Origin: a virus
DNA: 17,388 bases
Strand: one strand, 5' to 3'
Virus genome (UHGV): UHGV-1838449
Shown here: one piece after another, positions 1 to 17,388 of the stretch
How positions within the stretch are numbered: the stretch's first letter is position 1
How the letters are laid out: each line of letters starts with the position of its first letter
Position numbers and translations under genes: made by a program
Notes under the pieces: model-generated
Databases searched by the model: none
Told to the model about the DNA's origin: nothing
The model's input: the letters and a program-made list of their open reading frames with translations, nothing else

Positions 1-78
1 ACGTAAACTTTTTCCGGTTGTTGTCGATAGCTCTATATCCCTCAACCGGAAAATAATAATACCAAAATGCTTAGCCCT

Positions 79-458
79 GCTAATAATCGCCTAATCCAAA
101 CGCCTCATTCATGTTCTGGTACAGTCGCTCAAATGTACTCCGGATACACGGCTCGCTGATTTCCAGGGCATTGTCGTAATTCAGCGACCTGTCCCGTGTA
201 TCACGGGCCTGCGAATTCATCAAGGAAAGCATTGTGGAGTGAAGTATCAAGTCACGCCATATTTCGCGATCAGGATTGTGTGTGATGGTTACATCGCCCA
301 GCCCAGGGCTGTTTAGTCATCAGCGTTTTCTGACCGTGTTGAGATTTCAACCTGTTGCAGGAAAAATGAGTAGATAGGGCAAATGTGCTGCCAAACTTAT
401 CTTTTACGGGGTGAAGGTAGATATCGTTTGAAGGGTATCTGGTGTCCCCTGCAGACAT
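79..458 (-). pseudogene. Possible decayed tyrosine-integrase remnant (no intact int ORF)
   Basis: Minus-strand frames are broken by stops. One frame (about 79..231) reads MLSLMNSQARDTRDR, resembling the lambda Int C-terminal TMASQYRDDRGR as I recall it, but with Ala where the catalytic Tyr would be. The 62-aa ORF 270..458 has a weak PSNDIYL...DKFG resemblance to an Int N-terminus. The position is where int is expected, downstream of xis. Confidence 0.25.
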
Positions 459-527
459 CTACTTGACGCGGCAGGGGATTGATTGGAATGGTGTTTTTTA
501 GATGTGAAAAATATTTTACCCGCTATT

Positions 528-728
528 TTACCCATTGGCGCGGCTTAAGAGCTTATTTTTGAATTCACAATGGTCACGATATAACCATCTTGCTCGCCCG
601 TGGATAACTTTGGCTTTTGGCAGGTCGCCGGACTTAATCCGGTCGTAGATGAAGGTTTTACCGAAGCCAGTATCGGCCATGATGAATTTCAAATCAACCA
701 GTGAATCAGGTTGTAGTTCGTGTTGCAT
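528..728 (-). CDS. xis: AlpA/Xis-family small DNA-binding protein (excisionase-like)
   Basis: 66-aa ORF with ATG start and a GGAGA ribosome-binding site 8 nt upstream. Pattern LKFIMADTGFGKTFIYDRI...W is typical of the AlpA/excisionase family. Sits at the left end where lambdoid xis lies. Confidence 0.7.
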   Translation of the reverse strand: MQHELQPDSLVDLKFIMADTGFGKTFIYDRIKSGDLPKAKVIHGRARWLYRDHCEFKNKLLSRANG

Positions 729-772
729 GAGTGCTATCTCCGAATAGGGAATCGAACCTGCAAATCAGGCAA

Positions 773-795
773 TAAAAAACCGCCATCAGGCGGCT
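773..795 (-). terminator. Intrinsic terminator on the minus strand between the zinc-ribbon gene and xis
   Basis: Hairpin CCGCC-ATCA-GGCGG (780..793) followed by a T-run on the minus strand (A-run 774..779 on plus). Confidence 0.5.
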
Positions 796-859
796 TGGTG
801 TTCTTTCAGTTCTTCAATTCGAATATTGGTTACATTGTTTTCATATATGAATAAATAAA

Positions 860-1039
860 TTAGCTTTTTTCGTTGCCTTCGCGTTCTTTATTAATTTTGA
901 CAAACTCGTTTTTACCACGCTCTCCAAATGCGTCTTTAGAGTAGTTGTATCCGCAATCGCAGCACACATAATCATCAGACCATCCACGCATTGTTTTTTC
1001 TTTTGCAATATTTCCAGAACCGCATTTTGGACAAGACAT
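860..1039 (-). CDS. Small zinc-ribbon protein (two CxxC pairs)
   Basis: ORF track 860..1072 starts at TTG; an internal ATG at 1039 with a GGAGG site 7 nt upstream gives MSCPKCGSG...CCDCG. Function unknown. Confidence 0.5.
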   Translation of the reverse strand: MSCPKCGSGNIAKEKTMRGWSDDYVCCDCGYNYSKDAFGERGKNEFVKINKEREGNEKS

Positions 1040-1135
1040 ATCACTACCTCCAAAGCATGAGTGAGATGACAACGTAACATTGATTGGAGATTAACAATAG
1101 ATTGCTGATGTAAAAGATATGTATAAGCTTCGCTT

Positions 1136-2071
1136 TCAAAGTGGAGGCTCTGGTAGCGGCATCCAGTGTGACGGTTTCCACGACGCACCAGGAATTATCC
1201 ACCCATCATTAGCGTCAGGATGACCCGGGATGTAAGTCGCCCATTTCATTCGCCAGTCACCTTTCCTGTCAAACTCCACGGCAACAAGAACGGCTGTTTT
1301 GGTATCCGGCATTCGATCACTACAGCTTATCCAACCATCCGGAGTTACCGGAGAGTTGCCGGGTTCTTTAATGTGCAAGCGAGGCTCACCATCTTTTGGC
1401 TCAGGCCACTGGCGCTCCATGTTGATCTTCAATTTATCTTCCATAGCAGCGGTAATTTCAGCATCGCTGATGCCAGCACGGCGCTGTGCATCCCACAACA
1501 GAAACTGCATATCAGCCCACTCGCTAAGATCGTCTGGTTCGGCTGCGGCTTCCAGTGCCTCTTTTGAGAGATGTTTCAGCGGGCCAACTGGACCAACACA
1601 GCCAAACGTCTTATCTGACCATTCAGCATGGCGCTGCCGGATTAAATTGCGCAATTGAAGCGATGATCCGTTCTCCTCTGACAACTCTTCATGATTACTT
1701 GCAGGTTCGACACCCTGAAGCATGGCGGCGCGGCAGGCATTCCAGCCTCTCACCTCTGCAATAGCGGCAACAGCATCGACCGCGTACATTTTAAGAGGGT
1801 TGGGCATTGGTTTTTCTTCAGGTACTACTGGCATTGGAGGGGCGGCGTATACTTCAATAATCCCATTATCAATAGGCCATTCTCCATCCTTGAGGTAGTC
1901 ACTTGTGCCGTCAACTTGCTGTTCTGCAATGTGGAATGCACCTATTGGTTTTGCTTCCAGTGATGCCAGTGCAATTTCATAAGCACGGCGCTCAATATTG
2001 TCTCGGACGTCCAGGCTGCCAATTCGCTCTCTGATTTCTTTAATCAGTTCTTTGTCGGTGAAAGTTGTCAT
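1136..2071 (-). CDS. Phage accessory protein with a central MazG-like nucleotide pyrophosphohydrolase-like region and a C-terminal DUF551-like domain
   Basis: 311-aa ORF. Central region (LSKEALEAAAEP...LSEWADMQFLLWDAQRRAGISDAEITAAMEDKLKINMERQW) resembles the MazG/DUF550 helical NTP-pyrophosphatase fold. C-terminal W/P-rich tail (WISCSDRMPD...WMPLPEPP) resembles DUF551. Family assignment is from memory, not a search. Confidence 0.55.
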   Translation of the reverse strand: MTTFTDKELIKEIRERIGSLDVRDNIERRAYEIALASLEAKPIGAFHIAEQQVDGTSDYLKDGEWPIDNGIIEVYAAPPMPVVPEEKPMPNPLKMYAVDAVAAIAEVRGWNACRAAMLQGVEPASNHEELSEENGSSLQLRNLIRQRHAEWSDKTFGCVGPVGPLKHLSKEALEAAAEPDDLSEWADMQFLLWDAQRRAGISDAEITAAMEDKLKINMERQWPEPKDGEPRLHIKEPGNSPVTPDGWISCSDRMPDTKTAVLVAVEFDRKGDWRMKWATYIPGHPDANDGWIIPGASWKPSHWMPLPEPPL

Positions 2072-2074
2072 ATG

Positions 2075-2362
2075 TTAGTCCTCATCCACTTCAACGCCAT
2101 CTTTCAGCGTGATGCCGTGCCAATCATCAGCCCAACTGGTTAGCCCTGGCGCATCAATGCTAGGCATATAGACGCTTGCAGTGTGGTAGCCCTTATCGTT
2201 ATCAATGCTGGCAACGTGCTCGCCGTTGTATGCGCTCAGCGTGTCCAGGACGCTATAAAACTTTCCTCCGGCTGCCCTGAAATCCTTTACAGCCTTCACA
2301 AGGCGATTCCACGCTTTTTCCTGTTCTGGCGTCAGGTCGATTAATTCCTGCAAAGTTGCCAT
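2075..2362 (-). CDS. Hypothetical phage protein (95 aa)
   Basis: ATG start directly after the stop of the upstream gene, with an AAGGAGAG ribosome-binding site inside the 26-bp repeat. No recognised motif. Confidence 0.5.
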   Translation of the reverse strand: MATLQELIDLTPEQEKAWNRLVKAVKDFRAAGGKFYSVLDTLSAYNGEHVASIDNDKGYHTASVYMPSIDAPGLTSWADDWHGITLKDGVEVDED

Positions 2363-2363
2363 A

Positions 2364-2861
2364 TCACTCTCCTTTGATGCGAATGCCAGTGGTACTCATT
2401 CTCCTGATTTCCCAGAGCACACGAGGAACACCACCGTTTCCGACCGGATCGCGTTTACTCCGCAGGGCGACGCTTGATTCCGCCCAGCTTTTTCTTGGAG
2501 GAAGCTCTTTCACACGAACAAAACCAGCTGCGCGGAGAGATGCTCCTGATTCATCTGCCTGGGTGTACGTAATACAACGTTGATAACCCATAGCCTTTGC
2601 TGCCCGCCAGACAGCACCATAAAGCGCGCTGTTAGCGTTGCGTTCTCCTGTGGTACATGTGCGATTTACTTCAAGCGTTAATCCATCGTCCAAATGTCGT
2701 GCAACAGGTCGACCGGCTGTCGCCACACCTATCAATTCTCCGGCATCATTTCTCAGACCAATGCTGAATTTATGCCCCACCGGGGGTTTATTGTGTCGGT
2801 GATGTCTGGATATAAACGCCTTCGCAACACGAAGAGTAATCGGTGAAATCTGCACTCTCAC
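2364..2861 (-). CDS. Hypothetical phage protein (165 aa), C-terminus GIRIKGE
   Basis: GTG start overlapping the TGA of the upstream Ea22-like gene. The last 7 residues and the 26 bp encoding them are identical to the end of the Ea22-like gene. Confidence 0.5.
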   Translation of the reverse strand: MRVQISPITLRVAKAFISRHHRHNKPPVGHKFSIGLRNDAGELIGVATAGRPVARHLDDGLTLEVNRTCTTGERNANSALYGAVWRAAKAMGYQRCITYTQADESGASLRAAGFVRVKELPPRKSWAESSVALRSKRDPVGNGGVPRVLWEIRRMSTTGIRIKGE

Positions 2862-3541
2862 TCTCCTTTGATGCGAATGCCAGCGTCAGACATCATATGC
2901 AGATACTCAACTGCATCCTGAACCCATTGACCGCCAATCCCGTAATAGCGATGCGTAATGATGTCGATAGTTACTAACGGGTCTTGTTCGATTAACTTCC
3001 GCAGAAACTCTTCCAAGTCACCAGTGCAGTGCCTGATGACAGGAGTTTTCCCAGGATGGCGAACAACAAGAAACTGATTTCCGACTTCACGGACTTCGTT
3101 GCTTTCCAGTTCTGCAATGCGCTTACTTCCATCCGCGATTACTCCCTCGTAATATTCACGCTGCTCGTTGAGTTTTGATTTTGCTGCTTCCAGCTCAACA
3201 CGCAGTTTCCCTACCGTTAGCGCAATATCCTCGTTCTCCTGATCGCGGCGTTTTATGTATTGCTGGTTTCTTTCCCGTTCATCCAGCAGCGCCAGCACAG
3301 TAGCTGGACTGGCTGCGGCGATGAATTCAGCATTGGCCTGCTGTTCCATTTGGAAATCTTCATCGAAACCGCTTTCTGGATGCGCTCCTTCAATTCTGCA
3401 AATGGGAATATATCCAGCAGCCTCGCGATGAATTAGTGCATCATCACCATCAAATCGGCCCTCTCCATATTCTAGCGACCACACACCACACGTTGCTTTC
3501 TCTGCCTTTTCACGCAGTGCCTGGTAATTAATTTCGCTCAC
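2858..3541 (-). CDS. Ead/Ea22-like protein
   Basis: 227-aa ORF with N-terminus [21 protein letters not shown] and a central coiled-coil-like region, as I recall for Ea22-like proteins of lambdoid early-left operons. GTG start overlapping the upstream stop. Confidence 0.6.
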   Translation of the reverse strand: MSEINYQALREKAEKATCGVWSLEYGEGRFDGDDALIHREAAGYIPICRIEGAHPESGFDEDFQMEQQANAEFIAAASPATVLALLDERERNQQYIKRRDQENEDIALTVGKLRVELEAAKSKLNEQREYYEGVIADGSKRIAELESNEVREVGNQFLVVRHPGKTPVIRHCTGDLEEFLRKLIEQDPLVTIDIITHRYYGIGGQWVQDAVEYLHMMSDAGIRIKGE

Positions 3542-3966
3542 TGGTTGCCTCCTTTGCGAAGCTGGGCGGCGAACTCGTTAAGTGATATGTAGCAATCTCC
3601 AAATGTTAACGAACCGCTCGACTGCATATGCTCCATAGCCATCTCCACGCCCTGCGCCCGTACTTCAGCCAGGAAGGCGTCGGTGGCCGGGGTTTTGCAG
3701 GACATTTGAATTGCCTTCTCAGTGTATAAAACACCCGTTCGATTGGCGGTATACATGATGGTGTTTACAGCATCTTGATGTGCTGATTTCACAGCCTCAA
3801 CTTCAGCAGCCAGCGCCGCGCACTTGGCCTCCGCTTCAGCAAATTTACGCACCAGATACTCAGCATTTGTTTCGTTAACCTTTAAATCTCGTGGGATGCA
3901 TTTACCTTTCAGAAAACCATCCATCTCAATTAGTGTCATTTGTTTCATTTCTTTCCACTCCACCAC
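3538..3966 (-). CDS. Hypothetical phage protein (142 aa from GTG; internal ATG starts at 3948/3939 possible)
   Basis: Long ORF in the coupled early-left gene chain, Ala/Glu-rich helical region. No recognised family. Confidence 0.5.
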
Positions 3967-4110
3967 ATCGCATTCAGATATTTGTTTTGATTCACTGACG
4001 GAAAAGAATTTCTCTTAAGCAATTCCTCTCTCGATGGCATTGGCTTTACGCGCTGGCGAATAATCATTTCTGCCGGAAGAATGCCGGGATTGTATGCAAG
4101 TCCTCTCATG
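3949..4110 (-). CDS. Small ORF (53 aa), translationally coupled
   Basis: ATG at 4110 overlaps the TGA of the upstream gene in an ATGA arrangement, and its stop overlaps the next gene start. Not in the ORF track because it is under 60 aa. Confidence 0.3.
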
Positions 4111-4387
4111 ATTTACTCTCCACGAACTGGTCAATAGCCATGCTAAGTGATACACCTAAAGTCTCGATATGCTGCTGAATATCCTGTAGCGTCTGCGCCT
4201 GAGATAACAGGATTTCACGGTTGCATAACTCTTTTACCAGATGCTCAAACTTGCTGTAATAACCGATACGACTTAATGTTTCTTTCCCTGCATTATCTCC
4301 TTCTTTGATAACTCCTATTTCACTAAGAATCAGATCGTGTTTTGTTCCGGTAATAACGTATTTGCCTAGGTCGATGTTTAGCTTCAT
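4106..4387 (-). CDS. Hypothetical phage protein (93 aa)
   Basis: ATG start at 4387. No recognised motif. Confidence 0.5.
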
Positions 4388-4403
4388 TGTTAATTACTCC
4401 ATG

Positions 4404-4718
4404 TTAATTTATTCGTATGCCTTCTCTTTCTTCATCGAGTTTTTTTAGCTTGTATCGCATAGCTCTTACTGAATAAATTGAGCGGCAGGTTGCAATTGCT
4501 ATTTCTTCTGCGGAGAACTTACCGAAAAGTGATACTTCGGCTCTTGTCCAGCGTCTTCCACGAAGTCGGCTAACAATGTCAGCGCCAATCCTTGTTGCTT
4601 TCGCCATTACTGCTTTTTCAGTCCTTTCCAGTTTTTCAGCGATAACTTCAACTGGCATTGTCGCCGCTACTTCGCGCAAGAAATCGACTTCCCATTTCTC
4701 CCATGGAGTCTTTTTCAT
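4404..4718 (-). CDS. Hypothetical protein, possible helix-turn-helix DNA-binding (104 aa)
   Basis: Two segments resembling helix-turn-helix units (VIAEKLERTEKAVMAKATRIG and AEEIAIATCRSIYSVRAMRYKL). Basic composition. Confidence 0.45.
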   Translation of the reverse strand: MKKTPWEKWEVDFLREVAATMPVEVIAEKLERTEKAVMAKATRIGADIVSRLRGRRWTRAEVSLFGKFSAEEIAIATCRSIYSVRAMRYKLKKLDEEREGIRIN

Positions 4719-4729
4719 AGGCGATACCG

Positions 4730-5212
4730 TTATTTGATAAGAAGTGAAGGTTTCCCAACTTTGAGTTGAGCGCCGGGGATATTTATTCCTGCTTTTAGTT
4801 GGTGTTTGATTGCCAGTTTGTCGGCTTTAATTGTCGTTTCAAACTCAACGTATTCAGGAGGAAGGGCGCTTGAGTCGATGATTTCTACAGTTTCTGACGG
4901 TTTGCGGATTGTTACCTGGTGAATACCTGCTCGAATATTTTTCTTGCCAACCATTTCAAGCGATGACGCTATATATGATTTGATGCTGTCAATCTTATTT
5001 TGAATTACTGCGGCTCGCTCATTCAGTGACTTTGCCTCTTCCTTGAGGCGTTCGGCATAACCAGATTCATTTTTAATAATGGAAAGAAGTTGCTCTATTT
5101 TATCGGTAAATTCTCCTTCCATGCCTTCTATTGTGTCAGCAATCATCTCTGGTTCTAAATCTGAATCCATCAATTTTGCGTATTCATTGGCAATTTCATA
5201 TAGTTTGCTCAC
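4730..5212 (-). CDS. Siphovirus Gp157-like protein
   Basis: About 160 aa with a coiled-coil-rich N-half. Proposed GTG start at 5212 (MSKLYEIANEY) with an AGAGG site; the ORF track TTG start is at 5218. Directly downstream of recT, a known Gp157/RecT pairing. Family call from memory. Confidence 0.5.
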   Translation of the reverse strand: MSKLYEIANEYAKLMDSDLEPEMIADTIEGMEGEFTDKIEQLLSIIKNESGYAERLKEEAKSLNERAAVIQNKIDSIKSYIASSLEMVGKKNIRAGIHQVTIRKPSETVEIIDSSALPPEYVEFETTIKADKLAIKHQLKAGINIPGAQLKVGKPSLLIK

Positions 5213-6107
5213 TGGCAACCTCTAGTTTCGCTTTGCATTCTGCGTAAATGGCTTGTACGTTCTGCTGCAATTTCATTCCAGATGTCAGGCGATATGCTTC
5301 TGCAAAATATCGCTTCAAATCGTCCATGTTTTCTGCCTGAGCCATTTCATCGCAAAGAAGTTGTGCTTTATCCATTATTTCCTGCTGGCGTTTCCGTTCA
5401 TCTTCGCGGATATCTTCCTCTGATTTGTGCGGCATAACTGGTTCAGTCCACACACCTTCTTCTTCGTTTAGTACGTGAATAGCACTATCAAGACGTGATG
5501 CCTTAGGCCAATACTTGCTTGCACGCTTTACGACCGTCTTTCGCGCCATCTCATTCCAGTGATTTACCCATGGTCCTTTATCGCTGAATGCCGCCTTGCT
5601 TGTTTTCCTTACAGCCTCAATTTCAGCCAGACTCATCTCTTCCGTTAGATAATCACCTGCCGGCGTCTTAACTGTGCAGTAAACGCCAACGATATCACCA
5701 CGATCACCGAAGGCGTTGTATTTATGGGTTGGTGCTTTATCAAGCCCGTTTGACTCATAGGTATCGTTAGCATGAACAAGTTTTGCCTGACCCCATGAGA
5801 TAACACCAGACTCCATTGCAATATGAAGCAATCCCATATAGCTGATATCAAGGCAAACCATGCCATCGCGCGGAACTAGATAAGCCAGTTTGCTTGCAGG
5901 GTTTAAGGTGATGCCGATCGCCGCAACGTTGATGATGGCGTTCTGTGCGCTGGTTGGATTTGCCAGTGCTGTTTTAGCCAGGTAATCGTTTTTCTGGAAA
6001 TACTGAATTGCAAACTGGCTTTCCTTAGCCCATGTCACCGTCTGTTCAGTCAATGCTCCGCAGAATAACTGCTCTTGCTGTTTAACGAATTCAACGATAT
6101 TGCTCAT
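5196..6107 (-). CDS. recT: RecT-family single-strand annealing recombinase
   Basis: 303 aa. Motif GPWVNHWNEMARKTVVKRASKYWP closely matches E. coli RecT GPWVTHWEEMAKKTAIRRLFKYLP, and the family-typical core is present. Confidence 0.85.
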   Translation of the reverse strand: MSNIVEFVKQQEQLFCGALTEQTVTWAKESQFAIQYFQKNDYLAKTALANPTSAQNAIINVAAIGITLNPASKLAYLVPRDGMVCLDISYMGLLHIAMESGVISWGQAKLVHANDTYESNGLDKAPTHKYNAFGDRGDIVGVYCTVKTPAGDYLTEEMSLAEIEAVRKTSKAAFSDKGPWVNHWNEMARKTVVKRASKYWPKASRLDSAIHVLNEEEGVWTEPVMPHKSEEDIREDERKRQQEIMDKAQLLCDEMAQAENMDDLKRYFAEAYRLTSGMKLQQNVQAIYAECKAKLEVASEQTI

Positions 6108-6415
6108 GCAGCTTCTCCATAAATATGTCTGCGTTTGAATATTGCGAAGGCATATTCAGCCTTAACTCTTTCGGTTATTGCATCCCAGAACCATTCAGCG
6201 GCTTTTTCCTGATAGTTACAGTCATCATCTTCCAGCCAGTCGATAGCGTCCTTAGTGTGTTCATCTGGTTTATATGAGCGAAGCATTTCGCTTATTGGGT
6301 CGCAACGTTTGCAGAGGCGATCAACTTCACTGTTGATTCGCTCGTAATCTTCATCAGTAAAACTTGCGATTATTTGCGATATTTCACGCTTATCATTCAG
6401 AGTCAGAATCATCAT
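6104..6415 (-). CDS. Hypothetical acidic protein (103 aa) upstream of recT
   Basis: ATG start; stop overlaps the recT ATG (ATGA). Not exonuclease-like. Acidic with several Trp. Confidence 0.5.
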   Translation of the reverse strand: MMILTLNDKREISQIIASFTDEDYERINSEVDRLCKRCDPISEMLRSYKPDEHTKDAIDWLEDDDCNYQEKAAEWFWDAITERVKAEYAFAIFKRRHIYGEAA

Positions 6416-6500
6416 CTTTCTCCTGTTCTTTGTGCTGATTGAGCATTTTGTTCATCTGACGAATGAATTCTTCGTCTGACCAGTTATCTGTAAAACTCAT
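6393..6500 (-). CDS. Small acidic ORF (35 aa), translationally coupled
   Basis: ATG at 6500 overlaps the stop of the Kil-like ORF (ATGA). Sequence MSFTDNWSDEEFIRQMNKMLNQHKEQEKDDDSDSE. Confidence 0.25.
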   Translation of the reverse strand: MSFTDNWSDEEFIRQMNKMLNQHKEQEKDDDSDSE

Positions 6501-6649
6501 TTCCTGCGATACCACGGAAGGTTGATAGCTGATTTCATCGCTTTATTTGCTTCAAGCCACATTTTTGAATCACCAATAAATCTGGCTATTACTGCTTTGT
6601 TTTGTGCTGCACGAAGCATCTGGTGATTGATGGCTATTTCATTGCGCAT
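6497..6649 (-). CDS. Kil-like small protein candidate (50 aa)
   Basis: Sits between the CIII-like gene and the recombination genes, as lambda kil does. Contains FIGDSKMWLEA, which resembles my recollection of lambda Kil (FIGDEKMFREA). Under 60 aa so absent from the ORF track. Confidence 0.35.
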   Translation of the reverse strand: MRNEIAINHQMLRAAQNKAVIARFIGDSKMWLEANKAMKSAINLPWYRRK

Positions 6650-6768
6650 AACGCCTCCAGTTGTTTCTTTGCTGCTCTGATTAATTGTTTAACTCGGCGT
6701 GATAATTCAGATTCGTGCGGGTAGAAAGCGGACATGACGCCGCTACCCGCGAGCTGAAAGTGCATCAT
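6634..6768 (-). CDS. cIII: CIII-like FtsH-inhibitor protein
   Basis: ATG at 6768 with an AAGGAG site 6 nt upstream. MMHFQLAGSGVMSAFYPHESELSRRVKQLIRAAKKQL parallels lambda CIII (AIAGWPVAGCPSESLLERITRKLRDGW) in its amphipathic helix region. The ORF track's longer start at 6819 lacks a ribosome-binding site. Confidence 0.5.
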   Translation of the reverse strand: MMHFQLAGSGVMSAFYPHESELSRRVKQLIRAAKKQLEALCAMK

Positions 6769-6843
6769 GGGTAACTCCTTATATTTGATTGCATAACGAA
6801 AATGCCTCTCGTGAAGCATTATTGGTATGCGGTAAAGCCGCGC

Positions 6844-7212
6844 TCAGGCGGCTTTGATAGTCATATCATCTGAATCAAATATTCCTGATGTATCGATATC
6901 GGTAATTCTTATTCCTTCGCTACCATCCATTGGAGGCCATCCTTCCTGACCATTTCCATCATCCCAGTCGAACTCACAAACAACACCATATGCATTTAAG
7001 TCTTTCGAAATTGCTATAAGCAGAGCATGTTGCGCCAGCATGACTAATACAGCATTTAATACAGCGCCGTGTTTATTGAGTCGGTATTCAGAGTCTGACC
7101 AGAAATTATTAATCTGGTGAAGTTGTTCCTCTGTCATTACGTCATGGTCGATTTCAATTTCTATTGATGCTTTCCAGTCGTAATCAATGATGTATTTTTT
7201 GATGTTTGACAT
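6844..7212 (-). CDS. Hypothetical acidic phage protein (122 aa)
   Basis: ATG at 7212 with a GAGGA site. Asp/Glu-rich, especially the C-terminal third. A DUF2528-like assignment is tentative. Confidence 0.5.
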   Translation of the reverse strand: MSNIKKYIIDYDWKASIEIEIDHDVMTEEQLHQINNFWSDSEYRLNKHGAVLNAVLVMLAQHALLIAISKDLNAYGVVCEFDWDDGNGQEGWPPMDGSEGIRITDIDTSGIFDSDDMTIKAA

Positions 7213-7231
7213 CTGTTCATATCCTCATAGA

Positions 7232-7258
7232 TAAAAAATCGCCCTCACATTGGAGGGC
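7232..7258 (-). terminator. Intrinsic terminator on the minus strand (tL2-like) just upstream of the 122-aa gene
   Basis: Hairpin GCCCTC-loop-GAGGGC (7241..7258) followed on the minus strand by a T-run (A-run 7233..7238 on plus). Confidence 0.6.
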
Positions 7259-7374
7259 AAAGAAGATTTCCAATAATCAGAACAAGTCGGCTCCTGTTTA
7301 GTTACGAGCGATATTGCTCCGTGTATTCACTCGTTGGAATGAATACACAGTGCAGTGTTTATTCTGTTGTTTGT

Positions 7375-7408
7375 GCCAAAAATAAAGGCCACCATCAGGC
7401 AGCCTTGT
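7375..7408 (-). terminator. Intrinsic terminator on the minus strand (tL1-like) after the first gene downstream of N
   Basis: RNA stem AAGGCUGCC/GGUGGCCUU with two G-U pairs (7385..7408), followed by a U-rich tract on the minus strand. The gene's TGA stop lies in the loop. Confidence 0.45.
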
Positions 7409-7646
7409 TGTAAATGTTGCAGGTATCAAGTAAGTAATTAGATGGAGCGCCATAAATTATGAATTCATCGTTTGTCTGGTCCATCTCCATCTCTTGGCCT
7501 ATTGCCATTCTTGCGTCAGTGTCATCAGAGGCGAAGCATAAAACAGCCCACGCACCCATTGTTTTAAAAAGAACTGCAATTGGCTGTGGTTTTACTGAAT
7601 TTGCGTTAGCGCGAAAATCACAAATCGCACTTTCATGAAATTCCAT
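7395..7646 (-). CDS. Hypothetical protein (83 aa) immediately downstream of N
   Basis: ATG at 7646 with a GAGGTG site. Occupies the position lambda ral holds; no confident family match. Confidence 0.5.
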   Translation of the reverse strand: MEFHESAICDFRANANSVKPQPIAVLFKTMGAWAVLCFASDDTDARMAIGQEMEMDQTNDEFIIYGAPSNYLLDTCNIYNKAA

Positions 7647-7654
7647 ATATCACC

Positions 7655-7981
7655 TCAAATAAGTGGTTTGCTGCCTAATTTCATTTTCTGGCGACCAACA
7701 CAAGTCACACCCATTTCACTGCGTGGCTTGCTGTACCATGTGCGCTGATTCTTGCGCTCAATACGTTGCAGGTTGCTTTCAATCTGTTCGTGGTATTCAG
7801 CCAGCACCGTAAGGTCTATCGGATTCAGTGCGCTTTCTACTCGTGATTTCGGTTTGCGATTCAGCGAGAGAATTGGGCGGTTAACTGGTTTTGCGCTTAC
7901 CCCAACCAACAGGGGATTAGCTGCTTTCCATTCGGCCTGTTTAGCTGCGCGACGTTCGCGGCGGCGTGTTTGTGCATCCAT
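7655..7981 (-). CDS. N: Antitermination protein N (lambda N-like)
   Basis: From the ATG at 7981 (AGGAG site) the protein reads MDAQTRRRERRAAKQAEWKAANPLLVGVSAKPVNRPILSLNRKPKSRVESALNPIDLTVLAEYHEQIESNLQRIERKNQRTWYSKP, near-identical to lambda N as I recall it, including the Arg-rich boxB-binding motif. Confidence 0.9.
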   Translation of the reverse strand: MDAQTRRRERRAAKQAEWKAANPLLVGVSAKPVNRPILSLNRKPKSRVESALNPIDLTVLAEYHEQIESNLQRIERKNQRTWYSKPRSEMGVTCVGRQKMKLGSKPLI

Positions 7982-8153
7982 CTTGATTCTCCTGTCAGTT
8001 AGCTTTGGTGGTGTGGTAGGTGGGAGACCCATTTCGACCTGCTTCGGCCGACTTCAATTCGGCAATAGTTCCGCAGGCCTCGCCGCTTTACGTGCGACAT
8101 ATTCCCATCCATGAACCCTTCACCACACCCCAAAGCCTTCTGCTTTGAATGCT

Positions 8154-8184
8154 GCCCTTCTTCAGGGCTTAATTTTTAAGAGCA
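8154..8184 (-). promoter_or_regulatory. nutL (boxA plus boxB) on the minus strand
   Basis: Minus strand reads TGCTCTTAA (boxA-like, one mismatch to CGCTCTTAA) followed by GCCCTGAAGAAGGGC, the lambda nutL boxB hairpin. Lies between pL and N. Confidence 0.8.
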
Positions 8185-8224
8185 TCACCTTCATGGTGGT
8201 CAGTGCGTCCTGCTGATGGCTTAA

Positions 8225-8265
8225 AATATACCTACAGGTAAAACCCCTGTCTATACCTGTAGGTA
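8225..8265 (-). promoter_or_regulatory. pL promoter with OL operator sites
   Basis: Minus strand: -35 TAGACA (8253..8248), 17-nt spacer, -10 TATATT (8230..8225); downstream leader CATCAGCAGGACGCACTGACC matches the lambda pL leader. Two 12-bp palindromes TACCTnnAGGTA at 8229..8240 and 8254..8265 overlap the -10 and abut the -35. A looser TACCTG-N10-CAGGTA lies at 8287..8308. Confidence 0.6.
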
Positions 8266-8327
8266 AATAAAATTGATGTGAGAGTTTACCTGCTTGAATT
8301 TTCAGGTAATTAATTTTTTGGATTGAT

Positions 8328-8351
8328 ATAAAAAAGCCCGCTTTGCGGGCT
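8328..8351 (-). terminator. Intrinsic terminator ending the cI / small membrane protein transcript
   Basis: Minus strand hairpin AGCCCGC-AAA-GCGGGCT followed by TTTTTT (A-run 8329..8334 on plus), 12 nt after the stop at 8363. Confidence 0.7.
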
Positions 8352-8362
8352 GAAAGGAGATG

Positions 8363-8659
8363 TCAGAAGCTATTTGGATTGCTTGGCCATTGCGGCAATT
8401 TTGATTCTACTGGGGTGTGTTTGGGTTTGAGTCCGTTTAAGTAGTCAAGGCGCTCAATGGCGCATTTATACATAGCAATCTGCTCTGATGACATGTCGTC
8501 GTATGACATGCCTTTGAACTTTTTAATTATCGATTCTGCCTCATGTATAAGATTCTTCTTCCTCATGAGTTCAGCTGTATGCTTAGAGCTTACAGGAGAT
8601 AACTTTGCCCATATGAAGCAGATGATTACAACAGCGACTACTATGCCGGGTATAAACAT
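8363..8659 (-). CDS. Small single-pass membrane protein co-transcribed with cI (rex-slot gene, function unknown)
   Basis: ATG at 8659 with a GAGGA site; the ORF track's TTG start at 8677 overlaps the cI TGA. Reads MFIPGIVVAVVIICFIWAKL (N-terminal hydrophobic helix) then a roughly 75-aa charged domain. Gene is AT-rich relative to cI and followed by a strong terminator. Confidence 0.6.
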   Translation of the reverse strand: MFIPGIVVAVVIICFIWAKLSPVSSKHTAELMRKKNLIHEAESIIKKFKGMSYDDMSSEQIAMYKCAIERLDYLNGLKPKHTPVESKLPQWPSNPNSF

Positions 8660-8673
8660 TTGCTGCTTTATCC

Positions 8674-9360
8674 TCAAACTTTTGGCAGATCGTCCTGGTC
8701 TACGTACCTGGTGTGTTTCACAATAGCTGAAACAAAATGCATTTTATCAACTTCTTCAACAGGAAGAGTGATTGGGCGGTGATCACTGTTTATGCTACTA
8801 AACTGATAATCACCGTCTCTTGTTTTGTTCATGATCTTTATCATGTTGTGACCGTCTTTGGTCCTTACAAAGACTTCATCACCTGGATGTACTGGCGTAT
8901 TTGGTTCAATAACAACATATTCTCCTGACTGAATCCTTGGCCACATGCTGTCACCCTTAACCTTCAGACCGTAAGCATCTTTATCGCCGCTGTAGATGCT
9001 TAACCAACCGGATCTGAATTCAATCATATCCACTGAGCCATCAACTCCCAAAACGGCTTCACCAATTACCGGAACAAAACCCGCACGAACGTTACCCGCA
9101 AACTCAAGATGGTCCGTAGCTCCAGCTTTACCATCTGCAAGCATGTCCATCCATCCGCGTGGGAGATTAAAAGATTTTTCAATTAGTTCCATCATATCGT
9201 CAGCAATGCGTTTTTTTCCGCTTTTTCCTTCCGGATACAGCATTCTGGAAACGTATGATGGTTCCCTTTCTATTCGACGAGCCAACTCTGAGGCCTTTCC
9301 ATTACAGAATCGGTCTCTTATCTCTATCAGCCTTAGTCGTCTTTGTTCGTATTTATCCAT
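8674..9360 (-). CDS. cI: CI-type prophage repressor (HTH N-domain, LexA/S24-like autocleaving C-domain)
   Basis: 228 aa with an N-terminal helix-turn-helix region and a C-domain carrying the Ala-Gly site, GDSM Ser motif and downstream Lys typical of S24 peptidase-fold repressors. Divergent from cro across the operator region. Confidence 0.9.
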   Translation of the reverse strand: MDKYEQRRLRLIEIRDRFCNGKASELARRIEREPSYVSRMLYPEGKSGKKRIADDMMELIEKSFNLPRGWMDMLADGKAGATDHLEFAGNVRAGFVPVIGEAVLGVDGSVDMIEFRSGWLSIYSGDKDAYGLKVKGDSMWPRIQSGEYVVIEPNTPVHPGDEVFVRTKDGHNMIKIMNKTRDGDYQFSSINSDHRPITLPVEEVDKMHFVSAIVKHTRYVDQDDLPKV

Positions 9361-9468
9361 GATTTAATTCTATCTTTGATTACCTGCCGGTAAATAACCT
9401 ATGGGTATTGATTTGCTTTTTACCTACAGGTAAACTCATCTTATTCAACAACGGGAAGGAGATAGCAA
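9361..9468. promoter_or_regulatory. OR operator region with pR (plus strand) and pRM (minus strand)
   Basis: 12-bp palindrome-like sites at 9381..9392 (TACCTGCCGGTA), 9396..9407 (AACCTATGGGTA) and 9421..9432 (TACCTACAGGTA). pR: -35 TTGATT (9408..9413), 17-nt spacer, -10 TAAACT (9431..9436). pRM: -10 TAGAAT (minus, 9372..9367) only 6 nt before the cI ATG, implying a leaderless cI mRNA as in lambda. Confidence 0.6.
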
Positions 9469-9699
9469 ATGGAAGAACTCCGCTTGTATCTGAACTCCCT
9501 TTCACTGGAAGAGCAGAGAGAATTTGCCACCAAGTGCGGAACTTCTATCGGCTATTTGAGGAAAGCACTTAGCCGTAATCATGAATTGGGCGCAGCACTT
9601 TGTGTTCTGATTGAGAAGTTCAGCAATGGTGAAGTGACTCGCAAAGACCTTCATCCGGTTGATTGGGAAAGCATCTGGCCTGAATTAATGGCCGCTTAA
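9469..9699 (+). CDS. cro: Cro-like helix-turn-helix regulator
   Basis: 76-aa ORF with a GGAGAT site, helix-turn-helix-like segment TKCGTSIGYLRKAL, first gene rightward of OR. Confidence 0.7.
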   Translation: MEELRLYLNSLSLEEQREFATKCGTSIGYLRKALSRNHELGAALCVLIEKFSNGEVTRKDLHPVDWESIWPELMAA

Positions 9700-9707
9700 G
9701 TTATTAA

Positions 9708-9739
9708 CGCTCTTACACATCCCCGCCCTGAAAAAGGGC
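9708..9739 (+). promoter_or_regulatory. nutR (boxA plus boxB)
   Basis: CGCTCTTACACAT (boxA) followed by GCCCTGAAAAAGGGC (boxB hairpin, 9725..9739), matching lambda nutR. Confidence 0.85.
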
Positions 9740-9815
9740 ATTACCAGAAACAAATCTCTATGGTTTTGCGTTTCTTTGCGAAGCCAACTCTATCTAATCA
9801 TTAAGGAAATTATCT

Positions 9816-10097
9816 ATGGGTACTATTGCAACTAAAAGCAAGAAAGCGGCTCGCATCGAGTCAGCCTTGCTGAACAAACTGGCACTGATGGGGCAGAAGG
9901 CATTCGCTCGAGCAATGGGGGTTCCTGAATATCAGGTAAGCCGATGGAAGAATGGTTTCTTCTCGCAGGTAAGCATGATGCTGGCTGTTCTGGAATACGG
10001 AATCGAAGACGATGAAATGGCTGAATTGACTAAGCGGATTGCCGATTACCTGACAAAAGAAAAAGCCCCGAAGAACGGCGAATTCTTCGAGGCCTGA
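9816..10097 (+). CDS. cII: CII-like transcriptional activator
   Basis: 93 aa. ARIESALLNKLALMG...QVSRWKNGFFSQVSMMLAVLEYGIEDDEMAEL parallels lambda CII (ALRIESALLNKIAMLG...QISRWKRDWIPKFSMLLAVLEWGVVDDDMARL). Confidence 0.85.
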   Translation: MGTIATKSKKAARIESALLNKLALMGQKAFARAMGVPEYQVSRWKNGFFSQVSMMLAVLEYGIEDDEMAELTKRIADYLTKEKAPKNGEFFEA

Positions 10098-10131
10098 TGT
10101 AGAAAGACTGGATCAATCCACAGGAGTAATT

Positions 10132-10293
10132 ATGACAAAACGTCGTAAGAAATACCAGGAAAAAGAAGAGATTCGACACCCTGATTCACCTGAGGGATTA
10201 GTGGTAGCCGCAGCAAATAACAGGGCGTTCGCAGAGCGCCTTGTTGGTGTTTACAGACTAGCCAAAGCAGGAGTGAAACATGGGCGTCGTTAA
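10132..10293 (+). CDS. Small basic ORF (53 aa) between cII and the replication initiator
   Basis: ATG at 10132; MTKRRKKYQEKEE...; stop lies upstream of the preferred initiator start at 10343. No recognised family; could be non-coding leader. Confidence 0.3.
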   Translation: MTKRRKKYQEKEEIRHPDSPEGLVVAAANNRAFAERLVGVYRLAKAGVKHGRR

Positions 10294-10342
10294 GTTAGCT
10301 GATTACAGGCATAACCCTGTACAACATCAGGAGGCATCCAGT

Positions 10343-11170
10343 ATGGGGTATGTCTCTATACACCGCCAGTTTATGGACAGCAGGCTCTATAAAGACTCTC
10401 AGGCAGTACATCTTTGGCTTCACTTAATCCTCAAGGCTAATCACGAATCTACTGTCGTCAATACGGATATCGGTACGATAACTGTTGATCGCGGTCAGAT
10501 GATAACTGGACGCCCGTCGCTGGTCAGAGAAACATTCATCCCCGACAACAAAGTTCGGAGCTTATTACGGACTTTTGAGTCGAAAGGTATGCTTAATATT
10601 TGCTCGATGGGGAAGAAATTTAGCCTGTTTACAATCGTTAAATATGACGATTTTCAGGCAAAAAATTGTCCAACGGTTGTCCAACGGTTGTCCAACGCAA
10701 ACACCAGTAATGGCGCGGCTCTCAGCGGAGATTGTCCAACGGTTGTCCAACGGTTGTCCATAAACAATAATATAAATAATATCTCTAATACTGACGTATT
10801 AGAGAGTACCGCAGCAGACAAAAAGTCTGACAAGAAAAAACCTTCCGTTAGCTGTCAGGATGTTGTCGATGCTTACCACGAAATCCTTCCTGAAGCTCCA
10901 AGAATTCGCGCACTGAATGACAAGCGTAAAAACCAGATCCGAACGTTCTGGCGCAAAGCCGGAGTGATAACCCGCCAGCTTGACGGGCATGGGTTCACGA
11001 TGCAGGACTGGAGAAATTATTTGAGCTACGTTGGCGAAAATTGCCGATGGATGTTCGAAGAACGCCCAAACCATCAACGCGGAACCGTCTGGCACAAAAA
11101 GGGATTTGATTTCCTGCTTAACGACAATACCTACCTGAAAGTTCGTGAGGGTGAACACGATGACCGATAA
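10343..11170 (+). CDS. Replication initiator (O-like function) with the origin iterons inside its coding sequence
   Basis: Preferred ATG at 10343 has an AGGAGG site 8 nt upstream; the ORF track start is 10280. Origin iterons and an AT-rich tract lie mid-gene as in lambda O. Directly followed by a DnaB-type helicase gene. Not lambda O by sequence. Confidence 0.7.
   Translation: MGYVSIHRQFMDSRLYKDSQAVHLWLHLILKANHESTVVNTDIGTITVDRGQMITGRPSLVRETFIPDNKVRSLLRTFESKGMLNICSMGKKFSLFTIVKYDDFQAKNCPTVVQRLSNANTSNGAALSGDCPTVVQRLSINNNINNISNTDVLESTAADKKSDKKKPSVSCQDVVDAYHEILPEAPRIRALNDKRKNQIRTFWRKAGVITRQLDGHGFTMQDWRNYLSYVGENCRWMFEERPNHQRGTVWHKKGFDFLLNDNTYLKVREGEHDDR
10666..10800. repeat. Replication origin: six 11-bp iterons in two triplets plus an AT-rich unwinding tract
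   Basis: TTGTCCAACGG tandem at 10666, 10677, 10688 (third ends GC) and at 10732, 10743, 10754 (last partial, TTGTCCATA). Cluster offset is 66 bp, i.e. six 11-bp units. Followed by AACAATAATATAAATAATATCTCTAATA (10763..10790). Confidence 0.7.
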
Positions 11171-12596
11171 TTTTTATGCGCCGCCCCATAGCATCGAGGC
11201 AGAGCAGGCGGTGATTGGTGGATTGCTTCTGGATGATGACAGCAGTGAGCGCGTCCAGAAAGTTCTGGCGATGCTGAAGCCTGATTCATTTTACAGCCGA
11301 CCACACAAAATCCTTTTCGAAGAAATAACCAGAATGCACCGGGAGCAAAAGCCAGTAGATGGCCTGACGCTTTTCGATGAACTGGAGCGCAAAACGTTAA
11401 CGGTGTCTGTTGGCGGTTTTGCTTATATCGCTGAGATCGCAAAGAACACGCCAAGCGCAGCAAACATCGTTGCCTATGCAATGCAGGTTCGTGAAACCGC
11501 AATGGAACGCTACGCCATCAACCGCATGACTGAAGCGACGGAATTGCTCTATTCCCGCAACGGAATGACTGCAACGCAGAAGTACGAAGCTATTCAGGCG
11601 ATTTTCACGCAACTGACAGACCATGCAAAAACCGGATCGCGTCGCGGCCTTCGCTCATTTGGTGAGGTCATGGAAGACTGGGTTAGCGACCTTGAGAAGC
11701 GATTTGACCCATCAGGCGAACAACGGGGAATGAGCACAGGGATCCCATCGCTGGACAGGATGCTGTCACCGAAAGGTCTGGTGAAAGGCTCTCTGTTTGT
11801 CATTGGCGCTCGCCCTAAGATGGGGAAAACGACGCTATACAGCCAGATGGCAATCAATTGCGCAGTGCATGAGAAAAAGCCCGCTTTGATGTTCAGCCTT
11901 GAAATGCCAGGTGATCAGATACTGGAAAAACTGGTAGGGCAGAAGTCTGGTGTTAACCCGAATATTTTTTACCTTCCGGCGACAAATGACGCTGATGACG
12001 GCTATCAGGGTGATTACGATGGTGACTTCAACAGGGCGATCGAAACAGCCAATCGCTTGAGTGAAATCGACCTGCTTTACATCGACGACACGCCGGGATT
12101 ATCTCTGGCTCAAATCGTCAGCGAAAGCCGTCGAATCAAGCGAGAAAAAGGATGTGTTGGCATGATTCTGGTCGATTACCTGACACTAATGACCGCTGAG
12201 AAGGCCGATCGCAACGACCTTGCTTACGGCATGATCACCAAAGGACTGAAGAACCTTGCCAAAGAGCTTGATTGCGTTGTTGTGCTTCTGACACAGCTTA
12301 ACCGCGCACTGGAAAGCCGAACCAATAAACGCCCATTACCAAGTGACTCACGAGATACAGGGCAGATTGAACAGGATTGCGATTATTGGGTTGGGATCCA
12401 TCGTGAAGGCGCTTTTGATGACAGTGTTCCACCTGGTGAAACCGAACTAATCCTTCGTCTCAATCGTCATGGCAATACCGGCACGGTGTATTGCATTCAG
12501 GCAAATGGCGCTATTTATGACACAGACCAACAGTCTGCTGAAATGCGCCGACGTGAACGCGAGGAGCCGCAGTCCAAGAAGAAAGGAGGATTCTGA
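11160..12596 (+). CDS. DnaB-family replicative DNA helicase (phage-encoded, P22 gp12-like arrangement)
   Basis: About 478 aa from the ATG at 11160 (ORF track GTG at 11145). Walker A GARPKMGKTT, DnaB N-terminal domain pattern, RecA-like core (ILVDYLTLM, LLTQLNR). Start overlaps the initiator stop. Confidence 0.85.
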   Translation: MTDNFYAPPHSIEAEQAVIGGLLLDDDSSERVQKVLAMLKPDSFYSRPHKILFEEITRMHREQKPVDGLTLFDELERKTLTVSVGGFAYIAEIAKNTPSAANIVAYAMQVRETAMERYAINRMTEATELLYSRNGMTATQKYEAIQAIFTQLTDHAKTGSRRGLRSFGEVMEDWVSDLEKRFDPSGEQRGMSTGIPSLDRMLSPKGLVKGSLFVIGARPKMGKTTLYSQMAINCAVHEKKPALMFSLEMPGDQILEKLVGQKSGVNPNIFYLPATNDADDGYQGDYDGDFNRAIETANRLSEIDLLYIDDTPGLSLAQIVSESRRIKREKGCVGMILVDYLTLMTAEKADRNDLAYGMITKGLKNLAKELDCVVVLLTQLNRALESRTNKRPLPSDSRDTGQIEQDCDYWVGIHREGAFDDSVPPGETELILRLNRHGNTGTVYCIQANGAIYDTDQQSAEMRRREREEPQSKKKGGF

Positions 12597-12623
12597 TGAC
12601 CATCTACATCACTGAGCTAATAA

Positions 12624-12656
12624 CAGGCCTGCTGGTAATCGCAGGCCTTTTTATTT
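12624..12656 (+). terminator. Intrinsic terminator after the helicase gene
   Basis: Hairpin CAGGCCTGC-loop-GCAGGCCT (12624..12648) followed by TTTTTATTT. Confidence 0.6.
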
Positions 12657-12672
12657 GGGGGAGAGGGAAGTC

Positions 12673-13089
12673 ATGAAAAAACTAACCTTTGAAATTCGAT
12701 CTCCAGCACATCAGCAAAACGCTATTCACGCAGTACAGCAAATCCTTCCAGACCCAACCAAACCAATCGTAGTAACCATTCAGGAACGCAACCGCAGCAT
12801 TCGGCAAAATGCACGCCTTCACGCGATGCTATCTGAAATAAGTAAGAAGGCTACATATCATGGAAAAGCAAGAAATATTGAGTTTTGGAAGGGGTTATTC
12901 GTTTCTGGTTGGCAGATTGCAACCAACCAGCACCCTGAGATTATATCAGGGTTAGAAGGTGAGCTAATAAACATCAGAGAGAGTACGGCGACTCTATCTG
13001 TAAAAAAAATATCCGAAATAATGGACTACATAGAAGCATATTGTGCCATGAACTCAATTCATCTTAGCGAATGGAGGAATTATGATTGA
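12673..13089 (+). CDS. ninB: NinB (Orf-family recombination mediator); N-terminus lambda-identical, remainder divergent, 3' end interrupted by an HNH gene
   Basis: From the ATG at 12673 (GGAGAGGG site): MKKLTFEIRSPAHQQNAIHAVQQILPDPTKPIVVTIQERNRS matches lambda NinB as I recall it. The rest is NinB-like but divergent and AT-rich. Ends ...HLSEWRNYD; the ancestral tail appears on the next ORF. Confidence 0.85.
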   Translation: MKKLTFEIRSPAHQQNAIHAVQQILPDPTKPIVVTIQERNRSIRQNARLHAMLSEISKKATYHGKARNIEFWKGLFVSGWQIATNQHPEIISGLEGELINIRESTATLSVKKISEIMDYIEAYCAMNSIHLSEWRNYD

Positions 13090-13684
13090 GGTTTGGGTAG
13101 ATATCGAAGGAATTCCATTTTATCAGGTTAGCAATAAAGGAAATTTCAGGTCTATTACGAGGGAAATTACAGTAACATCAACCAGACAGAGGCCATATAA
13201 GAAAATAATTAATGGCACTAGCGTAAAACCATTCAAGTGCAAGTCGACAGGATATCTTCAAATAAAGGTATACGGTAAGAAATACAGCGCCCACAGGATA
13301 GTTGCGAAAGCATTCTGTACAGGGTTCTGTGATGGCTTGGTAGTTAATCACAAAAATGGGCAAAGAGATGACAATAGGGCTGAAAACCTTGAATGGGTAT
13401 CACATTCTGAAAACTCAAAGCACGGATATAAACAAAATGGAAGAATACCTATATCGCTAGGTAAATTTAGTGGTGATCATCCTGCCAGTAAAGCTGTTAT
13501 TTCTACTGACATGAAAACTGGGGAGGAGGTTTATTATGAAGCAGCTATGGATGCTGTCAGAGAAGGATTTGATAGTTCGTCAATTAGTCGTTGCTGTAAT
13601 GGCGAAAGCTCATATCACAAAGGAAGATTCTGGCGATTTGCAAATGAAACAATGAAAGCGCGATGGGGAGACCGGGCAGCATGA
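13082..13684 (+). CDS. HNH homing-type endonuclease (NUMOD4 plus HNH_3 motifs) inserted into the 3' end of ninB
   Basis: 200 aa. N-terminal [20 protein letters not shown] (NUMOD4-like) and HNH core [25 protein letters not shown]-rich. Start codon is embedded in the last codons of ninB; the last 9 residues KARWGDRAA match the lambda NinB C-terminus as I recall it; stop overlaps the ninD ATG (ATGA). Confidence 0.8.
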
Positions 13685-13854
13685 TGCGATGTTATCGGTG
13701 CGGTGAATGCAAAGAAGATAACCGCTTCCGACCAAATCAACCTTACTGGAATCGATGGTGTCTCCGGTGTGAAAGAACACCAACAGGGGTGTTACCACTA
13801 CCGCAGGAAAAGGAGGACGTGTGGCGAGACAGCGACGAAGTATCACCGACATAA
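13681..13854 (+). CDS. ninD: NinD-like small zinc-ribbon protein
   Basis: 57 aa, [16 protein letters not shown]...CLRCERTP, two CxxC pairs. Matches my recollection of the lambda nin-region Orf57. ATGA overlap with the upstream stop. Confidence 0.6.
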
Positions 13855-13997
13855 TCTGCGAAAACTGCAAATACCTTCCAACGAAACGCTCCAGAAATAA
13901 ACGCAAGCCAATCCCAAAAGAATCTGACGTAAAAACCTTCAACTACACGGATCACCTGTGGGATATCCGGTGGCTAAGACATCGTGCGAGGAAATGA
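13821..13997 (+). CDS. ninE: NinE-like protein
   Basis: GTG start at 13821 after AGGAGGA; 58 aa reading [57 protein letters not shown], as recalled for lambda NinE. Overlaps the ninD 3' end in another frame; stop overlaps the next ATG. Confidence 0.55.
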
Positions 13998-14401
13998 CAA
14001 TGCTTTTAATTCAACCTGGATTTGGCCTTAGCATCCAAAAAGGCCACATGTTTGGCGAGAAAGAGTCACAACGAAAAATGGTGTCTATCCGGTTGCCATT
14101 TATCAGTATTTATTGGCTAAACAGGGAGGCAACAAATTATTGGTATACATGCGCCAGAGCAGCATTTAACGACCCTGACTGGTTTGTTAAAAACCACCAC
14201 GCAGTTCGTCAGGCAAAGAGAAAGGCCAACATGACATACATGAAGGCGTATCAAAAAGCATGGAAAGAACACCGCGATCGATACCAACAAGACATGGAAA
14301 AGCTTGAATCAGAAAACATGGAATTAAGACGAAAGCTCGGTGAAGCAAAACGAGACATTGATGCTTACAAGCGACTTTTTAATGGTGAAAGCCATGCTTA
14401 G
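13994..14401 (+). CDS. Hypothetical nin-region protein (135 aa; start uncertain)
   Basis: ATG at 13994 overlaps the ninE stop (ATGA). C-terminal half is a basic coiled-coil-like helix. Later ATG starts (MFGEK..., MVSIR...) are possible. No confident family. Confidence 0.45.
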
Positions 14402-14570
14402 CCCATCCCAAACCCTTCAATACCAGAAAGAAAGCGTCGAGCGAGCTTTAACGTGCGCTAACTGCGGTCAGAAGCTGCATGTGCTGGAAGTTCACGTGTG
14501 TGAGCACTGCTGCGCAGAACTGATGAGCGATCCGAATAGCTCAATGTACGAGGAAGAAGACGATGAGTGA
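14394..14570 (+). CDS. ninF: NinF-like small zinc-binding protein
   Basis: 58 aa, [58 protein letters not shown], matching lambda NinF as I recall it. Confidence 0.65.
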   Translation: MLSPSQTLQYQKESVERALTCANCGQKLHVLEVHVCEHCCAELMSDPNSSMYEEEDDE

Positions 14571-14775
14571 TTACATGAAATGGTATCTCTGCCACCGCTG
14601 GTTAATTAAGTTTGCTGTAAAAGACTGGATGACAGCGGATGCCAACAAGCTTAAGCAACGAAAGGACTATTACTACGCCAGAATGAAGGAAAACTACTGC
14701 TCAATTCGCACTCGCATATTTATTAAAAAAGACCTTCAGTCAATTCTTCAATTGCGAGGGAAGGTAAATGGCTAA
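14563..14775 (+). CDS. Hypothetical protein (70 aa)
   Basis: ATG overlaps the ninF 3' end; its stop overlaps the next gene start. Basic, Tyr/Trp-rich. No recognised family. Confidence 0.4.
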   Translation: MSDYMKWYLCHRWLIKFAVKDWMTADANKLKQRKDYYYARMKENYCSIRTRIFIKKDLQSILQLRGKVNG

Positions 14776-15058
14776 CCTACGCAAAGAAGCACGCGGCAGA
14801 GAATGCCAGGTACGTATTTACGGCGTATGCAATGGTAATCCTGAAACTACAGTTCTGGCACATTACCGGATGGCTGGAATTTGCGGAACGGGAATGAAGC
14901 CTGACGACCTGATCGGCGCATGGGCTTGTAGCGCGTGTCACGATGAAATCGACCGACGCACCCATAACCTCGACAACAAAGACGCCAGACTTTACCACCT
15001 CGAAGGCGTGATCAGGACGCAGGCGATACTGCTGAAGGAGGGGAAGATTAAGTCATGA
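14768..15058 (+). CDS. ybcO: YbcO-like DUF1364 protein (putative nuclease of lambdoid nin regions)
   Basis: 96 aa, MANLRKEARGRECQVRIYGVCNGNPETTVLAHYR...CSACHDEIDRRTH, closely parallel to E. coli DLP12 YbcO as I recall it. Confidence 0.7.
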   Translation: MANLRKEARGRECQVRIYGVCNGNPETTVLAHYRMAGICGTGMKPDDLIGAWACSACHDEIDRRTHNLDNKDARLYHLEGVIRTQAILLKEGKIKS

Positions 15059-15417
15059 ACGAATATCAGTTTGTGCTTCCATACCCGCCGTCGGTGAATA
15101 CCTACTGGCGAAGACGGGGAAGCCAATACTACATCAGCGATAAAGGCCAGAAATACCGAAAAGACGTTCAGCAAATCATCCACCAACTCAAGTTAGATAT
15201 TTTCACCAAATCACGGCTCCGCATCAAAGTCATCGCAGACGTTCCAGACTCCCGCCGCCGCGACCTCGATAACATCCTGAAAGGTTTACTCGACTCTCTT
15301 ATCCACGCCGGATTTGCGGAAGACGACGAGCAATTCGATGACATTCGCGTAATTCGTGGTGTGAAAGTACCAGGCGGACGGCTTGGAATAAAAATCACCG
15401 AACTGGAGAACGTATGA
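15055..15417 (+). CDS. rusA: RusA Holliday-junction resolvase
   Basis: 120 aa with the RusA signature PDSRRRDLDNILKGLLDSL...GGRLGIKITELE. Translationally coupled to its neighbours. Confidence 0.85.
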   Translation: MNEYQFVLPYPPSVNTYWRRRGSQYYISDKGQKYRKDVQQIIHQLKLDIFTKSRLRIKVIADVPDSRRRDLDNILKGLLDSLIHAGFAEDDEQFDDIRVIRGVKVPGGRLGIKITELENV

Positions 15418-15602
15418 ACGCCACAATTCAAACGATACCAGAGCTTCTTATCCAGACACGAGGCAATCAGACCGAAGTGGCAAGGATGCTTTCCTGCGCA
15501 AGAGGAACAGTGCTCAAGTACAACCGAGACAGCAAAGGCGAGCGTCATGTAATAGTTAACGGCGTCCTGATGGTCACGCCAGGAAAAAAGGGAAGACGAT
15601 GA
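15414..15602 (+). CDS. ninH: NinH-like small DNA-binding protein
   Basis: 62 aa; KTIPELLIQTRGNQTEVARMLSCARGTVLKY parallels lambda NinH (KTIPDMLVEAYGNQTEVARRLKCSRGTVRKY). Confidence 0.65.
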   Translation: MNATIQTIPELLIQTRGNQTEVARMLSCARGTVLKYNRDSKGERHVIVNGVLMVTPGKKGRR

Positions 15603-16117
15603 GCATAAGAGAGCTAAACCTCACCAAAGAACAGCACGATTGGCTGAATGGCTGGCTTGAGCTGTGGGGCGCATGGGTTTATTCAGGTCGTCTGGAAAAG
15701 CGCATGAGCAGCGTAATAGCGAAGTTCATGGAGAGCGTAGAGCCGGGAAGAGTTATGACAAGGCCAATGTGTAATGATGATGATGGAATGTTGATTTCTC
15801 AGGTCGTCGATTCCGTCATGTACATTGACAAGAAAGCCTTTGGCATCCTCCTCAGCTACTACGCTCATGGTTCATCTAAGCGAGCAATTGCATCCTACTA
15901 TCACGCGACTGCAAAGCCACGCAAGATGTGTGGACGTGGTGGCGAGGGATGGAGAAAACCTTCACTGGCAACCTGTAGAAACGAAATTGACGACATCCTG
16001 AAAGCGTCGTTATTTGTTTTGTACCAACCAATGCAAAATGCTTTCAAAATGCGTAAACGTGTTGAGAAAGTTAAGCATGTTGCTGTTAAAAGCCTTGACA
16101 TGCAATTAGCCATTTAG
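15599..16117 (+). CDS. Q: Late-gene antiterminator Q (phage 82/933W-type family, not lambda Q-type)
   Basis: 172 aa. LELWGAWV...PMCNDDDGMLISQVV...LLSYYAHG parallels my recollection of the 933W/82-type Q family. Last nin-region gene, immediately followed by a strong promoter and a short terminated transcript. Confidence 0.7.
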   Translation: MSIRELNLTKEQHDWLNGWLELWGAWVYSGRLEKRMSSVIAKFMESVEPGRVMTRPMCNDDDGMLISQVVDSVMYIDKKAFGILLSYYAHGSSKRAIASYYHATAKPRKMCGRGGEGWRKPSLATCRNEIDDILKASLFVLYQPMQNAFKMRKRVEKVKHVAVKSLDMQLAI

Positions 16118-16124
16118 CCATAAT
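16095..16124 (+). promoter_or_regulatory. Late promoter pR-prime
   Basis: -35 TTGACA (16095..16100), 17 to 18-nt spacer, -10 CATAAT (16119..16124), overlapping the last codons of Q. Confidence 0.55.
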
Positions 16125-16165
16125 ATTCACATATGCTGCTGCTTTTGCATTCAGCAACCATCACA

Positions 16166-16190
16166 AGCCCACCTCCTGTGGGCTTTTTTG
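16166..16190 (+). terminator. tR-prime intrinsic terminator (target of Q antitermination)
   Basis: Hairpin AAGCCCAC-CTCCT-GTGGGCTT followed by TTTTTT, about 35 to 60 nt downstream of the pR-prime -10. Confidence 0.7.
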
Positions 16191-16311
16191 CATTCGCGTG
16201 CAATCAAAACAAGAGTCTTAGTGATATGGGCCTGAGATATGGTGGTGGAAACATCGCTCCGCTCTTGGCTGTCATATCTACGCGAACAGGCTCTATCCCT
16301 AAGGTAAAGCG

Positions 16312-16824
16312 ATGAAAGAAATAAAATTAACGCCAGAAATGGTGCTTTCTGTTGTTGATTACAATCCATCATCAGGCGACTTTCACTGGAGATGGAGGCG
16401 GGGAAGAGAGAGGACCACTTTGACATGGAACTCTCGTTTTGCTTTCAAGAAATGCTCATCAATAAATTCTGATGGGTATTTAATGATTATGATTAATGGT
16501 AAAGCATACCCTGCTCACAGACTGGCATGGTTGATTGTTTATGGCACCATGCCCGATGGTTTTATTGATCACATCAACAGGGTAAGAACAGATAACCGGA
16601 TATCAAATCTTCGTCTTGTCACTCATTCCGAAAATATGCAGAACAGGAAAATTCAGAAGAATAATAAATCTGGATACCGTGGCGTGTCTTGGGATGCTAA
16701 GTACGGGAAATGGAGAGCAAGAATTAATGCGTCTGGAAAGTGTATTAACCTTGGATACCATGATACTGCCGAACTTGCCGCTGCGGCTTTTGAGGCCGCC
16801 AGAATGAAATATCATACCGTTTAA
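16312..16824 (+). CDS. HNH endonuclease with C-terminal AP2 DNA-binding domain (homing-endonuclease-like)
   Basis: 170 aa. HNH core DHINRVRTDNRISNLRLVTHSENMQN and AP2-like SGYRGVSWDAKYGKWRARINASGKCINLGYHDTAELAAAAFEAA. Sits just downstream of tR-prime. Confidence 0.8.
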   Translation: MKEIKLTPEMVLSVVDYNPSSGDFHWRWRRGRERTTLTWNSRFAFKKCSSINSDGYLMIMINGKAYPAHRLAWLIVYGTMPDGFIDHINRVRTDNRISNLRLVTHSENMQNRKIQKNNKSGYRGVSWDAKYGKWRARINASGKCINLGYHDTAELAAAAFEAARMKYHTV

Positions 16825-16836
16825 AGATGTAAGCTG

Positions 16837-16878
16837 CCGTTAGTGACTCTTAAGTTGCAACGGTGGCTTTTTTATTTG
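16837..16878 (+). terminator. Weak intrinsic terminator candidate after the HNH-AP2 gene
   Basis: 5-bp stem CCGTT/AACGG with a long loop, followed 4 nt later by CTTTTTTATTT. Stem is marginal. Confidence 0.35.
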
Positions 16879-17315
16879 CACAACAGGTAAGAGCATTGAA
16901 CCCGCAGACCTCGCGGAATTGGTGAAAGGTGCCGCGCAGTGCTCTTATCGTTGTGGTGAATGCACAGGCTGATGTGTAAGGGCAAGAATCTTTCGCTGGA
17001 TTCGGTGTGGCCACGTAGCCCGCTGTAGGCAGTTGCAGCAAACCGGAGATCAGCACCGGTCGCCACAATCCAAACTGAGCCGTAGCCACTGGCTATCATG
17101 AATTCATCGGTGATAGTTACGCTGCGGCCTTCTACACATGACCTTCGTGAAAGCGGGTAGCAAGAGGTTGCGCTAACAACCTCCTGCCGTTTTGCCCGTG
17201 CATATCGGTCACGAACAAATCTGATTACTAAACACAGTAGCCTGGATTTGTTCTATCAGTAATCGACCTTATTCCTAATTAAATAGAGCAAATCCCCTCA
17301 ATGAAGGGGTAGAGC

Positions 17316-17388
17316 ATGTACCGTATGGACAAAATCAGAGAATGGTTCAGTTACAGCTTCGGAGGACTGACTGCGATGGGTGGCATTC
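17316..17388 (+). CDS. Partial ORF (5' end only, runs off the window), possibly the first late/lysis gene
   Basis: ATG at 17316 with a GAAGGGG site; MYRMDKIREWFSYSFGGLTAMGGI... is Gly-rich and hydrophobic, consistent with but not diagnostic of a holin N-terminus. Confidence 0.3.
   Translation, partial: MYRMDKIREWFSYSFGGLTAMGGI

Follow-up and report, generated by a model that had tools for sequence, protein, structure and literature searches.

A 26-bp sequence at the 3′ end of ea22 as a probable gene-boundary linker in lambdoid prophages

The DNA analysed here (the window) is a 17,388-nt stretch of the viral genome UHGV-1838449, and the genes of interest lie on its minus strand. The first of three consecutive genes is ea22 (2858..3541), whose 227-aa product matches Pfam PF13935 (Ead_Ea22) at 135.2 bits (cut-off 27; 2.9e-39) over model positions 1-139 of 139. 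It is followed by a 163-aa gene (2364..2855) whose product scores 205 bits against the XF1762 family, NCBIfam NF045478 (cut-off 50; 4.3e-61), and then by a 95-aa ORF (2075..2362) that has no family match and that in other prophages stands directly after ea22. A RecT-family recombinase (5196..6107) is encoded in the same leftward operon. Besides the repeat described below, a second conserved junction, AAAGGAGGCAACCAGTGAG (3537..3555), lies at the 5′ end of ea22, where it encodes the ...KGGNQ-stop of the upstream gene and overlaps the GTG start of ea22; it is common to at least 19 different upstream contexts.

Both boundaries of the XF1762-family gene carry the same 26-mer, TCACTCTCCTTTGATGCGAATGCCAG, hereafter J, which occurs twice on the plus strand, at 2858-2883 (J-a) and 2364-2389 (J-b). 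An earlier note on this DNA had reported a perfect 26-bp direct repeat at two gene junctions, and both copies are indeed exact; no 26-mer match arose in 200 dinucleotide-preserving shuffles (chance expectation 0), and the window holds no third copy even when 3 mismatches are allowed. The repeat can be extended weakly to 38 nt at 87% identity, the extra 12 nt being the first codons of two unrelated genes, so that their likeness looks coincidental. The tail EGIRIN of a 104-aa ORF at 4404-4718 was considered as a third copy and set aside as coincidence, its DNA having no match to J within 6 mismatches.

Translation of the minus strand gives ...SDA-GIRIKGE-TGA for J-a, the end of the Ead/Ea22 protein, and ...STT-GIRIKGE-TGA for J-b, the end of the middle ORF, followed by t-ATG of the 95-aa ORF, whose start codon thus lies 1 nt past the stop. 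The K-G-E codons, a reading of AAAGGAGAG, embed a strong Shine-Dalgarno (SD) sequence: AAGGAGAG, at plus-strand positions 2861-2868 in J-a and 2367-2374 in J-b, is placed 6-7 nt 5′ of both next start codons. Each copy therefore holds the last seven codons and stop of one gene together with the SD for the next, as the earlier note had it. The start of the middle gene calls for a small correction: it is most likely the GTG at 2855 rather than the less likely GTG at 2861, which overlaps the ea22 stop. The former leaves a 2-nt gap past that stop, yields 163 aa and agrees with the RefSeq call in a near-identical prophage.

J might also act at the RNA level, as a regulatory element such as an sRNA target, a processing site or a structured operator of translation. 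Folded by itself, it gives a weak hairpin (CAUUC/GAGUG) that has AAGGA in the loop, but the predicted stability of -3.5 kcal/mol is marginal, no Rfam family reaches its gathering score in the window (where ARAGORN finds no tRNA), and accessibility is unremarkable, with an SD unpaired probability of 0.54 against 0.49 in the flanks over 54 flank contexts. We consider a regulatory role of this kind extremely improbable. Within the XF1762 cassette neither a promoter nor a terminator stands above chance: the single promoter-like site (1.5 expected) lies outside the cassette, and the terminator-like matches are weak, the one on the coding strand falling inside the ORF. Expression of the cassette gene thus depends on the SD in J.

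The two proteins that share the GIRIKGE ending are unrelated, as had been proposed, one belonging to Ead_Ea22 and the other to the XF1762 family with a GNAT fold. A sequence search of the XF1762 product against the PDB gave no match, which made a fold search necessary; the closest structure was phage Mu Mom (8bv8; TMq 0.68, 11% identity), with generic GNATs close behind. Against the Mom family PF25680 the product scores 23.4 bits, under the cut-off of 27.1, and 21 of 22 homologs match at E <= 0.01. The predicted enzyme may be a Mom-like GNAT that could modify DNA. The conserved XF1762 core stops at ...RVLWEIR, leaving the final ~11 residues, MSTTGIRIKGE, outside it. Most homologs (5663 were found at E <= 0.001) are 153-154 aa long and end 1-3 residues past the core with tails that vary, and residues 156-163 of the window protein are modelled as disordered (pLDDT < 50). 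Judged by these comparisons, MSTTGIRIKGE is a graft derived from the junction and not part of the family core.

J is by no means confined to this genome. At least 120 IMG/VR contigs contain the exact 26-mer. A junction consensus of 37 nt derived around it has matches in 389 phage records, among them Stx phages, the P1-like P7 and P22-like Salmonella phages, and over half of the complete E. coli genomes (2966 of 5426) match a 30-mer centred on J. Phage lambda holds it at the 3′ end of ea22, where NC_001416 29847-29872 is identical to J-a. The earlier note had named uniqueness to this genome and absence from the junctions of relatives as the observation that would speak for a recent local duplication; these matches in phages and E. 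coli clearly show otherwise. J is short, lies at a gene boundary and is conserved among different phages. It spans a stop codon and the next start, nearly all downstream genes beginning 1-2 nt past the stop; in lambda no gene follows J. An apparently wide taxonomic range was rejected, as 36 contig matches proved to be mostly lambda contamination (low-coverage ~48.5 kb or short contigs) in unrelated taxa, with only Escherichia, Shimwellia and Phytobacter looking genuine. In an ea22 sample picked by the coiled-coil region and not by the tail, though still made up of close relatives of the window coiled-coil, the exact 26-mer ends 32 of 79 genes, and 54 of 78 match within 6 mismatches. The 26-mer is, on this sequence evidence, the native 3′ end of ea22, and the window ea22 its native owner.

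An identical peptide on several accessory proteins could instead be a functional C-terminal tag, such as a docking motif, a degron or a localisation signal, maintained by selection. GIRIKGE does end Ea22 variants, XF1762 and an HNH endonuclease, and most Ea22 variants end in the longer R-A-A-G-I-R-I-K-G-E. Against this, tail variants are often non-synonymous (G to D in 17 of the 79 ea22 genes, and VNIGIKGE), such a tail is missing from most XF1762 homologs, and the XF1762 tail is the part modelled as disordered. The likeness, moreover, is one of nucleotides, with exact copies that show no synonymous scatter at degenerate third positions. We also count against a tag that lambda keeps J although no gene follows it, from which it follows that at least the SD half of J is dispensable in lambda. 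Taken together, these points make selection for a peptide tag very unlikely.

A linker reading predicts that flanks are reassorted around J, and this is what related sequences display. Among the matches listed, 118 exact-26-mer instances in viral contigs combine 14 upstream with 22 downstream 60-nt types in 54 combinations; 10 of the 14 upstream types have at least two downstream partners, and 51 2x2 sub-tables contain all four combinations, as expected of independent reassortment. At the protein level, and again among the matches listed, 10 mutually unalignable upstream contexts meet 17 downstream families, so that the flanks are non-homologous and the 26-mer does border different accessory genes in relatives, a check that the earlier note had suggested. 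Per-column conservation among the same listed matches is 1.0 in J, a value that follows by construction because this first census was conditioned on the exact 26-mer, and falls to ~0.4 within 7 nt upstream and just past the start codon. The tail-independent ea22 sample corrects for this conditioning partly, as it retains relatives of the window's coiled-coil; in it, two genes of unlike upstream type differ at 70% of the 60 upstream sites and at only 5.7% of J sites. One further argument was dropped: TAAACATTGGCATCAAAGGAGAGTGA, found 5′ of XF1762 in some contigs, had been taken for a non-coding copy after a TAA, but translation gives an in-frame ...V-N-I-G-I-K-G-E-stop, the tail of another ea22 type.

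Empty and occupied sites can be compared directly. The E. coli 317 and 04-00955 prophages occupy the same site and differ by the cassette: the former has ea22-J-95aa with one J, the latter ea22-J-XF1762-J-95aa with two J 494 nt apart, as in the window. Between them, 99.6% identity stops exactly at the J edge, the other flank being 92.7% identical. Homology of the window to 04-00955 stops 1 nt past J-a, and to 317 at the final base of J-b. The 3′ half of the window ea22 is 94% identical to lambda ea22, and sequence comparison delimits a lambda-type patch encoding its C-terminal domain (2885..3181, minus strand), which 317 and 04-00955 replace with a different segment of 153-154 nt; one edge of this patch abuts J-a and the other lies within the conserved coiled-coil region. 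The window is, as far as these alignments tell, a mosaic with breakpoints at the edges of J. The earlier note had proposed that recombination between the copies would delete the middle gene. A one-copy form, ea22-J-95aa, exists in 317, but the exact deletion product of the window, a lambda-type ea22 end joined directly to the 95-aa gene, was not found in the 5426 complete E. coli genomes; no genome covers at least 80% of a synthetic 240-nt junction query, and the matches begin 6-13 nt before J and run into different downstream genes.

Two perfect direct copies flanking a single gene might also result from a recent local event, in that this genome could have undergone a tandem duplication, or a mobile element could have brought in XF1762 and duplicated its target site. 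Yet further strains and contigs show the same two-copy layout with its 494-nt spacing, in some cases with another variant at the upstream junction, and the junction in single copy is found much more widely than the cassette. The GNAT-fold gene is the only ORF between the copies, and the cassette contains no transposase, integrase or terminal inverted repeats, where a transposon would place a transposase and terminal inverted repeats between the duplications. Usual target-site duplications are, besides, far shorter than 26 nt. A recent local origin of the repeat is hardly credible.

More serious is the possibility that the joints are random, arising by illegitimate recombination, and that selection keeps those survivors that retain the ea22 end, a strong SD and tight stop-start spacing, in which case J would be a functional island and not a recombination substrate. 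J does carry an SD with ideal spacing, nearly every downstream gene begins 1-2 nt past the stop, and SD-encoded KGE, KGG and GGE tails occur at other junctions too. The '+GE' motif that ends Ea22 proteins, of a significance unknown to its authors (PMC7093339), can be read in the same way, and the first XF1762-J fusion requires at least one non-homologous event in any case. An SD, however, needs only ~6-8 nt, whereas identity extends over 26-33 nt and takes in GGCATTCGCATC, which has no SD role. Nor would random joints recreate the same 26 nt at the 3′ ends of XF1762, of an HNH gene and of 10 Ea22 C-terminal contexts unrelated to one another. Repeats flanking XF1762 in other genera weigh further against it. 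Exact direct repeats of 26 nt in Salmonella, 23 nt in Klebsiella, 31 nt in Enterobacter and 16 nt in Cronobacter surround the gene; their sequences are lineage-specific, each matching the tail of the immediately upstream gene, which in Enterobacter and Cronobacter belongs to Pfam Ead_Ea22. That the paired repeats co-vary between genera calls for copying or exchange between junctions and not independent selection. We give random joints with selection a small though appreciable probability.

We propose that J probably serves the lambdoid prophages of enterobacteria as a conserved linker at gene boundaries in their exo-xis accessory region, and that a crossover at it would swap, add or remove the neighbouring gene. 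The linker reading put forward earlier is supported by the ubiquity of J, its combinatorial flanks, the empty and occupied sites, the disordered tail grafted onto XF1762 and the repeats that co-vary in other genera. As the 3′ end of ea22, J contributes seven codons, a stop and an embedded SD that drives translation of whichever gene begins 1-2 nt later. Its DNA is identical across phages with unrelated flanks and hence offers a 26-33 bp patch of homology. Crossover within this patch between co-resident phages or prophages could exchange, insert or delete the adjoining gene while leaving both reading frames and the translation signal intact. In the window, an XF1762-family gene bearing J as a grafted tail sits between the J of ea22 and the 95-aa gene, which accounts for the two exact copies. 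Against the proposal, the minimal efficient processing segment (MEPS), reportedly put at about 23-27 bp by Shen and Huang in 1986, places 26 bp at the lower limit of efficient RecA-dependent exchange.

The comparative data establish that exchanges took place at the junction but do not show in the same way that homology was their cause, or which enzyme acted; we infer that homologous recombination at J, by RecA or a phage RecT/Red-type recombinase, drives them, with the RecT of the window a candidate catalyst of short-homology exchange. Because J also has a translational function, the clustering of breakpoints could in part reflect selection on the products of random joints. A bolder version of the linker proposal would see a dedicated cassette-exchange system in J together with the junctions akin to it, at the ea22 5′ end and in the other lineages, targeted by a phage function such as the RecT/Gp157 pair of the operon or a junction-specific nuclease like the J-tailed HNH gene. 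If it were true, the exo-xis region would be an integron-like array for accessory and anti-defence genes, and the co-change of XF1762-flanking repeats in five genera the footprint of active, site-directed copying; we rate it as very improbable.

Since the modular theory was formulated, it has long been debated whether phage mosaicism stems mainly from random illegitimate joints followed by selection or from homologous exchange at short linkers (PMC3233612, PMC2327257). J provides an unusually clean and abundant test case: it is one exact 26-mer whose flanks are reassorted in dozens of pairs and for which empty and occupied sites occur in nature, and the linker model is thereby directly testable. 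Unrelated accessory proteins, the Mom-like GNAT among them, would gain a common, meaningless tail on entering the array. For annotation this carries two warnings: C-terminal peptides common to prophage proteins can be junction artefacts, and mosaic ea22 genes are being mis-called as pseudogenes.

Several known systems invite comparison. Morons, as described by Juhala et al. in 2000, are said to carry their own promoter and terminator. The XF1762 cassette resembles them in placing an accessory gene between two neighbours that stand side by side in related phages, but it is fused stop-to-start into the operon and lacks such signals above chance. As in integrons, the cassettes hold one gene each, lack a promoter, point the same way, are bracketed by a short recurring element and are expressed from a promoter upstream; unlike attC, J is coding, carries an SD and takes part in no imperfect inverted repeat, its weak fold aside, and the genes examined beside the cassette array include no integron integrase. 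Exchange at J is accounted for most simply by general homologous recombination. Red/Rad52-like recombinases act on homologies that are short or diverged (PMC2327257, PMC3945230), and the RecT in the window operon, together with a short island of identity between unrelated flanks, recalls the relaxed recombination of Red-beta, RecT and Erf that those studies present as a source of mosaicism; what they measured was recombination between diverged sequences of hundreds of bp, whereas the J patch is 26-33 bp and perfect.

The literature searched does not contain the string GIRIKGE, and PMC9836094 holds nothing on breakpoints at junctions. Dydecka et al. (2020) did observe that Ea22 proteins whose C-terminal domains are unrelated nonetheless all finish with K/R-G-E (PMC7093339). 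The same residues end J, and here non-Ea22 proteins carry the longer junction as well; because K-G-E is the reading of the next gene's SD inside a conserved junction, this published and unexplained ending is accounted for as read-through of a ribosome-binding site. The closest parallel lies in the short conserved boundary sequences of lambdoid phages, within the modular theory of evolution put forward by Susskind and Botstein (1978). PMC2327257 and PMC3233612, which both cite Clark et al. (2001) on HK620, report the proposal that homologous exchange takes place at such sequences. Like these, J is short, sits at a gene boundary between non-homologous modules and is a proposed exchange site; it differs in being largely coding (7 codons) and grafted as a tail onto unrelated proteins, in being quantified over thousands of genomes and in having two copies that co-vary around one cassette across genera. 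J falls within a known class, that of lambdoid boundary sequences, and is a well-documented case of it.

The window holds two exact copies of the 26-mer TCACTCTCCTTTGATGCGAATGCCAG, here called J, one spanning 2364-2389 and the other 2858-2883; allowing 3 mismatches revealed no further match in the window, and 200 dinucleotide-preserving shuffles of the window yielded none. Both copies lie in a leftward operon of tightly packed minus-strand genes comprising RecT (5196-6107), Gp157 (4730-5218), several small ORFs, an Ead/Ea22-family gene (2858-3541; 227 aa), an XF1762-family gene (2364-2855/2861), a 95-aa ORF without a family match (2075-2362) and a dATP/dGTP pyrophosphohydrolase and DUF551 gene (1136-2071). 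On the minus strand each copy reads CT GGC ATT CGC ATC AAA GGA GAG TGA, the codons specifying G-I-R-I-K-G-E and a stop, with the Shine-Dalgarno sequence AAGGAGAG sitting within the K-G-E codons. The stop is followed after 1 nt by the ATG of the 95-aa ORF and after 2 nt by the GTG at 2855 of the XF1762-family gene, a start whose equivalent was chosen by RefSeq in a near-identical prophage. The two-copy search and minus-strand translation agree with an earlier note, which had described an exact repeat whose copies each end one gene with GIRIKGE and a stop and supply the ribosome-binding site of the next. A 104-aa ORF (4404-4718) ends in a GIRIKGE-like ...EGIRIN (4404-4424); no DNA similarity to J was found there with up to 6 mismatches, and the likeness is probably coincidence. 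Elsewhere in the window, an iteron array with 11-nt spacing (GGTTGTCCAAC units; 10654-10760) within an O-like replication gene (10280-11170) is the expected lambdoid origin.

The 3′ half of lambda ea22 is 94% identical to window 2856-3299, and the lambda reference carries exact J at 29847-29872, the end of ea22. Among 79 ea22 3′ ends sampled through the coiled-coil region, with the tail ignored, 32 carry exact J, 17 carry CTGACATTCG(C/T)... (ADIRIKGE), several carry TAAACATTGGCATC... (VNIGIKGE), and the remainder are unrelated. By these comparisons, J is the native end of ea22.

On the XF1762-family gene the J tail is foreign. Most of the 5663 XF1762 homologs have a length of 153-154 aa and align to just 93% of the query; when 22 of them are aligned, the conserved core stops at ...RVLWEIR, past which the ends vary (GL, MK, GV, SAAGIKVEVK, AAGIQVIEGEDGE, MSTTGIRIKGE). 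In the AlphaFold model (mean pLDDT 84.8) the final strand spans residues 145-151, and pLDDT is below 50 at residues 156-163. That GIRIKGE serves as a functional peptide tag is highly improbable, given that the tail is predicted to be disordered, XF1762 homologs without it exist, and its common variants are non-synonymous (G to D). The predicted fold is GNAT; among solved structures phage Mu Mom ranks first (8bv8, TMq 0.68) and ordinary acetyltransferases come next, and the score against Pfam Mom is slightly below the gathering score. In Salmonella a single small ORF separates the XF1762 gene from a 664-aa DNA methylase (L242 3748-5742) just downstream, and the Klebsiella gene adjoins a Kiwa (KwaA/KwaB) defense system (L239-L241), neighbors that agree with a DNA-modification or anti-defense role for this Mom-like protein. 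We found no promoter or terminator of the cassette's own.

A scan of IMG/VR for exact J returned at least 120 contigs, with one exact copy per contig. Among the matches listed, ORFs ending in J comprise 110 Ead/Ea22, 10 XF1762 and 1 HNH_3/AP2 endonuclease; the 60 residues preceding the tail sort into 10 families that cannot be aligned with one another, and the ORFs that begin after J belong to 17 protein families, mostly without known function but including DUF551 and a ClpX-type zinc finger. The 60-nt flanks of these same listed matches form 14 upstream and 22 downstream types in 54 combinations across 118 instances, at least two downstream partners being found for 10 of the 14 upstream types and all four combinations in 51 two-by-two sub-tables. 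In a profile built from one representative per flank combination, column conservation is 1.0 within J, by construction since the set was chosen by exact J, and ~0.4 (background) past the bordering positions, namely the 7 nt upstream (CGCGnCG, encoding R-A-A) and nATG downstream, which score 0.7-0.9. In the tail-independent sample, ea22 pairs of differing upstream type differ at 70% of 60 upstream positions but at 5.7% of J positions, and exact J is common to 7 of 8 upstream types. These alignments establish J as a stretch of identity whose flanks are otherwise unrelated and have reassorted many times, and support the earlier proposal of a linker shared by relatives at junctions of different accessory genes. 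Neither Rfam nor folding supports J as an RNA element, a reading we consider extremely improbable.

The junction is also widespread. A 30-mer with J at its center hits 6199 places in 2966 of the 5426 complete E. coli genomes (median 2 and maximum 11 per genome); 330 places in this search are on plasmids. A 37-nt junction consensus matched 389 phage records, including Stx phages, P22-like Salmonella phages, Shigella phages and the P1-like P7, whose Ead-like gene Upf88.3 (AF503408 88328-89014; L252 847-1533) has the junction at its end, matched at 37/37 positions. The P1-like phage-plasmid SJ46 likewise carries an Ead-like gene ending in the junction. Since P1-like phage-plasmids carry it, the linker connects the lambdoid and P1-like gene pools. 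At the ea22 position of one contig (IMGVR_UViG_2925891887_000006; L064 1098-1608), the HNH_3/AP2-type endonuclease ORF ends ...GVAGIRIKGE in exact J and may contain a frameshift near its start. Matches in one-genome-per-species assemblies (L201-L236) fell mostly in unrelated taxa (Streptococcus, Streptomyces, Bacillus, Prevotella, Pseudomonas), on low-coverage ~48.5-kb or very short contigs; J was rejected as genuine in those taxa, most such matches being phage lambda contamination of assemblies.

Two E. coli prophages integrated beside ybhC present the junction empty and occupied. In strain 317 (L237) the order is ea22-J-95aa, with a single exact J; in strain 04-00955 (L238) it is ea22-J-XF1762-J-95aa, and the two exact copies of J have the same 494-nt spacing as those of the window. 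Coming from the integrase side, the two prophages are 99.6% identical precisely up to the final base of J, where this identity stops; on the other flank they are 92.7% identical. Window 1305-2884 matches L238 at 98.8% and stops 1 nt beyond the J copy at the end of ea22; window 1305-2389 matches L237 at 99.4% and stops at the last base of the copy at the end of the XF1762 gene. Window 2885-3181 encodes a lambda-type Ea22 C-terminal domain, in place of which both prophages carry a different 153-154-nt segment, and homology restarts at 3182, in the conserved coiled-coil. The alignments thereby delineate the window as a mosaic whose breakpoints among close relatives lie at the edges of J. At least 80% of window 1900-3600 is present in only one complete E. 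coli genome. A synthetic-junction query for the exact deletion product of the window found none in the complete E. coli genomes searched; its matches break 6-13 nt from J, into differing downstream genes. Window 1-1304 is unrelated to the int-xis side of these otherwise very similar prophages, except for a 68-nt patch at 766-833, and an additional mosaic breakpoint lies near 1305, within the DUF551 gene. In L237 (3491-4004) and L238 (3985-4498) RefSeq labels ea22 as a pseudogene, partial and 'missing C-terminus'; both contain an intact ORF of 181 aa that ends AAGIRIKGE, and the call looks like an annotation artifact of the mosaic C-terminal domain. That the two copies arose by a recent duplication, either local or of a target site, has a negligible probability, as the distribution of the arrangement across relatives excludes it and both a mobility gene and a terminal inverted repeat are absent.

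We also examined contigs encoding XF1762 homologs with other tails. An exact direct repeat of 16-31 nt brackets the gene in four genera; its sequence is lineage-specific and in each lineage agrees with the tail of the directly preceding gene. The repeat is 26 nt in Salmonella (TGGCATCCAGGTTATCGAAGGAGAAG; L242 2978-3007 and 3469-3498; upstream tail GIQVIEGEGQ, XF1762 tail GIQVIEGEDGE), 23 nt in Klebsiella (CGCCGCTGGCATCAAGGTGGAGG; L240 2972-3001 and 3457-3486; AAAGIKVEAE and SAAGIKVEVK), 31 nt in Enterobacter (TGGCATCAAATTGCAGATCGAGGGGGAGTGA; L250 about 2468-2498 and 2968-2998; DGIKLQIEGE and AGIKLQIEGE) and 16 nt in Cronobacter (TTGAGACAGGGGGTGA; L247/L248 about 2486-2501 and 2971-2986). The upstream gene is Pfam Ead_Ea22 in Enterobacter and Cronobacter, and in Klebsiella it is an ORF that was not called, with an end similar to one of the E. 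coli Ea22 C-terminal types. No repeat was found around the short-tailed XF1762 of E. asburiae (L246), whose immediate neighbor is not ea22. Judged from these sequences, the two copies evolve in concert: being identical within lineages and different between them, they are incompatible with a single duplication whose copies then diverged independently, and continued copying or exchange among junctions is required. Such behavior is predicted of a recombination-active linker. Random joining followed by selection for a Shine-Dalgarno sequence is an unlikely alternative, since such selection accounts for ~8 nt rather than 26-33 identical nt and leaves unexplained both the same tail on unrelated genes and the co-varying repeats.

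We infer that crossovers occur within J between co-resident phages and prophages. RecA could make them; its minimal efficient segment, according to Shen and Huang in 1986, is reportedly ~23-27 bp. Alternatively, the crossovers could be the work of phage annealing proteins of the RecT/Red type, which accept homology that is short or diverged (PMC2327257, where MEPS is also mentioned; PMC3945230), and one RecT is encoded in the same operon as the J copies. A single unequal crossover between ea22-J-Y and ea22′-J-X-J-Z would gain or lose X while preserving both reading frames and the translation signal, and if the two copies of a single genome recombined with each other, the 494-bp cassette would be lost, as the earlier note proposed. 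The first XF1762-J fusion must have been a non-homologous event.

J is one of a set of junctions. The ea22 5′ junction AAAGGAGGCAACCAGTGAG (window 3537-3555, minus strand) encodes ...KGGNQ-stop, overlaps the GTG start and is kept downstream of at least 19 distinct types of sequence; being conserved as J is, it leaves ea22 bracketed by two linkers. Other small genes of the region have KGE, KGG or GGE tails encoded by the Shine-Dalgarno sequence. The literature searched yielded no paper containing the string GIRIKGE. That Ea22 proteins end in '+GE' has been described, 'significance unknown' (PMC7093339); our alignments explain it as the Shine-Dalgarno sequence of the next gene within a longer linker. 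J is well quantified and offers a convenient natural substrate for an experimental test of the linker model. The idea that short conserved boundary sequences serve lambdoid phages as sites of homologous module exchange is established (Clark et al. 2001, via PMC2327257 and PMC3233612). The J junction may already be listed by Clark et al., and, as those two papers present their boundary sequences, J is the same kind of short conserved gene-boundary sequence.

What the first reader, a model, noticed from the sequence alone, without database searches (positions are those of the whole stretch)
8328..8677. Small membrane-anchored protein co-transcribed with cI in the rexAB slot: candidate exclusion or abortive-infection gene
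Directly downstream of cI on the same strand, with its start abutting or overlapping the cI stop, is a roughly 98-aa ORF with one N-terminal transmembrane helix (FIPGIVVAVVIICFIWA) and a charged soluble domain, ended by a strong terminator (8328..8351). This is the position where lambda carries rexA-rexB and other lambdoid phages carry different lysogen-expressed exclusion genes. The gene is visibly more AT-rich than cI, consistent with an acquired moron. I do not recognise the protein. A lysogen-expressed single-pass membrane protein here is a plausible membrane-acting defence effector against superinfecting phage.
Basis: partly seen in the sequence, partly recalled or inferred. Interest (0 to 1): 0.8.

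Follow-up and report, generated by a model that had tools for sequence, protein, structure and literature searches.

The report
Small membrane protein riding behind cI
A real, conserved but uncharacterised 98-residue membrane-anchored protein sits behind the prophage repressor gene cI, and its relatives in P22-like phages sit where the exclusion gene sieA normally lies, which makes it a good but untested candidate for a new prophage protein that keeps rival phages out.

Summary
On the minus strand a 98-aa ORF (8659..8363) starts 14 nt after the cI stop and ends at a strong terminator (8351..8328). Operators and PL follow, then N, so this is the rexAB slot of a lambdoid immunity region of the phage mEp043 type.

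It is a real gene. It belongs to phrog_10450 (function unknown). Relatives at 30-43% identity keep the length, an extreme N-terminal hydrophobic helix and invariant residues (C66, W91-P92).

Charge distribution predicts N-out/C-in topology, with a helical hairpin in the cytoplasm. No Pfam, NCBIfam, PADLOC, PDB or BFVD match was found.

Two new facts bear on function:
- **Repressor linkage.** The 43%-identical relatives also lie directly behind an 85%-identical cI. The small gene is a hyperdivergent island: dN is about 0.55 against 0.095 for cI.
- **The sieA slot.** In nine P22-like loci the family lies between gene 16 and the tailspike gene, on the mnt strand. That is the sieA slot, and none of these loci carries sieA.

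The best reading is a lysogen-expressed inner-membrane superinfection-exclusion protein. This is inferred from position and architecture and has not been tested.

The parts
8363..8659 (-). 98-aa ORF plus stop codon; member of phrog_10450 (function unknown)
   Evidence: phrog_10450 E 3.7e-54, full length; homologs
8603..8659 (-). codons 1-19: the only hydrophobic segment, an N-terminal membrane anchor with predicted N-out/C-in topology
   Evidence: mean KD 2.84; 0 K/R before and 1-4 K/R after the segment in all 16 family members; helical in AF2
8384..8464 (-). codons 66-92, spanning the invariant C66-A67, L71 and the C-terminal W91-P92 motif
   Evidence: alignments A1 and A2
8671..8675 (-). GAGGA Shine-Dalgarno, 11 nt before the ATG, overlapping the cI stop codon; the same GAGGA sits in the cI 3' end in L037
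8328..8351 (-). intrinsic terminator that ends the cI-ORF transcript before OL/PL
   Evidence: dG -12.6 kcal/mol, z -3.8
8674..9360 (-). cI repressor (S24 LexA-type), upstream gene of the same unit
9367..9394 (-). PRM-like promoter (TTTACC-16-TAGAAT); the -10 ends 7 nt before the cI ATG, so the cI mRNA is probably leaderless
   Evidence: consensus match only
9381..9432 (.). OR operators (TACCTGCCGGTA, TACCTACAGGTA)
8225..8265 (.). OL operators (8229-8240, 8254-8265) overlapping the PL-like promoter 8253..8225 (-)
8286..8309 (.). inverted repeat TTACCTG-N10-CAGGTAA between the terminator and OL; conserved in L036 and L037; role unknown
7655..8032 (-). antiterminator N, first gene of the PL operon; marks the far side of the slot

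Best explanation
The ORF encodes a small single-pass inner-membrane protein that the prophage makes together with its repressor.

Shown by sequence: it lies 14 nt behind cI, with its Shine-Dalgarno on the cI stop codon. There is no intervening promoter or terminator, and a strong terminator follows. Any PRM (or PRE) transcript of cI should therefore carry it.

Predicted: residues 1-19 insert as an N-out/C-in anchor. Residues about 24-76 form an antiparallel helical hairpin in the cytoplasm. The aromatic C-terminal tail (K-x-N/K-H-x-P ... W-P) returns toward the membrane surface.

Inferred function: superinfection exclusion at the cytoplasmic membrane, most likely interference with genome entry of incoming phages. 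This would be the job done by P22 SieA, HK97 gp15 or T4 Imm, rather than a Rex-type suicide response.

The inference rests on four points:
1. The family is found only in temperate enterobacterial phages, and only in lysogen-expressed accessory positions.
2. In P22-like prophages it occupies the physical place of sieA, convergent on the ejection-protein gene 16, in elements that have no sieA.
3. It has the same extreme-N-terminal-anchor plus charged-helix build as the proven exclusion protein HK97 gp15.
4. It evolves about six-fold faster at the protein level than the adjacent cI, as expected for a gene in a phage-phage arms race.

My sub-confidences: real expressed gene about 0.9; membrane-anchored about 0.85; C-in topology about 0.7; some anti-phage role about 0.55-0.6; specifically an entry block about 0.35-0.4.
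For: - **Gene reality and family.** phrog_10450 at E 3.7e-54. An exhaustive HMMER search finds full-length relatives at 33-43% identity, and a profile search finds 26 members. Invariant residues are S24, K34, I38, E40, A41, M56, Q60, C66, A67, L71, W91 and P92.
- **Operon anatomy.**
- **Linkage to the immunity module.** All 25 IMG/VR copies carry the same OR-cI-ORF-OL block at 96.7-99.9%.
- **cI linkage at depth.** P0006 (L036) and P0007 (L037) lie 3-4 nt after a cI that is 84-85% identical, while the small protein is only 42% identical. Nucleotide identity is 52% in the ORF against 76-80% in cro, cI and OL. dN is 0.52-0.62 against 0.095.
- **The sieA slot.** P22 has 16 > < sieA - orf59a - mnt. 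Leavitt et al. 2024 place sieA between genes 16 and 9 and describe SieA as a 3-TM inner-membrane blocker of DNA injection. Family members sit there in L002, L003, L005, L034, L035, L038, L039, L040 and L041, and directly after Mnt in L039. No SieA or SieA motif is present in these loci.
- **Topology.**
- **Structure.** AF2 pLDDT 78, helices 5-47 and 58-76.
- **The gp15 analogy.** The HK97 gp15 sequence has the same architecture.
- **The slot as a defence hotspot.** Owen et al. 2021.
Against: - No functional data of any kind exist. Every source names the protein 'hypothetical', and no paper mentions it.
- There is no homology to any known exclusion or defence protein. PADLOC gives nothing, Pfam and NCBIfam give nothing, and hhalign gives probability 0.7% against both SieA and gp15.
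- Position is guilt by association. These slots also carry genes with other roles.
- In P22-like loci other uncharacterised membrane proteins sit in the same cluster and could be the real exclusion factors.
- The fast evolution is equally compatible with relaxed constraint. dN/dS is about 0.3 with dS saturated.
- The topology rests on the positive-inside rule only. If the domain were periplasmic, the invariant Cys would suggest a disulfide dimer and a different mode of action.
- RefSeq usually does not even call the gene.
Confidence: 0.45

Rival explanations
1. Abortive-infection effector. The protein stays inert in the membrane until an infecting phage triggers it. It then oligomerises and depolarises or permeabilises the membrane, killing the cell before phage release, as RexB does or as a holin-like toxin would.
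For: Same slot as rexAB and bstA, both abortive-infection systems. It is a small single-TM protein with an amphipathic basic domain. In some P22-like loci it neighbours weakly holin- or hemolysin-like small proteins.
Against: It is a single 98-aa gene with one TM and no sensor partner. RexB has four TMs and needs RexA (established knowledge). There is no PADLOC hit. In P22-like phages it replaces SieA, an entry blocker and not an abortive-infection system. The neighbouring genes vary, so there is no conserved two-component system.
Confidence: 0.15
2. Lysogenic-conversion or regulatory factor that is not primarily anti-phage. A small membrane protein binds and modulates a host inner-membrane protein (transporter, sensor kinase, or the FtsH/HflKC protease). 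This would change host physiology or tune prophage maintenance and induction, and it is co-expressed with the maintenance repressor (cI or Mnt) for that reason.
For: It is consistently placed directly behind a maintenance repressor (cI in the window, L036 and L037; Mnt in L039). The soluble domain is predicted to be cytoplasmic. Many bacterial small single-TM proteins are regulators of membrane proteins (general knowledge). Rex itself has been linked to the lysis-lysogeny switch (cited).
Against: In L038 the gene stands alone between the tailspike gene and gene 16, with no repressor gene nearby, so it does not need a repressor partner. A housekeeping regulatory role fits poorly with six-fold faster protein evolution than cI and with presence in only about 1% of E. 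coli genomes per clade.
Confidence: 0.25
3. Not a functional gene: a chance ORF in the spacer between cI and its terminator, or a decaying remnant.
For: PGAP leaves it unannotated in most RefSeq genomes. The spacing from GAGGA to the ATG is long, at 11 nt. There is no Pfam family.
Against: The ORF is intact in 25 of 25 IMG/VR copies, with conservative changes only. Full-length homologs at 30-43% identity keep 12 invariant residues. dN/dS is about 0.3. Homologs have canonical Shine-Dalgarno sequences. The antisense 89-aa ORF acquires stops in close copies and is not kept in L037.
Confidence: 0.03

Closest known systems
Phage P22 SieA (superinfection exclusion A; phrog_7745)
   Same: A prophage-expressed inner-membrane protein. 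Relatives of the window protein occupy SieA's exact genomic place, convergent on ejection-protein gene 16, between genes 16 and 9, on the mnt strand. SieA's conserved motif is also predicted to be cytoplasmic.
   Different: No sequence relation (hhalign probability 0.7%). SieA is 162-164 aa with 3 TMs and the motif FxRYPxEAxxFNK, against 98 aa, 1 TM and no such motif. In the window the gene sits behind cI of a lambda-like siphovirus, not in immI.
Phage lambda RexA/RexB
   Same: Same slot: downstream of cI, co-transcribed from PRM/PRE, ended by a terminator before OL/PL. Membrane-associated and lysogen-expressed.
   Different: Rex is a two-gene system, with cytoplasmic RexA plus 4-TM RexB (established knowledge). 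Here there is one 98-aa single-TM gene, and no PADLOC, Pfam or PHROG similarity.
Phage HK97 gp15 (moron-encoded superinfection exclusion protein; Cumby et al. 2012, cited; function recalled from that paper, which is not held)
   Same: Same architecture: the hydrophobic helix starts at residue about 3, there is no K/R before it and K/R after it, followed by a charged alpha-helical tail. It is a small stand-alone gene with its own terminator.
   Different: 62 aa against 98 aa. No sequence similarity (hhalign probability 0.7%). gp15 sits among the tail genes, not in the immunity region.
BstA (prophage BTP1 and relatives)
   Same: Encoded directly downstream of the cI repressor, presumably shares its promoter, and has its own terminator (Owen et al. 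2021).
   Different: BstA is described as localising to sites of phage DNA replication and acting by abortive infection (abstract). It is not a small single-TM protein. No PADLOC hit here.
Lactococcal Sie2009-type proteins and T4 Imm (from memory; not tested here except through Pfam)
   Same: Small proteins with an N-terminal membrane anchor that block DNA injection. Sie2009 genes lie in the lysogeny module next to the repressor.
   Different: Different hosts and lineages. No Pfam hit to any superinfection-immunity family at E <= 1.

Membership tests
phrog_10450 (uncharacterised phage protein family) | Full-length match to the family profile (98 positions) | tested here: met
   E 3.7e-54, residues 1-98 on profile positions 1-98. 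N7 ORF14, P0009, P0011 and P0026 hit the same profile.
phrog_10450 (uncharacterised phage protein family) | Shared architecture: extreme N-terminal TM, S-x-x-H, L-I-x-E-A, C-A-x-x-R-L, C-terminal W-P | tested here: met
   Alignments A1 and A2; hydropathy.
Lambda RexAB | Two adjacent genes, rexA (about 279 aa, soluble) and rexB (about 144 aa, 4 TM) | tested here: not met
   A single 98-aa ORF fills the whole interval from cI to the terminator, and it has one hydrophobic segment.
Lambda RexAB | Sequence homology to RexA or RexB | tested here: not met
   No PADLOC, Pfam, NCBIfam or named PHROG hit.
Lambda RexAB | Located downstream of cI in the PRM transcript, with a terminator before OL | tested here: met
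   This is position only; transcription was not measured.
P22 SieA | Sequence homology, or the motif FxRYPxEAxxFNK | tested here: not met
   hhalign probability 0.7%. The motif is absent from the window protein and from the family-bearing loci.
P22 SieA | Three (types B and C: four) transmembrane helices, 162+ aa | tested here: not met
   One hydrophobic segment, 98 aa; SieA features.
P22 SieA | Gene between P22 genes 16 and 9 in P22-like prophages | tested here: met
   Met by the P22-like clade of the family, 9 loci. Not applicable to the window copy itself, which sits behind cI.
P22 SieA | Blocks DNA injection by superinfecting phage | not testable with these tools
   Needs plating, K+ efflux and DNA-entry assays.
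HK97 gp15 | Sequence homology | tested here: not met
   hhalign probability 0.7%.
HK97 gp15 | Single N-terminal TM anchor plus a charged helical tail | tested here: met
   gp15 sequence compared. This is a resemblance in build only.
Lysogen-expressed accessory ('moron') gene | Expressed from the repressed prophage | not testable with these tools
   Inferred from sharing the cI transcription unit. RT-PCR, RNA-seq or proteomics of a lysogen is needed.
Lysogen-expressed accessory ('moron') gene | Deviant base composition relative to its neighbours | tested here: not met
   GC 41.4% vs 43.2% for cI; GC3 47% vs 38%.

The most novel reading that the evidence does not exclude
phrog_10450 is a previously unrecognised, portable one-gene superinfection-exclusion module of enterobacterial temperate phages. 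It has colonised both classical exclusion slots, the cI-N (rexAB) slot of lambdoid siphoviruses and the 16-9 (sieA) slot of P22-like podoviruses. It works from the cytoplasmic face of the inner membrane and is diversifying in an arms race with incoming phages, with protein divergence about six-fold that of the adjacent cI. Because it serves phages with different tail types, its target would be a shared step of genome entry, or a host inner-membrane factor, rather than a phage-specific ejection protein.
Probability: 0.35. Interest if true: 0.65.

Novelty: new variant of a known kind. Interest (0 to 1): 0.5.

Why it matters
If the function is confirmed, this would add a new, very small and easily handled protein family to the short list of inner-membrane superinfection-exclusion proteins. 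For most of these (SieA, Imm, gp15) the mechanism is still unresolved.

Its presence in both a siphovirus immunity region and the podovirus sieA slot would give a natural experiment on what step of DNA entry is common to both.

Practically, the gene is present in about 1% of complete E. coli genomes per clade, and also in Salmonella, Citrobacter and Enterobacter. RefSeq mostly does not annotate it, so prophage-borne resistance of this kind would be invisible to current defence-finder pipelines and relevant to phage-therapy host-range prediction.

If it has no anti-phage role, it is simply one more small hypothetical prophage gene.

Tried and rejected
- **TTG start at 8677 (104 aa, overlapping the cI stop).** Rejected in favour of the ATG at 8659. 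Homolog N-termini, their Shine-Dalgarno sequences and upstream stops and the ATG/GTG polymorphism all point to the ATG.
- **Antisense 89-aa ORF 8457..8726 (+).** Rejected. Stops appear in two variable codons among close copies, and the frame is not kept open in L037.
- **Cleavable Sec signal peptide or lipoprotein.** Considered and judged unlikely. No member has a positively charged n-region, and there is no lipobox.
- **i-spanin-like protein (N-terminal TM, helical domain, conserved Cys).** Considered and rejected on predicted topology and on location outside any lysis cassette.
- **Homology searches that found nothing.** Pfam, NCBIfam, PADLOC, a PDB sequence profile (best E 0.38 to designed helical filaments), Foldseek against BFVD (best E 0.57) and against PDB (best E 2.5).
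- **Searches that could not be run.** The afdb50 fold library was not available. The HK97 gp15 paper (PMC3430355) is not held.
- **Literature.** 14 papers mention mEp043 and none was found to discuss this gene.
- **H27 plus C66 metal site.** Considered but not supported. In the hairpin model the two residues are not expected to be adjacent. This is inference; no coordinates were inspected.
- **Co-variation of the family protein with the gp16 C-terminus in P22-like loci.** Not attempted, because linkage alone would produce a correlation.
Full report
**1. What is in the sequence**

Read on the minus strand, the region has the anatomy of a lambdoid immunity region.
- cro lies on the plus strand at 9469-9699.
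- Two 12-bp operators of the form TACCNNNNGGTA are at 9421 and 9381. Two more are at 8254 and 8229. That is 4 matches in the window against 0.05 expected by chance.
- A PRM-like promoter is at 9394..9367.
- cI runs 9360..8674. It is 228 aa, hits Peptidase_S24 at E 1.4e-17 and hits PHROG 'transcriptional repressor'.
- The small ORF follows, then an intrinsic terminator at 8351..8328. The terminator has a 7-bp stem with 6 GC pairs and a U6 tract, dG -12.6 kcal/mol, z -3.8 against shuffles.
- A PL-like promoter at 8253..8225 overlaps the left operators. N runs 8032..7655.

The whole block is 98.8% identical to phage mEp043. It is present in 52 of 5426 complete E. coli genomes, always on the chromosome. 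The small ORF therefore sits where lambda carries rexAB.

**2. The ORF and its start**

The mechanical ORF starts at a TTG (8677) that overlaps the cI stop. The biological start is almost certainly the ATG at 8659, giving 98 aa.
- Every diverged homolog starts M/V-[YFW]-I-[PS].
- Each homolog has its own AGGAG or GGAGG 4-6 nt upstream, and several have in-frame stops just before it.
- Among close copies the only change at the start codon is ATG to GTG.
- In the window a GAGGA lies 11 nt upstream and overlaps the cI TGA. The same GAGGA lies in the cI 3' end of locus L037.

**3. It is a real gene**
- Across 21 distinct haplotypes of the OR-to-OL block, built from 25 IMG/VR contigs, the ORF is never interrupted. 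It has 7 synonymous-only variable codons and 8 with conservative replacements (K/R, K/Q, H/N, S/T, D/E, I/M, L/P).
- The protein hits phrog_10450, a family of unknown function, over its full length at E 3.7e-54.
- An exhaustive HMMER scan of 1.84 billion cluster representatives finds only 11 proteins at E <= 0.001. These include full-length relatives at 33-43% identity. A profile search of 5.8 billion proteins finds 26.
- All are 97-114 aa once mis-called N-terminal extensions are ignored.
- They share invariant S24, K34, I38, E40, A41, M56, Q60, C66, A67, L71, W91 and P92.
- The overlapping antisense ORF (8457..8726, +) is not conserved.

**4. Architecture**
- There is one hydrophobic segment, at the very N-terminus, with mean Kyte-Doolittle value 2.84. 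No other 17-residue window exceeds 0.6.
- In all 16 aligned members there is no Lys or Arg before this segment and 1-4 in the 15 residues after it. The positive-inside rule therefore predicts N-out/C-in, with the soluble domain in the cytoplasm. This is an inference; no dedicated predictor was available.
- AlphaFold2 with the family alignment gives pLDDT 78. It shows a long helix (5-47) that continues out of the membrane, a loop, a second helix (58-76) and an extended tail carrying the conserved K-x-N/K-H-x-P ... W-P motif.
- Foldseek against BFVD and PDB, and an HMM search of PDB sequences, find nothing significant.
- Pfam, NCBIfam and PADLOC find nothing.

**5. Where relatives live: the informative result**

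*Behind cI.* The two nearest diverged clades are P0006, and P0007 from the Enterobacter cloacae complex. Both lie 3-4 nt downstream of a cI gene and upstream of OL and N.
- Their cI proteins are 84-85% identical to the window's cI, but the small proteins are only 42% identical.
- Nucleotide identity is 76-80% across cro, cI and OL/PL but 52% across the small gene.
- dN is 0.52-0.62 for the small gene against 0.095 for cI, with dS saturated in both.
- The small gene is therefore a hyperdivergent island inside an otherwise conserved immunity module.

*In the sieA slot.* A second clade is found in E. coli, E. fergusonii, Salmonella and Citrobacter, and in 57 of 5426 complete E. coli genomes. It lies in P22-like (Lederbergvirus) phages and prophages.
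- In nine loci (L002 = phage N7, L003, L005, L034, L035, L038, L039, L040, L041) it lies between the ejection-protein gene 16 and the tailspike gene. It is on the strand opposite the late genes, usually abutting the 3' end of gene 16, and on the same strand as mnt. In L039 it comes immediately after Mnt.
- A tenth locus, L004, has it beside gp7 and gp20 homologs in a degraded element.
- This is precisely where P22 carries sieA. Leavitt et al. 2024 describe that position as characteristic of sieA in P22-like prophages. SieA itself is a 3-TM inner-membrane protein that blocks DNA injection.
- None of the family-bearing loci contains SieA by PHROG, tblastn or motif search.
- The family is not homologous to SieA (hhalign probability 0.7%).
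- The other genes in the mnt-strand cluster vary from locus to locus, so the family member behaves as a stand-alone unit.

**6. Interpretation**

Shown: this is a conserved gene for a small protein with a single N-terminal hydrophobic helix. It is physically part of the cI transcription unit. It is restricted to temperate enterobacterial phages and is always in positions expressed from the prophage strand.

Inferred: it is made in lysogens, it is inserted N-out/C-in in the inner membrane, and it serves superinfection exclusion.

The exclusion reading is favoured for four reasons:
1. Both slots are the classical homes of such genes. The cI-N interval is a recognised hotspot holding rexAB and bstA (Owen et al. 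2021), and the 16-9 interval holds sieA.
2. The family substitutes for sieA in P22-like prophages.
3. HK97 gp15, a proven exclusion protein according to Cumby et al. 2012 (cited; paper not held), has the same build: helix from residue about 3, no preceding K/R, charged helical tail. It has no homology to this family.
4. Protein evolution is much faster than in the adjacent repressor.

I rank an entry block above a Rex-like abortive mechanism because there is only one small single-TM gene with no conserved partner, and because its positional counterpart SieA is an entry blocker. A non-defence role, modulating a host membrane protein or prophage maintenance, cannot be excluded and receives about a quarter of the probability.

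**7.

The coordinates, ORF length, helix, terminator and slot are all correct. The AT-richness argument is not: GC is 41.4% against 43.2%, and GC3 is higher in the small gene. The better signature of 'otherness' is the divergence island described in section 5.

**8. Novelty**

The gene is deposited as 'hypothetical protein' in mEp043 and in many genomes, and it is clustered in PHROGs without a function. RefSeq usually does not annotate it at all. No paper in the searchable library discusses it.

The kind of thing, a prophage-expressed membrane protein in an exclusion slot, is well known. The protein family, and its occupation of both the rex slot and the sieA slot, appear not to have been described. 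I therefore class it as a new variant of a known kind, with the function unproven.

Noticed in passing
window 8363-8659; L033 (E. coli MB19) 2683-3374: RefSeq/PGAP leaves this conserved 98-aa gene unannotated. There is a 690-bp feature-less gap between N and cI in strain MB19, and only about 2 of the 52 complete E. coli genomes with the locus show a 'hypothetical protein' under the match.
   Followed up: partly
window 8366-8659 compared with L036 2420-2713 and L037 6001-6294: The small gene is a hyperdivergent island: 52% nucleotide and 42% amino-acid identity, flanked on both sides by 76-80% identical immunity-region DNA (cro, cI, OL/PL). dN is about 6 times that of cI. Diversifying selection, allele swapping and relaxed constraint were not distinguished.
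   Followed up: partly
window 8286-8309 (- strand): Inverted repeat TTACCTG-N10-CAGGTAA between the terminator and the 12-bp OL operators. It uses the operator half-sites at a wider spacing and is conserved in L036 and L037. It could be a third, atypical operator or a hairpin; in L037 it is the only hairpin after the small gene.
   Followed up: no
L002 4008-4848; L005 2196-2886; L040 1530-2367; L035 4201-4782: In P22-like prophages the genes between mnt and the family member are themselves variable, uncharacterised, lysogen-strand genes: phrog_4293, phrog_24865, phrog_6324 (weak holin/hemolysin-like hits), phrog_2990, phrog_5893 and phrog_23516. Several have a TM segment. They are further candidate accessory or exclusion genes.
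   Followed up: partly
L004 5975-7721: One family member (P0009, 114 aa) lies at the edge of a degraded P22-like element, directly next to Hcp (T6SS_HCP) and a Tlde1-domain gene, which are type VI secretion effector genes.
   Followed up: no
window 9360-9394 (- strand): The -10 hexamer (TAGAAT) of the PRM-like promoter ends 7 nt before the cI ATG. As in lambda, the cI message from PRM would be leaderless, while the small gene downstream has a normal Shine-Dalgarno.
   Followed up: no
window 8679: A G/T polymorphism among close copies changes the last cI residue (V228F). In the Enterobacter-type modules cI is 3 residues longer (231 aa), so the cI C-terminus, stop codon and Shine-Dalgarno junction with the small gene is itself variable.
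   Followed up: no

Follow-up and report, generated by a model that had tools for sequence, protein, structure and literature searches.

The ninB gene in the window (the whole stretch of 17,388 nt analysed, from the virus genome UHGV-1838449) is a chimera, in which an AT-rich block of 855 nt (12799-13653) replaces the middle (codons 43-137, 284 nt) of a lambda-type ninB. The block contains the core of a NinB that belongs to a different subfamily, here called the substitute NinB (NinB*), together with its native stop and a coupled HNH gene of the I-HmuI type. The resident gene supplies both ends of this nested arrangement. For the spread of the block we infer homing, and consider it rather probable that a free-standing I-HmuI-like HNH gene homes together with a cleavage-resistant ninB allele, in the style of the intronless homing of T4. 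The locus is a fairly ordinary example of a selfish nuclease gene spread among lambda-like phages. Its features are as follows.

12625-12657, + strand: lambda tR2-type intrinsic terminator from a terminator scan, identical to lambda (context only)
12673-13089, + strand: ninB, encoding the chimeric NinB of 138 aa (ATG 12673, TGA 13087-13089), ending ..HLSEWRNYD
12673-12798, + strand: left arm, from the resident lambda-type ninB (codons 1-42), 100% identical to lambda
12799-13654, + strand: transferred block (core of the substitute NinB and HNH body), rich in AT and almost without variation from phage to phage
12799-13089, + strand: core of the substitute NinB, codons 43-138 and stop, with motif FWKGLFVSGWQIAT, C-terminus ..SEWRNYD and GC 0.396
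13072-13084, + strand: GGAGG Shine-Dalgarno (13072-13076) and ATG of the HNH gene, read from the sequence
13082-13684, + strand: HNH ORF of 200 aa, stop 13682-13684
13082-13654, + strand: HNH body, codons 1-191, with NUMOD4, HNH_3 and an I-HmuI-like C-terminal DNA-binding region
13655-13684, + strand: right arm, the last 9 codons (KARWGDRAA) and TGA of the resident ninB, now the C-terminus of the HNH ORF
13681-13854, + strand: ninD (Pfam NinD, 1.8e-41), 100% identical to lambda ninD

The left arm contributes the start codon and the N-terminus of the chimeric NinB (Pfam NinB, E=1.2e-40), and its final 12 nt, CGCAACCGCAGC, also occur in otherwise unrelated ninB 5' ends. Nucleotides 12600-12798 are identical to lambda save for a single mismatch 5' of the ninB start codon, and the tR2-type terminator is part of this lambda-identical left flank. 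Homology to HNH-free counterparts (L141, L163, L245) stops exactly at 12798, in agreement with the sequence-only reading that NinB is lambda-identical for about 42 residues and then diverges. Homology resumes at 13654/13655, and the breakpoints lie between 12798 and 12799 and between 13653/4 and 13654/5. That reading had also proposed an AT-rich cassette of roughly 600 bp, inserted between the SEW and KARWGDRAA codons of a single ninB. A GC scan instead delimits about 856 bp, including the diverged two-thirds of ninB (GC 0.39 at 12799-13654 vs 0.50 upstream and 0.48 downstream), and the event is not an insertion between these codons but an exchange, in which 855 nt took the place of 284 nt.

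Both junctions are in frame: the first 42 resident codons head a complete chimeric NinB and the last 9 end the HNH ORF (Pfam NUMOD4, 1.5e-13; HNH_3, 8.2e-12). As had been noticed from the letters, ninB ends in ..HLSEWRNYD with the HNH start codon inside its final codons, and the KARWGDRAA ending matches the C-terminus of lambda NinB, as the last 12 residues of the latter confirmed. The right arm matches lambda at 27/30 nt and HNH-free lambda-type ninB-ninD alleles (L163, L118, L143, L245) at 30/30; judged by sequence, this match is not due to chance. It is missing from the HNH relatives SEN22, L213 and L042, and falls past the end of the alignment with I-HmuI. The HNH ORF thus does borrow the ancestral ninB tail and stop, since its last 9 codons, stop and ATGA are those of a lambda-type ninB 3' end. 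At the right junction, the end of the HNH gene and the resident allele of the CTCGAATGG type have an AATG(G) microhomology in common; a simple crossover there was rejected because it would be one base out of frame.

The start codon of the HNH gene (13082) sits within AGGAATTATGATTGA, giving an overlap with ninB of 8 nt. Its Shine-Dalgarno lies inside the W-R codons of the substitute NinB and its ATG inside the Y-D codons, a layout likewise found in SEN22, L005, L042, L041 and L212-L216, and the two genes are translationally coupled through the overlap. Promoter-like sites for the HNH gene were not above expectation (4 found vs 2.9 expected from shuffles), and its expression probably proceeds by read-through and coupling. 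Downstream, the ninD ATG (13681) overlaps the TGA of the HNH ORF as ATGA, again as first noticed. The resident stop and this overlap close the HNH ORF and, therefore, ninD remains coupled to the gene upstream. In lambda itself ninC, not ninD, follows ninB; the missing ninC is unrelated to the HNH gene because HNH-free lambda-type ninB-ninD junctions exist.

Such HNH-free counterparts were found in E. coli ECE204 and in several IMG/VR contigs, with flanks about 98-99% identical to those of the window. In ECE204 (L245), window positions 10760-12798 match at 98.3% and 13654-14565 at 99.0%; between these flanks lie a lambda-type core of 284 nt and a 30-nt tail identical to that of the window. The same arrangement is present in L141, L163, L118 and L143, and the insertion-free alleles ending in KARWGDRAA that the sequence-only reading predicted therefore exist (e.g., L163, L118, L143, L245). 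The core of these empty sites has no detectable DNA homology to the substitute NinB. The earlier idea that flanking sequence was co-converted is supported in that the HNH gene and the diverged part of ninB move together, as co-conversion predicts. The empty sites, for their part, lack the diverged core. Simple insertion of an HNH cassette of about 600 bp into a single ninB, which would have created the new RNYD end and introduced the divergence through co-converted point differences, is contradicted by these data, and we regard it as very improbable. The borrowed ninB tail is genuine, and the lambda-type GAATGGAAAGCG has look-alikes, namely GAATGGA at the end of the substitute NinB and CAATGA at that of the HNH body, as insertion would have it. 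However, besides the lack of homology between the cores, no allele joining the substitute core to the expected 12-residue ending was present among the 120 listed of 176 homologues, nor in 7 genome loci and 80 from IMG/VR. Moreover, ends of the form ..WRxY(D/E) are native to the subfamily of the substitute NinB. The HNH gene had been expected to have no unrelated C-terminus of its own in related phages, but its relatives SEN22, L213 and L042 are independent ORFs with short ends of their own (..ERMAA, ..ERVNA and ..KGKVAA, respectively).

The substitute NinB is complete and belongs to a separate NinB subfamily. Native ends in this subfamily are ..(W)RxY(D/E) or other short aromatic tails, whether or not an HNH gene lies downstream. 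The ..WRNYD end is kept in relatives bearing either of two unrelated HNH types, and distant HNH-free relatives have comparable short aromatic ends (e.g., ..DRRYD and ..EDAWA). These C-terminal codons double as Shine-Dalgarno and start of the next gene. More distant subfamily members with different C-terminal tails are without an HNH gene. In the chimeric protein, the Pfam NinB domain (PF05772) spans residues 3-130, and the conserved NinB RS-x-QN and core residues are present, including the invariant R41 and N46. The alignment to lambda Orf (1PC6) covers residues 1-126 only (E=3.4e-34); beyond the equivalent of lambda K126 there are 8 residues vs 20 in lambda, which is normal for the subfamily, and the protein lacks the C-terminal alpha-helix that lambda Orf has around W137 and that plays a part in its DNA binding (PMC4118853).

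The HNH protein is, on its sequence matches, best described as an endonuclease of the HNH_3/I-HmuI type with extra NUMOD DNA-binding modules. A phmmer comparison with I-HmuI (PDB 1U3E) aligned residues 55-186 with residues 36-170 of the 174 in the chain (E=4.7e-14), ending at residue 186 of 200, and the PHROG matches are to HNH families. The I-HmuI NUMOD-like match (8.5e-4, 19.3 bits) does not reach the curated cut-off of 27. The general base His75 and the metal ligand Asn96 of I-HmuI have their equivalents in His90 and Asn111, respectively. The position of Asp74, however, is Asn (VVNHKNG) in every NUMOD4-type member examined, and nuclease activity is, therefore, only assumed. I-HmuI is a site-specific homing endonuclease. 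An intron- or intein-encoded endonuclease was rejected for the window: an Rfam scan of its full length at the gathering threshold gave 0 matches, the substitute NinB terminates at a stop of its own and the HNH ORF runs in a different frame. A DUF968 (PF06147) Orf-HNH fusion was likewise dismissed, with two ORFs in different frames and no PF06147 match at E<=0.01.

The nested, frame-preserving design recurs independently in two lineages besides that of the window. In L212, compared with L217/L218, an HNH_3(-AP2) ORF ends in ..WARRFGETKRAA before its stop, between arms of 146 nt (94.5%) and 53 nt (90.6%). In L214/L215, compared with L219, a NUMOD4-HNH ORF ends in ..SSAVMRWAQQHNRSSAA, between arms of 93 nt (98.9%) and 55 nt (98.2%). 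Every junction in both lineages is in frame and every one ends in ATGA. An N-terminal version of the HNH fusion, at ninB itself, occurs in L039. A pattern search of IMG/VR for HNH-free counterparts of the Pantoea/Mixta-type tail (..W[IV]GY..KNRSAA) gave 0 matches, as did one for the GAYTGG variant of the L212 tail pattern.

Within the population, the block behaves as a moving unit. Over 18 distinct loci, nucleotide diversity (pi) is 0.0033 in the core of the substitute NinB and 0.0103 in the HNH body vs 0.157 in the left arm and 0.081 in the tail. An identical block of 856 nt was seen next to 3 haplotypes of the arm and 2 of the tail, with either ninD or ninE downstream. The arms of block-bearing loci have the same haplotypes as those at HNH-free loci, and tail diversity is 0.074 in HNH-bearing vs 0.067 in HNH-free loci. 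The tail haplotype co-varies with the downstream gene (methyltransferase, ninC, ninD or ninE), largely alike in both groups. One combination, the methyltransferase-type tail adjoining ninC in APC_JM3.2, requires an ordinary crossover at the GCTGCATGA gene boundary. The final 54 nt of the left arm are almost invariant in HNH-bearing and HNH-free populations and, consequently, no co-conversion gradient is visible there. The distribution of the block is patchy: of 5426 E. coli genomes, 77 have it, at 80 places in all, against 1491 places for the lambda-type core, and it is present in 4 of 120 unbiased tail-pattern loci. Both ORFs are intact in 31 of 34 copies. Between the window and SEN22 the pN/pS ratio is about 0.10 for the substitute NinB and about 0.16 for the HNH gene, at saturated synonymous sites, and the left arms have merely 3 differences in 126 nt. 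These figures suggest that both genes are kept functional.

Could such a pattern arise through ordinary lambdoid mosaicism, i.e., with the two-gene module swapped in by general or short-homology recombination and the HNH gene a mere passenger? The exchange points would then be conserved stretches, namely the 12-mer encoding RNRS and the boundary between the ninB tail and GCNGCATGA. Indeed, nin genes are freely shuffled, four different genes follow the tail, and in HNH-free alleles, too, the tail has been reassorted relative to the 9 nt that precede it. Diverged or short homologies can be exchanged with the help of Red and Rad52-like recombinases, lambda Red among them (PMC2327257, PMC3945230), and the HNH protein is a nuclease by prediction from its sequence. 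Mosaicism nevertheless seems unlikely to us. The nested in-frame design is found in three lineages and involves an HNH gene every time, of one or the other of two unrelated types; the HNH gene is also under purifying selection. Moreover, tails of the recipient type are retained up to the junction, which fits repair of a break within the replaced core; the first polymorphic site is just 5-6 nt inside the tail, leaving too little homology for a crossover at the right junction.

Homing, the reading that we prefer, would run as follows. When phages co-infect a cell, or a prophage is induced, an HNH-free lambda-type ninB would be nicked or cut by the HNH enzyme within the core that is replaced. DNA of the substitute NinB, having no detectable homology to the lambda-type core, would be immune, and on this analysis that allele is probably cleavage-resistant. 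Resection would extend from the break to the closest homologous stretches, i.e., the conserved ninB 5' end on the left and the 30-nt tail with whatever follows it on the right. Repair from a block-bearing genome, by recombination functions of the phage itself or of the host, would then copy the substitute NinB and the HNH gene together and leave the arms of the recipient intact. The closest matching prophages have an annotated RecT recombinase. Invasion may be cheap for the phage because the substitute NinB brings along an Orf-type recombination mediator. Presence or absence at a fixed site in otherwise homologous genomes is seen when the window is compared with L245, L141 and L163. The nin regions of lambdoid phages are mosaic in any case, and the pattern may need no nuclease.

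The pairing of the two genes is very old. The pairwise protein identities of the substitute NinB and the HNH protein correlate (r=0.81), the genes co-diverge, and the pairing outlasts the cycle of invasion and decay that is classic for selfish endonuclease genes, which could indicate a useful function. The pair might form a functional recombination module that benefits the phage, in which a mediator without its C-terminal helix cooperates with an HNH nuclease, a split counterpart of the Orf-HNH fusions (DUF968) of Gram-positive phages. This correlation speaks for it, as do purifying selection on both genes, the documented NinB-HNH fusions (PMC4118853, PMC2034487), and the fact that all examined of the closest relatives of the substitute NinB (54-87% identity) are followed by an HNH gene with an 8-nt overlap. 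We nonetheless consider such a module improbable: the HNH protein has no DUF968 match and its architecture is that of a site-specific homing nuclease (I-HmuI homology plus NUMOD), a different HNH family (HNH_3-AP2) occupies the slot in L041, L212 and L043, copies are broken by IS or other insertions (L005, L027), and about 95% of E. coli ninB loci with lambda-type flanks are without the module. A variant combines function with homing. The nuclease ORFs of the three lineages end in 9-17 residues of the resident NinB C-terminal DNA-binding helix, the part lacking in the substitute NinB. The two proteins could then act as the two parts (nuclease and mediator) of a recombination initiator, the helix being provided in trans; this would both home and improve phage recombination, again as a split analogue of the Gram-positive-phage fusions; the in-frame junctions may then be more than scars. 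We would hold this for quite improbable.

A close parallel to homing as proposed here is that of the T-even phages, where free-standing endonuclease genes (T4 segF by gene 56, segG, and mobE between nrdA and nrdB) stand, as in the window, beside a diverged and presumably resistant allele of the presumed target and are present or absent at one fixed site in homologous genomes; the SegF case in T4 was reportedly worked out by Belle et al. in 2002. Such genes, e.g., mobE, mobilise themselves and flanking DNA (PMC2790892; see also PMC2988022), and gene and flank move jointly into genomes without them. The window differs in that its host is a temperate lambdoid phage or prophage, in which homing is read from genome comparison, and in that the block is nested in the target ORF with both junctions in frame, so that the endonuclease ORF ends in the last codons and stop/start overlap of the target. 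I-HmuI, a group-I-intron HNH nicking enzyme of Bacillus phage SPO1, has a homologous catalytic domain and C-terminal DNA-binding region, whereas the HNH protein of the window is not intron-encoded and has an N-terminal NUMOD4, Asn for Asp74 and a foreign tail of 9 residues. In Aeromonas phage Aeh1, nrdA is reportedly split by mobE; there too an endonuclease gene lies inside a coding region with gene function kept, but in the window function is kept through a substitute gene core and not through reassembled protein halves. The Orf(NinB)-HNH fusions of Gram-positive phages (DUF968/PF06147; PMC4118853, PMC2034487) also encode a NinB-family domain and an HNH domain together, but the window has two ORFs and an HNH_3/I-HmuI-like protein rather than the DUF968 zinc-finger type. 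Gene 31 of epsilon34, a P22-like phage (EaE N-terminus plus HNH; PMC2629481), likewise takes up part of a resident ORF in frame; the borrowed part is the N-terminus there, and the C-terminus, stop and coupling in the window.

A literature search yielded no description of a NinB tail on a NUMOD4-HNH ORF; Curtis et al. (2014) indicate HNH genes within lambdoid ninR regions in their Figure 1A, on which the text is silent. For temperate lambdoid phages, among them Stx-converting prophages of pathogenic E. coli, the locus offers a sequence-resolved example of a homing-type nuclease gene that carries a substitute allele of its presumed target, nested without breaking translation of the operon. ninB appears to be a recurrent entry point for such elements. 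If homing holds, nuclease-driven allele replacement would be one source of the mosaicism of the nin region, and lambda genetics would make this an easy system for free-standing endonuclease homing outside the T-even phages. The nested structure also accounts for a frequent oddity of annotation, namely a "NUMOD4 domain-containing protein" with NinB residues at its end.

The ninB region of the window is laid out as follows.

Signals and genes from ninB to ninE (window coordinates)
12625-12657: tR2-type terminator (terminator scan)
12673-13089: ninB, 138 aa
13082-13684: HNH ORF, 200 aa
13681-13854: ninD
13821-13997: ninE

The HNH ATG lies within the final ninB codons (AGG AAT TAT GAT TGA), 8 nt from the ninB end and with GGAGG 5 bases 5' of it, and the TGA of the HNH ORF overlaps the ninD ATG (ATGA), both as previously read from the sequence alone. 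Compared with lambda, positions 12600-12798 contain a single mismatch, with none in ninB codons 1-42. Similarity is gone after 12798 and back at 13654/13655: the HNH ORF finishes with 30 nt (the tail) of which 27 agree with the 3' end of lambda ninB, and the ninD genes are 100% identical. The sequence-only reading had NinB diverging after about 42 residues and gave KARWGDRAA as the lambda NinB C-terminus, and both statements hold. Its AT-rich tract is also present, the diverged part of ninB having a GC content of 0.396 and the HNH body one of 0.386, compared with 0.50 for the helicase gene on the 5' side, 0.48 for ninD-ninE, and 0.63 for the tail; by these values, however, it spans about 856 bp, including two-thirds of ninB, instead of the approximately 600 bp estimated.

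With the two flanks of the window joined as the query against complete E. coli genomes, the top matches were HNH-free (99.1% over all 1746 nt). E. coli ECE204 matches 10760-12798 at 98.3% and 13654-14565 at 99.0%, and between these flanks a lambda-type ninB core of 284 nt takes the place of the 855 nt of the window; the 30-nt tails of the two do not differ, the ECE204 NinB has the lambda-type end, and ninD follows directly 3'. Four IMG/VR contigs (L141, L163, L118, and L143) have the same empty-site arrangement. The alignment proposed in the sequence-only reading thus does recover insertion-free alleles, and these end in KARWGDRAA as it supposed. Its cassette between the SEW and KARWGDRAA codons is contradicted: since the empty alleles contain the lambda-type core, the event is by these alignments a replacement of codons 43-137 of lambda-type ninB by the block at 12799-13654 and not insertion of the HNH gene between two adjacent ninB codons. 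The missing ninC is unrelated to this block.

The diverged ninB core contains the motif FWKGLFVSGWQIAT and belongs to a widespread NinB subfamily (NinB*). Members at 54-87% identity end in ..WRNYD, ..WRNYE, ..WRKYD, ..WRGYDN, ..GGRYE, ..GKNYD, or ..ISYE, and remoter, HNH-free members in ..DRRYD, ..WRKYDMYS, ..EDAWA, ..ADWAQR, or ..ERWAA; the W-R-x-Y-D codons double as Shine-Dalgarno sequence and start of the next gene. NinB* aligned to residues 1-126 of the lambda Orf structure and then had only 8 more residues, and the C-terminal helix of lambda Orf is missing from the whole subfamily. No NinB* core with a lambda-type KARWGDRAA ending was found among the 120 matches listed of 176 homologues. 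The gene upstream of the HNH ORF is, on these comparisons, a complete NinB of another subfamily. In every member examined of the closest clade (Y-D/E-type tails, 54-87% identity) an HNH gene lies 3' with the same overlap, of the NUMOD4-HNH_3 type in most and HNH_3(-AP2) in loci L041, L043, and L212, whereas it is absent 3' of the remoter, other-tailed members L044, L045, L050, L052, and L053. Pairwise identities of NinB* and NUMOD4-type HNH proteins are correlated (r=0.81).

The HNH protein of the window matches the Pfam families NUMOD4 (1.5e-13) and HNH_3 (8e-12) and, weakly, an I-HmuI NUMOD-like domain. Residues 55-186 align to I-HmuI (PDB 1U3E; E=4.7e-14), with H90 and N111 conserved as general base and metal ligand, respectively, and with Asn at the position of I-HmuI Asp74. 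A scan of the whole window at gathering threshold found no Rfam family and, therefore, no recognisable group I intron. Related HNH proteins are independent ORFs with short ends of their own, namely ..RFWRFADERMAA in Salmonella SEN22 (78% identity), ..FAHERVNA in L213 (72%), and ..FGDKGKVAA in L042 (67%), a pattern that the sequence-only reading had named as counting against its model. These short ends, together with an I-HmuI alignment that stops at ..RFWRF, mark the seven-residue stretch KARWGDR as an add-on peculiar to the E. coli clade.

Among phage records, 63 contain the block, most of them Stx-converting phages, P27 and APC_JM3.2; of 5426 E. coli genomes, 77 carry it, at 80 places in all, and NinB* core and HNH gene are always found together. 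The lambda-type core occupies 1491 places in 1307 genomes.

Nucleotide diversity (pi) over 18 distinct block-bearing loci
Left arm (12673-12798): 0.157
NinB* core: 0.0033
HNH body: 0.0103
30-nt tail: 0.081

One block haplotype equals that of the window over 856 nt and is combined with three haplotypes of the arm and two of the tail, with either ninD or ninE 3' of it. Between the window and SEN22, synonymous sites are saturated, and pN/pS is about 0.10 in the NinB* core and 0.16 in the HNH gene, while only 3 sites differ in the 126-nt left arm; the blocks are therefore old, and the arms part of the shared lambda-type pool. Across 151 tail-containing loci, the tail haplotype tracks the 3' gene (methyltransferase, ninC, ninD, or ninE), largely alike with the HNH gene or the lambda-type core 5' (one rare haplotype is shared), and tail diversity is alike in HNH-bearing (0.074) and HNH-free (0.067) loci. 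Judged from these patterns, the block behaves as a mobile unit. Plain mosaic recombination with the HNH gene as a passenger is an unlikely account: repair of a break within the replaced core can explain why whole recipient-type tails are kept, whereas ordinary crossovers inside the tail do not easily do so, since the tail is already polymorphic 5-6 nt beyond the junction. One exception, APC_JM3.2, joins a methyltransferase-type tail to ninC, an arrangement that calls for crossing over at GCTGCATGA, the conserved gene boundary.

It is well supported that a resident lambda-type ninB contains the block as a nested unit, that neither junction breaks the reading frame, and that tail, stop, and coupling are borrowed. 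The proposed mechanism, and the best fit, is intronless homing of the kind described for the free-standing endonuclease genes of T4. The HNH enzyme would cut HNH-free lambda-type ninB, the break would be resected as far as the conserved ninB 5' end and tail, and repair would be templated by a block-bearing genome; the NinB* core, predicted to resist cleavage, would be copied along, so that the phage retains an Orf-type mediator. That NinB* and HNH form a genuinely cooperative module has precedent in known Orf-HNH fusions (PMC4118853, PMC2034487) but is the more improbable alternative. Both ORFs are intact in 31 of 34 E. coli-type copies, the others being disrupted by deletion of a single base from an A8 run or by a roughly 1.2-kb insertion. 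The A8 run lies within NinB* (13003-13010); the IMG/VR contigs L038 and L040 are one A short, giving a frameshift to ..SVKKYPK, either at a slippage-prone site or through sequencing error. In L027 (3549-4746), a roughly 1.2-kb insertion with flanking matches overlapping by 4 nt splits the HNH gene, and in L005 (Mixta sp., 3786-4512) one of this family is interrupted by an element with IS1-like InsA/InsB-type ORFs, recognised by eye from translations; at least in some prophages the nuclease is thus dispensable.

The same design recurs in other lineages. L212 carries NinB* and an HNH_3 (AP2-type) ORF ending ..QAIDWARRFGETKRAA, and the HNH-free L217 and L218 a long-tailed NinB with the same N-terminus, ending ..QALEWARRFGETKRAA; at the DNA level they resemble L212 only over 146 nt at the start of the gene (94.5%) and over a 53-nt stretch of the tail (90.6%). 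In L214/L215, the NUMOD4-HNH ORF after NinB* ends ..ERDMSSAVMRWAQQHNRSSAA, and NinB of the HNH-free L219 and relatives ..SEESSAVMRWAQQHNRSSAA; between arms of 93 nt (98.9%) and 55 nt (98.2%), 317 nt are replaced by 897 nt. Each of the three lineages has its own junction site (at codons 42/43, about 48, and about 28) and its own length of borrowed tail (9, 16, and 17 codons), but every junction is in frame and the ATGA overlap is kept. L039 (IMGVR_UViG_2751185961_000005; 2412-2999 and 3001-3405) is a mirror image, nested at the ninB 5' end: its HNH_3-AP2 ORF begins with the first 32 codons of P27-type ninB and is followed by a new start and substitute N-terminus (MKCVKYHL..) for NinB*, a 587-nt segment standing in place of 10 nt in phage P27. 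It also bears the NUMOD4-HNH block, with the tail KARWGDRVA. Pantoea-/Mixta-type HNH ORFs end ..AEIKQWIGYSGDKNRSAA (L216, 3458-3518) and ..IEKIEVWVGYTEEKNRSAA (L005, 4745-4804); these may be borrowed NinB tails too, but IMG/VR yielded no counterpart that lacks the HNH gene.

The HNH gene itself is already known, being annotated in many records as "HNH endonuclease" or "NUMOD4 domain-containing protein"; a published ninR map shows HNH boxes (Curtis et al., 2014), and HNH genes fused in frame are on record elsewhere, epsilon34 gene 31 being one example (PMC2629481). No paper in the literature searched describes either the NinB tail of this HNH ORF or the recurrent nested replacement.

Many unrelated nin genes (NinB, NinC, methyltransferase, NinG-like, and others) end in ..AA with GCNGCATGA and a stop/start overlap in the nin regions of the window, L001-L004, L041, L042, and L077; it resembles a conserved boundary for the exchange of modules. 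Nin regions also seem to gather several endonuclease genes, with further HNH genes in L215 (2306-3043, an HNH_3 ORF two genes 3') and SEN22 (3812-4093, SEN22_48). Three more genes of the window are listed here.

14768-15058: YbcO putative nuclease (Pfam 1.8e-44; PHROG family label HNH)
15055-15417: RusA resolvase, after YbcO, in the place of lambda's NinG/Rap
16312-16824, + strand: second free-standing HNH gene, 170 aa (Pfam HNH_3 2e-18, AP2 1.6e-8; phrog_99 1e-73), moderately AT-rich (GC about 0.39-0.44), just 3' of a Q-like antiterminator (15599-16117)

Follow-up and report, generated by a model that had tools for sequence, protein, structure and literature searches.

tRNA genes carried by phages in their late leaders, for example ileZ-argN-argO of phage 933W, have long been taken as codon-supply genes only. 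A second group of related systems consists of tRNA mimics processed by RNase P, i.e. the tmRNA domain, the C4 RNA of P1/P7, the CI RNA of P4, the Y-RNA-like YrlA, the TLS of plant viruses and mascRNA; their maturation is typically the work of RNase P, and they can function as stable RNAs. An engineered counterpart, the 'tRNA scaffold' for recombinant RNA expression, has reportedly been introduced by Ponchon and Dardel. Among late leaders, that of lambda gene S is known for its sdi-type translational control; for the ~200 nt upstream of the sdi hairpin we know of no phage in which a function has been established. The joints between phage modules have also been given a name, 'boundary sequences', which is said to go back to Clark et al. 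2001 and is used in the annotation of phage CUS-3.

The DNA analysed here (the window) is the 17,388 nucleotide stretch of the virus genome UHGV-1838449. It is 100% identical to a prophage of E. coli strain 317 across the queried stretch, and phages HK629 and JEP4 are near to it. The interval of interest, 16879-17315, lies between an HNH-AP2 gene and a holin gene, in the following setting:

15599-16117: phage-21-type Q gene
16095-16124: late promoter pR' (TTGACA-18-CATAAT), overlapping the end of Q
16312-16824: HNH-AP2 gene, 5' of the interval
16831-16873, plus strand: tR', phage-21-type late terminator, a stem-loop followed by T6; just outside the interval, marking the start of the conserved leader
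17316: first ATG of the holin gene, as annotated by RefSeq in the E. coli 317 prophage, which is identical here

The segment 16831-16873 is aligned base for base with the annotated tR' of Sf6, HK75 and CUS-3, and it is paired in the minimum free energy (MFE) fold. In these three phages CATAAT is directly joined to 'tagaagGTAAGCTGCCGTT...', the annotated qut/tR' region; the counterpart in the window restarts, according to the alignment, only at 16829, past the HNH gene. From this alignment the late promoter is identified, 16831-16873 as tR' and the sequence from 16873 to 17315 as late-operon leader, and the interval itself, judged by its sequence, is the untranslated part of that leader between tR' and the holin ATG. 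The original prediction had found no credible ORF here, and this holds: the interval contains no more than a pair of overlapping ORFs on the minus strand (79 and 75 aa) and one of 28 aa, none of which matched Pfam at E<=1, and PGAP places no feature over it in the identical E. coli 317 prophage or in most relatives. Its description as GC-rich is correct to a moderate degree (50.6% against 45.6% in the whole window), with 55.7% in 16879-17070 and 46.5% in the second half.

The interval folds beyond chance. In the folding check that had been proposed, run on 16825-17320, the energy was -187.4 kcal/mol against -150.2 +/- 6.2 kcal/mol for dinucleotide shuffles (z = -5.97), and none of 100 shuffles folded as well. 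The tRNA and RNA-family searches proposed alongside it came back empty in the window: ARAGORN called 0 tRNA and 0 tmRNA, and Rfam 15, tRNA and tmRNA models included, gave no family at gathering score and none at E<=10. A gene recognised by homology, or inverted repeats without conservation in relatives, had been named as grounds for abandoning a structured RNA; homology gave no gene, and the repeats are conserved in relatives. The interval is composed of three mosaic parts, a hairpin (M2), a tRNA-like element (TLM) and a lambda-type S leader. The second of these carries the main result and has the following parts:

16952-17068, plus strand: TLM, variant 'type A', with a frame common to four variant types at the locus and to at least 240 viral contigs
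16952-16958 / 17061-17067, plus strand: P1, acceptor-like stem of 7 bp, one of them a G.U pair
16959-16961, plus strand: junction AAU
16962-16966 / 16973-16977, plus strand: P2, D-like hairpin of 5 bp with the loop GGCUGA at 16967-16972
16978-17041, plus strand: variable centre of 64 nt, in place of the anticodon arm
17042-17046 / 17056-17060, plus strand: P3, T-like stem of 5 bp with the 9-nt loop AGAUCAGCA at 17047-17055

The 3' strands of P3 and P1 are directly joined, with 0 nt between them, and the resulting 7 + 5 bp arm therefore has the geometry of the acceptor/T arm of tRNA. The discriminator position is taken by A17068, after which comes UCCA. The loops GGCUGA and AGAUCAGCA are complementary through GCUGA / UCAGC. 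P1, AAU, P2, centre, P3 and the complementary loops are all present, and the window copy is intact. A covariance model (R1) built on 32 members places it at 16949-17072 with 67.7 bits, a score to be read with the window copy being a seed member; non-seed members score 45-65 bits, and the non-seed type D copy of the related locus L015 reaches 65.6 bits. R1 found no match in lambda, P22, Sf6 or the HK75-type element described below.

TLM shares with the late-leader tRNA genes of phages 21, Sf6, L and BTP1 the slot between tR' and holin, the flanks and the strand. It further resembles phage tRNAs in its continuous 7-bp acceptor and 5-bp T stems, the GG of its D-like loop and the interaction of D and T loops. 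In contrast to them, it possesses an insert of 30-167 nt for the anticodon arm and its 9-nt loop AGAUCAGCA is without T-Psi-C; neither the 7-nt T loop T-Psi-C-R-A nor the D-loop pair G18 G19 of canonical tRNA is present, since GGCUGA carries GG but pairs through 5 bp. The tRNA elbow is formed by G18-Psi55 and G19-C56, that of TLM by a 5-bp kissing helix. A canonical tRNA gene was consequently rejected, given the missing anticodon arm, the ARAGORN result and the absence of a hit to the Rfam tRNA model at E<=10. Because the T-like loop has 9 nt and lacks T-Psi-C, recognition by tRNA enzymes is not guaranteed.

Other described RNAs were likewise rejected. With tmRNA and the other mimics TLM has in common that an acceptor/T-arm mimic carries other RNA in place of the anticodon arm, and the occurrence in phages. 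However, there is no sequence or covariance-model match to tmRNA, C4, YrlA or other Rfam families; unlike tmRNA (neither ARAGORN nor Rfam reported one in the window) TLM has no tag ORF and no G3:U70, and YrlA is circularly permuted relative to it. The prophage sRNAs STnc100, C4, IsrK, DicF and AgvB/AsxR gave no Rfam match. The genes of the Pas sRNAs PasA to PasD adjoin holin genes in EPEC prophages, and the published probe sequences (PMC8550237) match at most 16 of their 23-25 nt anywhere in the window. TLM would resemble a tRNA mimic in its working, but it belongs to no Rfam 15 family. With the engineered tRNA scaffold it shares an invariant frame and a hypervariable centre in the place of the anticodon arm; unlike the scaffold it is natural, its elbow is re-designed and its payload has no assigned role. 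The longest antisense matches of the variable centre to nearby phage sequence are no better than those of shuffled centres.

A protein-coding origin of the interval, including descent from a decayed gene resembling ninD, is scarcely credible. The frame CSYRCGEC on which the original prediction had based a possible ninD duplicate does exist (16940-16963), and its 8 codons resemble RCYRCGEC of ninD (13690-13701) in 19 of 22 nt; one RefSeq genome also carries a 61-aa hypothetical protein on the minus strand. That annotation, however, occurs in a single listed genome among 1,426 matching records, a stop codon follows two codons past the motif, the plus-strand ORF of relatives is interrupted by TAG in the window and the ORFs are without Pfam match. 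The bases of CSYRCGEC are those of the M2 3' arm, the P1 strand and the start of P2. The ninD reading was rejected because the same bases are accounted for by pairing in an RNA family that hundreds of phages carry without any relation to ninD, and the likeness is regarded as coincidence.

Part of the interval is shared by 1,417 of 5,426 complete E. coli genomes, and at least 80% of it by 144 only. Between the conserved tR' and the lambda-type leader, relatives carry alternative inserts. The expectation that tRNA genes occupy this interval in related phages was borne out: Sf6, BTP1, SPN9CC and many others possess tRNA-Asn and tRNA-Thr between the same flanks, and tRNAs at this position are also documented for phage L (PMC8022706). 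In HK75-type relatives the place is taken by an element of 127 nt that PGAP calls tRNA-Arg; its D and T arms are canonical and its P1 is the same as in TLM. As it is detected neither by the TLM model, nor by ARAGORN, nor by the Rfam tRNA model at gathering score, it is treated as a separate cassette. Three further variants of the insert are found in the window, CUS-3 and L015, which share the frame TGTGGTG-AA-U, a 5-bp hairpin with loop GGCUGA, the centre, a 5-bp hairpin with loop AG(A/U)UCAGCA, and CGCCACA. Both hairpin stems vary among these three in compensated fashion, and their centres are unrelated (60 nt in the window, 158 in CUS-3 and 75 in L015, counted between the hairpins as delimited for that comparison).

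With the two-loop pattern and any centre, the element is recovered from at least 240 IMG/VR viral contigs, with 187 unique cores among the matches listed. Centres range from 30 to 167 nt across members and are mutually unrelated in sequence. A scan of genome contigs with a 14-base pattern returned 120 loci, nearly all of them chance matches; the only full member was that of a Rhizobium MAG (locus L215), whose 13-bp closing helix is wholly different in sequence. The family patterns fixed both loops and their closing pairs, so the conservation of those bases is partly by construction.

The helices were evaluated in a trimmed alignment of 78 members in which the centre was swapped for a linker. 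Every pair of P1 takes 4-6 pair types, and P2 and P3 (5 bp each) covary too. Paired cells amount to 94.8% (shuffles: 82.0%). The covariation score of 0.337, for which shuffles give 0.098, is reached by none of 500 shuffles, and slid registers score 0.045-0.110. Among 199 unique sequences P1 has 79 distinct strands, and in 124 of the 199 sequences all 8 counted positions (the 7-bp P1 and one flanking pair) are paired; shuffles are centred on 4-5. The original suggestion of a structured RNA is thereby borne out, its stems being both conserved and covarying in relatives. The helices contain 78 G.U pairs against 26 A.C mismatches, and this excess identifies the late-gene strand as the folding strand.

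For the pairing of the loops, variants were fetched separately, which gave 22 loci only, several of them false positives. Seven of the eight genuine GGCCGA loops are accompanied by a UCGGC partner loop (U:A to C:G). Among GGUUGA loops, one (L501) occurs with UCAAC (C:G to U:A) and two retain a U.G pair, and the copy in phage P7 combines GACUGA with UCAGU (G:C to A:U). GGAUGA, found in four loci (three distinct sequences), is uncompensated. Since three of the five loop-loop pairs show double compensatory changes, a kissing helix between the D-like and T-like loops is taken as supported by the sequence variants, the GGAUGA exceptions apart.

Immediately 5' of the element, at position -1, ~60% of members have U. 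In about half of the members A, then C, C follow P1, and G amounts to only 6-7% of the 3' tail; the tail is ACC-like in a minority only, with ACCA or ACCC in ~15%.

A blastn search with a typical member matched 248 of 50,697 named phage records, among them phages of Klebsiella (73), Pseudomonas (61) and Escherichia (54), and TLM also occurs in phages of Salmonella, Erwinia, Aeromonas, Cronobacter, Burkholderia and Stenotrophomonas. The carriers span Alpha-, Beta- and Gammaproteobacteria. Among the 60 matching phage records listed, TLM is either unannotated or lies under a protein-coding CDS only, mostly a 'hypothetical protein'. The well-studied lambdoid phages HK629 and CUS-3 have no annotation over it. 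On 23 TLM-carrying loci Rfam reported no family over the element, its matches being mostly tRNA genes elsewhere in the loci, and literature searches by motif sequence or keyword found no description. TLM is therefore a large family in hundreds of phages that is named by no searched database or annotation. A published catalogue (PMC10690425), in which 10,006 viral RNA candidates are listed without names, could include it.

The genomic neighbours of TLM are diverse. Upstream are Q-type antiterminators of unrelated families, CI/LexA-like repressors or HNH-AP2 genes, downstream among others three holin families, and the position between Q and holin recurs in several unrelated Q and holin types. 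In an Stx2 phage TLM follows cI in the same orientation, at a distance of ~450 nt. In P7 (P1-like) it is located between tRNA-Asn/tRNA-Thr and terB in the operon under Op(ban), where the record has no feature in the span from tRNA-Thr to terB. Because late, immunity and early operons all harbour it, TLM is interpreted as a portable RNA module and not as a lysis-specific cis element. The late-operon regulatory leader of the original prediction consequently stands as to its location, while a role specific to lysis does not, given that Stx2 phages carry the module after cI and that P7 has it in its tRNA/ban operon.

A rival reading is a DNA-level element, i.e. a recombination site or a small mobile cassette comparable to attC or to att sites at tRNA ends, whose paired ends and internal hairpins would work in single-stranded or cruciform DNA; this would explain the cassette swapping at the slot. 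The ends of TLM are imperfect inverted repeats (TTGTGG..GCTGAT), a variable 'cargo' is enclosed by conserved ends, and a copy of the P1 3' strand is often found 5' of M2, as CACAAC here. On the other hand, the ratio of 78 G.U pairs to 26 A.C mismatches favours one strand, namely the transcribed one, and TLM is always co-oriented with neighbouring tRNA genes: in 264 non-redundant neighbourhoods, each of the 63 tRNA genes that lie within 1.5 kb has the orientation of the element. Exact 7-mer copies of the P1 3' strand are no commoner upstream (8/209) than in the downstream control (7/209), by which the idea of a target-site duplication was also rejected, and the adjacent ORF clusters include no recombinase gene. 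We consider a DNA-level element very unlikely.

Upstream of TLM, and overlapping it, lies the first of the three parts:

16879-16955, plus strand: M2, hairpin of 6 + 10 bp with one bulged A and a 44-nt interior (from sequence and MFE fold)

Its arm CACAAC-A-GGTAAGAGCA is paired with TGCTCTTATC-GTTGTG (as RNA, TGCUCUUAUC-GUUGUG). The long-range inverted repeat of the original prediction, TAAGAGCA at 16888-16895 with TGCTCTTA at 16940-16947, was found exactly there and is part of M2. A closing stem of this type with a variable interior recurs 5' of TLM in many environmental viral contigs. Compensated variants of the stem include GGTAAGGGTA/TACCCTTACC, GGTAATGACAC/GTGTCATTTCC and GGTAATTGCA/TGCAATTATC, and an interior pair is changed from C:G to A:T in Eco_70239. 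M2 is not universal: an M2-like hairpin was found in 64 of 264 TLM neighbourhoods by a sequence-motif test, and a looser test, which accepted any long-range stem of 9 bp or more, was positive in 178 of 271. Recurrence without universality marks M2 as an accessory that could compete with P1.

The overlap itself suggests a cis-acting leader switch in which M2 and TLM are mutually exclusive, competing for GUUGUGG, and in which the read-through, processing or stability of the lysis mRNA is tuned without any function in trans. The M2 3' arm takes in the first 4 nt of the P1 5' strand in the window, and other members have stems of 12-24 bp whose M2-type arm includes this strand entirely. Upstream stems that are at least 8 bp long and terminate within the P1 5' strand were counted in 26 of 209 members, with 2-3 in controls; only Watson-Crick pairs were admitted in this test, as the G/U-rich P1 makes a G.U-permissive version uninformative. 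The frequent position of TLM between a Q-type activator and a holin would also suit a switch. Against it stand the TLM copies without lysis genes nearby, namely those that follow cI in Stx2 phages and the P7 copy, flanked by tRNA genes and terB, further the low count of M2-like hairpins in the motif test (the looser test gives 178 of 271), and the ~250 nt of separately mosaic lambda-type leader that lie between TLM and the holin. We think a cis switch unlikely; by holding the P1 5' strand M2 could still block P1, or it could instead signal a switch.

The third part extends from the end of TLM to the holin gene and possesses four hairpins:

17064-17311, plus strand: lambda-type leader upstream of holin gene S, homologous to lambda 44936-45181
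17079-17128, plus strand: hairpin GCCGTAGC...GCTGCGGC around CTATCA...TGATAG (predicted, MFE fold)
17160-17197, plus strand: hairpin GCAAGAGGTTG-CGCTAA-CAACCTCCTGC, then CGTTTTGCCC; terminator-like but weak
17213-17253, plus strand: hairpin GAACAAATC...GATTTGTTC (MFE fold)
17294-17318, plus strand: sdi-like stem-loop CCCCU-CAAUGA-AGGGG at 17294-17309, then a Shine-Dalgarno-like GGGGUAGAG and the ATG at 17316

The leader is 94% identical to lambda (J02459, 44936-45181), and its core (17143-17257) is 73-80% identical to P22, ES18 and g341c. The first hairpin is kept in the lambda-type group and missing from the P22 group. The second is the AGGTTG-CGCTAA-CAACCT hairpin of the original prediction, which exists but is shifted rightwards by 13 nt, from the predicted 17152-17169 to 17165-17182; with its extended stem it spans 17160-17187. 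Its loop and flanks are invariant in nine phages, and 34 variants of it show mostly one-sided changes (C.A) and three compensated ones only. As an intrinsic terminator 17160-17197 was rejected, having only 4 U (at least 5 are needed), no call by the consensus scan, and no U run in the P22 group. The 3' arm of the third hairpin is invariant in lambda, P22 and ES18, with uncompensated changes in the 5' arm of P22. Because the changes are mostly one-sided, the lambda-type hairpins are not claimed as structures, the sdi-like one excepted.

A hairpin before the start codon is kept by three different sequences, CCCC..GGGG in lambda S, CCCCU..AGGGG in the present holin and CCUCACG..CGUGAGG in gene 13 of P22. 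The holin at 17316 is of class II and begins with MYRM, a dual-start motif. Homology to lambda and a hairpin just before a dual-start holin assign 17064-17311 to the lambda-type S leaders with sdi, and a hairpin over the ribosome-binding region fits, by analogy, sdi-type translational control. Unlike in lambda, the holin that follows the leader is of class II (S21-like) and the hairpin has another sequence. The lambda-type half is strongly conserved in sequence, with weak structural support.

A further rival takes the whole interval for an evolutionary relic, i.e. decayed tRNA genes and 'boundary sequences' kept as recombination joints of phage modules, without any function as RNA. CUS-3 has the boundary sequences bsq3 and bsq4 annotated here, bsq3 being its annotation of the leader 17064-17311, and mosaicism at the locus is pronounced, since identical flanks enclose tRNA variants and no fewer than four alternative centres; the uncompensated changes of the lambda-type hairpins agree with this. 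TLM does not: P1 is paired despite its 79 sequences, and P2, P3 and three kissing pairs are compensated across phages of Alpha-, Beta- and Gammaproteobacteria. Such changes cannot arise from neutral decay, so the relic view is tenable for 17064-17290 only, and for the interval as a whole we hold it to be distinctly improbable.

The explanation that we favour, with moderate confidence, is a late-operon leader that encodes M2 and TLM, the latter being excised by RNase P as a stable tRNA mimic that acts in trans. Of this account the sequence data establish the non-coding nature of the interval, its homologies, the family, the helices and the pairing of the loops. By analogy with phages 21 and lambda, the leader would be transcribed only once Q-modified RNA polymerase passes tR'. 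The D-like loop GCUGA pairs with the T-like loop UCAGC to form an 'elbow', and the host tRNA-maturation machinery may recognise the tRNA-like fold; judging from the shape, RNase P would cut at the 5' end of P1 and trimming would take place at the A/C-rich 3' tail. In this way TLM, a stable RNA of ~117 nt, would come free of the long transcript, and its excision would also part the leader from the holin mRNA. The freed RNA might act in trans as a tRNA mimic or as a scaffold with a variable insert. That the loops stay invariant between Rhizobium and the phages of E. coli points to a universally conserved component of the host as its partner.

Extended to the whole family, the proposal becomes more tentative. 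TLM may be an undescribed, widespread class of phage ncRNA, i.e. a kissing-loop tRNA mimic with a variable payload that is excised by RNase P from late, immunity and early operons and acts in trans on a conserved host component; we regard this as possible, at somewhat less than even chances. If so, its roles could be, for example, that of a decoy for tRNA-directed defence or toxin systems, or that of a natural 'tRNA scaffold' for regulatory RNA. What was found is more specific than the structured RNA in the tRNA slot of the original reading, which was right in spirit; the mechanism beyond structure, we infer.

At minimum, TLM is an RNA family that is strongly supported by covariation and at present escapes annotation pipelines. 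The slot used for tRNA genes in related phages is here filled by a conserved tRNA-shaped RNA that is unable to decode, and this RNA also offers a natural scaffold that is compact and whose elbow is redesigned. Should TLM prove to be a processed tRNA mimic, a testable question arises as to how phages use the tRNA shape outside translation; it might serve as a processing signal, as a decoy for defences that target tRNA, or as a scaffold that carries small RNAs.

Three features of the window bear on the late promoter and the start of the lysis genes:

16125-16828, cassette of about 700 bp containing the HNH-AP2 gene, inserted at the late promoter pR', directly 3' of its -10 hexamer
16165-16185, hairpin of the cassette's own terminator, followed by a U run
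17316-17388, class II (S21-like) holin with the dual-start motif MYRM

Sister phages lack the HNH-AP2 cassette and have CATAAT joined directly to the phage-21-type leader. The initial transcribed sequence supplied by the cassette is TATGCT, as compared with TAAGCT in phage 21 types. Because the cassette carries its own terminator, the late transcript has two terminators in series to pass. The class II holin of the window sits behind a lambda-type upstream leader, and the mosaic joint between the two lies inside the final 25 nt upstream of the ATG: the match ends at query position 487-494 in phages with lambda-family holins and extends to 496 in those with class II holins.

Copies of the tRNA-like element (TLM), and one cassette that replaces it, are found in other phages:

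L012 (E. coli Eco_70239) 924-1050, also in L005 (phage HK75), alternative cassette of 127 nt in the slot of window 16952-17068
L515 (phage P7) 2392-2541 = AF503408 72106-72255, TLM copy with tRNA-Thr upstream and terB/plp downstream
L516 (Stx2 phage WGPS2, AP012537) 2001-2139, TLM copy

The 127-nt cassette has an acceptor stem identical to that of the TLM, and about 50 surplus nucleotides despite a canonical D arm (GCUC-AAUGGC-GAGC) and a canonical T arm (GCCGG-UUCGAUU-CCGGC). AUCGG-CAGCGCA-CCGAU is a possible anticodon arm. PGAP labels the cassette tRNA-Arg; neither ARAGORN, the Rfam tRNA model nor the TLM covariance model detects it. In the P22/ES18/mEp234 group (L008, which is P22, L009, L010 and L011), AAAAGAAAACCCAG...CTGGG precedes the conserved TTCGTGAA by about 40 nt. 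On the minus strand it reads as a hairpin with a U run behind it, a terminator-like arrangement that faces the late operon.

The segment that runs from the long hairpin M2 into the acceptor-like stem P1 (16940-16963) resembles ninD (13690-13701) in 19 of 22 nucleotides (TTATCGGTGCGGTGAATGCAAA in ninD, TTATCGTTGTGGTGAATGCACA in M2/P1), probably by chance. T-arm-like hairpins, e.g. GGGTTCGAATCCC, occur inside some M2 interiors. On some contigs, such as L401 (1053-1200) and L309 (66-180), a further ACAACAGGTAAGRGC, the beginning of another M2, directly follows the P1 3' strand, which suggests tandem arrays of M2-TLM units. Rfam Proteo-phage-1 and int-alpA RNAs are present on TLM-carrying contigs (L215 2325-2405, minus strand; L366 6981-7047, plus strand), with no positional link to the TLM seen on either.

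The P7 copy lies within the C1-controlled Op(ban) operon, and no feature is annotated over it in the P7 record. According to blastn, P1 and RCS47 also carry a TLM copy between tRNA-Thr and terB/plp of this operon; in RCS47, a plp CDS underlies the match. The cI-linked copies are located a few hundred nucleotides 3' of the cI repressor gene and on its strand, with CI-like genes upstream of the TLM in 27 IMG/VR loci besides WGPS2. As this position downstream of cI is occupied by rexAB in lambda, expression of the cI-linked TLM in lysogens is, by analogy, conceivable.
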